Positions 1 to 40,588 of a stretch of 40,588 nucleotides of DNA are shown piece after piece (the first letter of the stretch is position 1; every line of letters begins with the position of its first letter). This stretch comes from Candidatus Chaera renei. Its GTDB lineage: Bacteria > Patescibacteriota > Saccharimonadia > Saccharimonadales > Saccharimonadaceae. The stretch covers positions 1 to 40,588 of the forward strand of contig SCKW01000001.1 of NCBI GenBank assembly GCA_004100265.1, written 5' to 3'. The notes under the pieces were generated by a model. The model searched no databases and had not been told where the DNA came from. It saw only the letters and a list, made by a program, of their open reading frames with translations. A program made the position numbers and the translations under genes.

Positions 1-182
1 TAGTTGTCTACCTTGTCGGTGACCGCCGCCAGGCCGCCGATGACGCCGCGCTCATACAACACCGTTTCGATGTTTTCGCGCGCCGTATAAACCGCGGCCG
101 CCAGGGCGGCCGGGCCGGCGCCAACCATTACGCAATCATATACTTTATCGGCGTTGGCGTTATCGTTTAATAACTGATTCAT
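1..182 (-). CDS. trxB: thioredoxin-disulfide reductase, N-terminal part (gene runs off the left edge)
   Basis: Not in the ORF track because it is truncated. Reverse translation from the ATG at 182-180 gives MNQLLNDNANADKVYDCVMVGAGPAALAAAVYTARENIETVLYERGVIGGLAAVTDKVDNY. This has the GxGxxG FAD fold and a GG...T..V.NY motif typical of TrxB. It lies directly downstream of a glutaredoxin-like gene. Confidence 0.75.
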   Translation of the reverse strand, partial: MNQLLNDNANADKVYDCVMVGAGPAALAAAVYTARENIETVLYERGVIGGLAAVTDKVDN

Positions 183-282
183 GTTTGATTCAAGCAACCC
201 TACAAGATTCATCCTGGCGGCGCTATGTCGGCGTGAAAATTCAGCCTTACTTTAAAGTAACGTTAAAGTTTATTATACGCTT

Positions 283-540
283 CTAATCGGCCAGGGCGGC
301 GGCCAGCTTGGCGGGATTCCAGCCCACGGTGATGTCCTGGCGGCCGCTGGCGTCGCTAACCACCGTCACGGGCACCGTCAATTGGCCGCTCATCTGATAT
401 AACCGTTGTCTTTCGTTGGGCGCGTCGTCCAGGTTGACCTCTTGGAACATCCGGCCCTTGGCACTAAGCCATTTTTTCACCATAACGCAATAAGCGCAGC
501 TGGAGGTTGTGTAAACGGTAATATTCTTCGCGGCGTTCAT
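283..540 (-). CDS. glutaredoxin-like / NrdH-type small redoxin
   Basis: 85 aa with a CAYC (CxxC) motif after an N-terminal beta strand (ITVYTTSSCAYC) and a TVP motif. Thioredoxin-fold pattern, next to trxB. Confidence 0.8.
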   Translation of the reverse strand: MNAAKNITVYTTSSCAYCVMVKKWLSAKGRMFQEVNLDDAPNERQRLYQMSGQLTVPVTVVSDASGRQDITVGWNPAKLAAALAD

Positions 541-606
541 AAAAACGGTTTTCCTTTCGTCTAGTGTCTTTGTTTATGTTAGAGGCGCGGCCCTTACCCT
601 TAAATT

Positions 607-641
607 ATATAGCGTAGAATAACCTTTGCAATACGCTATAT
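607..641 (-). terminator. hairpin downstream of the FKBP gene (10-bp stem ATATAGCGTA/TACGCTATAT, 15-nt loop)
   Basis: Perfect inverted repeat read directly from the sequence. Only a weak U-tract follows on the minus strand. Confidence 0.3.
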
Positions 642-648
642 GTTGTTT

Positions 649-1215
649 TTATTGCGAAAAGCCGATCAGCTCAATGTAAAAATATAACGGCTGGTTGGGG
701 CCTATCACCGGCGGGCTGCCGCTGGCGCCGTAGGCCAGGTCCGCAGGAATATACAGTTTGCGAACCCCGCCGGCCTGCATGCCCTGCAACCCTTGCTGCC
801 AACCGCCGATCACCTGGCTCAATTTAATAGCAATCGGCTGGGACCGGTCATACGAGTTGTCAAACACCGTTCCGTCGGCCAGATTGCCCAGATAATGCAC
901 CGTGACGCAGGCGTCGCCCGAGCTAATCGCCGGGCCGCTGCCTTTAGCGACGTCCTCAGTTTTTAGCTGGGTCACCGCGTTTTTGTCAAACGGCTGCGCC
1001 GGAGGTTTAGCGTAGGTTTTGCCGGATGGCGGTGAAACCGGATCGCATTTGAGTTGCTGCTGCAGCTTGGCTATTTCCGCCTGTTGCTTGGCGGCTTGAT
1101 CGGCCTGATTATTGTTAGCCAAAATCACCAGAAAATAGGTGCCTAAAGACCCTACGGCCATCACGATGGTAATGACCCAAATAAAAATTCTCTGCGATTT
1201 TTTGGTGGTGCCCAT
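649..1215 (-). CDS. membrane-anchored FKBP-type peptidyl-prolyl cis-trans isomerase
   Basis: N-terminal TM helix, then an FKBP signature (VTVHYLGNLADGTVFDNSYDRSQP...GGWQQGLQGMQAGGVRKLYIPADLAYG). Confidence 0.85.
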   Translation of the reverse strand: MGTTKKSQRIFIWVITIVMAVGSLGTYFLVILANNNQADQAAKQQAEIAKLQQQLKCDPVSPPSGKTYAKPPAQPFDKNAVTQLKTEDVAKGSGPAISSGDACVTVHYLGNLADGTVFDNSYDRSQPIAIKLSQVIGGWQQGLQGMQAGGVRKLYIPADLAYGASGSPPVIGPNQPLYFYIELIGFSQ

Positions 1216-1254
1216 ATTAAAATGTTTTGTCCGAATTTTATTTTAGCACGCGGC

Positions 1255-2631
1255 TCATTGCAGGCTAAGGCGCAGCCTGGCCAGCTTGCCAAAATGCTCG
1301 CGGCGGCTCGGCTCGGCTTCTGCCGCCAAGCGATGCAGCGACGCCGAGGCGCTGGGATACGGCAAGGGCAGCCGGGCCAGTTGTTCGATTGGTATACCGC
1401 GCTCGATCGCCACCGCCAAATAGCCAATAATCTCGCCGGCGGCCGGGCCAACGCAGACCGCGCCCAGCAGCCTTTGTTTATAATCCGTTACCACCTTAAT
1501 ATAGCCGTCCGGGCTGACGCAGCTCACGGGATCCGCCGCGCCGTAGGCAACTGTGGTAGTCTTATATTCCTGCCCCTGTTTGATCAGCTGCTGGATGGTT
1601 ACGCCCGCTACCGCTATCGGCGGATCGGTGTAGATGCATTGCGGCTGCCATATCGGAGCGGCCGCCTTCAGGCCGAATAGCGCGTGGCGGGCCGCTTGGC
1701 TGCCGGCCCAAGCGGCGCTATGGCTCAGCCTGGCACCTCCCGACACCGTATCGCCGATGGCATAGATCCTGGCGTTGGCAGTTTGCCAGTTGCCGTCAAC
1801 TTCAATGCCGTCTGGTTTAATGATCGCGCCACTTCGTTTTAAGCCTCGCGGCAACCGGGGCCGCCGGCCGGCCGCCACAACCAACGCGTCCGCCCTTAGA
1901 TGATAGGGCTTGCCGTAGCGTTGTACCAGCAACTGGAACTTGTCGCCCGGCTTGTTGGCCTTTACCAAGGAGCCGCTGGTGATCACCTGAACGCCGGCCG
2001 CCTCCAGCCGGCCGGTCAGAAAATCGGAGGCTTCTTCATCGATATCCTTCAGAAGCCGCGAGTTATGTTCTATTAAGTAAACTTTTATGCCCAGCGACGA
2101 CAGGGCCGAGGCCAATTCCGCCGCCGAAGCTCCGCCGCCCAAAATCGCTACCTGCCGGGGCTTGCGCCGGATTCTCAGCAAAAAATTATCCACCGTATCG
2201 TAGCCTGACTGTTTTAATCCGACAACCGACGGCACCGCTGGCCGAGAACCGCTGGCTACTATGATCCGGCTGGCCTCGATGCGACGGCCCCCTTCAACCA
2301 TCACGCCGCCTCGATTGTCCAGCGACGCCCGGCCAAACAACAGATCAAGCGACGGTTGATCCCGACAAAGCCGCAACAGGTTTTGCCTGGCGCTGGCCGA
2401 TGACAAACGGGCCTGCTTAGCGGCCGCGCGCCAATTGCTACCGGGTTTTTGACAATATAGCGCGAAAACCTTAGAAGGCAGATCGCCGCTGTTAATGCTG
2501 CTGCCGCCCAAATTTTGTTCGTCCGCCTCTATTAACACCGTCCGGGCTCCCGCCCGGGCAGCGTAAATGGCGGCAGCCGACCCACCCGCTCCGGCGCCTA
2601 TCACCGCTAGGTCATAGCGCTGCCGATTCAT
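1255..2631 (-). CDS. class I pyridine nucleotide-disulfide oxidoreductase homolog (Lpd/GR/MerA-like) lacking the redox-active CxxxxC
   Basis: FAD motif VIGAGAGGSAAA, NAD motif ILGGGASAAELA and AIGD are present. The position of GGTCLNVGCIPSK reads GGSSINSGDLPSK (2470-2508). Confidence 0.8.
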   Translation of the reverse strand: MNRQRYDLAVIGAGAGGSAAAIYAARAGARTVLIEADEQNLGGSSINSGDLPSKVFALYCQKPGSNWRAAAKQARLSSASARQNLLRLCRDQPSLDLLFGRASLDNRGGVMVEGGRRIEASRIIVASGSRPAVPSVVGLKQSGYDTVDNFLLRIRRKPRQVAILGGGASAAELASALSSLGIKVYLIEHNSRLLKDIDEEASDFLTGRLEAAGVQVITSGSLVKANKPGDKFQLLVQRYGKPYHLRADALVVAAGRRPRLPRGLKRSGAIIKPDGIEVDGNWQTANARIYAIGDTVSGGARLSHSAAWAGSQAARHALFGLKAAAPIWQPQCIYTDPPIAVAGVTIQQLIKQGQEYKTTTVAYGAADPVSCVSPDGYIKVVTDYKQRLLGAVCVGPAAGEIIGYLAVAIERGIPIEQLARLPLPYPSASASLHRLAAEAEPSRREHFGKLARLRLSLQ

Positions 2632-2687
2632 AATATATCCAGTCTACATGGCAATCCCGGGCACGTGAAGCGTTAAATCCGATGAGA

Positions 2688-5183
2688 TCAAACCTGGCGG
2701 GCACCCAAATGCTCGGCCGCGGCCGCGGCTAGCCGGGCGATCACCTGATTCGCCCGCTGGGTGGTAATGGTGCCGCGGTGGTCGGACAGATCAATCCTGA
2801 AGGTAATATGCCGCGCTTCGGGACGCTTCGGGTCGCGATAGATGCTAAGAGGCCGGTATCGTCCGTCCAGCGGCTCTTTGGCCAGCGACTGGCCGATGAC
2901 TCGCGCCACCTCGGCGTACGCCAAGTCTGCCGGCACCCGCAGGGTTAGATCTTTTTCGGTGCCCGGGTATTTGCCTGAGGGGCGGTAATCCGAAACCGGA
3001 CGGGCCACTTCGGCCAACGCCGCCAAGTCAAGCTCCAGTCCGGCCAGCGCCGGCGGCAGCTTCAGGCTTTGCAAAACGCCGTCTTTCAGCTCGCCAACTA
3101 CGCCAACGGGCGCCTTAACTCCCGGTACGAACAGCAAGGCCGACCGCTTTGGCATATAAGGCGCTACGATTTGGTCGTTGTAGTCCGAATTGGTCAGCGG
3201 CTTAAACTCAAACCTTAGCTTTAAACTGCCGGCGATATGTTCGGCGAACCGCCTGGCGGCGTAATAAGCCGGCTGGTTGCCGGCATGGGAGCGCGCGTAA
3301 ACCAGCGCCAAAGACGGCCGTTCCAGCGGCAGCCCGTCAGCGTCCAGGCCGCGCTTGTCATGCAGCTTGCCGATCTCAAAAAGGGCGAATTCCTGATAGC
3401 CGCTTTTTAAATTCTGACGGCACTTCTCCAGCAGGCTGGGGGTCAGGCTAAGACGGTAATGCTGCAGGTCGCCGCTTAAGGCGTTAACCACCTTAAAAGC
3501 CCGCTCGGAATTTTGGCCGGCGTCGCTTATCAGACTTTGGGACACGAAACTATAGGTTAGCACCTCGTTGGCGCCGGCCTTGTCAAGGGCCCGGCGCAAA
3601 ACCTGAGCCTGAACCGCCAAAGGATCCTCCAGCGCGGCCGACATCGGCCTAAGTGGCAGCGCGGCCGGCAGGTGATCATAGCCGCTCAGCCGTCCGATCT
3701 CTTCTATAACGTCTTCGGCTATACGCAGGTCGGCGCGCCAATAGGGCGGGTGAACGCTCAGTTCGTCCTGGCGCTGCCGCGCATCAATTTCGGCCCGGCG
3801 TAAGATCAGGACCGCCTCTTCGGCACTAAAGCTGGTACCCAGCACCCGGTTAAGCCGCTCAACCTCAAGATGAATAACCGGAGTCTTGGCAGGACCAGGA
3901 TAAACATCAACCACCTGGCTGATCCGCCGGGCCAAGCAGATATCGCTCAGCATTCTAACGGCGCTGGCCAGCACCGGCGCGGTCTGCGCGACCGGTTGCC
4001 CCTTGGTAAACCTGGTAACCGCCTCGCTGAATATGCCGTGCCTCATTTGGGTGTTGCGCAGGCGGTAAAGATTAAACGTGGCGCTCTCTAGCAGCAGGCG
4101 CTTGGTGGAACTGTCTATGGCCGTGCTGGCGCCGCCCATTGCTCCGGCCAGGGCCACCGGAACCGGCCCGGCGCATATCACTATATCTTGATCGTTCAGC
4201 CGGATAGTGCGTCCGTCGATCAATGTCAAGCTTTCACCCGGCTTAGCCTGGCGGACCGCCACTTGGGCCTTTCTCTCGGGGTGAACCGACAAAAACTTAT
4301 CAAGGTCAAAGGCGTGCAGCGGCTGGCCGGTTAAATACATTAAATAGTTGGTCACATCCACGGCGGCGCTGATCGGCCGGATGCCCACGCGAGCCAGCCA
4401 GGTTTGGATAAGCAGCGGTGAAGTCTTGGAGGCGTCCAGATTATCCAGAGCAACCAACTGATAGCGCTCCGACAGATCGGCGTCTACCGTAGCCTTCAGC
4501 TCCAGCGGCGCCAAGGCCGAATCCAGCGGCACCAAGTCTGGCTTTAGCGCCGTCAGCCATTTGGGCGTTTGAAAATCTTGGCCCGAAATGGCGGCGACTT
4601 CCCGGGCAAAACCGATTAAACCGAAACAGTCGGGGCGATGAGTCAACGACTTGTTCTCGATATCCAGCAAATAATCGTTCAGCTGGTAGGCCTCGGCGAA
4701 CCCGGCCCCGACCGGCTGGTCGGAATCAACCTCTAATATACCCGAGTGGTCGTCGCCCAGGGCCAGCTCCTTGGCGCTGGCCAGCATGCCGGCCGAAACC
4801 GCGCCGCGCACTTCTTTGGCGGACAAAGTTTCCGGCTTTTTATCAACGCTGGCCGGCAAGACGGCCCCTGGAGGCAGCCAGACAACTTTCATGCCCTCGC
4901 GCAAATTGGAGGCGCCGCAAACCACTTCCACCAGCCCGTCTCCGCGGCGCCAATTGCCAAACAAACGACCGGGACCGGGGTCTACACCGACCAGGCTCAG
5001 CCTGTCAGCGCCGGGATGCGACGCCACCCGTTTGATTTGGGCGATTACCGCGCCCTGGTAACGTCGTCCCAAATCAACCACCCGCTCAACCTCGACCAAG
5101 CGCGAGCCTATCAGTTCGGCCAGGTCCTCGACCGGACTATCGATTTTCACGAACTGCTTCAGCCAATTTAACGAGATAATCAT
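2688..5183 (-). CDS. pheT: phenylalanine--tRNA ligase beta subunit
   Basis: 831 aa. N-terminal MIISLNWLKQFV start, tRNA-binding, B3/4 and B5 regions, C-terminal anticodon-binding-like domain. Lies 3 nt after pheS. Confidence 0.95.
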   Translation of the reverse strand: MIISLNWLKQFVKIDSPVEDLAELIGSRLVEVERVVDLGRRYQGAVIAQIKRVASHPGADRLSLVGVDPGPGRLFGNWRRGDGLVEVVCGASNLREGMKVVWLPPGAVLPASVDKKPETLSAKEVRGAVSAGMLASAKELALGDDHSGILEVDSDQPVGAGFAEAYQLNDYLLDIENKSLTHRPDCFGLIGFAREVAAISGQDFQTPKWLTALKPDLVPLDSALAPLELKATVDADLSERYQLVALDNLDASKTSPLLIQTWLARVGIRPISAAVDVTNYLMYLTGQPLHAFDLDKFLSVHPERKAQVAVRQAKPGESLTLIDGRTIRLNDQDIVICAGPVPVALAGAMGGASTAIDSSTKRLLLESATFNLYRLRNTQMRHGIFSEAVTRFTKGQPVAQTAPVLASAVRMLSDICLARRISQVVDVYPGPAKTPVIHLEVERLNRVLGTSFSAEEAVLILRRAEIDARQRQDELSVHPPYWRADLRIAEDVIEEIGRLSGYDHLPAALPLRPMSAALEDPLAVQAQVLRRALDKAGANEVLTYSFVSQSLISDAGQNSERAFKVVNALSGDLQHYRLSLTPSLLEKCRQNLKSGYQEFALFEIGKLHDKRGLDADGLPLERPSLALVYARSHAGNQPAYYAARRFAEHIAGSLKLRFEFKPLTNSDYNDQIVAPYMPKRSALLFVPGVKAPVGVVGELKDGVLQSLKLPPALAGLELDLAALAEVARPVSDYRPSGKYPGTEKDLTLRVPADLAYAEVARVIGQSLAKEPLDGRYRPLSIYRDPKRPEARHITFRIDLSDHRGTITTQRANQVIARLAAAAAEHLGARQV

Positions 5184-5186
5184 AAT

Positions 5187-6212
5187 TTAAAACTGCCTCA
5201 AAAACCTTAGGTCGCCCGATTCAAAATAACGAATGTCCTCGATACCGTGACGCAGCATAACCAAGCGCTCGATACCGCCGCCCCACGCGAAACCGCGAAA
5301 ACGCTCGGGGTCAATACCGGCCGTTTTTAAAACGTTGGGATGAATCATGCCGCAGCCGAGCAGCTCCAGCCACTGGCCGGGTTTGCCGCCGATGGAAGCC
5401 GGCTTTTCAACCGCGAACTCCAGCCCCGGCTCGACAAACGGAAAATAAGCCGGTTGGGTTTTGATCTTGGTGGGCTGGCCAAAGTAGCTGTCGTAAAAAT
5501 GTTTCAAGAGCGCCAGCATTTGGCCCAAATTAGCGCTGTCGCTGACATAAACTCCTTCCAGCTGATAAAAGGTGTGGTCGTGCGTCGCGTCAACGTCTTC
5601 GTTGCGGAAACAGCGCCCGTAAATCACCGAGGCTATAGACGCGCCGCTCTCCAGCCGCGACCTGCCGCTTTTTAAAATGCGATGCTGCATGGTGCTGGTG
5701 TGGGCGGGCGGAATCAACCCTTCTTCGGTACGAAAAGAGTCGTAGCTGTCGCGCGCCGGGTGATCGGGCGGAAAATTGAGAGCGGTAAACATGTTAAACT
5801 CGTCGTCCAGCTGGCGGGATTCCACCGCTTCGAAGCCCATCCTCTGAAAAATATCCACCACCCGGGCCAATTCCTGAGTCAGCGGGTGCAGCGAACCTTG
5901 CTCCGCCGGCAATAAATTAAACCTTTCGCGCTCGGATTGGTTGTCGCCGAAAGGGGCGGTTACGTCAATCGGCAAACGCCCGGACCGGCCGGATAAAGAC
6001 CGCTTCTGCCAGCCGCGAACCTTTGTTTCAAGCTCTTCTTTAAGTTGATTAATTAGCTTACCCAGGCGCGGACGATCTTCTGCTGCGGCACTTTTAAGAT
6101 TGCCGTAGAGCGTTTTTAACTGCGGCGATTTTAAAATATCGGCCTTGTCGTCCAGCTGCTCATACAAGTCTAAAAGCACTTGACGCGCCTGATTAATGTC
6201 ACGGCTATTCAC
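5187..6212 (-). CDS. pheS: phenylalanine--tRNA ligase alpha subunit
   Basis: 341 aa with class II aaRS motifs (HPARD, FRNE, GFAWGGGIERLVM). Confidence 0.95.
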   Translation of the reverse strand: MNSRDINQARQVLLDLYEQLDDKADILKSPQLKTLYGNLKSAAAEDRPRLGKLINQLKEELETKVRGWQKRSLSGRSGRLPIDVTAPFGDNQSERERFNLLPAEQGSLHPLTQELARVVDIFQRMGFEAVESRQLDDEFNMFTALNFPPDHPARDSYDSFRTEEGLIPPAHTSTMQHRILKSGRSRLESGASIASVIYGRCFRNEDVDATHDHTFYQLEGVYVSDSANLGQMLALLKHFYDSYFGQPTKIKTQPAYFPFVEPGLEFAVEKPASIGGKPGQWLELLGCGMIHPNVLKTAGIDPERFRGFAWGGGIERLVMLRHGIEDIRYFESGDLRFLRQF

Positions 6213-6262
6213 TTTAAAAACAGTATAGCATTAAAAACCGAGCCACTTTTTAAGAGGGCACC

Positions 6263-6493
6263 TTACCTTAACAAAAACACCGCGGCCATCACCATAATCA
6301 GCACGCCAAGCAACACCAGCCAAAAACCGGCCGGGTTGGTCGGTCGCCAATTGCTCTGGTCGTAGGTTTGGCTGGGCGGAATCGGCTGGGTCTCGTCGCC
6401 TCCGGCCCGGCTTTTGGCGTTCCGCTCCAGCCGTTTGGCGATTTGCGACTGCAGCTCGCTTTGAGGATTTTGTTGTCTTAAAAATATTGCCAT
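6263..6493 (-). CDS. small hypothetical protein with C-terminal TM helix
   Basis: 76-aa ORF in the operon direction with one clear hydrophobic helix (FWLVLLGVLIMVMAAVFLL). No recognisable family. Confidence 0.5.
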   Translation of the reverse strand: MAIFLRQQNPQSELQSQIAKRLERNAKSRAGGDETQPIPPSQTYDQSNWRPTNPAGFWLVLLGVLIMVMAAVFLLR

Positions 6494-6518
6494 GGTTCTA
6501 TTCTAACCCGGCGGCCGA

Positions 6519-7280
6519 TTATTTGCCGAGGGTTTGCCCCAGCCACCACCCAAAAAGCGTCAGCAGCAGGTTGCCGCCAACCAGCACGCCGCTTTGCAGA
6601 TTGGCCCGGCGCCAGTTGGTTTCGGCGTGGATCGAGGGAATCACGTCCGAAGCGGCGATATAAACAAAAAACCCGGCCGAAACCGCCAGCAGCGGCGCCA
6701 CGGCCGGCTCAATCCAGCCGCCGGCGGCCGCGGTAGCGGTTGCTGCCACGGCAGTCGCCAGCGCCCCCGCCACGTTAACCGCCACCACCCTAAGACGCTT
6801 CATACCCTTGCTGAGCAGCAGACCGAAATTACCGATTTCATGGGGGATCTCGTGCGCCGCCACCGCCACCGTGGTAACGATGCCGGCGGCGGGACTTACC
6901 AAAAAAGCGGCGCCAATGGCTACGCCATCCAGGGCGTTATGCAAAATGTCGCCGGTAACAATTAAGCTCCGGTTGGCGTTCACCGGTTCGGCCTCGTGCA
7001 CGTGATGATGATGAAACCAGCGAAGCGTTCTTTCCAGCACGAAAAACAAAATCATGCCGAACATCGCCCAAAGACTGCCGGCCCACCCTCCCAGCAGACT
7101 GACGGCCTCGGGCAATAAATCGCCAAATGCCGCGGCCAGTAAGGCGCCGGCCGCGAACGGCACGCTATAGCCCTTAAGCACGCCAGCCAAGCGGCCGCCG
7201 GTTATTAAATACAGGCCGCCGATCAACGACACCAGGCTCCCCGCTAAAGTTACGGCAAAAACCAAACTTACCAGGCTCAT
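6519..7280 (-). CDS. ZIP family divalent metal (zinc) transporter
   Basis: Multi-TM protein with a His-rich loop (HHHHVHEAEP) and a ZIP signature (AVAAHEIPHEIGNFGLL). Confidence 0.85.
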   Translation of the reverse strand: MSLVSLVFAVTLAGSLVSLIGGLYLITGGRLAGVLKGYSVPFAAGALLAAAFGDLLPEAVSLLGGWAGSLWAMFGMILFFVLERTLRWFHHHHVHEAEPVNANRSLIVTGDILHNALDGVAIGAAFLVSPAAGIVTTVAVAAHEIPHEIGNFGLLLSKGMKRLRVVAVNVAGALATAVAATATAAAGGWIEPAVAPLLAVSAGFFVYIAASDVIPSIHAETNWRRANLQSGVLVGGNLLLTLFGWWLGQTLGK

Positions 7281-7372
7281 CTTAAGAACTCCGTTCTTTG
7301 TTTTTCAATCGTTCGTAAAAAAAGCGCCTTCCCCACGACGTTCCGGTTGATTTTACCTCACATAATTAACTG

Positions 7373-7402
7373 TTGGCAAATTCACTACCAAAAGGTTATA
7401 CT
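7373..7402 (+). promoter_or_regulatory. candidate sigma70-type promoter for the MIP channel gene (TTGGCA-N18-TATACT)
   Basis: Hexamers read from the sequence. A GGAGG RBS lies 5 nt upstream of the ATG at 7432. Confidence 0.35.
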
Positions 7403-7431
7403 GCAAACCATAAACCAACTATGGAGGAGTT

Positions 7432-8241
7432 ATGGTTAGAAAGCCCGCCAAAAAAACGTCTACAGCCAAATCCAAACATAAAACGACTAAAACCGTGGTT
7501 GCCGTCCGCACCGCCAAGCGCGGCAGTTTTTCTTTGAGCGGTAATCGCTACCTGGCCAATGTTTCGGTTAGCGCCGTGCTGGCCGAGTTCATTGGCACGT
7601 TCGTGCTGGCGTTGGTAGTGCTTAACTTCTCGGGCAACGCCCTGCTGGCGTCGCTGGTGTTCATGGTGCTGGTGTTGGTGTTGGCGCCGATCTCTGGCCC
7701 CAACCTTAACCCCGCCCTAACCGTAGGGTTATGGGCAGCCAAGCGCCTGAACGGCAGTCGCGCGGTCAGCTACCTGGTGGCGCAGGTGGTGGGAGCCATG
7801 CTGGCCCTGGTAGTAGCCAACGCGTTCGTTCCCGACGTGGTTAACCCGATAACCGGCCAGGTTGGCCGCGGGCAACTGTTCACCGCCCAAGCTCTGCCGG
7901 CCGAAACGGCCAAACTATGGCGCGCCACGGGCGTGGAGGCTATCGGCATGTTCGTCTTTGCCCTGGGTGCCGCCAGCGCCTACATGAGCCGTCGCGGCTT
8001 AATGGCTAAGGCTTTCACGCTGGGAGGTTCGATGCTATTCGGCCTATTGCTGCTGCAGGGCAGCCCAATGCTTAACCCCGCTCTGGCGCTAAGCGTTCAG
8101 GCGCTCAAGTGGTCGTTGTGGCCGTTAACTATCTATGTGGTGGTGCCGCTGGTAAGCACTGTCCTGGCCATGTTGTTGTGGCGGGCGCTGCAGCGTGACA
8201 CCGTCCTGGATGGCGAACGAGCTTTCGAGCGCGAAGCCTAA
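7432..8241 (+). CDS. MIP family channel (aquaporin/glycerol facilitator-like) with Lys-rich N-terminal tail
   Basis: Two NPA boxes (NLNPALTVG and MLNPALALS) in a six-TM layout. One of the few plus-strand genes. Confidence 0.85.
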   Translation: MVRKPAKKTSTAKSKHKTTKTVVAVRTAKRGSFSLSGNRYLANVSVSAVLAEFIGTFVLALVVLNFSGNALLASLVFMVLVLVLAPISGPNLNPALTVGLWAAKRLNGSRAVSYLVAQVVGAMLALVVANAFVPDVVNPITGQVGRGQLFTAQALPAETAKLWRATGVEAIGMFVFALGAASAYMSRRGLMAKAFTLGGSMLFGLLLLQGSPMLNPALALSVQALKWSLWPLTIYVVVPLVSTVLAMLLWRALQRDTVLDGERAFEREA

Positions 8242-8277
8242 GGGCCAAAAAATACACAAAAACGTTTTAAAAGATAG

Positions 8278-8313
8278 ATCCGCCCAGATTTGCACCCTGG
8301 GCGGATTTTTATT
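8278..8313. terminator. bidirectional intrinsic terminator between the convergent MIP and rmuC genes
   Basis: 10-bp stem ATCCGCCCAG/CTGGGCGGAT with a 9-nt loop, followed by TTTTATT on the plus strand and by a T/A-rich run on the minus strand. Confidence 0.7.
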
Positions 8314-9421
8314 CTTTGGAAGGCTTATCAAGTACCAGCGGCTCGACAACCGGCGAGGTTTTGGCTATTTTAACCACGTCTTTATCAACCTTGCCTAGCT
8401 CTTTATGCGCCTGGTTGTAATGATTAACGGTTACGCCCAGGCTGCTGCCCAGCTTTTGCATAAACTCCTCAAAGTTATTAATATGCCGGCCCAGCTGGCC
8501 GACTCGCAGCTGTATTTCTTTGGCCTGCCTTTCTATCTGCAGGCTTCTGAGACCTTGTAGCACCGTCTGCAGATAGGCCATGAACGAAGTTGGGCTGACA
8601 ATAATCACCCGTTTCTCGCGAAAGGCGTATTCAATCAGATCGCGGGCGCTGGTGCGGGTAGTACCCACCTTGTTAGCCAGCAGATCGTAGTAAATGGCTT
8701 CGCTGGGTATAAACATAAAGGCAAAGTCCATGGTGCCCTCGGTGGGGCGAATGTATTTGGCGGTCTCGTCAATGCGGCTTTTAAGGTCGCCTTTAAACAG
8801 TTTAACTAGCGCCTGCCGGGCGGCCGGTTCGGTTTCTTCCACCAGCCGGTTATAGTTTTCCAAGCTGAACTTGCTGTCTATGGGCAGAAGCTGGTCGTCT
8901 TCTAAAAAAATCACGGCGTCAACCGTTTCGCCGTCGTTAAAACGGTATTGCATCTGAAAACGGTCGGGCGGCAACACGTTCTGCAGCAACGAAGCCAAGT
9001 GGTACTCGCCCAGCACGCCGCGCTGTTTGGGGTTTTGCAGGGCGTTTTGCAGCGTGCGCAGCTCGTCGGCCACGCCGACGACCCGCTTATTGGTTTCGTC
9101 AAGCCGGGTCAGCCGCTGCGTTACGTCGGCGATCAAACGGGCGCTCTGCGAAAACTGCTTTTGCAGCGAGTCGCGCAAGATAGCCTGATTCTGATCAAGC
9201 CGGGTAGTCAGGTTGGTTTGCAAGCCATCCTTTAAATCGGCCACGCTTTTACTCAACTCAATCAGATCCTGCTTCAACAGTTGGGCCGCGCTGTCCGGCG
9301 TGGCGGTTTTTTGCCTGGTCAGCACCACGATTAACGCCGCCGTCAAAGCCAAGACCGCCACGACTGCCGCTACCGCCTCGATCACCGTAACTTGCATAAC
9401 CTTAATATACCCCGAAACCAA
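8309..9421 (-). CDS. rmuC: DNA recombination protein RmuC
   Basis: N-terminal TM helix, long coiled-coil, and a C-terminal RmuC nuclease-like region (DAVIFLEDDQLLPIDSKF...FMFIPSEAIY...VIIVSPTSFMAYLQ). Confidence 0.9.
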   Translation of the reverse strand: MVSGYIKVMQVTVIEAVAAVVAVLALTAALIVVLTRQKTATPDSAAQLLKQDLIELSKSVADLKDGLQTNLTTRLDQNQAILRDSLQKQFSQSARLIADVTQRLTRLDETNKRVVGVADELRTLQNALQNPKQRGVLGEYHLASLLQNVLPPDRFQMQYRFNDGETVDAVIFLEDDQLLPIDSKFSLENYNRLVEETEPAARQALVKLFKGDLKSRIDETAKYIRPTEGTMDFAFMFIPSEAIYYDLLANKVGTTRTSARDLIEYAFREKRVIIVSPTSFMAYLQTVLQGLRSLQIERQAKEIQLRVGQLGRHINNFEEFMQKLGSSLGVTVNHYNQAHKELGKVDKDVVKIAKTSPVVEPLVLDKPSKE

Positions 9422-9471
9422 GCCGCCGCGCCATAGCGCCGGCCTCGGCGATTAGCCTAAGAGGGCGGCGA

Positions 9472-9966
9472 TTAGAGAAGTATCAGCCAGCGCACCAGCG
9501 CCACTGCCAGCAGGGCCACGGCTAATGACCAACCCAGACTGCGCAGCCGCATCAGCCAGTAAAACAACAGATACCCCACGCCAAACAGCAGGGTCAGCCA
9601 CAGGCCGTACTCCAGCCAAGACAACCGCCCAAGATAGTTGTTAATCCCCCAAAGCGACGCAGTGGCGGCCGCCGCTACTACCAGAGGGCGGTAAATGGCA
9701 AAACGGGCCAGCGCCACTACGGCCAGAATGGCCACTGTCACGGTGGCGACATAAAACGAGATGTTACCGCTGGCCGAACATATTCCGGCCGAATCGGCGG
9801 TGCGGCAAAAGACCGGCTCGATAAAATACCTGCCGATCAGCCAGGCTAACAAACCGGTGGCGGCTCCAGTTACGGCGCCGACCAGCGCCACTCTAATAAT
9901 CTCGGATCTGTCCGGCGGTAAATAAACGGGCGGCTTTTCTACGGTTGCGGCTTGAGCGTTGGCCAC
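9472..9966 (-). CDS. hypothetical integral membrane protein
   Basis: 164 aa with about 4 hydrophobic helices. No recognisable motif. Confidence 0.6.
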   Translation of the reverse strand: MANAQAATVEKPPVYLPPDRSEIIRVALVGAVTGAATGLLAWLIGRYFIEPVFCRTADSAGICSASGNISFYVATVTVAILAVVALARFAIYRPLVVAAAATASLWGINNYLGRLSWLEYGLWLTLLFGVGYLLFYWLMRLRSLGWSLAVALLAVALVRWLILL

Positions 9967-10042
9967 GGTTGGCGATCCCCTATTCTCCCACCTGCGCGAA
10001 AAATGTTAATCCTATCAAGCACCATAATAAAACATCGTGGGT

Positions 10043-10540
10043 TTAATGCAATCGCGAAGGTTTGCCGGAGGGGCGCTTTTTAGCCGGCTTGCCGTACCAC
10101 AGACTCACGCCGATGGCCGCCGCCGCGAAACCGCCGGCGATATCCAGCGGCGTGTGGACCAGCGCCAGCACCCGGCCGATCCCCACGGCTAAACTTAAAA
10201 GGGCCAGCGCCAGAGCGATCTTTTTATTACCGGTAGCCAACCAGACTACAAGCGTAACGGTAGCCGCCAGCAAGGCGTGGTCAGACGGAAAGCCGGGATT
10301 GTTTAAATAGGCCGCTTTGGGCAGGGTACCGCTTAACACGAACGGCCGGGCAGACTCCTGATAAAACAGGCTCATAATTTTAGCTACCGTCAGGGCACTC
10401 AGCCCAGCCATCAGCGCCCTGGCATAGACCTGATACCTGTCGCGGCGAACCGAAGCGATAAACGCTACCGCGCCAACCGCCGCCACTACTATCACCAACC
10501 CGTCCGCCAAAAATCTTATCAGCCAATCAACCGCGTTCAT
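10043..10540 (-). CDS. PAP2 superfamily phosphatase (membrane)
   Basis: PAP2 motifs: PSDH (GFPSDHALLAA) and SR...H...D (GRVLALVHTPLDIAGG). Confidence 0.8.
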   Translation of the reverse strand: MNAVDWLIRFLADGLVIVVAAVGAVAFIASVRRDRYQVYARALMAGLSALTVAKIMSLFYQESARPFVLSGTLPKAAYLNNPGFPSDHALLAATVTLVVWLATGNKKIALALALLSLAVGIGRVLALVHTPLDIAGGFAAAAIGVSLWYGKPAKKRPSGKPSRLH

Positions 10541-10565
10541 GTTCGTTTAAGCTAAGTTTCGTATT

Positions 10566-11621
10566 TTAACCCGCCCTGGCGGCGGCCCTTGGTTGGGCCG
10601 CGGCGATCAGCGACGCCATAACCGAAGCGCTGATTAGCAATATACCGCCGCCGGCAATATATTGAGGCACGTCAACAAAAATGCCCCCCAGCATCACCGC
10701 CGCTAAAATCCCCACCGTGTAATGGGCGCCGTGCTCGATATAGCGGTAAGCATTAAGGGTGCGGCGCCGCACCATAAATACGGTCAGCGACCTTACCCAG
10801 ACAGCGCCAATGCCCAGGCCCAAAGCGATCATTGGCACCGAGTTGGTGATGGCGAACGCCCCGATAACGCTGTCAAACGAAAAACTGGCGTCAAGAATTT
10901 CTAGGTACAAGAAACCGGCCAGTCCGGCCAGTCCGGTTTTTAGGCGGCGGCTCGAACCGGATCGCCGCTGTCTTTTGCCAAGCAGCCAAATAATCCCGTG
11001 AATTATCACGTAGGTTAGCATGCCCGCCAGGCCGGCTTCGGCCGTTTTAAACGGTTCGGGGTTGCCCGGCAAAAAGCTGATCGTCAGCAGCACTGCCACC
11101 GCCAGCACGATGTAGCTCCAGGGTCGCGACACGTCCTGCAAGGGGCCTTCAATAAATTTAATCCAAAGGTATTTGCGTCGGGTCGAAAAAAAGAAATGCA
11201 AAAACAGCATAGTTAAAAACATGCCGCCGAACGCGGCAATGGCTATGTGGGATTTTTCTAAAGCGTGGGCGTATTGCCGGGGGTCAAACAGCGCCATGTT
11301 GATAACCGCCCCCCAATTCAGGCCGCTGGTCAACGCCACGACAACAATCGGAAAGACAATGCGCATGCCGAAAATGGCTATCATAATGCCAACGGTCAAA
11401 AACATGGTCCGCCAAAACCGCGACAGACCAGAAAGAACTTTGGCGTTGATGATGGCGTTTTCAAAACTGAACATTACCTCGACGCCAATCAAGATCACCG
11501 CCGTCAGTACGCCGGCCGGACCCAGCCAGGCGTAGGCGCCGAACAGCGCGGCTAAAGTTAGCAGCCCCGAAATAAAAAATATTCTAAACGGTGAGTGTAA
11601 ATGTAATAACCGGTTAACCAC
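10566..11621 (-). CDS. DUF475 / TerC-like integral membrane protein
   Basis: Multi-TM protein with an FSFENAIINAKVL motif. The maximal ORF reaches 11738 but would overlap the upstream PAP2 gene by 107 nt. Alternative in-frame starts are TTG at 11678 and GTG at 11621, so the start is uncertain. Confidence 0.7.
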   Translation of the reverse strand: MVNRLLHLHSPFRIFFISGLLTLAALFGAYAWLGPAGVLTAVILIGVEVMFSFENAIINAKVLSGLSRFWRTMFLTVGIMIAIFGMRIVFPIVVVALTSGLNWGAVINMALFDPRQYAHALEKSHIAIAAFGGMFLTMLFLHFFFSTRRKYLWIKFIEGPLQDVSRPWSYIVLAVAVLLTISFLPGNPEPFKTAEAGLAGMLTYVIIHGIIWLLGKRQRRSGSSRRLKTGLAGLAGFLYLEILDASFSFDSVIGAFAITNSVPMIALGLGIGAVWVRSLTVFMVRRRTLNAYRYIEHGAHYTVGILAAVMLGGIFVDVPQYIAGGGILLISASVMASLIAAAQPRAAARAG

Positions 11622-11631
11622 TTGCCTGATA

Positions 11632-12279
11632 TTATAACCAAAAGCGCTTTGATTGACAGCCGAACGCCAGTTGGGCAATCCCGGCCGCCAACCATCCGAC
11701 CGCCCATCCCCCCAAAACGTCAAGCGGCAGATGTACACCCAGGTAAATTCTGCTAAGGCCGACCGCCAGCGGCAGCATGGCTAGCAGCCAAAACCACGTC
11801 CGCCGCCGCGCTGCCGGCAAGCAAAGCAAAATCGCTACGGCCACGGCTGCCGCGGTGGCGCTGTGCCCCGAGGGAAATCCCTGATCCTGCAACAAATCGG
11901 GCCAGCGCGTTATGGTGTCGGGTAGCAGCCCCAGCGGGCGGGGTCGGTTGACGGCTATTTTTAAACTCACTGACAACAGGCCGGCCAGCAGAGCGGCCAG
12001 GCCGATCCGCCAGGCCAAAGCCTTCCGGCCGGCAACCAGACAACCGACAACGGCCAACACGGCGAACTGCCAGGTGCCCAGCATAGTAATCAACGCCATC
12101 AGCCCAACCAGCCAGGCCGGCCAGTGATTGATCCAGTTAAATAACGAGATCTCCCACCCGGCCAGGCCGCTCCGGCTAGCCCACGCCAGCCAGCTTAAGG
12201 CCGCTAATATGAGCGGCGGCGCTACCAGCTGCCAGGTAACCCAACGAGTTGGAGCTGGTTTTGCTACTTGATTTACCAC
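11632..12279 (-). CDS. PAP2 superfamily phosphatase (membrane), second copy
   Basis: KxxxxxxRP-like (KIAVNRPRP), PSGH (FPSGHSATAAA) and SRIYLGVHLPLDVLGG motifs. Confidence 0.8.
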   Translation of the reverse strand: MVNQVAKPAPTRWVTWQLVAPPLILAALSWLAWASRSGLAGWEISLFNWINHWPAWLVGLMALITMLGTWQFAVLAVVGCLVAGRKALAWRIGLAALLAGLLSVSLKIAVNRPRPLGLLPDTITRWPDLLQDQGFPSGHSATAAAVAVAILLCLPAARRRTWFWLLAMLPLAVGLSRIYLGVHLPLDVLGGWAVGWLAAGIAQLAFGCQSKRFWL

Positions 12280-12304
12280 TGGTCAAATCTTAGCACAAAG
12301 CGGG

Positions 12305-12973
12305 TCATCCCCTATCTTCCTCCCTGGTGTTTTTACCTCTGTTTTTGGGATTGACCTTGGGTTTGGGGTGTGCTATATTTTGAGTATCACCACGACCAGG
12401 CAGGCCTAAGGTCGACGACCGACCGCCGCTCCTGGTCTTTTTTGTTGCTTGAAAAAGCGGCCTAAGATCGCTGATGAATCTTATTTTAGAATGATATTGG
12501 TTGAGCAGCTTGGAATAGCGATGACGGTTGGGCACCAACACATAGCCCAGCTTTTTGTGGCGGTCTAAAAAATTATACAGGCTTAAAAAGTCGCCGTCGC
12601 CCGAAACGATAATCGCCTTATCATATTCGTCAAAAACGTCAGCCGCGGCATGTACCGCCAAATCAACGTCCACGTTACCTTTTGGAACGTCTTTGCCATA
12701 CTCGTCTTGATAGATCGAAACCGTTTTAAAAACTAAAGTGTAGCCGCATTTCTGCAAATGGGTATACAGTTTGTTATATTGAGGCATAAATCCAATAAAA
12801 AGATACGCCTGGCTGGCATTATATTTTTCTCGCAAATAGTCTCTAAGCTTTTTATAGTCAAGCTGCCGGCCTTTGTATACAACTCTGCCCTTTTTATTCT
12901 TTACGTCGCGGCCCACTCCAAGGTTTAGGTTTTGACTATCGATAAAAGCGTAGTTGTTGGTTGTAGATTTCAT
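12305..12973 (-). CDS. NYN domain (LabA/DUF88-like) putative RNase with basic Gly/Arg/Lys-rich tail
   Basis: YAFIDSQNLNLG start and VSGDGDF acidic motifs typical of the NYN/PIN-like fold. The region is visibly lower in GC. Confidence 0.8.
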   Translation of the reverse strand: MKSTTNNYAFIDSQNLNLGVGRDVKNKKGRVVYKGRQLDYKKLRDYLREKYNASQAYLFIGFMPQYNKLYTHLQKCGYTLVFKTVSIYQDEYGKDVPKGNVDVDLAVHAAADVFDEYDKAIIVSGDGDFLSLYNFLDRHKKLGYVLVPNRHRYSKLLNQYHSKIRFISDLRPLFQATKKTRSGGRSSTLGLPGRGDTQNIAHPKPKVNPKNRGKNTREEDRG

Positions 12974-12985
12974 AGCCGATTTCCT

Positions 12986-13317
12986 TTAAGTTATCTCTGG
13001 CCCGAGTCCCCACCCAAGCTCGGAATAACTAATGTGTTCATAGCCCTTATTGCCATCGCGTTGCTGCATGGCGTGCGCGAACTCCCAAGCAGACGGGTTG
13101 ATGATGACGCCAGTTTCTTCCATAGACTCGCGGCAAAGCGCGGCGCGGATCGACCTACCGCCATCAACGTGCCCCACCGGCAGCGTATATGCTCCGTCTC
13201 GCCAGCCCGTATTATGGCGGCGCAAAAGCAAAACCTTGTCGTTTTTCGCAAGTAATAAACTGCGACGCGCGAAGTGAATCGTTCCGTAGGCATATTGATA
13301 AGTATAGCGACTGCCAC
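12986..13317 (-). pseudogene. NUDIX hydrolase gene split by a frameshift in a 5-nt homopolymer
   Basis: Frame A (13317 down) gives ...FTSRVAVYYLRK. The adjacent frame gives NDKVLLLRRHNTGWRDGAYTLPVGHVDGGRSIRAALCRESMEETGV, a Nudix box. The frames would join if the T5 run at 13242-13246 (A5 on the coding strand) were 6 nt long. Confidence 0.6.
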
Positions 13318-13326
13318 AGAAAATGT

Positions 13327-13470
13327 TTAAAAGAATACAACCGGTCCGCCAGCAAGGATTCGAGCCTTTTTAAGCCGCTCGTAGTCCTGGGGCGAAGCGT
13401 CTTTTAGCTTCTTAACAAAGTCTTGAGCCTGAATATCCTCGTAAGCCACTGAGGACACGTTATCGGCCAT
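13327..13470 (-). CDS. possible small ORF (47 aa), hypothetical
   Basis: Hand-translated: MADNVSSVAYEDIQAQDFVKKLKDASPQDYERLKKARILAGGPVVFF. It is below the track cut-off and ends 10 nt before the NUDIX start. No family recognised. Confidence 0.25.
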   Translation of the reverse strand: MADNVSSVAYEDIQAQDFVKKLKDASPQDYERLKKARILAGGPVVFF

Positions 13471-13555
13471 TGGCACCGGGCGCGTTTGCCGCCAAGCAGT
13501 ACGATCCGGTACTAATTATTATAAGAGGAGCAGGATAAATTGGTAGAATAAGCGT

Positions 13556-13885
13556 ATGCCAACCCCCAAAAGGGATGTGACCAAGGTCAAAAAAGACATA
13601 GCCGGCGGTACGGCGCACGCCACGCCAGTTGACTTGCGCAGGGCCCTTAACTCTGCCCCCGTAGCACGAGCGGCATGGAACAGCCTAACACCGCTGGCAC
13701 GTAATGAGTGGATCTGCTGGAACACTACTGTCAAACAGCCAAAAACAAGAAAAAGGCATATTGAGCGGACTGTCGCGGAGCTGCAGCAGGGCAAACGCCG
13801 GCCTTGTTGTTGGATGGGCTGCGTTCACCGCGCGGATAAACCGATAAGCCCGTCGGCGCGATGGGTGCTCGGCAAAATCAAGTAA
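13556..13885 (+). CDS. YdeI/OmpD-associated family protein
   Basis: Pattern P.DL..AL...P.A...W..LTP..R.EWI.W....K..ETR..RI...V..L..GKRRPCC, typical of this family. Confidence 0.7.
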   Translation: MPTPKRDVTKVKKDIAGGTAHATPVDLRRALNSAPVARAAWNSLTPLARNEWICWNTTVKQPKTRKRHIERTVAELQQGKRRPCCWMGCVHRADKPISPSARWVLGKIK

Positions 13886-14007
13886 ACCCTGCCTGGCCTG
13901 CGCCCCTCGCCCCGCCGAACCTTCCGTTCGCTAATGCCCAATTAACAGTTATAATCCCGCCCAACAAAAAGGGCTGGCAAACGAACAAACAATTCATCTG
14001 CTGGCCT

Positions 14008-14082
14008 TGGCTGGGACGGTAGGATTCGAACCTACGATCTCCTCGTCCAGAGCGAGGCGCCGTACCGCTTGGCCACGTCCCA
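14008..14082 (-). tRNA. tRNA-Gln (anticodon CUG), CCA encoded
   Basis: Hand fold: acceptor TGGGACG/CGTCCCA (U1-A72), anticodon stem CCTCG/CGAGG with loop CTCTGGA, T arm GTAGG-TTCGAAT-CCTAC, discriminator G plus CCA. Confidence 0.9.
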
Positions 14083-14115
14083 ACGCGCAGGCAAGATTAT
14101 ATATCAGGTAATTGG

Positions 14116-14847
14116 TTACTTCAATCTGCCGGCAACCTTGGGCCCGTCAAGGATAGCGTACGACCAAACGGCAGCTGCCAGCAAAACCAGCGAACTAACG
14201 GCGGCGCTCAGCGGACTCAGCGAGCCAAAAAGCATGGCGCCCCGCTCCAGGCTAATGCCCGAAACCCAGGCCGCGGCGTTAAAAATGAATAGTCCGCCGT
14301 AAAAAAGCAGGCCGCAGGCCAGGCTAAACGTCCGCAACGCCGGGCTGATACGCATGCGCAGCCAAAACGGTAAAGCCAGCAGTTGGGCCAAAAGCACCGC
14401 CACGACGGCCAGCCGCACCGCTAAAAGGTTGCCACCGGTAACTTTCCACTGAATAAAATACGCCAGGTCGCTAACGTTCAGTAGCTGATAAACCAGTACC
14501 AGCACGGTGTAAAGGGCCAGACCGTATGGCACAGCGACCAGCGACGGAACGGTCGGCCGGGGTGCCCGAGTGGCTTTAACTGTACCAAACCTCAGCATTA
14601 CTACTCCCAATATATCACCGCTTTTTACCCAGCCATAATCGCGGCTGTCGCTGCTAACATCCGGATTGTCGCCCAGCAGATAAACCCGGTCTTTTTTAAC
14701 AGCGGCAACGCGCTTGATTACCTCGCGCCCAGCCTGCCATGCTACCACCACATGGCCGTTTTGCGGCGGGCGGCGCCAGGTCAGCACGATGTCGCCGGCC
14801 CTGAGGCTTGGCGCCATGCTGTCGCCGACAACCCGTCTAACAAGCAT
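14116..14847 (-). CDS. sodX: S26-type peptidase, probable Ni-SOD maturation protease SodX, fused to a C-terminal multi-TM domain
   Basis: N-terminal VVGDSMAPSL...IKRV...LGDNPDVSSDSRDYGWV signal-peptidase-like fold. Lies directly downstream of sodN. The C-terminal 130-140 aa form about 4 hydrophobic helices. Confidence 0.7.
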   Translation of the reverse strand: MLVRRVVGDSMAPSLRAGDIVLTWRRPPQNGHVVVAWQAGREVIKRVAAVKKDRVYLLGDNPDVSSDSRDYGWVKSGDILGVVMLRFGTVKATRAPRPTVPSLVAVPYGLALYTVLVLVYQLLNVSDLAYFIQWKVTGGNLLAVRLAVVAVLLAQLLALPFWLRMRISPALRTFSLACGLLFYGGLFIFNAAAWVSGISLERGAMLFGSLSPLSAAVSSLVLLAAAVWSYAILDGPKVAGRLK

Positions 14848-14855
14848 TAGAAAAA

Positions 14856-15254
14856 CTATTTTTTAGTGCTGGCAAAAACGCGGGCCACCTCGGCGACTTC
14901 CGCCTGAAGCTGCTCGGCCAGGGCCATGTCAACGGTCTGCTTAACCCGGCTGGCCGTTTTGGCCGCCTGCCAAATAATTTGATGAAGATCGGGATGATCT
15001 TTGAGATGTTCGGGCTTAAAGTAATCGCTCCACAGAATATAAAGCTGGTCTTTAACCGTCTGGGCGTGTTTTTCTTTCACCAAAACCATGCGGGCAAAAT
15101 TGTTGCGGGCGGCCAAGTCGTCACCGCTTTGCTGATCAATCAACTCAACCATCCGCCGGCAGGTCGCGGCGGCGTGCGTCATGGTGTCGGTTTCGTAAAT
15201 GCCGCACGGAATATCGCAATGAGCGTAAACCGGCTTGATAAATCGCTTGAACAT
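14856..15254 (-). CDS. sodN: nickel-containing superoxide dismutase precursor
   Basis: Ni-hook HCDIPCGIY preceded by an 11-aa propeptide MFKRFIKPVYA. A GGAGG RBS lies about 10 nt upstream. Confidence 0.9.
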   Translation of the reverse strand: MFKRFIKPVYAHCDIPCGIYETDTMTHAAATCRRMVELIDQQSGDDLAARNNFARMVLVKEKHAQTVKDQLYILWSDYFKPEHLKDHPDLHQIIWQAAKTASRVKQTVDMALAEQLQAEVAEVARVFASTKK

Positions 15255-15485
15255 AGGCCTAGCGTCCTCCGCCCTTCTTACTTACGGTTTTATTGTAGCC
15301 CAATCACGGCAGAGATGAAAATGTTGTTTTTTATTACAAAATGCTTGCGCTTAAGGCGTCAGCGGTCTAAAGTGTCTTGCAAGCGAGATTCCAAACACAA
15401 AAACCAAAAACACTTTTATTAACGAGTGTGCGGGGCATCGCTTTAAATATCCGCCACAACAACCAAAAGGGCCCCTTTCAACGAG

Positions 15486-15528
15486 AGCCCCGAGTCCCTC
15501 TAAACGGCAAAGTCTGGGGCTCGGGGCT
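15486..15528 (-). terminator. strong GC-rich hairpin downstream of trmD (9 perfect bp extended to about 13 bp, 17-nt loop)
   Basis: AGCCCCGAG(TCCC)...(GGGG)CTCGGGGCT read from the sequence, 28 nt after the trmD stop. There is no adjacent U-tract, so terminator function is uncertain. Confidence 0.4.
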
Positions 15529-15555
15529 TAACGGTTCTCTTGGCCCGGCCGATTT

Positions 15556-16212
15556 TTAAGATAACTTTTTGGATTGGCGCTGCCGCCAGCGGGCAATGGC
15601 GGCGTGATCGCCGCTAAGCAGCACTTCCGGCACCCTTGCGCCGTTGAATTCTTCCGGCCGCGTATATTGGGGATATTCAAGGGTGCGGCCATCGGCGAAG
15701 CTTTCTATCTGGGCGCTGGTTGCCCCGCCCAGCACGCCGGGAATCAACCTGACAATACTGTCGATCATCACCAGGGCCGGCAGCTCGCCGCCGGTCAGCA
15801 CGAAGTCACCAGCCGAGTAGGCATGGTCCACCAGGCTCATCACCCTTTCGTCAAAACCTTCGTAGCGCCCGCAAACAAAAATCAGGCCGGTCGGCTCGGC
15901 AGCGTAAGCGGCGGCCAGCGACTGCCGCCAGCGCTCACCGCGCGGGCTGGTAATAATCACGCGCGCCCGAGGATCCAGGCGCTTGGCCTCGCTGATGGCA
16001 CGCCAGAGCGGTTCTATCATCAGCAACATGCCGTCACCGCCGCCATAGGGCTTGTCGTCTACCTGGCGGCGCGGCCCGATGCCGTATTGGCGCAAGTCGT
16101 GATGAATAAACTTAACCAGGCGTTTTTGCTGAGCCTTGAACATCATCGACTGACCCAGCACCGTTTCAAAAACGGCCGGCAGCAGCGAAATGGTTTGAAT
16201 CGTCATTATCAA
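15556..16212 (-). CDS. trmD: tRNA (guanine37-N1)-methyltransferase
   Basis: 218 aa with TrmD motifs (DDKPYGGGDGMLL, ICGRYEGFDERV-like VCGRYEGFDERV, GDFVLTGGELPALV). Confidence 0.95.
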   Translation of the reverse strand: MIMTIQTISLLPAVFETVLGQSMMFKAQQKRLVKFIHHDLRQYGIGPRRQVDDKPYGGGDGMLLMIEPLWRAISEAKRLDPRARVIITSPRGERWRQSLAAAYAAEPTGLIFVCGRYEGFDERVMSLVDHAYSAGDFVLTGGELPALVMIDSIVRLIPGVLGGATSAQIESFADGRTLEYPQYTRPEEFNGARVPEVLLSGDHAAIARWRQRQSKKLS

Positions 16213-16254
16213 AATAGATTGTATCAGGTTTTATGGCCGCCAAAGCGGCAACCT

Positions 16255-16284
16255 AAAAGCCCCTCAACTCAAGGAGGGGCTTTT
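16255..16284 (-). terminator. 11-bp perfect hairpin (AAAAGCCCCTC/GAGGGGCTTTT) between the KH gene and trmD
   Basis: Read from the sequence. The A4/T4 flanks make it terminator-like in both orientations. Confidence 0.55.
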
Positions 16285-16394
16285 AGACACATATATAAAG
16301 CTCTCAAACTTTACGGGTTTGCTCGCAGCAGAGCTTTTTGTTTTTGCGCGAAAGTTCTTAATTTAACGTTTTGTTTTGAACTTCTGATCTAAGA

Positions 16395-16811
16395 TTATAT
16401 ATCCAGGTCGTCAAGATCGGCAAGCTCTTTTCTGGTGCGAGCCGCCACCGATTCGCGTTCTTCCACAGTTTCTTCTTTGGGTTCTTCCACATCCTTGCGC
16501 GGCTCGCTTGAAGGTTGTTTGACAGACACCGGTTTTGGCTGTTCATCTGCCGGGCGGTCGTTGTCAATGATTTTCAGGTTGTAGCGGGCGTCGTTCTTGG
16601 TGCCCAAGGCACGCAACAATGTCCGCAGGCTTTGAGCCGTGCCGCCGCGCCGACCGATTACCCTGCCCAAATCTTCAGGATGAACCGTCAACTCCAACAG
16701 TACGCCCTTTTCGTCGATTTTGCGAATCACCGAAACGTCATCCGGATGACCAACCAGCGATTTTACGACGTATTCAACAAATTGCTGATCAATGGTAGTG
16801 GGTTCGGGCAT
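16395..16811 (-). CDS. KH domain RNA-binding protein (YlqC/UPF0109-like) with charged C-terminal extension
   Basis: VIGRRGGTAQSLRTLL GxxG KH motif. Canonical position between rpsP and trmD. Confidence 0.85.
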   Translation of the reverse strand: MPEPTTIDQQFVEYVVKSLVGHPDDVSVIRKIDEKGVLLELTVHPEDLGRVIGRRGGTAQSLRTLLRALGTKNDARYNLKIIDNDRPADEQPKPVSVKQPSSEPRKDVEEPKEETVEERESVAARTRKELADLDDLDI

Positions 16812-16950
16812 GTTTGGTCCTTTCTTCTGCGATAAGTTGTTCAGCTTGCCTGTTTTTCAATCTAATTGTAGCCGTTTGCCCGCTCCAGCGCAAACGGCTT
16901 ATGCTTAAGACGGCTTAACCGAACCGACGCCAGGCGGCGCCGGATATCTT

Positions 16951-17349
16951 TTAAGATTCGGTCTGACTGGCGGCTTGATCGCCGTCAGAGGGCTGTTCGG
17001 CTGTCTCGGGGGCTGCTTTGGCGGCAGCCGGTTCGGCCGGCCGGTTTTTGCGCAGCTTTTCGGGATGGCGCACCGATGACTTTTTGCCAGCGGTGCTTTT
17101 TACCCACGTGGGCAGCTTAATTTTTTGCTGGCCCAACAAACGGGCCACTTTGGGCGAGGGCTGGGCGCCGTTGCTCAAAAAAAATTCAATCTTTTCTTTA
17201 TCCAACGATACGGCTTTGGAATGAGGGTCAAAACTGCCCACGTAGGCCACTATCCGGCCGCTGCTGGGATGGCGGCGCGCCTCTTGAACCGCCAGGCGAT
17301 ATGCCGGCAGACCCTTGCGCCCCAATCGTTGTAACCTGATTGCTAACAT
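16951..17349 (-). CDS. rpsP: 30S ribosomal protein S16 with C-terminal extension
   Basis: MLAIRLQRLGRKGLPAYRLAV... is the canonical S16 N-terminus. Confidence 0.95.
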   Translation of the reverse strand: MLAIRLQRLGRKGLPAYRLAVQEARRHPSSGRIVAYVGSFDPHSKAVSLDKEKIEFFLSNGAQPSPKVARLLGQQKIKLPTWVKSTAGKKSSVRHPEKLRKNRPAEPAAAKAAPETAEQPSDGDQAASQTES

Positions 17350-17418
17350 TCAATTAAAACCTGTCTCTTTTTAAGAAAAACTTACCCGCGCCAGTATATC
17401 CCACTAAACGGCCGCTTG

Positions 17419-18156
17419 TCAATCTGTTTCGGCGGCTTTTTTGGCGGCGTATTTGGCGATAGCCGCCCGGGCGGCCTCTTGCTGCGCCACTTGCTTGGAA
17501 TGGCCGCCGCCCCGCCCCATCAGCTCGCCTTTCACGTAAACTCCCAAAGTAAAGAATTTGTCGTGGTCCGGCCCGCTTTCTTCCAGCACCCTGTATTGCG
17601 GCGTTTCGCCGTCGGTGCTTTGGGCGACCTCCTGAAGCCTTGACTTGGGATCGCGCCAGCTGCCGCTGGTTAAAATTTCAGGCAGGGTGGCCAGAATGTG
17701 CTGTTCGATAAAACGCCGCGCCTCGGGCAAGCCGCGTTCCAAATAAATGGCGCCGATGATCGCCTCGAAGGTATTGGCGGTAATCTGTTGACGCGCCCGC
17801 TGCGAGCCCCGCTTTTCGCCGCGGCTCAGACGGATCAGGTGATCAAACTCTAACGCCTGACCGGCGGCGGCAATGCTTTCGGTGCGCACCAGAGCCGAGC
17901 GCCAACTGGTTAAAATACCCTCGGGCTCGTCGTAATGCTTATAAAGATACTCGGTAACCACCAGCTCCAACACCGCGTCGCCCAAAAACTCCAGCCGCTC
18001 GTTATGCTCGCGGGCGGTTTTTTTGTGCTCATTCACGTAGGAACGGTGCGTCAGAGCAGTGACCAGCAGCTGCGGGTCTTTAAATTCTATCCCCAAACGC
18101 TCACGGGCAAAAACCTGATACGGCGCAACGTCCACGTAAAACGGCGGCTTGGTCAT
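17419..18156 (-). CDS. rnc: ribonuclease III
   Basis: RNase III signature NERLEFLGDAVLE plus a C-terminal dsRBD (GPDHDKFFTLGV...GGGHSKQVAQQEAA). Confidence 0.95.
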   Translation of the reverse strand: MTKPPFYVDVAPYQVFARERLGIEFKDPQLLVTALTHRSYVNEHKKTAREHNERLEFLGDAVLELVVTEYLYKHYDEPEGILTSWRSALVRTESIAAAGQALEFDHLIRLSRGEKRGSQRARQQITANTFEAIIGAIYLERGLPEARRFIEQHILATLPEILTSGSWRDPKSRLQEVAQSTDGETPQYRVLEESGPDHDKFFTLGVYVKGELMGRGGGHSKQVAQQEAARAAIAKYAAKKAAETD

Positions 18157-18650
18157 ATAATCCTCATGTGGCGCAGTTTTTTCATACCCAGCAGCATCAA
18201 TTTGCCAATGTCTTCGTACTCTATTTTATCCAGCGCCTCGTTAAAGGGAAACCATTGAATGCTGTTCATGTAATCCTCTTTTTTGATGGCGTCGGTGTCG
18301 CCCTTGGCGCGCACCAGATAAATCTGGGTGGTCATCAGCACCAGGGTTTTTAGCCGACGGTAGCGAAAATGAATTTTGCCCAGCCAGCAAAGCACCTCGG
18401 TATCCGACAGCCCGGCCTCCTCTTTTATTTCGCGAACGGCCGTTTCTTGGGCGGTCTCGCCTTCTTCGATATGCCCTTTGGGGATGGTCCAGCGTTCGCG
18501 CGGATCTTGGATCAGCAGTATTTCAACCTGCTTTTGCTCGTTCAGCCTAAAGACCACGCCTCCGGCGGTAGCTTCGCGAACAACTTCTTCGATAGACTGT
18601 TTGCGACGCGAAAAATATTTTTTAAAACGTTCAAACCTAGGCGCTTGCAT
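18153..18650 (-). CDS. NUDIX hydrolase
   Basis: Nudix box [23 protein letters not shown]. Overlaps nusB (14 nt) and rnc (4 nt), so it is probably co-transcribed with them. Confidence 0.85.
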
Positions 18651-19089
18651 CGGGTACTTCCTTTACCAGAGAGCGGTAAGCGGTGCCCAACACGCCGTTG
18701 ACGAACTTGCTGGAATTGTCGGAGCCGAAAGCCTTGGCCAGCTCAACCGCCTCGTTAATGGCCACTTTAGGAGGCACCATCTTATGATCCCCTTTCAGCT
18801 CGTAAACCGCCATGCGCAAGATTACCCTGTCGATCCGCGCTATCTGCTCTATCGGCCATTCCGGCGCTATGGGTTGCAAGATGGCGTCCAGCGCTGGGCC
18901 CTGCTCGCTTACCCCGCTGACCAGCTGTCGGACAAACTGCTTGTCTTGCACCGCGTCTTCGTACCGGCCTAGGTTACGCCGCAGAATTTCATCCAGCGAA
19001 ACCGACGGGTCGTGGCAACTGGTTCTAAACTCGTACTCGTAAAGCGTTTGCAGAGCAATGATGCGCCCGAGATGCCTGTTGGATGCCAT
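18637..19089 (-). CDS. nusB: transcription antitermination factor NusB
   Basis: 150 aa. R..ALQ.LY..E start and an IDRVILR...YEL...[11 protein letters not shown] pattern. Confidence 0.9.
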
Positions 19090-19209
19090 GGCTGTTGTGG
19101 TTGCTTACCGTTTGTTAATTTTCTTTTAAAAACACCTTGAACTCTTTCATCGAGTACGCCCGCGCCACCCGCGGCTTTTGTTAAAAACGGCGGCGCGGCC
19201 GGTGCGTCG

Positions 19210-19365
19210 TTAAGCCGCTTTGACGGGCTTTTTGGGGTTATGCCGCTTGGTAGTCAAAACTTTGACGGGAGATTTGGCATTAACCGCGCGGGCCAACTTT
19301 AATACCAGATGGCTGCGCCGCAGGCCGGTTTTGCGCCGGCTGGTTTGTTTTTTGGGTTGGCCCAT
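19210..19365 (-). CDS. rpmF: 50S ribosomal protein L32
   Basis: MGQPKKQTSRRKTGLRRSH matches the L32 N-terminal pattern (M.VPK.KTS..R...RR.H). I start at the internal ATG 19365 rather than the track start 19443. An AAGGAG lies upstream. Confidence 0.85.
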   Translation of the reverse strand: MGQPKKQTSRRKTGLRRSHLVLKLARAVNAKSPVKVLTTKRHNPKKPVKAA

Positions 19366-19477
19366 GCTAAAACGTGCTGCTCCTTCTTGCTGTTCGATTG
19401 ATACTTTGGTTAGCAGTATAACAAAAACAGATGTAATCGGCAAATCGGCTCGGTTAAAGTTCGGTCTGGCAGCAGTA

Positions 19478-19506
19478 TTGACATTTTTAATTCATCATGT
19501 TATAAT
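19478..19506 (+). promoter_or_regulatory. perfect consensus sigma70 promoter TTGACA-N17-TATAAT
   Basis: TTGACA at 19478-19483, a 17-nt spacer, TATAAT at 19501-19506. The expected TSS at about 19513-19514 coincides with ATG 19514. Confidence 0.6.
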
Positions 19507-19513
19507 GGCATCC

Positions 19514-19903
19514 ATGATGAATTTAACCGCTGAAACCGCATCGCCGTTCAAAGAGTCAACTGCCAATCATACTAAGAAATGGGGTCGCGTTGGGGTCGCG
19601 TTAGCCGGGGTAGCCCTGGCCGGCTGCAGCCAGCCTAACCTAAGTGCCGCGCCGCCGGAGGGCAGCCGCTGCGTGGAGGAATCGGCCCGGCCGGGCGATA
19701 CCCTCAACGGCATGGTCATACGCGCCGTAGAAAAGATGGGTAAGAACCCCGACGAGACAAAACCGGCTCCGGTGACAGTCGCGCAGGCTCTCGCCCACCA
19801 ACGCGGAGCGCTCCGCCCGGGTGACCTGGTAAAGATTTGTGAGCAAAAAAATACAATCGTCTACGCGAAGTTGACGCAGCCCTACCGGCCCGCCAATCAC
19901 TAG
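19514..19903 (+). CDS. putative lipoprotein (lipobox ALAGC), possibly on a leaderless mRNA
   Basis: MMNLTAETASPFKESTANHTKKWGRVGVALAGVALAGCSQP... The long track ORF (from 19220) runs antisense through rpmF and is rejected upstream of the promoter. Alternative ATGs are at 19505 and 19517. Confidence 0.6.
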   Translation: MMNLTAETASPFKESTANHTKKWGRVGVALAGVALAGCSQPNLSAAPPEGSRCVEESARPGDTLNGMVIRAVEKMGKNPDETKPAPVTVAQALAHQRGALRPGDLVKICEQKNTIVYAKLTQPYRPANH

Positions 19904-22350
19904 TCTTTCACGACCAAGCTGACTAACCGGCCCGGCACGTAAATAATCCGGGCCGGTTGTTTGCCACCCAAAAGCCGTTTGATTTTGGCGTTGTTCAACG
20001 CCGCGGTCTTGGCGTCAGCCTCACCGGCGGTGGCGGGCAGGGTGATTTCGGCCCGCACCCGGCCGTTTAGCTGTACCGCCAATACCAACGTATTTGCGGC
20101 CAGCAGGTTTTCGTCCCAGGCTGGCCAGCCGGCAACGTGCACCGAGCCTTCGTACCCCAGCTGCTGCCACAACTCCTCGGCGATATGCGGCGCGAACGGC
20201 GCGACTAAGCGCGCCAGGTCTTTAACGGCTTCGGGCCACGCCTGGCCGTCCATGCCGCTGGCTTTCAACCGGTAAAGTTCGTTGACGTATTCCATCAAAG
20301 CCGCTACTGCGGTGTTAAAGCTTAAACGCTCCAAGTCGTCGGTGACTTTCTTAACCGCCTTGCTCCGGGCGCGCGACACCGGATCGGCACCGCTCTTGGC
20401 CGCCGGGCCGTTTTTATTTTTAACGGACAAGTATTCTTGCGCCAGCATCCAAACGCGGTTTAAAAAGCGATAGGTACCGGCAATGCCGCCGGGATCCCAG
20501 GCGACGTCAAGCTCATAAGGGGCGATAAACAGCTCGTAAAGTCTTAGCGCGTCGGCGCCGTAACCCTGTTCAACCAGCTCAAGGGGATCCACCACATTGC
20601 CTTTGCTTTTGCTCATCTTCTGGCCGTCGTGGGCGTAGATATAGCCGTTAAAAACCAGCCGGTGCACCGGCTCTTGGCGAGTTCGCTCAATCCATCCCTG
20701 GTCGGCAAAAAAACGCATCCAGAAGCGCGAGTACAACAAATGGCTGACGGCGTGGTCGCCGCCGCAATAATAATCAATCGGCATCCAGTAGTTGGCTTTG
20801 GCCGGATCCCAGGCAAGACGGTTGTTGTGCGGATCGGTGTAGCGCAAATAGTACCAGCTAGAGCAGGCGTAGCCGTCCATGGTGTCGGTTTCGCGCTTGG
20901 CGGGGCCGCCGCAAGACGGGCAAGTTACGCTTACCCAACCCTTGGCGCGGCCTAGCGCGCTGGTGCCGCTGCCGTCGGGCAGATAGTCGCTGATTTCTGG
21001 CAGCGTCACCGGCAAGTCGGCTTCCGGCACCGGCACGGCGCCGTCTTTAGGGCAATGAATAATCGGAATCGGGGCGCCCCAGTAGCGTTGCCGGGAAATC
21101 AGCCAGTCGCGCATGCGGTAGTTAGTTTTTTCGCGGGCGACGCCTCTGGCGCTCAGATCGGCTACGATCCGCTCGCGCATCTGGTGCGTAGCCATGCCGT
21201 TATATTCGCCGGAATTCTTGACTTTGCCCTCGCCGCCATAGGGGCTATCCCCTTTCACCGGATCGTAAACCCGCGCTATAGGCAGGCCGAACTTGGTGGC
21301 GAACTGATTGTCGCGCTCGTCGTGAGCCGGCACGCCCATAATCGCGCCGGTACCATAGTCCATCAATACGTAATCGGCGGTCCAAACGGGTATCTTTTGG
21401 CCAGTAGCCGGGTTGATGGCGTAGCTGCCAAGCGGCGTGCCGGTTTTTTCGCGCTCGGTTTCCATGCGTTCGACATCGCTTTTAGATTGGGCGGCCTTAA
21501 TATAGCTGGCGACTTCGGCTTTGTTGGCCGCGGCAGTCAGGCGGGGAACTTGCGGATGCTCCGGTGCCAGCACCATGAAGGTGGCGCCATAGAGCGTATC
21601 GGGGCGAGTAGTGAACACTTGGATAGTTTCGCTGGAATCCGCAACCGTGAAATCAATCTCGGCGCCCTTGCTTTTGCCAATCCAGTTACGCTGCATGGCC
21701 TTGATCTTGGCGGGCCACTCCAGGTCGCCAATGCCATCAAGCAGCTGATCGGCATATTTGGTAATCCTGAAGAACCATTGCTTGAGCCATTTCTTCTCGG
21801 CGGGAGTGTCTTCGTGCCGCCAGCAGCGGCCGTTAATCACTTGTTCATTGGCCAGAACGGTCTTGCAAACGGGGCACCACCATTGCAGGCTTTCTTTTTG
21901 GTAAGCCAGGCCGTGCTTGAACAACTGTAAGAAAATCCATTGCGTCCACCGGTAATACTTGGGGTCGGTAGTGGTAATCTCGCGGGACCAGTCGTAGCTC
22001 ATGCCGAGCCTTTGCAGCTGAGTTTTAAAGCTGGCAATGTTGCGAGCGGTGCTTTGCTGCGGCGGCACGCCGGTTTTGATGGCGTAGTTCTCGGCCGGCA
22101 GGCCGAACGCGTCCCAGCCGATGGTGGTCAATACGTTTTGGCCGCGTTGCCTGTGAAACCTGGCGATCGTGTCGGTTATGGAATAATTGCGCACGTGACC
22201 CACGTGTAAACCCGAGCCGCTGGGATAAGGAAACATGGCCGTAACGTAGGTTTTGGGCCGGTCGGCGTCCTCGGTCGCCTGATAAATTTTAGCGTCGTCC
22301 CATTGGCGCTGCCATTTGGGCTCGATGTCGGCAGGATTATAGCGTCGCAT
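19900..22350 (-). CDS. leuS: leucine--tRNA ligase
   Basis: 816 aa with HVGH (HIGH) and KMSKS motifs and a CP1 editing domain pattern. Confidence 0.97.
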   Translation of the reverse strand: MRRYNPADIEPKWQRQWDDAKIYQATEDADRPKTYVTAMFPYPSGSGLHVGHVRNYSITDTIARFHRQRGQNVLTTIGWDAFGLPAENYAIKTGVPPQQSTARNIASFKTQLQRLGMSYDWSREITTTDPKYYRWTQWIFLQLFKHGLAYQKESLQWWCPVCKTVLANEQVINGRCWRHEDTPAEKKWLKQWFFRITKYADQLLDGIGDLEWPAKIKAMQRNWIGKSKGAEIDFTVADSSETIQVFTTRPDTLYGATFMVLAPEHPQVPRLTAAANKAEVASYIKAAQSKSDVERMETEREKTGTPLGSYAINPATGQKIPVWTADYVLMDYGTGAIMGVPAHDERDNQFATKFGLPIARVYDPVKGDSPYGGEGKVKNSGEYNGMATHQMRERIVADLSARGVAREKTNYRMRDWLISRQRYWGAPIPIIHCPKDGAVPVPEADLPVTLPEISDYLPDGSGTSALGRAKGWVSVTCPSCGGPAKRETDTMDGYACSSWYYLRYTDPHNNRLAWDPAKANYWMPIDYYCGGDHAVSHLLYSRFWMRFFADQGWIERTRQEPVHRLVFNGYIYAHDGQKMSKSKGNVVDPLELVEQGYGADALRLYELFIAPYELDVAWDPGGIAGTYRFLNRVWMLAQEYLSVKNKNGPAAKSGADPVSRARSKAVKKVTDDLERLSFNTAVAALMEYVNELYRLKASGMDGQAWPEAVKDLARLVAPFAPHIAEELWQQLGYEGSVHVAGWPAWDENLLAANTLVLAVQLNGRVRAEITLPATAGEADAKTAALNNAKIKRLLGGKQPARIIYVPGRLVSLVVKD

Positions 22351-22425
22351 GATTACTGACGCTTATTATAACCGGTTTTGAGGAGCGCCGCCACGGACCC
22401 CTAGCGGCGCCTTAAGCAGCCCCCT

Positions 22426-22443
22426 AAAAACGCCGCGCGGCGT
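22426..22443 (-). terminator. short intrinsic terminator after the 22448 gene (ACGCC-GCGC-GGCGT plus T5)
   Basis: Read on the minus strand, 4 nt after the stop codon. Confidence 0.45.
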
Positions 22444-22447
22444 AAGC

Positions 22448-23842
22448 TTAAAGCTGGTAGATCGTCGGGTTCAATCGGTTGCCCGGCAGCGTCGGCGTGG
22501 GCAGCGGCAAAGACGATCCGCCGCTAAATTGCAAATCTTTTTGCAGGGCATTTAGGGCATCTTGGTAAGGCACGCTGCTCGAGGGCACCACCACCGTGGT
22601 AGCGGCGTCGCTGTATTTAAAATCAAAGTATCCCTTGCTGCCCTTTTGGCTGTTGTCGTAAGCCAACCTGGTGATGTCGTGAGTCCAGTAATCTACCCAA
22701 ATCTCGACGTTGGCCTGGTTCAAATTGTTGATGGTCGTAGGCAGTTCGGGGTCTATTTTAAGACTATTGTCGCATGCCTGTAGCTTTTTGTAGGTGTCGG
22801 TAGCCGCGTACGCCTGAGCCAAAGCGTTAGCCTTGGCGCCGTCAAACCGCAGCTTGTAATGGGCACTGCCCCGGCCGTTGATTACCTGGGACGGCAGGCT
22901 GGCCTCCGGCGTGATAAAGGCGTTTTGCCGGTAAAGTTTCTCTAACTTTTTGCGCTCAGCCCGGTTGCTGGCAAGATCTTTAAATACTTTCTGAAAACAC
23001 TGGTCAGCCAAAGAAGGCCCTTGCGGAACGGATGATCCGCTCAAGCGGATCCACCGGCCGTCAACGGTGGTTAAAAAGTTGTTCAGGCTGCCGGAAGCTG
23101 ATTTTCCGGCCGCGCCGCCTCCGGCCAACTGTTCGATAGTACCTTTGAGGTCGTTAAACTTCACGAAAAAGTTTTGATTGCTGTCGGCCACCACGGCAAA
23201 GTTAACGGTGTAGGTTTCGGGCTTGGCCGTGACCGGCGATTCGCCGCGCCCGGTTATGACGCCGTCTACGGCCAGGTTGCTCATTCGGTTAAACCGTACT
23301 TTCAAGTCGCCGGACATGGTGGAGGTTCCCGACGGATCGGCATAGCTTACCTTGCCTTCAAGCGCCAACCGGCTGGTTGCCGCCAGCTTCAGAACGCTGT
23401 CGGTAACGGCCGTTTGCGGGCGGTTGTAAAGCGCTAAAACCCCAAAAGAGCCCAGCAGTACAATCGCCAGCACCGCCAAAACCACGAACAGGCCCAGTTT
23501 GTTGGCGCGCGCCGGCGGCTTAACGAAAGGCGGTGCCACAGGGCTGCCGCTCAACGCGGGCGCGGCGGGATTGCCCAAAGGCCGGTCGGCTGGATTGTTT
23601 GGTTCCGGCTCGGCCGCGGTTGGGCTGGCGGTTGGCTGAGCGAGATGCAAATCCGGCTCATCAGGCTCCGGCCGGGCGGCGTTTAACTCCTGAGCGTGGT
23701 TAGCCGAAGGCATCTCGCCGGTACCGCTTGGCTTGGCAAATTCGGACGGCTGATCCTTAACCTGCCAAGGCGAGGTGTCCGGACGATCGGCTCCGGCATC
23801 AGAATTATTTGGGTTATTAGCGTCCGGTTTATCGGGAGCCAT
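22448..23842 (-). CDS. hypothetical membrane-anchored protein with Pro/Ala-rich disordered N-terminus
   Basis: 464 aa with a single TM helix (LGLFVVLAVLAIVLLGSFGVLAL) after about 110 low-complexity residues. The large extracytoplasmic domain belongs to no family I recognise. Confidence 0.7.
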   Translation of the reverse strand: MAPDKPDANNPNNSDAGADRPDTSPWQVKDQPSEFAKPSGTGEMPSANHAQELNAARPEPDEPDLHLAQPTASPTAAEPEPNNPADRPLGNPAAPALSGSPVAPPFVKPPARANKLGLFVVLAVLAIVLLGSFGVLALYNRPQTAVTDSVLKLAATSRLALEGKVSYADPSGTSTMSGDLKVRFNRMSNLAVDGVITGRGESPVTAKPETYTVNFAVVADSNQNFFVKFNDLKGTIEQLAGGGAAGKSASGSLNNFLTTVDGRWIRLSGSSVPQGPSLADQCFQKVFKDLASNRAERKKLEKLYRQNAFITPEASLPSQVINGRGSAHYKLRFDGAKANALAQAYAATDTYKKLQACDNSLKIDPELPTTINNLNQANVEIWVDYWTHDITRLAYDNSQKGSKGYFDFKYSDAATTVVVPSSSVPYQDALNALQKDLQFSGGSSLPLPTPTLPGNRLNPTIYQL

Positions 23843-23901
23843 GGCGGGTTTACTCCTTTATCGCTTTTACGCTTATGTTAATTATTGTTATTTATAACAC
23901 G

Positions 23902-25197
23902 TTAGACCGCGTCTTTAAAGAATTGAGCCCGTTTTTTCAGCAGCCACTGCGGCGATTGGCGCACCAGCCTGGCTTCGTCGGCGGTGCTGTGCAGCAGCAT
24001 CTTCAGCGCTTCTTCGGTAAATACGCCGTTTTGCGAACCTTTGGCCAATACCACCGCGTGAGGCTCTAGCACTTTGTGAACAAAAGCGCCGGCTTCGTAC
24101 GGACTGGCAAAACTGCGCACCTGGCAGCCCCGGGCGGCAGCGGCCGGAGCCAGATATTGGGCGGCGTCGTGGCCAACTGTTACCACCCAGGCCAGAAGCC
24201 TCGGATCGCACAACTCGCCCAGACTTTCGTGCAGCTGCGGCGACATACCCCCCAGCTCGTTCATCGAACCCAAAATGGCAATGCGCTGCGGCGCTTCAAA
24301 ATCGTAAAGTGTTTTCAGGGCCGCGGCGGCGGCGAGCGGGCTGGAATTGTAGCTGTCGTCAATTAAAACCGAGTTGTTCAGGCCGCGCAGCAACTGCATT
24401 CTGCCCGGCACCGGTTTGACCGATTCCAAACCGCTGACAATCTGGCGGCCGCTCAAGCCCAGTTTGGCCCCCACCGCGGCGGCGGCAACCAAAGCCTTTA
24501 AGTTATGTTCGCCCACCGCGTTGAGCGAAAGGCTGACGCTGCCCAGTTCCGGCCCTGTCAGCTTGCCTTTAAAACCGCCCTCCGCCAGCCGGTCTTCTAT
24601 TAAAAAATTGTACTCGGCCACGCCGCTAAGCCCGTAGGTTGAAATCGAGCTGGTGGCGGCGTAGCGAGCGAACTCCTCGGCGATGTCATCGCGGTTGATC
24701 AGCGCTAGCCCGCTGGCCGCGGCCGGGCTAAGTTCTTCCCGAGCAACGGTATCCAGGTCTTTAAAAAACTCCATGTGCTCGGGCGAAACCGCGGTAATAA
24801 CAGCTATGTCGGGCTTTAAGTAACTCATAAAACGCGGTATGTCGCCGGGAGTGTCGGTGCCCAGTTCTTGAATAATTACCTCCACGTCTTTCGGCCGCGC
24901 CGTCTTTAGGCGCATCAGCAACAACACTTTCAACCACTGCCAAGCCGAGCGCGGGTTGGGCGGATATGGCACATCCATCAGGGCCAGCGGCACGCTGAAA
25001 TGGGTGTTGTGATTGCCCTGGTGCGCTCTAACCCGAAAGCGCTGCCCCAACACCGTGGCGATAGCCGCCTTGGTGCCGGTTTTGCCAACGCTGCCAGTTA
25101 TTACTACCAGTTTGGGTGGGGTTTTTTTAAAATAACGCCTAACTTGTGCCTCGAGCAGTTGTAAGAGTTTGTTTTTCATAAAATGGATCAGGCTCAC
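23902..25197 (-). CDS. murF: Mur ligase family protein, MurF-like (UDP-MurNAc-tripeptide--D-Ala-D-Ala ligase)
   Basis: P-loop VITGSVGKTGTK, a central Mur ligase domain (GEHN) and a C-terminal domain (DDSYNSSP). The N-terminal domain is short. Confidence 0.75.
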   Translation of the reverse strand: MSLIHFMKNKLLQLLEAQVRRYFKKTPPKLVVITGSVGKTGTKAAIATVLGQRFRVRAHQGNHNTHFSVPLALMDVPYPPNPRSAWQWLKVLLLMRLKTARPKDVEVIIQELGTDTPGDIPRFMSYLKPDIAVITAVSPEHMEFFKDLDTVAREELSPAAASGLALINRDDIAEEFARYAATSSISTYGLSGVAEYNFLIEDRLAEGGFKGKLTGPELGSVSLSLNAVGEHNLKALVAAAAVGAKLGLSGRQIVSGLESVKPVPGRMQLLRGLNNSVLIDDSYNSSPLAAAAALKTLYDFEAPQRIAILGSMNELGGMSPQLHESLGELCDPRLLAWVVTVGHDAAQYLAPAAAARGCQVRSFASPYEAGAFVHKVLEPHAVVLAKGSQNGVFTEEALKMLLHSTADEARLVRQSPQWLLKKRAQFFKDAV

Positions 25198-25321
25198 AAA
25201 GTAGTATACGCAATACCGCAGGTCTGAGTCTAATCGCTGGCGGGGTGCGGTACTCTTTGCCGCCGTAGACTACCCGGCCATCCGAAAAAATTTTGATATT
25301 CACAAATTTTACTAATTCTAC

Positions 25322-25795
25322 TTAACGACGCGCCTGCCGCAACTCTGATACTTTTATAGTGGCTTCTTTCGGTACGTTCTCAAAATTAGTTTCTGCGTCC
25401 TCAATAAACCAATCGCGAATTTCCAGCGGATATAAAAGTAATTGCGGCAGACCTTTTATTTCATACCAAATAGGGTCATAAAAATTGTCGCTACTTTCTT
25501 TGATATCCCGCGCTTCATTGCCATAGCCAAGTTTTGGCTCACCAGAAACATAACGGCAAAGATAGAAAAATTGCTCGGTATCGTCGTCGTAAATATGGTG
25601 GTAAAGTAATTTTTCTATCCTTATTTCTAAAGATGTTTCCTCTTGAACTTCGCGCAGAACCGCTTGTTCTATAGTTTCGCCATTTTCCACGCCGCCGCCA
25701 GGGAAAACATAGTATTCTCTGCGATGGTTTATACGATGCATAAGCAAAACTTTTCCGTCATTGGCAACTATGGCGACGGCGCGGATTCTTTTCAT
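25322..25795 (-). CDS. NUDIX hydrolase (AT-rich, probably foreign)
   Basis: Nudix box GGGVENGETIEQAVLREVQEETSL. The sequence is visibly much more AT-rich than its neighbours. Confidence 0.85.
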   Translation of the reverse strand: MKRIRAVAIVANDGKVLLMHRINHRREYYVFPGGGVENGETIEQAVLREVQEETSLEIRIEKLLYHHIYDDDTEQFFYLCRYVSGEPKLGYGNEARDIKESSDNFYDPIWYEIKGLPQLLLYPLEIRDWFIEDAETNFENVPKEATIKVSELRQARR

Positions 25796-25918
25796 AAATT
25801 CTTTTTACAATTTCTTTATACTCTTATTTATTAAATGACCTGGTACATCAGGAGATGTGGGACCTCGTGGACTACGTGCGCAGCGAGCAGTTCGCGCTCC
25901 TACTCAGCTCGTAACTGG

Positions 25919-26092
25919 TCAGGTGATTTGAGGTAGCCAGGCATTTCCTTGGGTGAGTTGGGTGAGGGCGTCGAAGAGGTTGAGGCCGTGTTCTTGGGTG
26001 GTGGCGGCGTAGGAGCGGATGGCGGCGAATTGTTGGGCGCCGGTGAGGGTCCGCAGGCAGCCGGAGACCTTCTGGCGGACCTTGGCCAGCGG
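25919..26092 (-). mobile_element. truncated 3' end of an IS66-family (ISBst12-like) transposase gene (last 57 codons plus stop)
   Basis: Hand translation: PLAKVRQKVSGCLRTLTGAQQFAAIRSYAATTQEHGLNLFDALTQLTQGNAWLPQIT*. This matches, from memory, the conserved C-terminal block (K.SG.FRT..GA..F..IRSY..T..K.G......L) of this transposase group. An in-frame TGA at 26099-26101 cuts it off upstream. Confidence 0.55.
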
Positions 26093-26200
26093 GGACCGTC
26101 AGGGTGGACTACAACCAGCCCTTCGACGACCTGCTGGCACGCCTGGTACCCGCAGGCGTACACCACGCCCTCCAAGCCAGCGACAGAGCCGCAAAGCAAA

Positions 26201-26228
26201 CCTCCCGCCCGGAATCCCGGGCGGGAGG
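26201..26228. other. 12-bp perfect GC-rich hairpin CCTCCCGCCCGG-AATC-CCGGGCGGGAGG
   Basis: Read from the sequence. It lies inside the GC-rich patch between the IS66 remnant and tRNA-Ala. Confidence 0.6.
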
Positions 26229-26281
26229 TACCTCGTGCTCTAGCCGCATGCACGAGGGGCAAGGTTGCCCTCCGAGCACTT

Positions 26282-26358
<77 letters not shown>

Positions 26359-26588
26359 GCGCCGGTAAAATATCAGACGGGCCCGAGCAATTACTATACT
26401 AAAGTGTCGCCAGATTGTCGACCGGAGTTATTTTGTATTGGCAACTGGGGGCTCGTGCGCGCCCACCCGGCTCTTTTTTTGTGTATGTTTTTAAGGGAGT
26501 TTTTTTATTTAACCTTGGCCGCGTACGTTAAAAAGAGCCTTTTGCACACGAACCGCGCCAGTCTGGCCCCATCATGCCATAAGCGTTT

Positions 26589-29080
<2,492 letters not shown>

Positions 29081-30088
29081 TTAAAGCAGCTGGCGGTACA
29101 GTTTGTAAAAATAAATTGTGGACAAAACCAAACCCAGGCCGTCGAGGGCGCCAAGCAGCGCCGGCACCGTTAGGGCGATCGGCCCGTTTAATTTGGCGCC
29201 AAGCAGCGCCAGCGGCACGGCCGCCGCCGTCCAGGCGACGGCGAACCAAAGAGCCGCCACCAGCAACCGGCGCAGCAGCATCAGGCGCCGCCCCATCACC
29301 AGTTGTTTGGCCAGGCGCAGCGCCGCCACCGGATAAGTGTTAGGCAGGGTAACGATCACCAAAGCCATGAACGACTGCAGCAGCCAGTAAACCGTTAAAA
29401 CCACCATCAAGCCGGCGGCCAGGGCGAACATCATGGCCTCGGCCCCGCTTAACCCGCCTGGCTGACCCAGCGTGTAACTTAAAATCAACGCCCCCAACAG
29501 CCCGGGTAAGCTTTGCAAAGTCATTACTAAAATTATCAGCAGCACGGCGATCAGCGGCCGCGGCGAGTTATAAAGCGCCTGGCGCACTGTGGGATTTTTG
29601 CCGGCGCTAGCGTAGCGGGCGGCCCAAACAAGGCTAAGCACAAAAATTAGCGTCAACAGACTGCCGGCGAATTGCTGCAGGTCGCTCAGCGGCGGGTTAA
29701 CTATGCCGCCCAGCGTTCCGGCGGCCAGGGCGGCCGGATTCTGGCCGGCGCCTAAACCGGTATCCGACAAATTCGAGCCGGTCTGTAATCCCTTGATCAG
29801 CCATTGCGCCGGTACGTACAGGGCAGCCAGGCTACCCAGCAGCTTAAAATGTTTCTTAAAAAATCCCAAAGACTCCAGTAACAAACGGCTGCTACCTGGC
29901 AGCTTAACGGGTTTAGCGGCTTTTCGGGCGCGCTTGCCACGGCTAAGCCGAAAACTACGAAACTCCGCCTGCTCCCGATCGCGCCTGATCCTTTGCCAAG
30001 CTGCCGCCAGCCGCCGGCGAACAGTTTGGGCGGTTATTTTTAAGGCGCCGCGCGGCGCGCGAGACTTGATTGGGGCGCTTTTTGGCAT
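29081..30088 (-). CDS. hypothetical polytopic membrane protein with basic N-terminus
   Basis: 335 aa with about 6 TM helices. No recognised family. Confidence 0.65.
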   Translation of the reverse strand: MPKSAPIKSRAPRGALKITAQTVRRRLAAAWQRIRRDREQAEFRSFRLSRGKRARKAAKPVKLPGSSRLLLESLGFFKKHFKLLGSLAALYVPAQWLIKGLQTGSNLSDTGLGAGQNPAALAAGTLGGIVNPPLSDLQQFAGSLLTLIFVLSLVWAARYASAGKNPTVRQALYNSPRPLIAVLLIILVMTLQSLPGLLGALILSYTLGQPGGLSGAEAMMFALAAGLMVVLTVYWLLQSFMALVIVTLPNTYPVAALRLAKQLVMGRRLMLLRRLLVAALWFAVAWTAAAVPLALLGAKLNGPIALTVPALLGALDGLGLVLSTIYFYKLYRQLL

Positions 30089-30094
30089 GCCCGT

Positions 30095-30973
30095 TTAAAA
30101 TTTGCCCGCCATCTCGCGCAGTCTTTTTATACGTTGTTCGATCGGCGGATGAGTACTGAACAGCCCCGTCAGCATTTTACCTTTTAGGGGATTGGCGAAA
30201 AACAAATGGGCGGTCGAGCCGTTTTGGGCTCGGGTAGCCGAGCCCTGCTGGGCGATTTTTGACAGCGCGCTGGCCAGGGCTTCAGGATAGCGGGTGGTCA
30301 TGGCGCCGGTGGCGTCGGCCAGATATTCCCGCTGCCGCGATACCGCCAGTTGCACCAGCAAAGCGGCTAACGGTGCCAGCAAGATGGCAATAATGCCGAT
30401 GATGTAAAAAATCGGCGGCACCTGGCGGTTATCATTGCCGCCGCCAAACCAGCCGATCCTCAGCAAACCGTCAGCCAGCAGACCGATAGCGCTAACCAGC
30501 CCAAACACGATCATCATTACCCTGATGTCGTAGTTTTTAACGTGCCCCATCTCGTGCGCCATCACCGCCTCTAGCTCGTCGTCATCCATGATGTCCAGCA
30601 GGCCGGTGGTGGCGGCTACCGAGGCGTGCGCCGGATTGCGCCCGGTGGCAAAAGCATTGGCCGCCGGATCGTTCATTACGTAAATTTTAGGCGTGGGCAT
30701 GCCGCTGGCGATAGACAGGTTTTCGACTATCCGGTACAGGCGGGGGTTGTCGCTTTTGGCTATCGGCTTGGCGCCGTTAACCGCCAAAGCCAGTTTGTCG
30801 GCGATAAAATACTGAATCAGCGCGTACGCCAGGCCGAACGCCAGCGCCCAATAAACCCAGCTACCGTTACCGTAAAGCTGGCCGCCCACCCAACCCAGAC
30901 CGGTTATAATACCGATGAACAACGCCATAATTACCAGCGTGTTGCGTTTGTTGGCGGCGATCGCGCTATACAT
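30095..30973 (-). CDS. htpX: M48 family zinc metalloprotease HtpX
   Basis: HEMGH zinc motif, TM topology and a C-terminal STHPPIEQRI motif. Confidence 0.9.
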   Translation of the reverse strand: MYSAIAANKRNTLVIMALFIGIITGLGWVGGQLYGNGSWVYWALAFGLAYALIQYFIADKLALAVNGAKPIAKSDNPRLYRIVENLSIASGMPTPKIYVMNDPAANAFATGRNPAHASVAATTGLLDIMDDDELEAVMAHEMGHVKNYDIRVMMIVFGLVSAIGLLADGLLRIGWFGGGNDNRQVPPIFYIIGIIAILLAPLAALLVQLAVSRQREYLADATGAMTTRYPEALASALSKIAQQGSATRAQNGSTAHLFFANPLKGKMLTGLFSTHPPIEQRIKRLREMAGKF

Positions 30974-31014
30974 GCCAGAATTATAACCGTTTAGCCGGCG
31001 GCGGGCAAAGCGCC

Positions 31015-32400
31015 CTACAGCTTCATTTCGCTGAAGGCTTCTTTGAGGATATCCATCATCACCGGATACGGCGTCGGCTTAACCTTGGACGTGGCGCCAG
31101 CCTCGGCGAACAAATAAACCGTGTTATCGGCAACTTCTATGTTCACCGTAAACGGCAGGGCCTCGAGTTTTTCCATAAAGGCGGGGTGCAGTAGCTCCAG
31201 ACTGGTAACTTTTTCGGCGTCGCTGGCGTAAACGTCGTATTTGTCGTTGAATTCGCGCCACTCCAGGGTGATTTTTCGCAGTCCCTTAACAAAACCAAAA
31301 GACCGCAACCACCACTTCTTTTTGCGCCTTACAAAAATATTGCCGTAGGTTTTTGGCAGCGCCGCCTGGGCGATGACGTAACCGTCGCTATCATATCTAG
31401 AACGCCTGTCGGGAATATAAGTGTAAAACTGCACCAGGCAGTTCTTGTACATGCCGATCACGTGGTTATTGACATCGGAATAACGAAACTTACCGCTTTT
31501 AAACAACTGGCTACGCCGCGGCAGCAACAAACGGCCCCAATCCAAGCTGTAATAAAAATTCTGGCTGATGGCGAACTGCTCAACCGCTTTGTCGCGCATC
31601 TCTTGCGCCTGCGTGGCGGGCTCTACACCACCCAGCATCCACTGATTGCCCGAGCGCTGGAACGTCCAAAACTCCACGAACCTGCTTTTATCCACGAACA
31701 GCACCGAGTTGTCCCTGGTGTCTATCAGGGTGTTTTCGGCCCGCGCGCCGATGGCCACCTTAAACTGATCCTTGACGTTATCGGCCGCGTCGGTGGCGTC
31801 AACCACACTAATTTCTTCAATCACCGGGTTTTTAACCAGATTGCGCCGGGCCGCCAGGTACATGGCGTAAACCATCAGACTGGCGTGATATTGATAGCCA
31901 GACGTCATATAAGACTTCATCGCCTCGGTGTTGTAGTTTGACCAATCTTGCTGGTAGCGCTCAAACACTTCTCTAGCCCGCTCCAGCAAGCCGGTCTCCT
32001 TCCAGGCGCCGTCCTGGCTGGCTGCCCATTGTAAGGTTTTTTTGGTTTTTTTAGACTGATTAAACAAAGAAGCGTACAGGCCCACGCCCATACCAAGCGG
32101 CACCAGAGCGGCCGCCGACCATAAGAGGAATCGGTTGGAGGATCGCCTGCTGGACACGCCCAGTATTATCCAGAAAACCGTGTAAACCGCAGCCAATGCC
32201 CAACCCAACAGCTGGCCGCTATACCATAAGGCTATGTTGTTTCTGGTTTTTCTTCTGATCGCGTAGCCTACGGCGTGCATCGGCACATAGCCTAACAAAA
32301 AGACGCCGCTGCCACCGGAGTCGGAACTGCTGCCGCCGCCGCCCGCCTGGGCAAAATTAGCCAACTGGCCGGCGATCGCGCCTAGCCAACCGTACAGCAT
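31015..32400 (-). CDS. membrane protein with Tim44-like domain and DUF3137-like C-terminal domain
   Basis: N-terminal Gly/Ser-rich segment plus TM helices. The central region resembles Tim44-like/SnoaL-fold proteins. The C-terminal part (FRYSDVNNHVIG...FNDKYDVYASD...LLHPAFMEKLEAL) resembles DUF3137. Lies between lemA and htpX. Confidence 0.65.
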   Translation of the reverse strand: MLYGWLGAIAGQLANFAQAGGGGSSSDSGGSGVFLLGYVPMHAVGYAIRRKTRNNIALWYSGQLLGWALAAVYTVFWIILGVSSRRSSNRFLLWSAAALVPLGMGVGLYASLFNQSKKTKKTLQWAASQDGAWKETGLLERAREVFERYQQDWSNYNTEAMKSYMTSGYQYHASLMVYAMYLAARRNLVKNPVIEEISVVDATDAADNVKDQFKVAIGARAENTLIDTRDNSVLFVDKSRFVEFWTFQRSGNQWMLGGVEPATQAQEMRDKAVEQFAISQNFYYSLDWGRLLLPRRSQLFKSGKFRYSDVNNHVIGMYKNCLVQFYTYIPDRRSRYDSDGYVIAQAALPKTYGNIFVRRKKKWWLRSFGFVKGLRKITLEWREFNDKYDVYASDAEKVTSLELLHPAFMEKLEALPFTVNIEVADNTVYLFAEAGATSKVKPTPYPVMMDILKEAFSEMKL

Positions 32401-32447
32401 GGGTTTTTGTTTTCCTTAAATCCGCTAAGGTTATTTTGGCTTTGGCG

Positions 32448-33050
32448 TTAAAACTGAACGTTCACCGGTTTTTGGGCCGTGGCTAGATCGTCGGTTTCAA
32501 AAAATTCTTTCTCTCTAAAACCAAACATGCCGGCAAAAAGATTGTTGGGAAAAACCTTTAACCTGGTGTTGAAATCGCGCACGCCGCCGTTATAAAACCG
32601 CCTGGCGGCCTGGATTTTGTCTTCGGTGTCTACCAGCTCTTCCTGTAGCTGCTGAAAGTTTTCGGTAGCCCTAAGCTGCGGATAATTCTCGGCTACGGCG
32701 AACAGGCTTTTTAAGGCCTGCTCGAACATGTTTTCGGCCTTGGCCGTTTCGGCCACGCCCTGAGCGTTAAGCGTGTTGGCCCGGGCCTTGGTAACGTCTT
32801 CGAAAACCTGCTTTTCATGCGCGGCATATCCTTTAACCGCGTTCACCAGGTTTGGTATCAGGTCAAGCCGCCGCTTCAGCTGCACGGTAATGTCGCTCCA
32901 CGCCTCTTCGGCCCGCAATTTGGCCGTCATCATGCTGTTATAAGTGGCCCACATAAAGATCGCCAGCACCACGACCAAGCCTATCACTACATACAACCAG
33001 ACCATTTTTGCTCCTTTGTTAATACTTTTAGCGGTTGCTATTAGGGCCAA
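32448..33050 (-). CDS. lemA: LemA family protein
   Basis: N-terminal TM helix plus LemA pattern (YNSMM..K.R.EEAWSDI.VQLKRR.DLIPNLV..VKGYA.HE...F..V..AR). Confidence 0.9.
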   Translation of the reverse strand: MALIATAKSINKGAKMVWLYVVIGLVVVLAIFMWATYNSMMTAKLRAEEAWSDITVQLKRRLDLIPNLVNAVKGYAAHEKQVFEDVTKARANTLNAQGVAETAKAENMFEQALKSLFAVAENYPQLRATENFQQLQEELVDTEDKIQAARRFYNGGVRDFNTRLKVFPNNLFAGMFGFREKEFFETDDLATAQKPVNVQF

Positions 33051-33106
33051 TTATAGCAACTTATCGCGCTTTGCATAGCTCCACAAAAAGAGTTTAGGCA
33101 AGGCCG

Positions 33107-33865
33107 CTAAACCTGCAGGCGCCTAAAGAAAACCGCGCCCAGCCAAACGAAAGCCAAAGTAACGGCGCTCAGCACGGCCAGGTCCGTCCCCAGCCCGTAA
33201 TGCCCTGCATTGATCAGTAGAACGCGCAGGGCGTCTATGCCATAAGACAGCGGGTCAATTCGGGCCAGGATGGCCAAAAGAGCCGGCAGCCCCTGCAGCG
33301 GAAACAGCGCTCCCGACAAGAAAAACAGCGGCATTACCAAAAAATTCATGATCAGCTGAAAGCCTTGCATGTCGTCAAGCAAAGAGGCCACCATGGTGCC
33401 CAGCGAGGTAAACAGCAGCGCCACCAAAAACATCACGCCGACGGCCGGCAGCACCAGCCACCAGTTAAGCGGATGAAAACCGAACGCCAGCGACAGCAGC
33501 ATAACGATCACCCCCTGCATAGTGGCCACGGTGGCGCCGCCCAACGTGCGGCCTATCATAATATGAAACCGCGGCATCGGCGCTACCAGGGTTTCTTTTA
33601 AAAAGCCGAATTGGCGGTCCCAAATAACTTCCATGCCCGAAAAGATAGCGGTAAAAATAATGCTCATGCCGATTACTCCGGGCGCCAAAAAGTTCAGATA
33701 ATTACCCTGGCCGGCTTGCGCGAAAACCGAGCCAAATCCATACCCCAGCGCTAGCAAAAACAGCAGCGGTTGACCCAGCGAGCCGATAATCCGCGAACGC
33801 GAACGGAAATATTTTTTAATCTGCCTCAGCCAAAGAAAATAAATTTTTTGCATGGTTGATTTCAT
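33107..33865 (-). CDS. ABC-2 type transporter permease
   Basis: 252 aa, 6 TM helices, ABC-2 pattern. Lies directly after the ATPase gene. Confidence 0.85.
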   Translation of the reverse strand: MKSTMQKIYFLWLRQIKKYFRSRSRIIGSLGQPLLFLLALGYGFGSVFAQAGQGNYLNFLAPGVIGMSIIFTAIFSGMEVIWDRQFGFLKETLVAPMPRFHIMIGRTLGGATVATMQGVIVMLLSLAFGFHPLNWWLVLPAVGVMFLVALLFTSLGTMVASLLDDMQGFQLIMNFLVMPLFFLSGALFPLQGLPALLAILARIDPLSYGIDALRVLLINAGHYGLGTDLAVLSAVTLAFVWLGAVFFRRLQV

Positions 33866-33877
33866 TAAGACTCCGGT

Positions 33878-34678
33878 TTAATGGCCAAAACCCCTCCGCC
33901 GCATCGCCCGCATGGCGTCCAAGGCCGGATCAGCCGATTCTTCTCTGATCGAATGCCCGGTCAGCGACAAAAAGGCGTCTTCCAGGCTGGCGGTTTTGGT
34001 TTGGCGTTTTAGCTGCGCCGCGCTGCCCAGAGCAATAATTTTTCCATGGTCGATCACCGCGATACGCTGGGCTATCCGCTCGGCCTCCTCCATGTAGTGG
34101 GTGGTGAAAAACAGAGTGGTGCCTTCTTTGCGGTTAAGCTCCCGCAGGTACTCCCACATGCGATTGCGGGTTTGGGGGTCAAGCCCCAGAGTCGGCTCGT
34201 CTAAAAAGATGATTTTGGGGTGATGCAGCAAGCCTCGGGCTATCTCCAGCCTGCGTTTCATGCCGCCGGAAAACCGCTTTACCAAATCGTCGCGGCGCTC
34301 CCACAAATCAACGAACCACAGTAGCTCCTGGCCGCGCCGGTTCCGCTCGGCCGCCGGCACGTCGTAAAGAACGCCGTGAAGCTGCATATTCTCCCAGGCG
34401 GTCAGGTCGTCGTCCAGGCTAGGATCCTGAAACACTATCCCGAACGAGCGCCGCGCCCGCTCGGGATCGCGCACCGGATCAACGCCGTCAAGGGTAACAC
34501 TGCCCCGAGTGGGGCTAAGCAGGGTGGTCAGCATTTTAATGGTGGTGGATTTGCCGGCGCCGTTTGGCCCCAAAAAGGCAAAGATCTCGCCCCCGCCCAC
34601 CTTAAACGACACTCCGTCAACGGCGGTAATGTCGCCGAACCGTTTCACTAAATTCTTAACCTCGATCATGGTTTTCAT
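33878..34678 (-). CDS. ABC transporter ATP-binding protein (DrrA/ABC-2 exporter type)
   Basis: Walker A GPNGAGKST, signature FSGGMKRRL, Walker B IIFLDEPT. Confidence 0.92.
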   Translation of the reverse strand: MKTMIEVKNLVKRFGDITAVDGVSFKVGGGEIFAFLGPNGAGKSTTIKMLTTLLSPTRGSVTLDGVDPVRDPERARRSFGIVFQDPSLDDDLTAWENMQLHGVLYDVPAAERNRRGQELLWFVDLWERRDDLVKRFSGGMKRRLEIARGLLHHPKIIFLDEPTLGLDPQTRNRMWEYLRELNRKEGTTLFFTTHYMEEAERIAQRIAVIDHGKIIALGSAAQLKRQTKTASLEDAFLSLTGHSIREESADPALDAMRAMRRRGFGH

Positions 34679-35145
34679 AGCTTAGGCCCGCGCGCGTTTT
34701 TATGAGCGATTTTTTTGCTTAAGGCGGCAAAAGAGGCCAGTTCGTCGTCGCTTAAGACCGCGAACACTTGGGCGAAATAGCTGGCAATACCGGCCCGCAT
34801 GCGGCCGATGTGCCGCTTGGTCCTGTCCGTCAACTCAAGGGTTTGCACCCGCCGGTCGGCGGCCGATTCCAGCCTTACCAGATAGCCCTTTTGCACCAGC
34901 TCGTCAGACAGCTGGGTGGCGGCGCTGTGACTGACGCCAAGCGCTTTGGCAAGCTCGCCAATATTCATCCGGCCACTTTTCGATACCGCCGCCAGAGCGC
35001 CCCACTGGGCCGCGGTAATCGCCGGCCTGTCCCGACCGCCGCAAGCAGCCGCCCCGCCGCCGGTATGCCACGCCGACAGTTCGCGCTTAATGGCGTGCAC
35101 GCTTTCGATGATTTGCTCTATATAAAAATCGCGGTCTTTATGCAT
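34675..35145 (-). CDS. MarR family transcriptional regulator
   Basis: Winged-HTH pattern (NIGELAKALGVSHSAATQLSDELVQKGYLVRLESAADRRVQTLELT). Its stop overlaps the ABC ATPase start by 4 nt. Confidence 0.9.
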   Translation of the reverse strand: MHKDRDFYIEQIIESVHAIKRELSAWHTGGGAAACGGRDRPAITAAQWGALAAVSKSGRMNIGELAKALGVSHSAATQLSDELVQKGYLVRLESAADRRVQTLELTDRTKRHIGRMRAGIASYFAQVFAVLSDDELASFAALSKKIAHKNARGPKL

Positions 35146-35163
35146 AAATGATGGCTGCTAATT

Positions 35164-35192
35164 ATTTTAGCTGCTTACATATTAATATGCAA
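35164..35192 (-). promoter_or_regulatory. candidate marR-ABC promoter (TTGCAT-N17-TAAAAT on minus strand) overlapping a 12-bp perfect palindrome CATATTAATATG (35178-35189)
   Basis: Hexamers and palindrome read from the sequence, 33-44 nt upstream of the marR ATG. MarR proteins bind palindromic operators. Confidence 0.45.
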
Positions 35193-35222
35193 AATCCATA
35201 AATACCAAAGAAATTAAAAATT

Positions 35223-35242
35223 CGAAAGTTTAATCTTGGTGG
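35223..35242 (+). repeat. left copy of an imperfect direct repeat (17/20 identical to 40096-40115)
   Basis: CGAAAGTTTAATCTTGGTGG versus CGAAAGTCAAATTTTGGTGG. The right copy overlaps the last 6 nt (CCA end) of tRNA-Leu. A CTCGAAC T-loop-like 7-mer follows in both copies, at slightly different spacing. Confidence 0.45.
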
Positions 35243-35640
35243 AATTATATAACTCCGCTCGAACGCATTTTGAACGAAACGGCTGACCTTTGCGCCTCGC
35301 CTGCGCGCGCCTTGCTCGCGCAGGGCAAAACCCGAAAATTTCCTATCATTTTTATTTGCGGCTCTCCCCACACCTCCCGCCGCAAGGCGGAAAATTTGAA
35401 AGGAAGGAAATTTTTGGTTTTGCTGCCGCCGCTTCACTCCTCCAAAAAGGCTAATAGGTGTATTCTAGCATTTTTGCCAGTTTTACGCCCGCCTTTTCTC
35501 CGTCGCTTGCGTCGGCCCGAGGCGCTCCCGTCTCCGCGTTTTGTGGTAATTTGATAGTCCGCTCACACTTCGGCGTAAGTAGGTGGTAAATCGTATTGCG
35601 CTTGCGTCAACCCTCCCGTGCGCGCACAAGCGGAACTCCC

Positions 35641-37605
35641 TTAACTTCTCCTTTGCGACATTGAATTTAAACTGTTGAGATAATCTTTGAACCCTTGTTT
35701 TCCTTGCAACTGGCTCTTTGTATGATTGCTTTTCTTATAACTAAAGTATTCCGCGTGTTCATCTGGCAACTGCTCTAGAAAATCATGCGCTTGTCTCGCG
35801 CCACCAGATTTTAACGCTGTAAGGATGTGTAAACTTTTTCTGGCGCGAGTCATGGCAACATAAAAGGCGTTTTTCGTTACCCGACTCATATTTACATTAT
35901 CGAAACCGATAATAATTACATGATCGGCTGATAATCCTTTTGAGCCGACTATTGTCATCAACTCAATGGCTCCCATTTTTTTTACTTCAATTTCTTCCAA
36001 TTCCGCCTCTTCCTCCTCTTGGTGTTCAATTTCCGTGACTTCTTCTTGGTTGATAGCTTTTCTTTCAATATCCTCTTTAAGCCGCTTCTTGTCGGATAGG
36101 GAAATATGGCCAGCAAGGCTTTCTATTTTTTGCCCTATTGTCTGATCGCCCGCTTCCAAAATGGTTTTAATATCATTGGTTTTTTGCGTTGCGTTTTTAA
36201 CTTCTACAACTTCAAGATCGCAAGAATTTTGATTCTTTTGCATAGCTAGTTTAATCAATTCATGAACCTTCGCCATCGCAATGTTTTCGTAATGCAAAAC
36301 CTTTCGGAAAGTGAAGTTGTTTTGAGGATTATTAGCCAGAGAATAATAACTTAAAATCTTGTAATAGTCCTCCGAAAAATAGCGATTTTCTGCCTGATAC
36401 TCTGCTGCAATATTTGTAATTTTCTTTTTCGATTCTCCATAAAAATTAACTTCTTTTGCTGGAGTTAAGATAAGTAGAAAAGCGTCCTTTTCTTTCCCTT
36501 CGGCTAATTTTGCCTTTCGTTCACCAATCGCTGTTTTGTTATCCGCCACAAATTTTTCTATGTAATCAACCGCCGTTGGAGCAGTCGCACAAGCAATTAC
36601 TTGTACTTTAGGTTTATCATCATCCGTTTTTATTGGCAGATAGATTTTTTCTATGCATTCCGTATCTCGGTTTTGCTGAATAAAATGTCCAGCCGACCTT
36701 GTAATGTGGAAACTGCTACGACCGCAGAAAGGCAACATCCCATTTGCATAGTCATTGTTTCGGTAAAGGTTCCGTATTAAATTTGGTTTCCCTGATTTTA
36801 ATTTTTCGTAAAGCACTTGTTCATCGTCGCCAACAACAAGCAGACCTCTTGGATTGTTTACCAACTGATTTATCAAAGCGTCTTCGGCGGCATTAAAATC
36901 TTGGTACTCGTCAATAATAAAGCAGTCACTCTCATTAAGATTTGTGTTTTCGGCCAAAGCGTCTTTCGCTCGCAAAATTAAATCAGCAAAACCAGCCGCA
37001 TTGAAAAATCGGCATAACTTAAAATAAGTTTCTTTCAAATTTTGCCATTCTATCGCTTCATCAAAATCGGCATTGTGTAACTGTTCCTCGAATTTTTTCC
37101 AACTATAAAGACCCGGATCTAATCCAGCGTGGAAAGCTAAAACATCGCCCCATACAACGTCTTTCCATGACTGCCCTATGATTCGAAAATGCGGCTGAAA
37201 ACGCCACTCCGTCGTACCGTGATTTTGCTCCACGATACTACGGGCAAATTTATGCAAAGTATGGACTTCAACTTGATCTTTTTGTGCTTGAGTTAAATTT
37301 TCATCTCCTTGTATATCGCTGTCTAAATCTGCCACAAGCTTTCGGACAAAGGTTAGACATAGAATTTTTGAAGTGGAATCTTGCTCTAGCCAAAAACTAA
37401 TCCTGCCTTTGAATAAAGTGCTTTTGCCCGTTCCGGGGCCAGAAACGATCAGAAACTTTCCAGCGCTGTGTTTAGCAATAACCGAGGCGTTTTGATTTCG
37501 GTATTCGGAACGTCCATTGTTGTCTAATGCGTCAAGTTCGCTATGTAAAGTTTGGAGTTCACTTGATTCAAATGGAGTGCCATCATCGTTAATTAAGTGT
37601 CGCAT
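35641..37605 (-). CDS. SF1 UvrD/Rep/PcrA-like DNA helicase with a long insertion containing a Glu-rich stretch
   Basis: Walker A GPGTGKST, motif II FIIDEYQDF, motif III VVGDDEQVLY, motif IV-like CGRSS, motif V VGSKGLSADHVIIIG, motif VI FYVAMTRARKSLHIL. There are about 250 aa between motifs IV and V, including EEVTEIEHQEEEEAELEEIE. Confidence 0.9.
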   Translation of the reverse strand: MRHLINDDGTPFESSELQTLHSELDALDNNGRSEYRNQNASVIAKHSAGKFLIVSGPGTGKSTLFKGRISFWLEQDSTSKILCLTFVRKLVADLDSDIQGDENLTQAQKDQVEVHTLHKFARSIVEQNHGTTEWRFQPHFRIIGQSWKDVVWGDVLAFHAGLDPGLYSWKKFEEQLHNADFDEAIEWQNLKETYFKLCRFFNAAGFADLILRAKDALAENTNLNESDCFIIDEYQDFNAAEDALINQLVNNPRGLLVVGDDEQVLYEKLKSGKPNLIRNLYRNNDYANGMLPFCGRSSFHITRSAGHFIQQNRDTECIEKIYLPIKTDDDKPKVQVIACATAPTAVDYIEKFVADNKTAIGERKAKLAEGKEKDAFLLILTPAKEVNFYGESKKKITNIAAEYQAENRYFSEDYYKILSYYSLANNPQNNFTFRKVLHYENIAMAKVHELIKLAMQKNQNSCDLEVVEVKNATQKTNDIKTILEAGDQTIGQKIESLAGHISLSDKKRLKEDIERKAINQEEVTEIEHQEEEEAELEEIEVKKMGAIELMTIVGSKGLSADHVIIIGFDNVNMSRVTKNAFYVAMTRARKSLHILTALKSGGARQAHDFLEQLPDEHAEYFSYKKSNHTKSQLQGKQGFKDYLNSLNSMSQRRS

Positions 37606-37617
37606 GGGGACTAATTT

Positions 37618-38727
37618 TTATATTCCAGATTTTGTCCGGTTGTGTTCTTTGCAGAGCATTTGGCAGTTTTCGGCAATAGTTTTTCCGCCTTCGTTCCATG
37701 GAGTTATATGATCGGCCTCCATTTCTTCAATATCCCACTTTTGTTTTTCCTTCTTCTCTTTTTTGCACCACGGACAAACACCTTTCTGCCGCTCATACGC
37801 TTCGCGCTTCATTTTGTCGATAAAGGCTCGGATGGAAAGGTGTCTTTCTTGCCCCGTCAAAACATAAGGATAAATGCCAGACTTTTTGGTAACGTCTTCG
37901 TCTTGCATTAACTCTTTAATCTCGGCTTCTAGTTTGGCGGCGTTTAGTTTCTTATCTTTGAATTTGTTGTATAGTTCGCCCCAATTTACATTTGCCATCT
38001 CTTTGCGGTAATTGGGAAAAGTTTTGCGCACCCATGCAATTACGTCTTGGAAGTATCGCCACAATTCATTGGCATTTTTGTCATGCTGGTGCTTCGCCAT
38101 ATAATCTTCAATCTTGCCGTCATTTATCCACGAGAGTGCTGTTTCTAGATATTCCTGCCGGATTGGTGAACCGCTAACCAACGATCCGCCATCGTTTGCC
38201 AATAAGTACGCTACGCAGTTTGTTTTGCTAAACTTCAACTTGGCATCTGAAAGCCACGGCCCGGTATAAACCGCATTGCGAATTTCTTGGTCGGTCAATT
38301 TTTCTCCAGCGATGTTGATAATCCTAAACCAGTCGAGACGCTCTTTGTCTGTACCTTCGCAGAAATAAATCATCAGTTCATAATCTAAAATTTGGTCCTG
38401 CTCCTCCTTGAGTAGATTATGGAAGTATCTTTCATTCAGTGAAAAATCGCCATTAACATATTGCCCGATACTGATAGTGCGCTGTTGGCCGTCCAACACT
38501 TCGTAGCCGCCATCTTCGCGCACCATCCAGTACATCACGTTGAGTGGAAAATTTTGCTTAACTGTTTCAAGCACCGCATCGCGTTGCTTGTCTTTATAGA
38601 CAAATTCACGTTGATATTTTGGGCGGACATCTAATCTACCACCATAAGCCACAACGCCTTCCTCGTGGCTGTCTTTGTAGCCAGAAATAACTTTGCGAAT
38701 TGGGATTTTGTGCAGTTCAATTTTCAT
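37618..38727 (-). CDS. DUF262 (ParB-like, GmrSD N-domain type) protein fused to a C-terminal HNH endonuclease
   Basis: DGQQR motif (VLDGQQRTISIGQY) near the N-terminus. C-terminal CPWC...ADHITPWNEGGKTIAENCQMLCKEHNRTKS is an HNH/His-Me finger with a zinc-ribbon cysteine pattern. Confidence 0.9.
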   Translation of the reverse strand: MKIELHKIPIRKVISGYKDSHEEGVVAYGGRLDVRPKYQREFVYKDKQRDAVLETVKQNFPLNVMYWMVREDGGYEVLDGQQRTISIGQYVNGDFSLNERYFHNLLKEEQDQILDYELMIYFCEGTDKERLDWFRIINIAGEKLTDQEIRNAVYTGPWLSDAKLKFSKTNCVAYLLANDGGSLVSGSPIRQEYLETALSWINDGKIEDYMAKHQHDKNANELWRYFQDVIAWVRKTFPNYRKEMANVNWGELYNKFKDKKLNAAKLEAEIKELMQDEDVTKKSGIYPYVLTGQERHLSIRAFIDKMKREAYERQKGVCPWCKKEKKEKQKWDIEEMEADHITPWNEGGKTIAENCQMLCKEHNRTKSGI

Positions 38728-38728
38728 A

Positions 38729-39784
38729 CTATTTTTTTACCTTCTTGTTTCTTATTAAAATTCTAAAATAAGTATACTTTCCGTTTATTGCTAAATCCTT
38801 GTCATCGTCGCCCTTGCGAAATTTTATAATCTCAAATTGTTCTGGATTATATTTATCAAGAAAAGTTATCGGCACGCCCATTGCGCCGTCATAATCCACA
38901 GGAATCTCGGTAACTTTTGATACCTCAATCGCGTCGTAGTTGTCGTATTTCGGATACTCTTTTGGGGTATATTTTTTATAGAGATCAAGTTTTTGGTGAC
39001 GCTTGGCAGTATCAAGGTTTGTAAACCAAATTGACGGCGATCTACCATAAACCACTCCATTGATAACTTTATATTGACTACCGACTTTACCGTTTTCTAC
39101 CATTCTTTTTGCGTATTCGTCTGGCACAATAAACAGCATATCGTATCCCATCGGCATCATTCCGGCCCAAAGTTTATTTTCTTTAATCAGCTTGAAAATC
39201 TCCTTATAGGTGATTGCATTTTTGTTGCCAAGAATCAAAAACTTTTTGTTATATTCCACCAGTTGGGCGACATATTCACGGAAAAGCGAGAACGGTGGAT
39301 TGGTCACTACAATATCGGCTTGTTTGAGCAGTTCAATGCACTCATCGCTGCGGAAATCTCCACCGTCTTTGAGAGGCGTAACGGTGTTTTTATCGCACTT
39401 TAGTAACTGTTTTACGTCGTTAATATCTATCGCTCCGTCTTGGTCGCTATCTAACACTTCAGTAATTTCAATTTTTAGTGGTTCCTTCTTTTTCTCGTTT
39501 TTTACGCCTTCCATTTCAAGTAGTGATAGCTGCTTCCCAGTAATCGGTGATCCACTGTAACTGGTAGCAATAAGTTTTTTTAGTCCAAACTCCTTGAAAT
39601 TGGCGGCAAAGTATTTGAAAAAATTACTCTCAAAAGGATCATCACAGTTGCAATATACGACCTTGCCGCGAAACTGATCCTTGTAGTGTTTCAGCTCTTT
39701 TTCAATATCAACCAGCCGAGTATAAAACTCGTCTTTTTTTGCCTTGTTTGCTTTATGCAAAGTTGTATTTGAAGATTTAGCCAT
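38729..39784 (-). CDS. EcoRI-methylase-family N6-adenine DNA methyltransferase
   Basis: DEFYTRLVDIEKEL...VVYCNCDDP...GDFRS...ADIVVTNPPFSLFREY...YPKYDNYDAI...MGVPITFLDKYNP pattern, with catalytic NPPF. It is 1 nt from the next gene and 2 nt after the regulator gene. Confidence 0.88.
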   Translation of the reverse strand: MAKSSNTTLHKANKAKKDEFYTRLVDIEKELKHYKDQFRGKVVYCNCDDPFESNFFKYFAANFKEFGLKKLIATSYSGSPITGKQLSLLEMEGVKNEKKKEPLKIEITEVLDSDQDGAIDINDVKQLLKCDKNTVTPLKDGGDFRSDECIELLKQADIVVTNPPFSLFREYVAQLVEYNKKFLILGNKNAITYKEIFKLIKENKLWAGMMPMGYDMLFIVPDEYAKRMVENGKVGSQYKVINGVVYGRSPSIWFTNLDTAKRHQKLDLYKKYTPKEYPKYDNYDAIEVSKVTEIPVDYDGAMGVPITFLDKYNPEQFEIIKFRKGDDDKDLAINGKYTYFRILIRNKKVKK

Positions 39785-39786
39785 AG

Positions 39787-39999
39787 TTATTTCAACAGCT
39801 CGTCGCTTGTTACTCCCAATGCTTGAGCGATTTTCTCAATGGTGGCGAGCGTGGGATTGCCTTTGCCCGCTTCAATATTGCTCATTTGCGCACGATCAAG
39901 TCCGACCGCGCGGCAAATGTCGCCTTGCGTCATATTCTTTTGCTCGCGTATTCGCTTGATGTTTTTGCCAAGTTTTGACGTTGGGGTTTTCATATTCAC
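39787..39999 (-). CDS. XRE-family HTH protein, R-M controller (C-protein)-like
   Basis: About 70 aa HTH_3 pattern (IKRIREQKNMTQGDICRAVGLDRAQMSNIEAGKGNPTLATIEKIAQALGV). First gene of the operon. Start is GTG at 39999 or ATG at 39993. Confidence 0.85.
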   Translation of the reverse strand: MNMKTPTSKLGKNIKRIREQKNMTQGDICRAVGLDRAQMSNIEAGKGNPTLATIEKIAQALGVTSDELLK

Positions 40000-40005
40000 A
40001 GATGT

Positions 40006-40052
40006 ATTATAGCCAAATATTGTGTCTTATGACAATAATGTGATATATTACA
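40006..40052 (-). promoter_or_regulatory. candidate promoter (TTGTCA-N18-TATAAT, minus strand) with two TGT...ACA palindromic operator-like boxes
   Basis: -10 at 40011-40006 and -35 at 40035-40030. Palindromes are TGTCTTATGACA (40023-40034, overlapping the -35) and TGTGATATATTACA (40039-40052, 12/14 symmetric). Confidence 0.45.
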
Positions 40053-40095
40053 AGTATGTATTTAGTGAAGCGGCGGAATCAGTGGGCAAAATGCC

Positions 40096-40115
40096 CGAAA
40101 GTCAAATTTTGGTGG
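40096..40115 (+). repeat. right copy of the imperfect direct repeat (see 35223-35242), overlapping the tRNA-Leu 3' end
   Basis: 17/20 identity with the left copy, in the same orientation. Confidence 0.45.
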
Positions 40116-40198
40116 GCGAGGTGGGACTCGAACCCACAAGGCCTGTTATGGCCAGCGGATTTTAAGTCCGCCGCGTATACCGGTTCCGCCACTCGCCC
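40110..40198 (-). tRNA. tRNA-Leu (anticodon UAA), long variable arm, CCA encoded
   Basis: Hand fold: acceptor GGGCGAG/CTCGCCC, anticodon stem GCGGA/TCCGC with loop CTTAAAA, variable arm TGGCCATAACAGGCCTT, T arm GTGGG-TTCGAGT-CCCAC. Confidence 0.92.
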
Positions 40199-40232
40199 CT
40201 GTTTTTAAAGCGCCGCCCCGCGGGATTAAGAC

Positions 40233-40306
40233 TGGAGGCGCGTACGGGAATCGCACCCGTCTACGAGGTTTTGCAGACCTCTGCGTAACTTCTCCGCCAA
40301 CGCGCC
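40233..40306 (-). tRNA. tRNA-Cys (anticodon GCA), CCA encoded
   Basis: Hand fold: acceptor GGCGCGT/ACGCGCC, anticodon stem GAGGT/ACCTC with loop CTGCAAA, T arm ACGGG-TGCGATT-CCCGT. Confidence 0.9.
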
Positions 40307-40401
40307 ATACCCCAAACAAACCGCTCTATAAAGAGCCGCTTGCCTTATTTTAACCGCTGGCCGCCCCGCGGGCAAATCAGATATAGCCCGTCCCGCCCCG
40401 C

Positions 40402-40431
40402 TTGCCAAATTAAAGATTCATTAGTTATAAT
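40402..40431 (+). promoter_or_regulatory. candidate promoter for tRNA-Gly (TTGCCA-N18-TATAAT)
   Basis: The -10 ends 12 nt before the mature tRNA 5' end. Confidence 0.5.
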
Positions 40432-40443
40432 TCTTGAGGTCAT

Positions 40444-40520
40444 GCGGGTGTAGCTCAGTTGTTTAGAGCGCGTCCTTGCCAAGGACGAGGCCGAGAGTTA
40501 GAGTCTCTTCACCCGCACCA
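40444..40520 (+). tRNA. tRNA-Gly (anticodon GCC), CCA encoded
   Basis: Hand fold: acceptor GCGGGTG/CACCCGC, D arm GCTC/GAGC, anticodon stem CGTCC/GGACG with loop TTGCCAA, T arm GAGAG-TTAGAGT-CTCTT (one G-U pair). Confidence 0.92.
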
Positions 40521-40563
40521 ATACGATCCAAATGTTTTTTAAACAGTATAGTTTCAAACATTT

Positions 40564-40585
40564 GAGGCCGCTTGGCCTCTTTTTT
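40564..40585 (+). terminator. intrinsic terminator GAGGCC-GCTT-GGCCTC followed by T6
   Basis: Read from the sequence. It is preceded by a second 9-bp hairpin CAAATGTTT/AAACATTTG (40529-40564). Confidence 0.7.
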
Positions 40586-40588
40586 GAT

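Follow-up and report, generated by a model that had tools for sequence, protein, structure and literature searches.

The operon analysed here was found to combine an ordinary core with one unusual part. As judged by profile matches, the core, which is composed of a controller protein (C), an EcoRI-family methyltransferase (M) and a DUF262-HNH nuclease (R), is an already catalogued, ordinary type II restriction-modification (R-M) system, "type II" being the classification of the PADLOC database. The unusual part is the trailing UvrD-like helicase (H). Gene neighbourhoods indicate that the helicase family is linked to R-M operons in general, of all types, a point that was absent from an earlier note on this DNA. 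The locus is probably best described as a C-controlled type II system with a portable SF1A helicase accessory, which perhaps acts on cleaved DNA.

Overall architecture of the operon and its island

The operon is the only one carried by a 4.9-kb island at positions 35223-40115 of the window, by which we mean the whole 40,588-nt stretch of DNA that was analysed. The coordinates of the features are listed in Table 1. The four open reading frames all lie on the minus strand in the order C, M, R and H and are joined by the junctions TAA-ct-ATG, TAG-t-ATG and TAA-aaattagtcccc-ATG; upon re-reading of the positions, the co-directional arrangement and the gaps of 2, 1 and 12 nt given in the earlier note all agreed. 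No Shine-Dalgarno sequence was evident ahead of H when the 12-nt junction was inspected. Of the two possible starts of C, the ATG is the one called on the identical contig L164. The Pfam domains that had been predicted were all found, namely HTH_3, EcoRI_methylase, GmrSD_N (DUF262), HNH, UvrD-helicase and UvrD_C.

Table 1. Positions in the window of the operon genes, regulatory sites, tRNA genes and island boundary features.
Feature	Position	Strand	Remark
C	39999..39787	-	70 aa from GTG, or 68 aa from ATG at 39993
M	39784..38729	-	351 aa
R	38727..37618	-	369 aa
H	37605..35641	-	654 aa
Two C-box-like 14-bp dyad boxes	40021-40052	-	TGTAATATATCACA 40052-40039, TGTCATAAGACACA 40034-40021
Sigma-70-like promoter	40006-40035	-	TTGTCA-18 nt-TATAAT
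tRNA-Leu(taa)	40110-40198	-	ARAGORN; Rfam tRNA, 60.5 bits
tRNA-Cys	40233-40306	-	
tRNA-Gly	40444-40520	+	
att-like direct repeat, copy 1	40096-40115	-	CCACCAAAATTTGACTTTCG on minus strand; takes in CCA end of tRNA-Leu
att-like direct repeat, copy 2	35223-35242	-	CCACCAAGATTAAACTTTCG on minus strand; far end of island
13-nt GTGAAGCGGCGGC	40064-40076		Inverted repeat of 35426-35438 (blastn-short self-match)
Conserved non-coding element	35237-35572	-	Island terminus

The G+C content, calculated in 1-kb windows, was 0.38-0.42 across positions 35501-40000 and 0.53-0.60 in the rest of the window; by gene it was 0.39 for H, 0.43 for R, 0.38 for M and 0.48 for C, compared with 0.56 for positions 1-35145. 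The AT-rich character that had been estimated by eye was borne out by these calculations (approximately 40% G+C in the segment versus approximately 56% in the flanks). The location beside tRNA genes was also correct, as the segment abuts tRNA-Leu, whose 3' end is the presumed integration target. The two att-like copies match at 17 of 20 bases in a local alignment, which gives modest support, with an alignment score of 25 against a maximum of 23 among 500 shuffles. This arrangement points, with that modest support, to insertion at a tRNA 3' end with a flanking direct repeat that includes the tRNA end. No integrase gene was found within the island, whose open reading frames and domains are those of the four operon genes only.

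Further boundary features are common to related cassettes. The 13-nt inverted repeat at the tRNA side is the left boundary of the cassette common to loci L035 and L083, and the junction position is the same in L035, L083 and L164. At the other end, the region of the terminal non-coding element (35223-35640) has a G+C content of 0.53. This element is common to cassettes with differing cargo, showing identities of 92.6% in L088, 93.8% in L089, 88% in L083, 81% in L045 and 76% in L030; an Rfam search with it gave no match, and a covariation check revealed no convincing signal.

The controller protein and its predicted promoter

C is an XRE/HTH_3 regulator of 68-70 aa (Pfam HTH_3, 6.3e-16) that matched the PADLOC Control_protein profile PDLC03665 (1.3e-15). 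The closest solved structure was C.BclI (2b5a, 2.8e-7), and C.Esp1396I and C.AhdI were also matched. Both the profile and the C.BclI match support the resemblance to controller proteins that had been proposed, and the operon is thus headed by a small protein of the predicted C-family HTH type.

The two C-box-like boxes upstream of C are separated by the 4-bp spacer TTAT; the distal one is palindrome I2 (40039-40052), and the proximal one overlaps the -35 hexamer. In a promoter scan the site showed 11 of 12 matches, a consensus match only, and was joint best in the region with a plus-strand site at 38078. From the end of the -10 box it is 6 nt to the GTG at 39999 and 12 nt to the ATG at 39993, and with either start codon so near, the C mRNA would be nearly leaderless. 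The identity of M and R in L083/L035 was down to 52-64% and 36-83%, yet the promoter and boxes were invariant, the whole C-box/promoter region being unchanged in L083, L035 and L164. The palindromic boxes noticed earlier over the promoter were therefore recovered as dyad boxes together with a promoter match, and we regard them as putative operators, paired at C's own promoter.

The methyltransferase and the DUF262-HNH nuclease

M was assigned to the EcoRI-family N6-adenine DNA methyltransferases by PF13651 (7.9e-139 over positions 2-337 of 345 profile positions) and by a full-length match to PADLOC MTase_II PDLC03297 (1.5e-127), and the TNPPFS catalytic motif was read from its translation. R contains the Pfam domains GmrSD_N (DUF262, PF03235; 5.4e-16) and HNH (4.4e-8), the HNH-type matches being PF01844 and PF14279, and no match to DUF1524 (PF07510) was found in Pfam at E up to 0.01. 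The PADLOC profile REase_II PDLC03418 was matched over residues 1-367 of 369 (9.4e-135), with NsnA or PD-T4-2 giving partial matches only. Residues D79-G80-Q81-Q82-R83, D339-H340, N354, N363 and C318/C321/C355/C359 were invariant in 24 homologs. The catalytic motifs appear intact, namely NPPF in M and HNH with a zinc ribbon in R, and the full-length REase_II match and invariant catalytic residues make R the predicted restriction endonuclease of the system, as had been suggested.

M and R are separate genes lying side by side, as in type II systems, with 1 nt between them at the studied locus. M was directly upstream of R in 76 of 80 species-representative genome loci, and the other four loci were mostly cut by contig ends. 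The pair was found in hundreds of genomes and on plasmids of many phyla, including annotated plasmid pairs in Aeromonas, Variovorax, Gordonia, Lactobacillus and others, and plasmids of cultured bacteria carry the pair without the helicase. The idea of a methylation-protected restriction system with a controller gained support, since the type II REase, MTase and control-protein profiles were all matched. The view that the combination of parts is unfamiliar fails for C, M and R, in light of the full-length type II profiles for R and M and the wide occurrence of the pair.

The helicase and the gene slot downstream of the nuclease

H is a UvrD/Rep/PcrA-like SF1A helicase (Pfam UvrD-helicase, 7.5e-26; UvrD_C, 4.7e-8) that matched UvrD, PcrA and Rep in profile as well as fold comparisons. 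Walker A GPGTGKS, DEYQD, GDDEQ and TRAR, which represent motifs I, II, III and VI, were invariant in 27 homologs, and the predicted model, with a mean pLDDT of only 67.5, shows the four-domain fold. With this model, the best Foldseek match was UvrD (2is1, 1.4e-15), and GajB was matched at 2e-5. No effector domain was visible in what is a plain four-domain UvrD fold, and no Rep/HUH or relaxase domain was found with Pfam. PADLOC v2, which recognized M, R and C by their profiles, has no dedicated model for the helicase family and gave only weak GajB and RTasHel matches (best partial GajB match, 6.6e-26), so that the operon corresponds to a known system in its first three genes.

The helicase followed the nuclease in 2 of the 73 informative nuclease loci, that is, those with enough downstream DNA. 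Elsewhere the 3' slot was occupied by OLD-family, ABC-ATPase (PDC-S06, Ppl-like), DUF2130 or unknown genes, and this varied content would agree with defence genes simply being stacked in an island. The conserved linkage anticipated for the operon was accordingly seen between M and R but not for the helicase after the nuclease; the helicase, once taken for a dedicated partner of R, appears from these loci to be dispensable for the DUF262-HNH R-M family. The four-gene architecture was seen again in L035, L076, L083 and the loci of P0130 and P0128; independent gene calls gave it in P0130 (more than 24 contigs) and P0128, and a Dam-type MTase operon at P0136.

Gene neighbourhoods of the helicase family

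An R-M gene (type I, II, IIG or III) lies upstream of the helicase on the same strand in 36 of the 43 loci where helicase identity reaches 60% or more and the upstream DNA exceeds 600 nt. The gap between the two was -17 to +26 nt in most of these 36 loci and approximately 93-106 nt in L113, L114 and L141, and two small open reading frames intervene in L126. In some loci the partner was the EcoRI-like MTase together with DUF262-HNH, in others an N4/N6 MTase and TdeIII, or an HsdR-like protein accompanied by an HsdM-S fusion; type IIG enzymes, some of them accompanied by a PLD-SNF2 protein, were also seen, as were type III Mod and Res and canonical type I systems. On the tree of the helicases these kinds of partner are interspersed, which means that partners were switched repeatedly.

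The linkage is not obligate, as some homologs of approximately 70% identity are found by themselves, surrounded by housekeeping genes (P0215, more than 24 contigs; P0203), and the sole R-M neighbour of one other homolog is a divergently oriented MTase; the helicase may thus work on its own. More distant homologs (50-57% identity) adjoin RmrA, PDC-M41B and Lamassu/Hachiman-effector-like genes. No description of an R-M-linked UvrD-like helicase family was found in the literature searched.

Proposed mechanism and alternative explanations

We infer the enzymatic roles, the C-box regulation and the helicase mechanism from the features described above. The integrase-less 4.9-kb island would have inserted at the tRNA-Leu 3' end, and C would bind the two dyad boxes at its own promoter, by which expression would be first delayed and then capped. 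M would place m6A at the recognition site, and R would cut unmethylated DNA via its zinc-ribbon HNH site, with its DGQQR (ParB-like NTPase) domain probably serving as a nucleotide-dependent switch or DNA clamp. Because the partner proteins are mutually unrelated, the helicase target should be what the partners have in common, most likely the nicked or broken unmethylated DNA that they leave. The helicase could unwind the DNA from the break, leading to its degradation, or it could block recombinational repair, and either would boost restriction; hosts such as Patescibacteria might gain an end-processing activity in this way. We put forward only tentatively the broader proposal of a portable "restriction booster": the helicase clade would be an undescribed class of accessory that has moved repeatedly among type I/II/IIG/III operons and works with any of them.

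The suggestion of two independent modules in the earlier note is still a live rival, although we consider it rather unlikely. It would place a type II R-M system and a self-sufficient helicase defence or selfish passenger on one transcript, and the 3' end of R-M operons would be a permissive, co-regulated and co-mobilised slot, hence the build-up of helicases there. The lone homologs P0215 and P0203, the many unrelated defence-type genes filling the slot after the nuclease and the RmrA, PDC-M41B and Lamassu/Hachiman-effector-like neighbours of the 50-57% identity helicases agree with this explanation. However, the clade of at least 60% identity has MTase-containing R-M systems upstream almost exclusively (36/43) and not a general defence-island mix, and a plain UvrD fold with no visible effector domain or dedicated PADLOC v2 model is not what a self-sufficient defence would suggest.

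The hypothesis favoured in the earlier note now appears improbable; it takes the three components as one integrated restriction system, the helicase having co-evolved with the DUF262-HNH nuclease as its required partner. The helicase is lacking at 71 of the 73 informative nuclease loci and from the M-R pairs on plasmids of cultured bacteria, and its near relatives occur in type I-like, TdeIII, Dam-type and type III operons, despite the 12-nt coupling to the nuclease and the recurrence of the four-gene architecture in several lineages (L035, L076, L083, P0130 and P0128).

A role for the helicase in the element or the host instead of in restriction is very improbable, whether through repair of self-inflicted breaks on new-host entry (restriction alleviation) or through island replication or mobilisation. 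Repair and anti-RecA functions are known for helicases of the UvrD family, and an island with att-like repeats and no integrase, as well as one terminal element common to cassettes with different cargo, would be in keeping with such a role. The helicase, however, has no Rep/HUH or relaxase domain, and it is not needed for the terminal element, as the L030 and L045 cassettes carry this element without it.

Finally, a type IV GmrSD-like modification-dependent nuclease beside an orphan methyltransferase, which the DUF262 domain with the intact DGQQR motif common to GmrSD, BrxU and SspE might suggest, can be practically dismissed, as the MTase is adjacent in 76/80 loci and joined by a 1-nt junction here, the C-terminal domain is a PF01844 HNH and not DUF1524, PADLOC gives a full-length type II REase with NsnA/PD-T4-2 partial only, and a nuclease dependent on m6A would be suicidal if expressed together with an m6A methyltransferase.

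Significance

R-M is the most common bacterial defence, and to our knowledge virtually no accessory genes are known that work with every R-M type. If the accessory helicase potentiates restriction whatever the partner, post-cleavage processing would be a selectable, transferable part of restriction; such boosting would help to explain R-M function in small-genome lineages and would offer a simple, testable module with which stronger phage and plasmid barriers could be engineered. Of secondary interest, the DUF262-HNH nuclease would be a methylation-sensitive relative of the modification-dependent GmrSD-type enzymes and is for this reason suited to the question of the DGQQR NTPase domain in opposite logics.

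Comparison with known systems

The C-controlled type II R-M systems (for example BclI, AhdI, Esp1396I and PvuII) are similar to the studied operon in having a small HTH controller gene first, followed by M and R, in being mobile AT-rich cassettes and in carrying two dyad boxes 4 bp apart at a nearly leaderless promoter, from which autoregulation may be expected by analogy. They differ in that R here is a fusion of DUF262 (ParB-like NTPase) and HNH rather than PD-(D/E)XK or plain HNH, and in that a helicase is the fourth co-transcribed gene here. The PADLOC-DB family PDLC03418 + PDLC03297 is alike over the full length, in gene order and in tight coupling (76/80), with no essential difference in M-R.

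The type IV enzymes GmrSD, BrxU and SspE combine DUF262 with DUF1524 and share with R the N-terminal DUF262 with DGQQR and a C-terminal His-Me-finger nuclease, but R carries a PF01844 zinc-ribbon HNH in place of DUF1524. GmrSD and BrxU are stand-alone and have no cognate methyltransferase; R is obligately paired with one and is therefore expected to cut unmodified rather than modified DNA. UvrD-family helicases have been recruited as accessories by the defence systems DarHTG and "type II Gabija" (PMC13069673), which provide a precedent for a stand-alone UvrD-like gene added to a complete defence operon, although the partners there are DarTG, ietAS or a MazF-like protein and not R-M.

Gabija (GajA OLD nuclease + GajB) is similar in its gene order, with a nuclease first and a UvrD-family helicase after it. 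It was rejected as an assignment, in agreement with the earlier statement, as no OLD-family ATPase-TOPRIM (GajA) gene or domain was found in the island, and it further differs in that a methyltransferase is present in the studied operon. The predicted fold of H is nearer to UvrD, PcrA and Rep than to GajB (Foldseek 1e-15 vs 2e-5).

Restriction enzymes of type I, III and ISP contain ATP-driven SF2 motors, and restricted DNA is degraded by RecBCD/AddAB. These offer a functional analogy for the proposed helicase mechanism, in that a DNA motor would be coupled to restriction. In contrast to the SF2 motors, H is a separate SF1A protein that lies outside the restriction enzyme and is interchangeable among R-M types.

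Operon architecture and base composition

The four ORFs were found as the earlier note had described them, all on the minus strand and encoding a controller (C), an EcoRI-family m6A methyltransferase (M), a DUF262-HNH nuclease (R) and a UvrD-like helicase (H). Their coordinates and junctions agreed (TAA-ct-ATG for C/M, TAG-t-ATG for M/R and TAA-12 nt-ATG for R/H), and a Pfam check of the four proteins recovered every predicted domain. The G+C content was 0.38-0.42 over the operon segment versus 0.53-0.60 elsewhere in the window, and gene by gene it was 0.38-0.48 versus 0.56 for the remaining window. Genes for tRNA-Leu(taa), tRNA-Cys and tRNA-Gly lie directly past the C gene. Intrinsic terminators within the operon gave no signal (4 seen, 6.2 expected). 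Two further low-G+C dips of one gene each were present in the window, the first of them beside tRNA-Ala. Read by eye, the first gene encodes a protein of 157 aa that carries a Nudix box (GGGVENGETIEQAVLREVQEETSL) and the second a protein of 222 aa that looks similar to an NYN/LabA-like domain; both dips may be small horizontally acquired insertions.

Coordinates of features in the window and in homologous loci (L-handles)
Feature	Sequence	Position	Strand
C, ORF	window	39999..39787	-
M, ORF	window	39784..38729	-
R, ORF	window	38727..37618	-
H, ORF	window	37605..35641	-
Promoter-like site	window	40035..40006	-
20-bp direct repeat	window	40096-40115 and 35223-35242	
Low-G+C dip (0.45)	window	25322-25795	-
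tRNA-Ala	window	26282-26358	
Low-G+C dip (0.48)	window	12305-12973	-
~330-bp terminal element	window	35237-35572	
~330-bp terminal element	L088	9120-9452 and 1450-1660	
~330-bp terminal element	L089	7583-7841 and 1-123	
~330-bp terminal element	L083	4949-5195 and 3-105	
~330-bp terminal element	L045	5909-6162	
~330-bp terminal element	L030	12414-12586	
OLD-family gene downstream of M-R	L045	2469-5736	
OLD-family gene downstream of M-R	L032	9114-11069	
OLD-family gene downstream of M-R	L020	1900-3723	
PLD-SNF2, type IIG and helicase module	L106	307-8956	
Compact type I-like operon with helicase	L088	1754-8971	
Helicase beside queuosine/7-deazaguanine genes	L173	6273-10004	
Helicase beside queuosine/7-deazaguanine genes	L175	8001-11413	

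The C-M-R core as a catalogued, probable type II restriction-modification system

In PADLOC-DB, R matched REase_II PDLC03418 over its full length (residues 1-367, E 9.4e-135), M matched MTase_II PDLC03297 (E 1.5e-127) and the small HTH protein matched Control_protein PDLC03665 (E 1.3e-15). More than 8000 database relatives of R were found, the top 120 of which were 83-94% identical and came from Patescibacteria, Proteobacteria and Bacteroidota, and a scan of species-representative genomes revealed 538 stretches encoding R relatives. Among the 80 kept loci on which the R-seeded neighbourhood counts rest, an EcoRI-family methyltransferase lay directly upstream of the nuclease in 76. As for the other four, the nuclease began at the contig end in two, L066 had only 463 nt upstream, and the 983 nt upstream of the nuclease in L024 gave no methyltransferase match. 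The annotated M-R pair was also plasmid-borne in Aeromonas, Variovorax, Gordonia, Lactobacillus and others. DGQQR, the HNH residues D339-H340, N354 and N363, and the four zinc-ribbon cysteines were invariant in 24 R homologs. The PADLOC matches, the recurrent M-R pair and these invariant residues thus place the first three genes, which had been called an unfamiliar combination, in an R-M family that is widespread and has been classified before. The core is probably of type II, the PADLOC label being a classification short of biochemical proof. The original finding was over-rated as written: the core is ordinary, and the genuine and testable part is the helicase association.

PDB sequence searches with R and M returned no matches that would give a named prototype, and the literature searched gave no enzyme name for a pairing of DUF262-HNH with an EcoRI-like methyltransferase. 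The AlphaFold model of R was poor (mean pLDDT 50, pTM 0.27) and therefore unfit for a fold search against BrxU/GmrSD. Across L001-L080, from Patescibacteria, Proteobacteria, Bacteroidota and Omnitrophota, the nuclease was 79-93% identical, whereas the adjoining methyltransferase was only 52-70% identical; this cross-phylum conservation is striking, part of it reflecting the choice of loci by nuclease similarity.

Promoter, dyad boxes and controller protein

Among promoter-like sites of the minus strand, TTGTCA-18 nt-TATAAT scored best, with 11 of 12 matches; one plus-strand site shared this score, the highest of the region. Its predicted -10 box ends 6 nt ahead of GTG and 12 nt ahead of ATG, the start in the gene call of L164 (a contig identical to the window), and the C mRNA is therefore predicted to have almost no leader, a property already known from several C genes. 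A TTAT spacer separates two similar dyad boxes of 14 bp, TGTAATATATCACA and TGTCATAAGACACA, the distal one immediately ahead of the -35 hexamer and the proximal one overlapping it. This 60-bp promoter and box region was invariant in L083, L035 and L164, although M and R of L083 were only 52% and 36% identical to those of the window. The best solved relative of the C protein was C.BclI, and C.Esp1396I and C.AhdI were matched as well. Together, the dyad boxes, the invariant operator region and the C.BclI-type structure matches support the controller reading proposed earlier, in which C would act at this putative operator.

In L083, C and H were 94% and 85% identical to those of the window. Both ends of the operon, the C gene with its operator at the front and the helicase at the back, were conserved, and the M-R core between them had diverged within its family, which suggests a modular swap of the specificity core within a constant frame.

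The gene slot downstream of the nuclease

The earlier note had put forward, as a hypothesis, a helicase-assisted restriction system with the DUF262-HNH protein as its nuclease. Among 73 R-seeded loci in which 1.5 kb or more followed the nuclease, a helicase homolog was present downstream in two only (L035 and L076), and the helicase is no specific partner of this nuclease. The slot after the nuclease was variable, with OLD-family ATPase-TOPRIM, AAA_13/PDC-S06 and Ppl-like ATPases, DUF2130 proteins and unknowns as tightly coupled occupants. In L045, L032 and L020, the OLD-family gene (AAA_15 with an OLD-like TOPRIM) follows the same M-R pair in the slot that the helicase occupies in the window.

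The helicase and its linkage to restriction-modification genes

The helicase best matched UvrD, Rep and PcrA in a profile search and with its AlphaFold model (pLDDT 67.5); GajB ranked far below in the structural search (2e-5 versus 1e-15), and PADLOC gave only weak and partial matches to GajB and RTasHel. Walker A, DEYQD, GDDEQ and the TRAR motif were invariant among 27 homologs, and no nuclease or other effector domain was found in the protein. Within PLSDB plasmids and INPHARED phages, the search for this family returned nothing beyond generic Rep or PcrA proteins (21-28% identity). Two clade-specific features, an invariant acidic stretch at residues 527-540 (HQEEEEAELEEIE) and a conserved N-terminal extension of 38 residues, fall in low-confidence regions of the model.

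The helicase has more than 1400 homologs. In the helicase-seeded survey of 80 metagenome loci, genes were called, neighbours were clustered and representatives were annotated. Counting was confined to 43 loci, including the window, with a helicase identity of at least 60% and more than 600 nt upstream, and a same-strand R-M gene lay upstream of the helicase in 36 of these. The gap was mostly -17 to +26 nt; it was ~93-106 nt in L113, L114 and L141, and two small ORFs intervened in L126. The partners were an EcoRI-like methyltransferase with DUF262-HNH; a C protein with an N4/N6 methyltransferase and TdeIII; a compact HsdR-like protein with an HsdM-S fusion; a type IIG enzyme, in many cases with a PLD-SNF2 protein in front of it; type III Mod and Res; and canonical type I. 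Of the seven remaining loci, two had unannotated genes of 326 and 365 aa, 14-15 nt upstream of the helicase, that could encode unrecognised endonucleases. Independent precomputed gene calls for further homologs (P-handles) showed the four-gene architecture again in P0130 (>24 contigs) and P0128; in P0136 they placed a Dam-type methyltransferase and an unknown 382-aa gene beside the helicase. When the helicases were ordered by similarity, the partner types were interleaved, DUF262-HNH appearing at three separate places, so partners have been switched repeatedly. The association with R-M is genuine. It is not obligate: the ~70% identical helicases of P0215 (>24 contigs) and P0203 stood alone among housekeeping genes, P0160 was accompanied by a divergently oriented methyltransferase only, and homologs at 50-57% identity had other contexts. 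The literature searched, a 2025 R-M review included, contained no account of a UvrD-like accessory linked to R-M.

Several of these neighbourhoods had features of their own. A recurrent module (L104-L111, L115-L118, L126 and L153) joins a PLD-SNF2 helicase of ~1070 aa (PADLOC 'HKD+Snf2' C3a139, DrmD-like), a type IIG restriction-methyltransferase fusion of ~1150 aa (PDLC03596, 4.8e-299) and the UvrD-like helicase through overlaps or gaps of a few nt. In L088, and similarly in L089 and L093-L099, the helicase closes a compact type I-like operon in which a 65-aa C-like HTH protein is followed by an 838-aa HsdR-like protein and an 840-aa HsdM-HsdS fusion; it is unusual for such a system to begin with a controller-type regulator. 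The two stand-alone homologs (~70% identical; L173 and L175) both adjoin the queuosine/7-deazaguanine genes FolE, QueD/PTPS and radical-SAM, which could be chance or could point to modification of DNA or tRNA.

Island ends and terminal element

Local alignment revealed a 20-bp imperfect direct repeat (17/20) that contains the CCA terminus of tRNA-Leu and scored above all 500 shuffles; a repeat search found no exact att repeats. This repeat appears to bound a 4.9-kb island without an integrase. From the helicase stop to the distal repeat runs a ~330-bp non-coding element of moderate G+C, 76-94% identical to cassette-end DNA of L088, L089, L083, L045 and L030, where it marks the distal end of cassettes with differing defence cargo. 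In L088, L089 and L083, ~100-214 bp of it also occur inverted, upstream of the operon. The element could serve a family of mobile cassettes without an integrase as terminal repeat or recombination site; alternatively, it could be an assembly effect that an invertible segment produced. Inversion of the cassette by an invertase was not supported, as the 190-aa ORF by the inverted copy in L088 had no Pfam match. A structured RNA was not supported either: an Rfam search of the element gave no match, and in an RNAalifold run on five sequences the covariation term was unfavourable and compensatory pairs were few.

Proposed mechanism and comparison with known systems

The C-M-R core would follow established type II logic with C-protein timing. 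Because the partner enzymes of the helicase are mutually unrelated, a specific protein contact is unlikely; the factor common to all of them would be broken or nicked unmethylated DNA, which favours a post-cleavage role. The helicase might unwind from the break, leading to degradation of the DNA, or it might strip recombinases and so prevent repair of the break. The main rival holds that the helicase is an autonomous gene merely accumulating in a permissive operon slot, and both the stand-alone homologs and the variable slot after the nuclease speak for it.

Among known systems, Gabija was rejected because GajA is absent, and the helicase is nearer to UvrD than to GajB. A GmrSD-type enzyme was likewise rejected, because the locus has no DUF1524 and the nuclease is paired with a methyltransferase (76/80 loci). 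The closest known counterparts of the C-M-R core are the C-controlled type II systems, and those of the fourth gene are the UvrD-family helicases appended to other defence systems, such as GajB, DarHTG and 'type II Gabija'.
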